In this document: piece by piece, positions 1-1,172 of the stretch
Layout of the letters: every line of letters starts with the position of its first letter
How positions within the stretch are numbered: the stretch's first letter is position 1
Origin: a phage
DNA: 1,172 nucleotides
Reading direction: 5' to 3' (one strand)
Sequence record: OR846250.1
The notes under the pieces: generated by a model
Database searches by the model: none
Told to the model about the DNA's origin: nothing
What the model saw: the letters and a program-made list of their open reading frames with translations, nothing else
Position numbers and translations under genes: made by a program

Positions 1-5
1 GCATT

Positions 6-29
6 AAAACCGCCCCATGAAGCGGGCGG
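6..29 (-). terminator. Terminator-like hairpin plus T-run overlapping the cos cleavage position (minus-strand sense)
   Basis: Plus 10-15 ccgccc pairs with 24-29 gggcgg (6-bp GC stem, 8-nt loop 16-23); on the minus strand the stem is followed by TTTT (plus 6-9 aaaa). The stem's 3' arm ends at position 29, the first base of the cohesive end. Could equally be a packaging-recognition structure; function uncertain. Confidence 0.3.
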
Positions 30-47
30 GCGAGGCGGGGAAAGCAC
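29..47. other. cos cohesive-end sequence (cosN) of a P2/P4-type phage: GGCGAGGCGGGGAAAGCAC
   Basis: Exact 19-mer ggcgaggcggggaaagcac read at 29-47. I recall this as the 19-nt 5'-protruding cohesive end shared by P2 and P4; recalled knowledge, not database-verified. Confidence 0.6.
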
Positions 48-189
48 TGCGCGCTGGCGGTGGTGCTGATTTTATTTTTTCAGCGCCTGAGCGCGTCGTG
101 ATGGCGTTTAGATTGTTCGCCGGGGCGTTGGTGTGTCTGTGGGATGTTTTGTGCGGTGGTGAGCGTGTGAGGGCGTGATGGCGGGTTGT
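48..189. promoter_or_regulatory. cos-flanking non-coding region, putative terminase recognition/binding region (cosB-like)
   Basis: No convincing ORF. Strong strand asymmetry (about 80% G+T on the + strand across roughly 108-190 by manual count). Exact 10-bp direct repeat cgtgatggcg at 97-106 and 174-183; exact 9-bp direct repeat gcggtggtg at 57-65 and 153-161. Function is inferred from position next to cos only. Confidence 0.3.
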
Positions 190-211
190 AAAAAAGCCGC
201 CCGCAGGCGGC
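190..211 (-). terminator. Rho-independent terminator immediately downstream of the portal gene
   Basis: Perfect 6-bp all-GC stem (plus 196-201 gccgcc pairs with 206-211 ggcggc) with 4-nt loop (202-205). On the minus strand this reads GCCGCC-TGCG-GGCGGC followed directly by TTTTTT (plus 190-195 aaaaaa). It begins 5 nt after the stop codon. Confidence 0.6.
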
Positions 212-216
212 GATGT

Positions 217-1172
217 TCAGCCGTTGTCAGTGTCCAGTGAGTAGTTTTTAAAGCGGATGACCTCCTGACCGAGCCAGCCGTTTATCTCGCGGATCCTGTC
301 CTGTAGCGGGATAAGCTCATTGCGGACAAAGACCTTTGCCACTTTCTCAATATCACCCAGCGACCCGACGTTCTCCGGCTTGCCGCCCATCAACTGAAAG
401 GGGATGCGGTGCGCGTCCAGCAGGTCAGCGGCGCTGGCTTTTTTGATATTAAAAAAATCGTCCTTCGTTGCCACTTCACTGAGCGGGATAATTTTAATGC
501 CGTCAGCTTTCCCCTGCGGGGCATAGAGAAACAGATTTTTAAAGTTGTTGCGGCCTTTTGACTTCACCATGTTTTCGCGAAGCATTTCGATATCGTTGCG
601 GTCCTGCACGGCATCGGTGACGTACATGATGTATCCGGCATGAGCGCCGTTTTCGTAATACTTGCGGCGGAACAGCGTGGCTGACTCATTCAGCCAGGCA
701 GAGTTAAGGGCGCTGAGATATTCCGGCAGGCCGTACAGCTCCTGATTAATATCCGGCTCCAGCAGGTGAAACACGGAGCCGGGCGCGAAGGCTGTCGGCT
801 CGTTGAAGGACGGCACCCACCAGTAAACATCCTCCTCCACGCCACGACGGGTATATTTGGCCGGTGAGGTTTCCAGTCTGATGACCTTACCGGTGGTGCT
901 GTAACGCTTTTCCAGAAACGCATTACCGAACACCAGAAAATCCAGCACAAAGCGGCTGAAATCCTGTTGCGAAAGCCACGGATGCGGGATAAATGTCGAG
1001 GCCAGAATATTGCGTTTAACGTAAATCGGTGAGCTGTGATGTACGGCAGCACGCAGGCTTTTTGCCAGACCGGTAAAGCTGACCGGTGGCTCATACCATC
1101 TGCCGTTACTGATGCACTCGACGTAATCCAGAATGTCACGGCGGTCGAGTACCGGCACCGGCTCACCAAAGG
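217..1172 (-). CDS. Q: Phage capsid portal protein, P2 gpQ-like (partial; N-terminus lies beyond the window's right edge)
   Basis: Single long open frame of 313 codons in the ORF track, with stop TGA at 217-219 (plus-strand tca). The frame stays open upstream of 1158 (codons read ...F G E P V P V L D...), and the codon at 1156-1158 is GTG, so the true start is outside the window. Product assignment rests on position and orientation next to the cos site plus my recognition of the protein as portal-like; not verified by alignment. P2 gpQ is about 344 aa from memory, consistent with roughly 25-30 missing N-terminal codons. Confidence 0.8.
   Translation of the reverse strand, partial: FGEPVPVLDRRDILDYVECISNGRWYEPPVSFTGLAKSLRAAVHHSSPIYVKRNILASTFIPHPWLSQQDFSRFVLDFLVFGNAFLEKRYSTTGKVIRLETSPAKYTRRGVEEDVYWWVPSFNEPTAFAPGSVFHLLEPDINQELYGLPEYLSALNSAWLNESATLFRRKYYENGAHAGYIMYVTDAVQDRNDIEMLRENMVKSKGRNNFKNLFLYAPQGKADGIKIIPLSEVATKDDFFNIKKASAADLLDAHRIPFQLMGGKPENVGSLGDIEKVAKVFVRNELIPLQDRIREINGWLGQEVIRFKNYSLDTDNG

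What the first reader, a model, noticed from the sequence alone, without database searches (positions are those of the whole stretch)
1..28. Window's left edge abuts the cos-proximal variable cargo locus of P2-like phages (old/tin position)
In P2 the genome right end, just across cos from Q, carries the non-essential genes old and tin. This position is reported as a variable hotspot where P2-like prophages carry diverse anti-phage systems. Only 28 bp of that side is in the window, so nothing can be called here, but any novel system tied to this sequence would lie immediately upstream of position 1. The window itself holds conserved structural and packaging DNA only.
Basis: established knowledge. 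Interest (0 to 1): 0.5.

Follow-up and report, generated by a model that had tools for sequence, protein, structure and literature searches.

The report
Conserved cos flank beside known P2 hotspot

Summary
The observation and the interpretation are both correct, and both are already published.

- **Window content:** window 29-47 is identical to the 19-nt cohesive end of phage P2. Window 1-28 equals P2 33547-33574 at 27 of 28 bases. The rest is the tQ terminator and the 3' 956 nt of portal gene Q on the minus strand.
- **What 1-28 is:** these 28 bases are not cargo. They belong to a cos core (window 1-54) shared with P4-like satellites and conserved in 186-type, Klebsiella and Ralstonia relatives.
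- **Where variation starts:** sequence diversity begins 1-9 nt left of position 1. Among 55 related loci, the gpA-to-cos gap is 1.5-5.7 kb, with 24 gene architectures. These include R-M, retron, SIR2-HerA, IetAS, Lamassu and several proteins with no family match.
- **Prior publication:** this is the gpA-gpQ hotspot of Rousset et al. 2022 (1,650 arrangements).
- **Nearest relatives:** five E. coli chromosomes (O157:H7 and related strains) at 1171/1172 identity all carry one 735-aa RloC-like gene, WP_000423599. It is listed as system #5, "RloC-like", in that paper.
- **Limit:** the window's own source was not found. The same portal fragment occurs next to at least 10 different cargos, so the real upstream content cannot be inferred.

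Low interest.

The parts
1..28 (.). Conserved right-hand flank of cos (equivalent to P2 33547-33574). After terminase cutting it forms the last 28 bp of double-stranded DNA at the genome's right end, next to the cargo slot.
   Evidence: 27/28 identical to P2. Window 1-60 occurs exactly in 75 IMG/VR contigs that differ completely further left. Shared with a P4-like satellite and with 186, Klebsiella, Midge, SW9 and Ralstonia RSY1 phages.
10..29 (-). Inverted repeat CCGCCC(10-15)/GGGCGG(24-29) abutting the cos nick. On the minus strand it reads as a weak terminator-like hairpin followed by TTTTAAT. Position 17, in the loop, is the only difference from the closest relatives.
   Evidence: Terminator-like hit. 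No unusual stability (z = -0.13). The stem is broken without compensation in 186, Midge and Kp4852 (C13A, G28A) and in RSY1 (G12A). This indicates conserved sequence, not conserved structure.
29..47 (+). 19-nt P2-type cohesive end (cos cut site at 28|29 on the top strand).
   Evidence: Identical to P2 cosL 1-19. Unique in the window, 0 expected by chance. Linear phage records start at window 29.
1..54 (.). [quoted passage not shown]
   Evidence: A class of E. coli matches covers only window 1-53/55. One of them, L091, lies between psu and gop-beta-int-tRNA-Leu of a P4-like satellite at 92.6% identity. Rousset 2022 states that P2 and P4 share a core cos signal.
48..195 (.). Non-coding spacer between cos and the Q terminator. 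It is the most divergent part of the window relative to P2. The mechanical 53-aa ORF at 17-178 crosses the cos cut.
   Evidence: Alignment to P2. The ORF has no Pfam hit. No Rfam family.
196..211 (-). tQ, the rho-independent terminator of the P-Q operon.
   Evidence: 6-bp all-GC stem plus TTTTTT. Corresponds to the annotated P2 terminator tQ at 160-181.
217..1172 (-). 3' 956 nt of portal gene Q (stop codon at 217-219). The gene runs off the right end of the window.
   Evidence: ORF list. Annotated as phage portal protein in all relatives. Pfam Phage_portal 2.6e-14.

Best explanation
The window is the cos-Q segment of a P2-like (Peduovirus) prophage of E. coli.

Shown: positions 29-47 are the 19-nt cohesive end, and positions 1-28 are the conserved DNA immediately right-end-proximal to the cut. 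Together with 48-54 they form the roughly 54-bp cos core that P2-like phages share with P4-like satellites. Homology between related elements stops 1-9 nt left of window position 1. There a 1.5-5.7 kb slot begins that runs to the stop codon of replication gene A and holds interchangeable cargo, mostly anti-phage genes.

Established knowledge: P2 terminase recognises this core and makes nicks staggered by 19 nt, so the 28 bp end up as the extreme right end of the virion DNA.

Inferred: the conserved flanks (gene A on one side, cos/Q on the other) act as homology arms for recombinational exchange of the cargo. This is why the same portal sequence is found next to many cargos. The promoter of leftward cargo genes lies outside the window (P2 old-tin mRNA starts 121-123 nt left of window position 1).

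In the closest relatives (1171/1172 identical) the slot holds a single leftward 735-aa RloC-like ABC-ATPase/anticodon-nuclease homologue. This is the most likely occupant upstream of this window, at about 50%, but it cannot be proven from the window.
For: cos identity and P2 coordinates. Linear phage genomes starting at window 29. Sharp homology break just left of position 1, with at least 30 unrelated upstream classes among 74 loci that share window 1-60 exactly. gpA-to-cos gap of 1455-5687 bp, 24 architectures, 52 protein clusters. PADLOC matches to type II R-M, retron RT_VI, SIR2+HerA, IetA/IetS, LmuA/LmuB, NsnA/B, PD-Lambda-5-like, PDC-S06/S28/S31/S39/S64/M18A. P4-like satellite sharing window 1-54. 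Conservation of the flank in 186, SW9, Midge, Klebsiella and Ralstonia phages. Published description of the same hotspot: PMC9122126 and PMC13586616. Five 99.9%-identical chromosomes all carry WP_000423599.1 in the slot. That protein is full-length Pfam AAA_13 (2.2e-110) and PADLOC PDC-S06 (1.6e-249), and has every RloC sequence hallmark. It is listed as hotspot system #5, 'RloC-like', 420 occurrences, in Table S5B of PMC9122126.
Against: The window's true source was not found. No collection holds a 100% match. The exact 317-aa portal fragment is linked to at least 10 different cargos in Logan contigs. The next-closest complete genome (98.4%) already carries a different cargo, DUF262 + IS5. 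The only difference from the O157-type prophage is at position 17, the part of the window nearest the hotspot, and A17 is the state in many lineages with other cargos. This could mark a recombination tract that brought in different cargo. Terminase binding to 1-28 is inferred from conservation and from sharing with P4; it was not tested here.
Confidence: 0.92

Rival explanations
1. Window 1-28 is already the first part of the variable cargo locus, that is, lineage-specific sequence that could tag a particular system.
For: Position 17 is polymorphic.
Against: Window 1-60 is found exactly in 75 contigs whose upstream sequences fall into at least 30 unrelated classes. The stretch is shared with P2, a P4-like satellite, 186, Klebsiella and Ralstonia phages.
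Confidence: 0.02
2. The 10-29 hairpin plus TTTTAAT on the minus strand is a working transcription terminator. It would back up tQ and shield leftward cargo genes such as old or the RloC-like gene from late P-Q operon read-through. That, not terminase binding, would be why the flank is conserved.
For: Terminator-like hit with 6 G-C pairs and 5 T in 8 bases. It lies downstream of tQ on the same strand, and cargo genes in P2 and in the closest relatives are transcribed leftward from their own start just beyond it.
Against: No stability beyond shuffles (z = -0.13). Stem pairs are broken without compensation in 186, Midge, Kp4852 and RSY1 while the sequence stays otherwise conserved. The stretch is equally conserved in a P4-like satellite, where psu lies to its left and is transcribed towards it, not leftward away from it. 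The T-run is short.
Confidence: 0.12
3. The slot upstream of this particular window holds something other than the RloC-like gene, possibly a protein with no known family. The A17 state would mark a recombination tract that entered from a different lineage.
For: The same portal fragment sits next to at least 10 cargos. Cargo already differs at 98.4% identity. A17 is shared with many lineages carrying other cargos. About a third of surveyed loci carry main proteins with no PADLOC or Pfam hit.
Against: All five relatives examined at 1171/1172 identity carry the identical RloC-like protein. L063 combines A17 with an RloC-like cargo. A single transition is most simply a point mutation.
Confidence: 0.45
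4. The 53-aa ORF at 17-178 (plus strand), annotated 'hypothetical protein' in some phage records, is a real gene spanning cos.
For: An ORF exists and is annotated in some records.
Against: No Pfam hit. It is cut in two in virion DNA. The region is G+C-rich, where stop codons are rare by composition, and it carries two 1-nt indels relative to P2. The ATG is GTG in P2 and in the closest relatives.
Confidence: 0.03

Closest known systems
Bacteriophage P2 cos site and right-end old/tin locus (NC_001895)
   Same: Identical 19-nt cohesive end. 27/28 identity in the right flank. Same order: cargo - cos - tQ - Q.
   Different: In the closest relatives the slot holds one RloC-like gene instead of orf91-tin-old. 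P2's own sequence diverges from other lineages immediately left of window position 1.
gpA-gpQ cos-proximal defence hotspot of P2-like prophages (Rousset et al. 2022, PMC9122126; PMC13586616)
   Same: Same flanking genes, same adjacency to cos, same kind of diversity. The exact protein of the closest relatives (WP_000423599) is in their Table S5A, and its type is system #5, 'RloC-like'.
   Different: Nothing differs. The window contains only the conserved border of this hotspot.
P4-like satellite cos-proximal hotspot
   Same: Shares window 1-54 (92.6% identity in L091) because P4 is packaged by P2 terminase.
   Different: In the satellite, psu lies left of the core and the variable gop-beta region lies on the other side of cos.
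RloC anticodon nuclease (Davidov and Kaufmann 2008, PMC2610378)
   Same: The cargo protein of the closest relatives has Walker A, the LSxGE signature, Walker B/D-loop, a CxxC in a long helical insert, and R-x3-E-x39-SH.
   Different: It lies outside the window. Activity is untested. No solved structure is related by sequence. PADLOC files it only as the candidate PDC-S06.
Phage 186 right end (tum / orf97)
   Same: Same conserved cos flank, and cargo at the same position between gene A and cos.
   Different: The cargo is the SOS-inducible tum operon plus orf97. The cohesive end differs at a few bases.

Membership tests
P2-type cos site | 19-nt cohesive-end sequence GGCGAGGCGGGGAAAGCAC | tested here: met
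   Window 29-47 is identical to P2 1-19. Unique in the window, 0 expected by chance.
P2-type cos site | Position: about 170 nt downstream of the portal gene Q stop, with tQ in between, and the right-end flank on the other side | tested here: met
   Q stop at 217-219, tQ at 196-211, cos at 29-47, flank 1-28 equal to P2 33547-33574.
P2-type cos site | Virion DNA ends map to this site | tested here: met
   Linear phage genome records begin at window 29 or end at window 28/47 equivalents. This holds for relatives, not for this window's own source.
P2-type cos site | Recognition and cleavage by P2 terminase; shared with satellite P4 | tested here: inconclusive
   Sharing with a P4-like satellite over window 1-54 is shown. 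Cleavage itself cannot be tested with these tools.
gpA-gpQ defence hotspot of P2-like prophages (Rousset 2022) | Locus bounded by replication gene A and cos/portal gene Q | tested here: met
   The Q and cos side is in the window. gpA lies 1.5-5.7 kb to the left in 55 related loci and in all annotated relatives. The gpA side of the window's own source is unseen.
gpA-gpQ defence hotspot of P2-like prophages (Rousset 2022) | Unrelated gene content between conserved flanks | tested here: met
   24 architectures and 52 protein clusters in 55 loci. 10 different cargos next to the identical portal fragment.
gpA-gpQ defence hotspot of P2-like prophages (Rousset 2022) | Cargo enriched in anti-phage systems | tested here: met
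   PADLOC hits for R-M, retron, SIR2-HerA, IetAS, Lamassu, Nsn, PD-Lambda-5-like and PDC candidates.
RloC family (cargo of the closest relatives, outside the window) | ABC-ATPase motifs: Walker A, signature, Walker B/D-loop | tested here: met
   GQNGAGKS at 30-37, LSEGE at 499-503, LIVIDDP at 531-537. Conserved in members only 52% identical. Pfam AAA_13 full length.
RloC family (cargo of the closest relatives, outside the window) | Coiled-coil insert carrying a CX2C zinc hook | tested here: inconclusive
   CPFC at 254-257 is invariant in all 10 members and lies in a Pro/Gly-poor, charge-rich stretch. No formal coiled-coil or structure prediction could be run on a protein from outside the window.
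RloC family (cargo of the closest relatives, outside the window) | C-terminal Arg-X3-Glu-X36-52-His triad, Ser often before His (PMC2610378) | tested here: met
   R642, E646, S685-H686, spacing 39. Conserved in all 10 members.
RloC family (cargo of the closest relatives, outside the window) | tRNA anticodon-loop cleavage and phage exclusion | not testable with these tools
The published table labels the type 'RloC-like'; I did not find a test of its activity.

The most novel reading that the evidence does not exclude
The unseen DNA left of position 1 in this window's actual source carries a cargo protein or system with no described family. Several occupants of the same slot in related loci have neither PADLOC nor Pfam matches. 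Under this reading, the A17 state would mark the recombination tract that brought the cargo in.
Probability: 0.12. Interest if true: 0.4.

Novelty: already known. Interest (0 to 1): 0.08.

Why it matters
It matters little for discovery. The finding correctly places the window at the border of a hotspot that has been mapped in more than 18,000 E. coli loci, and the window itself holds only the conserved border.

The practical value is as a signpost. The cos core (window 1-54) and gene A are reliable anchors for pulling out cargo from P2-like prophages. A fraction of that cargo in related loci still has no family assignment. The analysis also shows that the portal and cos sequence does not predict the cargo, so short contigs like this one cannot be used to infer a strain's defence content.

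Tried and rejected
- **Finding the source (failed):** no 100% match in 5,426 complete E. coli genomes (best 1171/1172). Among 75 IMG/VR contigs that share window 1-60, none matches the whole window. Exact window 1-200 is absent from GTDB representative genomes and JGI metagenomes.
- **Truncated portal product lookup:** it found 225 blocks of Logan contigs, but the ten read differ from the window at 32-118 positions.
- **Structural-element reading of the 10-29 hairpin (rejected):** no excess stability and uncompensated stem breaks in distant relatives.
- **Rfam:** no family at E <= 1.
- **53-aa ORF across cos:** no Pfam hit.
- **Solved structures for the RloC-like cargo:** only a spurious low-complexity match to ribosomal protein S3.
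- **NCBIfam for the same protein:** nothing above the cut-offs.
- **Correction:** in an early note I placed the single mismatch at position 18. Recounting puts it at position 17.

Full report
**What is in the window.** The 1172-base window has three parts: a G+C-rich non-coding stretch (1-216), then the 3' part of a long minus-strand ORF that runs off the right end (217-1172). The ORF is the portal gene Q of a P2-like phage. It is annotated as portal protein in every relative and matches Pfam Phage_portal (2.6e-14). The window is 96-98% identical to many Peduovirus genomes. It matches 2,185 of 5,426 complete E. coli genomes, and the best matches are seven E. coli chromosomes (O157:H7 and related strains) at 1171/1172.

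**Checking the observation.**
- The sequence GGCGAGGCGGGGAAAGCAC at 29-47 is identical to the annotated left cohesive end of P2, NC_001895 1-19.
- It occurs once in the window, against none expected by chance even with two mismatches allowed.
- Several phage records deposited as linear genomes start exactly at window 29 (H24-H30, H86-H99).
- In P2 the segment between replication gene A and cosR holds orf91, tin and old, and the old-tin mRNA starts at 33424/33426 and reads leftward.
- The P2 terminator tQ corresponds to window 196-211 on the minus strand.

**What the 28 bases are.**
- *Conserved, not cargo.* An exact search for window 1-60 found 75 IMG/VR contigs. After orienting them, the 60 nt left of window position 1 fall into at least 30 unrelated sequence classes, which share only a short (A)TGCAACT at -8 to -1. 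P2 itself diverges from these at -2. So the homology break lies 1-9 nt outside the window.
- *Part of the packaging signal.* A class of E. coli matches covers only window 1-53/55. One of them, L091, sits between psu and gop-beta-int-tRNA-Leu of a P4-like satellite, at 92.6% identity over 1-54. P4 is packaged by P2 terminase and shares only the cos core with P2 (PMC9122126). The same flank is conserved in 186, SW9, Midge, Klebsiella phages and Ralstonia phage RSY1.
- *The inverted repeat.* The flank contains CCGCCC (10-15) and GGGCGG (24-29), which the scan reports as a weak minus-strand terminator. It is no more stable than shuffles (z = -0.13). Its pairs are broken without compensation in 186, Midge and Kp4852 (C13A, G28A) and in RSY1 (G12A), while the surrounding sequence stays conserved.
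- *Reading.* I take this as conservation of a protein-recognition sequence, not of a structure. This is an inference; terminase binding was not tested.

**The variable locus next door.**
- *Size and diversity.* In 55 loci that hold both a gene A homologue and cos, the gap is 1455-5687 bp. It contains 24 gene architectures built from 52 protein clusters.
- *Known systems.* PADLOC scans of representatives gave type II methyltransferase plus restriction enzyme, retron RT type VI, SIR2 plus HerA, IetA/IetS, LmuA/LmuB, NsnA/NsnB, PD-Lambda-5_A-like proteins, a SIR2 fusion, and the candidates PDC-S06, S28, S31, S39, S64 and M18A.
- *Unassigned proteins.* About a third of the tested clusters had no PADLOC hit, and nine of ten of those had no Pfam hit either.
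- *Other relatives.* Phage 186 holds tum and orf97 at the same place.
- *Prior publication.* This reproduces the hotspot described by Rousset et al. 2022: the cos-proximal region between gpA and gpQ, with 1,650 arrangements in 18,150 E. coli loci (PMC9122126). A 2026 survey confirms it (PMC13586616).

**What most likely lies upstream of this window.**
- *Occupant in the closest relatives.* In five of the seven chromosomes that are 1171/1172 identical, the slot holds one leftward gene, WP_000423599.1, 735 aa, annotated 'AAA family ATPase'.
- *Family matches.* It matches Pfam AAA_13 over its full length (2.2e-110) and PADLOC PDC-S06 (1.6e-249).
- *RloC hallmarks.* Measured against the defining features of RloC in PMC2610378, it has Walker A (30-37), a CxxC (254-257) in a long helical insert, LSEGE (499-503), Walker B/D-loop (531-537) and R642-x3-E646-x39-S685-H686. 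All are conserved in homologues only 52% identical.
- *Already catalogued.* The same accession appears in Table S5A of Rousset 2022. Its type is listed as hotspot system #5, 420 occurrences, 'RloC-like', in Table S5B.

**Why the cargo cannot be assigned to this window.**
- No collection holds an exact copy of the window.
- The truncated 317-aa portal product encoded by the window is on record in 225 blocks of Logan assemblies. These are contigs that end at the same base as the window's right edge. The ten places read carry ten different cargos and differ from the window at 32-118 positions.
- The next-closest complete genome (98.4%) carries a DUF262 protein plus IS5.
- The window's only difference from the O157-type prophage is at position 17, the part of the window nearest the hotspot. 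A17 is the state in many lineages with other cargos. It could be a point mutation, or the edge of a recombination tract.
- I put the RloC-like gene at about one half.

**Comparison and verdict.** The window is a member of the P2-type cos/Q segment, and its left edge borders the published gpA-gpQ defence hotspot. All features that could be tested are met. Nothing here is new. The hotspot, its diversity, and even the specific occupant in the closest relatives are already catalogued. Interest is low. The residual novelty lies only in the unseen cargo of the unknown source, and in the uncharacterised proteins that occupy the same slot in related loci.

Noticed in passing
window 17: The only difference between the window and the seven closest E. 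coli chromosomes (and P2) is A instead of G at position 17, in the loop of the 10-29 inverted repeat. It is the variable site closest to the hotspot border. A17 is common in lineages with other cargos, so it may mark a recombination tract, not a point mutation.
   Followed up: partly
window 1172 (right edge); L080-L089, position 1-3 of each locus: The 317-aa portal fragment ending exactly at the window's right edge is on record in 225 blocks of Logan assemblies. In 63 of these blocks the longest carrying contig is under 2 kb. Many independent assemblies therefore break at this base. Together with the left edge falling at the hotspot border, this suggests the window is a short contig bounded by assembly-graph branch points, created by co-resident P2-like or P4-like elements.
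   Followed up: partly
L090 3143-5045 (E. coli strain 1500, NZ_CP040269.1): Here the cos core is followed by two cargo genes (a hypothetical protein and a DUF262 protein) that lie between cos and the portal gene. About 860 bp without annotated genes lie between gene A and cos. Cargo can therefore sit on the Q side of cos as well.
   Followed up: no
Hotspots of L010, L012, L018, L028, L029, L041, L055 (clusters c0 c3 c1 c5) and of L017, L031, L040, L064, L065, L076, L089 (clusters c8, c4): Two recurrent architectures (7 and 6-7 loci) are built from proteins with no PADLOC or Pfam match. The first is a 257-aa protein with an N-terminal hydrophobic segment plus a 260-aa protein with a C-terminal hydrophobic segment. 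The second is a 226-aa plus a 313-aa protein.
   Followed up: partly
L085 1356-4286 (+), L088 1310-2923 (+), L082 1269-2797 (-), L051 hotspot (440 aa), L032 and L054 hotspot (311 aa), L049 hotspot (376 aa), L062 hotspot (333 aa): Further single or paired cargo proteins in the same slot have no PADLOC hit and no Pfam hit, or only a weak one. They include a 976-aa protein (AAA_22, weak) and a 537-aa protein with nothing on record.
   Followed up: partly
-40 to -9 relative to window position 1, in most of L003-L077 and in phage 186 (L092, last 90 nt): Many otherwise unrelated upstream classes share a degenerate motif of the form G(T/C)CAG-N3-CTGG-(T/C)G(C/T)G about 22-37 nt left of the window. 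It is also present in 186 but absent from P2 and from the O157-type prophage. It may be an outer, dispensable part of the packaging signal, or a remnant of older recombination junctions.
   Followed up: no
window 17-178 (+): A 53-aa ORF spans the cos cut and is annotated 'hypothetical protein' in several phage records. It has no Pfam hit. Its start codon is GTG in P2, and the region has two 1-nt indels relative to P2. It is probably a product of G+C-rich composition.
   Followed up: partly
L100 3383-4363 (E. coli PEC41): An IS5 element is inserted in the hotspot between a DUF262 (HEC-06/Orf5-like) cargo gene and cos.
   Followed up: no
L002 8965-11348 (E. coli CV261): The replication endonuclease (gene A) of this otherwise intact-looking prophage is annotated as frameshifted. 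The prophage may therefore be defective while keeping the RloC-like cargo.
   Followed up: no

Follow-up and report, generated by a model that had tools for sequence, protein, structure and literature searches.

An uncut P2/P4-type cos site beside the portal gene of a P2-like phage

Introduction

The cos site from which bacteriophage P2 and its satellite P4 are packaged was characterized from the 1970s to 1990 and is a known, ordinary, and well-described packaging site. Both have cohesive ends of 19 nt, and the P2 terminase cuts a 55-bp cos, preferably in closed circles, to yield the linear molecule that is packaged (PMC2231350). With 19 bases the cohesive ends of P2 are the longest described, and the 5' ends of phage lambda comprise 12 bases (PMC5557969). 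Overhangs of the 5' type also occur in the P2-like phage phiRSA1 (PMC5694545). The core of cos is common to P2 and P4, which lets P4 use the terminase of P2 (PMC9122126; the sharing is also reported in PMC9594776 and PMC5694545). The 55-bp core appears in PMC5694545, PMC9594776, and PMC2231350, which give the credit to Ziermann & Calendar 1990. Furthermore, the defense-gene hotspots of P4-like satellites and of P2-like phages abut cos (PMC9122126).

Here we compare these systems with a stretch of phage DNA of 1172 nucleotides, referred to as the window. Positions 1..54 of the window almost certainly represent the intact, joined cos of a P2-like (Peduovirus) helper phage, in which 29..47 is the 19-nt cohesive-end segment. 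The features that make up the site are as follows.

1..28, + strand: last bases of the right arm, GCATTAAAACCGCCCCATGAAGCGGGCG, matching P2 33547..33574 except at position 17, and matching the P4 record at its end.
29..47, + strand: 19-nt cohesive-end sequence, from its identity with P2, fiAA91-ss, and P4 and from linear records ending at 29.
1..54, no strand assigned: 54 of the 55 bp of the conserved P2/P4 cos core, which consists of 29 bp of right arm, the 19-mer, and 7 bp of left arm (TGCGCGC).
28..29, + strand: predicted top-strand nick, from linear records that start at 29, the P4 record that ends at 28, and the annotation of phage 186.
47..48, - strand: predicted bottom-strand nick, from the end of P2 cosR at window position 47 and the annotation of phage 186.
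22..28, + strand: GCGGGCG, imperfect two-fold partner of 48..54, read from the sequence and highly conserved.
48..54, + strand: TGCGCGC, left-arm stretch of the core and symmetry partner of 22..28, with 1.8-1.9 bits.

Results and Discussion

Identity of the cohesive end

The sequence GGCGAGGCGGGGAAAGCAC occurs once in the window, as a perfect match at 29..47 (+ strand), and was found in 0 of 200 dinucleotide-preserving shuffles of the window even when up to 3 mismatches were tolerated. It equals base for base the left cohesive end of P2 (AF063097, annotated 'cosL; left cohesive end', 1..19) and also, with no differing base, the right one ('cosR; right cohesive end', 33575..33593). The annotated 'cosL' of fiAA91-ss (KF322032) and bases 1..19 of P4 (NC_001609), whose record starts with the 19-mer, are identical to it as well. 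The window thus carries the exact P2/P4 version of the consensus GGCG(A/T)GGCGGGGAAAGCA(C/T) of P2/P4-type 19-mers. Searches of 50,697 phage records with the window (megablast and blastn) retrieved 110-112 records, all of them P2-like, with Escherichia, Yersinia, Salmonella, Klebsiella, and Erwinia as hosts. Among the 60 matches listed, at least 25 linear P2-like/Peduovirus records have a terminus, position 1 or the last base, exactly at window position 29. Termini of virion DNA at the edges of the 19-mer are therefore seen for close relatives, both in these linear records and in the cosL/cosR annotation of P2 and fiAA91-ss. An earlier note on this DNA had recognized the 19-mer as the P2/P4 cohesive end and had proposed a BLASTN comparison with P2-like records, in which the 19-mer should coincide with annotated termini and the flank should be conserved on the Q side. 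The exact matches to the termini of P2, fiAA91-ss, and P4 and the records terminating at 29 bear out this identification. On the Q side, P2 shows the same TGCGCGC followed by tQ and Q, and neither of the outcomes that the note had named as speaking against its reading, a 19-mer unrelated to annotated termini or a deviating left end in the reference phage, was encountered. Positions 29..47 are the segment between the two predicted staggered terminase nicks and the counterpart of cosN of lambda.

How much weight the 19-mer carries on its own was addressed by a survey with the pattern GGCGWGGCGGGGAAAGCAY, in which the variants of phage 186 were allowed, across a species-representative genome collection (596 Gb) and IMG/VR. 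Of the 218 sites obtained, 196 have a right-arm flank at least 75% identical to that of the window, 5 are recognizably diverged cos sites, and about 17 lie in unrelated, mostly GC-rich genomes and lack any similarity in the flank. The last figure is close to the approximately 17 matches expected by chance according to our own estimate (2 x 5.96e11 x 4/4^19). Since so many matches to the degenerate 19-mer in 596 Gb have unrelated flanks, the 19-mer by itself is insufficient proof of a cos site at database scale. In the window, the flanks, the neighboring gene, and the orientation of this gene are all consistent with the assignment.

The conserved core and its variants

An information-content profile was calculated from 159 distinct cos sites of helpers and satellites in genomes and viral contigs. 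Values of 1.0-2.0 bits were obtained at most positions from 0 to 54, with lower values at 13, at 17-19 (the loop), and at 28, and they drop to about 0.6 bits from window position 55 on; the part of the profile inside the 19-mer was set by the search pattern and carries no weight, whereas the flanks were unconstrained. This conserved block of 29 + 19 + 7 = 55 bp reproduces the published core with a larger and sharper sample. The alignment of the core covers P2, P4, 186, Wphi, and L-413C. The consensus of the 159 sites, TGCATTAAAACCGNCCC-loop-AAGCGGGCR followed by the 19-mer and YGCGCGC, has 54 of its 55 positions in the window, and all of these agree. The window misses its first base, a T at position 0, by a single nucleotide, and a conserved TGCA further upstream is also absent from the window. 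According to positions 28/33/47, the 159 distinct sites fall mainly into the types G-A-C (61 sites), A-T-T (52), and A-A-C (37). The cos of the window is of the G-A-C or P2 type, and A-T-T is the type of phage 186.

The cos site of P2 (AF063097 / NC_001895) closely resembles that of the window. Its 19-mer is identical, the right-arm flank differs at the one loop base at position 17, the cohesive end is followed by TGCGCGC, the order cos - tQ - Q is the same, and the part of gpQ encoded in the window shows 100% identity. The non-coding left arm (48..216) is less similar, with approximately 89% identity and small indels. P4 (NC_001609) shares the 19-mer, the right-arm sequence TGCATTAAAACCGCCCC...AAGCGGGCG, and the subsequent (C/T)GCGCGC, which together make up the 55-bp core; TGCGCGC at 48..54 is the sole left-arm sequence common to P2 and P4. 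Past position 54, however, P4 continues with unrelated DNA (the gop/beta cargo region), and the portal gene is absent. A further difference is that CTGAGCGTGTC is situated on the right arm of P4, 8 nt left of the core, whereas the window has this element on the left arm. Phage 186 (NC_001317; Eganvirus) resembles the window in the 19-nt length of its cohesive end and in the location of this end relative to the portal gene W and the terminator tW, but its 19-mer (GGCGTGGCGGGGAAAGCAT) differs by two bases, and an A occupies position 28.

The divergence noted for P4 applies to satellites in general. Their left arms diverge completely past position 54, and nearly every element differs in the DNA right of TGCGCGC. 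This variability of the cargo fits the defense-gene hotspots reported to abut cos (PMC9122126).

Some contigs labeled as non-enterobacterial also contained the 19-mer with a right-arm core flank at least 75% identical to that of the window. They are assigned to Vagococcus sp. WN89Y (L034 and L085), Clostridiales UMGS1151 (L059), a Lachnospiraceae MAG (L088), a Bacillota MAG (L019), Chryseobacterium sp. (L080), and Martelella alba (L053); the sites in L034 and L059 belong to P4-like satellites and have psu on the left. Most likely, the presence of cos in such contigs results from contamination or mis-binning and does not reflect the true host range.

The portal gene and the helper-type layout

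The region to the right of the core contains two features.

196..211, - strand: tQ, rho-independent terminator of the P-Q (terminase-portal) operon, from the annotated tQ of P2 (160..181) and a terminator scan.
217..1172, - strand: 3' part of the portal gene Q, with the stop codon at 217..219; the first approximately 27 codons lie past the right edge of the window.

The Q reading frame matches the Pfam family PF04860 (Phage_portal; E = 2.6e-14), it is called portal protein in all matching records, and 316 of 316 residues are identical to residues 28-343 of P2 gpQ. On the DNA level (220..1170) the identity to P2-type records is approximately 96%, so that the roughly 4% of differing positions in Q are synonymous. 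Q of P2 (187..1221, complement) has the same orientation toward cos as the gene in the window, where the stop at 217 is located 170 nt past the end of the 19-mer, with tQ in between. The predicted fold of tQ has a free energy of -14.4 kcal/mol (z = -3.4), and conservation among helpers peaks at 191-210 over this terminator. According to tblastn analyses of the surveyed sites, 126 have the portal gene on the right reading toward cos and 38 have psu of P4 on the left; the reverse layout occurred 0 times. The portal gene was thus found on the same side and in the same orientation as in the window in 126/126 helper-type loci, with a median of 195 nt from the start of the 19-mer to where the Q match ends. 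The window shows the complete left-end layout of P2-like helpers, i.e., Q near cos and reading toward it, followed by tQ. This confirms the proposal in the earlier note that the cohesive end fixes the position of the window on the phage map, at the left end of the genome with the portal gene Q directed leftward.

In 20 of the 126 helper loci the portal gene is more than 260 nt, and up to approximately 2.2 kb, away from cos. Extra DNA is sometimes inserted between cos and Q in helper loci, as is also known for phiCTX and phiRSY1 (PMC5694545).

In view of the identical 19-mer and the nearly identical right-arm flank of P4, the cos of the window could in principle be that of a P4-like satellite. 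This reading has a practically negligible probability, because satellites carry unrelated cargo right of TGCGCGC and psu on the left, whereas the right side of the window is the left arm of P2, including tQ and the portal gene. A portal gene was found in 0 satellite loci, and its presence at 217..1172 refutes the assignment to a satellite.

Nick sites and predicted cleavage

The record of phage 186 is annotated with the statement 'top strand cut at 5' end and bottom strand cut at 3' end'. This staggered geometry results in 5' overhangs. When both strands of the window are read 5' to 3' up to the predicted nick, the top strand is GCGGGCG^G and the bottom strand GCGCGCA^G; five of the seven bases and the base after the nick are symmetric. 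The comparison suggests a symmetric nick context GCGSGCR^G, and this imperfect two-fold symmetry would account for the core reaching exactly 7 bp into the left arm. The asymmetric right-arm part at 0..21 (TGCATTAAAACCGCCCCATGAA) appears to be the best candidate for the recognition determinant and may carry most of the recognition.

In lambda, cosN likewise displays imperfect two-fold symmetry at the nick sites. The predicted symmetry in the window, combined with an asymmetric recognition flank, would thus parallel the organization of cosN, cosB, and cosQ in that phage, and both systems have in common a terminase-specific site at which the two strands are nicked to give complementary 5' overhangs. 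However, the sequences show no similarity, the overhangs differ in length (12 versus 19 nt), and in P2 and P4 the conserved flank is on the right-arm side. Lambda also packages from concatemers, whereas P2 and P4 favor closed circular monomers (PMC2231350).

From what is known of P2 and P4, the following course of events is predicted for the phage represented by the window. The terminase, composed of the endonuclease gpM and the ATPase gpP, would recognize the approximately 55-bp core, preferentially in covalently closed circular monomers, and would introduce nicks 19 bp apart, at 28|29 in the top strand and 48|47 in the bottom strand according to the predicted positions. The product would be a linear genome with complementary 19-nt 5' overhangs, whose left end carries the + strand of 29..47 and whose right end carries the complement. 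This molecule would be threaded into the procapsid through the portal gpQ, which is encoded right beside cos. After injection the overhangs would anneal and be ligated, restoring the contiguous sequence. As attP is far from cos, an integrated prophage also keeps cos joined and internal. The satellite P4, having this core, is served by the same terminase.

The joined form and the source of the DNA

In the window, the last bases of the right genome end (1..28) directly precede the 19-mer and the left end follows it, and hence cos is uncut and joined. The last 28 bases of the P4 record differ from window positions 1..28 solely in the 3-base loop. The view expressed in the earlier note that this is joined-cos DNA is therefore correct, with 1..28 representing the right end of the phage as in P2 and P4. 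The same note had listed a prophage, a circular form, or an assembly closed across cos as possible sources, a correct list that the window alone does not narrow.

Comparisons with other genomes are more informative in this regard. The window matched 2185 of 5426 complete E. coli genomes, and 3137 of the 3144 places are chromosomal. The best E. coli matches were seven chromosomal prophages with 99.9% identity, and the best match to a phage record had 98.2%. As the nearest relatives are chromosomal prophages and nearly all matching places in E. coli are chromosomal, the likeliest source of the DNA is a prophage. Within the E. coli collection and the fetched loci, the closest match agrees at 1171 of 1172 positions, the sole difference being a G in place of the A at position 17; at this variable position, A is the commonest base among cos sites. 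This closest relative is a P2-like prophage that adjoins cpxP in E. coli O157:H7 strain F8492. Its cos is located mid-prophage, preceded by the integrase, repressor/cox, replication gene A, and a 2.2-kb AAA-ATPase cargo, and followed by the portal, terminase ATPase, scaffold, capsid, terminase endonuclease, lysis, and tail genes. P and M, which encode the terminase, and the genes for the capsid adjoin Q both in this relative and in P2, and they are outside the 1172 bases of the window.

A circular replicative form, or a virion-DNA assembly that was joined across cos and linearized at some arbitrary point, would have the same appearance as a prophage. Indeed, an internal cos with full coverage of window positions 1..220 was found in approximately 24 of the 60 phage records listed. 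When 5' cos ends are filled in, the 19-mer is duplicated at both termini, and reads spanning cos cause assemblers to place the site at a random contig position (PhageTerm, PMC5557969). The internal cos in these phage records can be attributed to such cos-crossing reads, by which the contig is opened elsewhere (PMC5557969). For the window such an origin is nevertheless unlikely given the 98.2% identity of the best phage record versus 99.9% for seven chromosomal prophages, and the preponderance of chromosomal places in E. coli.

If the source is a prophage, it might be a defective or cryptic P2-like remnant with a genuine cos, which has lost self-packaging and remains inert unless a P2-like helper supplies the terminase. 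Partial remnants are common, as at least 80% of the window was covered in only 1567 of the 2185 matching E. coli genomes, and 1172 bases are too short to show whether a prophage is complete. However, the core, tQ, and the reading frame of Q are all intact in the window, gpQ is 100% identical to that of the functional P2, and the prophage of the 99.9% relative F8492 appears to be complete, with head, tail, lysis, replication, and integration genes all present. We regard a remnant as quite unlikely.

The dyad at the top-strand nick and other candidate elements

One further feature overlaps the right-arm part of the core.

10..29, - strand: GC-rich dyad CCGCCC / GGGCGG with an 8-nt loop, followed by TTTTAATGC, found in the terminator scan and overlapping the top-strand nick.

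The function of this dyad may be seen in two ways. It could be kept mainly as a minus-strand terminator that backs up tQ and halts read-through of the P-Q operon across the joined cos into the cargo region, and not for recognition by the terminase. The stem of six G-C pairs followed by TTTTAATGC, as detected in the terminator scan, and the predicted fold of -13.6 kcal/mol would be in line with such a role. However, the z-score of this fold is merely -1.8, and no compensatory changes were found in the dyad in the comparison of cos sites, where positions 13 and 28 vary alone and uncompensated. Moreover, the dyad overlaps the nick site and is conserved to the same extent in P4-type satellites, in which it is not entered by transcription from a Q operon. 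A role mainly as a terminator is thus doubtful; the terminator and recognition functions are mutually compatible. Owing to the absence of compensatory substitutions and the modest z-score, a selected hairpin was rejected, and the dyad looks conserved as sequence and not as a hairpin.

Three other candidates in this part of the window were considered. The cohesive end contributes its last four bases to a weak + strand hairpin at 44..66 (GCACTGCGC...GGTGGTGC). With the T-run behind it (TGATTTTATTTTTT; whole region 44..80), this hairpin would be terminator-like for transcription arriving from the right arm. It is partly kept in helpers and absent in satellites; being weak, with G-U pairs and a z-score of -1.8, and missing from satellites, it was rejected as a + strand terminator and is recorded here as an observation. 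A structured RNA in the non-coding region 1..260 was dismissed as well, as no Rfam match with E <= 1 was obtained for this region. Finally, an open reading frame of 53 amino acids (17..178, + strand) extends across cos and is labeled 'hypothetical protein' in several phage records. Its frame is not conserved and has no Pfam match; the start position is ATG or GTG in 46 of 126 helper loci, and the frame varies in length from 13 to 90 codons. It was not accepted as a gene, and its annotation is probably an artifact.

An 11-mer found only beside cos in the fetched loci

The left arm contains one additional conserved element.

87..97, + strand: CTGAGCGCGTC, conserved left-arm element and low-confidence candidate for an accessory packaging signal.

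The left arms of helpers (102 distinct sequences with a median identity of 66% to the window), when aligned with gaps, show conservation peaks at 81-100 and at 161-170. Exact copies of the 11-mer (CTGAGCG[CT]GTC, i.e., CTGAGCGYGTC) number 91 across the 1.94 Mb of fetched loci, where about 2 would be expected by chance; copies are often related by descent, so that such counts overstate their independence. All 91 copies are within approximately 100 nt of cos and on the + strand, and 0 were found elsewhere in the 1.94 Mb. With one mismatch allowed, 88 of 120 helpers, representing all three cos types, have the element at window position 86/87, and 23 of 37 satellites have it at -19 or 96/97. The position -19, on the other side of the core, is occupied in 14/14 satellites of the G-A-C type, among them P4 (L005, copy at 11577..11587), and 96/97 in 9 of 13 satellites of the A-A-C type; 13 satellites lack the element. 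The 11-mer is thus 33 nt right of the core in helpers and 8 nt left of it in the P4-type satellites of E. coli. Shared ancestry of a flank does not account for this switch of sides between helpers and satellites of the P4 type.

On the basis of these positions, the 11-mer at 87..97 might tentatively be regarded as a second, position-flexible packaging signal that is bound, e.g., by a host factor or by the small subunit of the terminase; in our estimation, such a role is improbable. The element may already be described in Ziermann & Calendar 1990.

The same region of the left arm contains a composite repeat, GCGGTGGTG...AGCGYGT...CGTGATGGCG, in two copies at 57..106 and 153..183, the former interrupted by a T-rich stretch of 24 nt (66..89). 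A partial second copy of the 11-mer, AGCGTGT, is located at 162 within the repeat at 153..183, and positions 100..185 are strongly G/T-rich on the + strand. The arrangement recalls cosB of lambda with its repeated R sites.

Conclusions

The cos site anchors the window to the point where the two ends of a P2-like genome, right and left, meet and gives the strand and direction of the neighboring gene. It also marks the edge of a known defense-gene hotspot, which is situated just left of cos in P2-like phages (PMC9122126). In the F8492 prophage, this slot between gene A and cos (L006, 17579..19786; outside the window) contains the 2.2-kb gene annotated as 'AAA family ATPase', which replaces old/tin of P2 at the known P2 hotspot (PMC9122126). 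For the biology of the cos site itself the analysis adds nothing new, the comparative profile being a reproduction of the published 55-bp core. The sole mildly unexpected item is the 11-mer that was found only beside cos. In the P4-type satellites of E. coli, the DNA right of the core is a swap-in slot for defense genes. If the 11-mer indeed were a packaging signal, the satellite would have retained the accessory signal of its helper while freeing the adjacent DNA for cargo.
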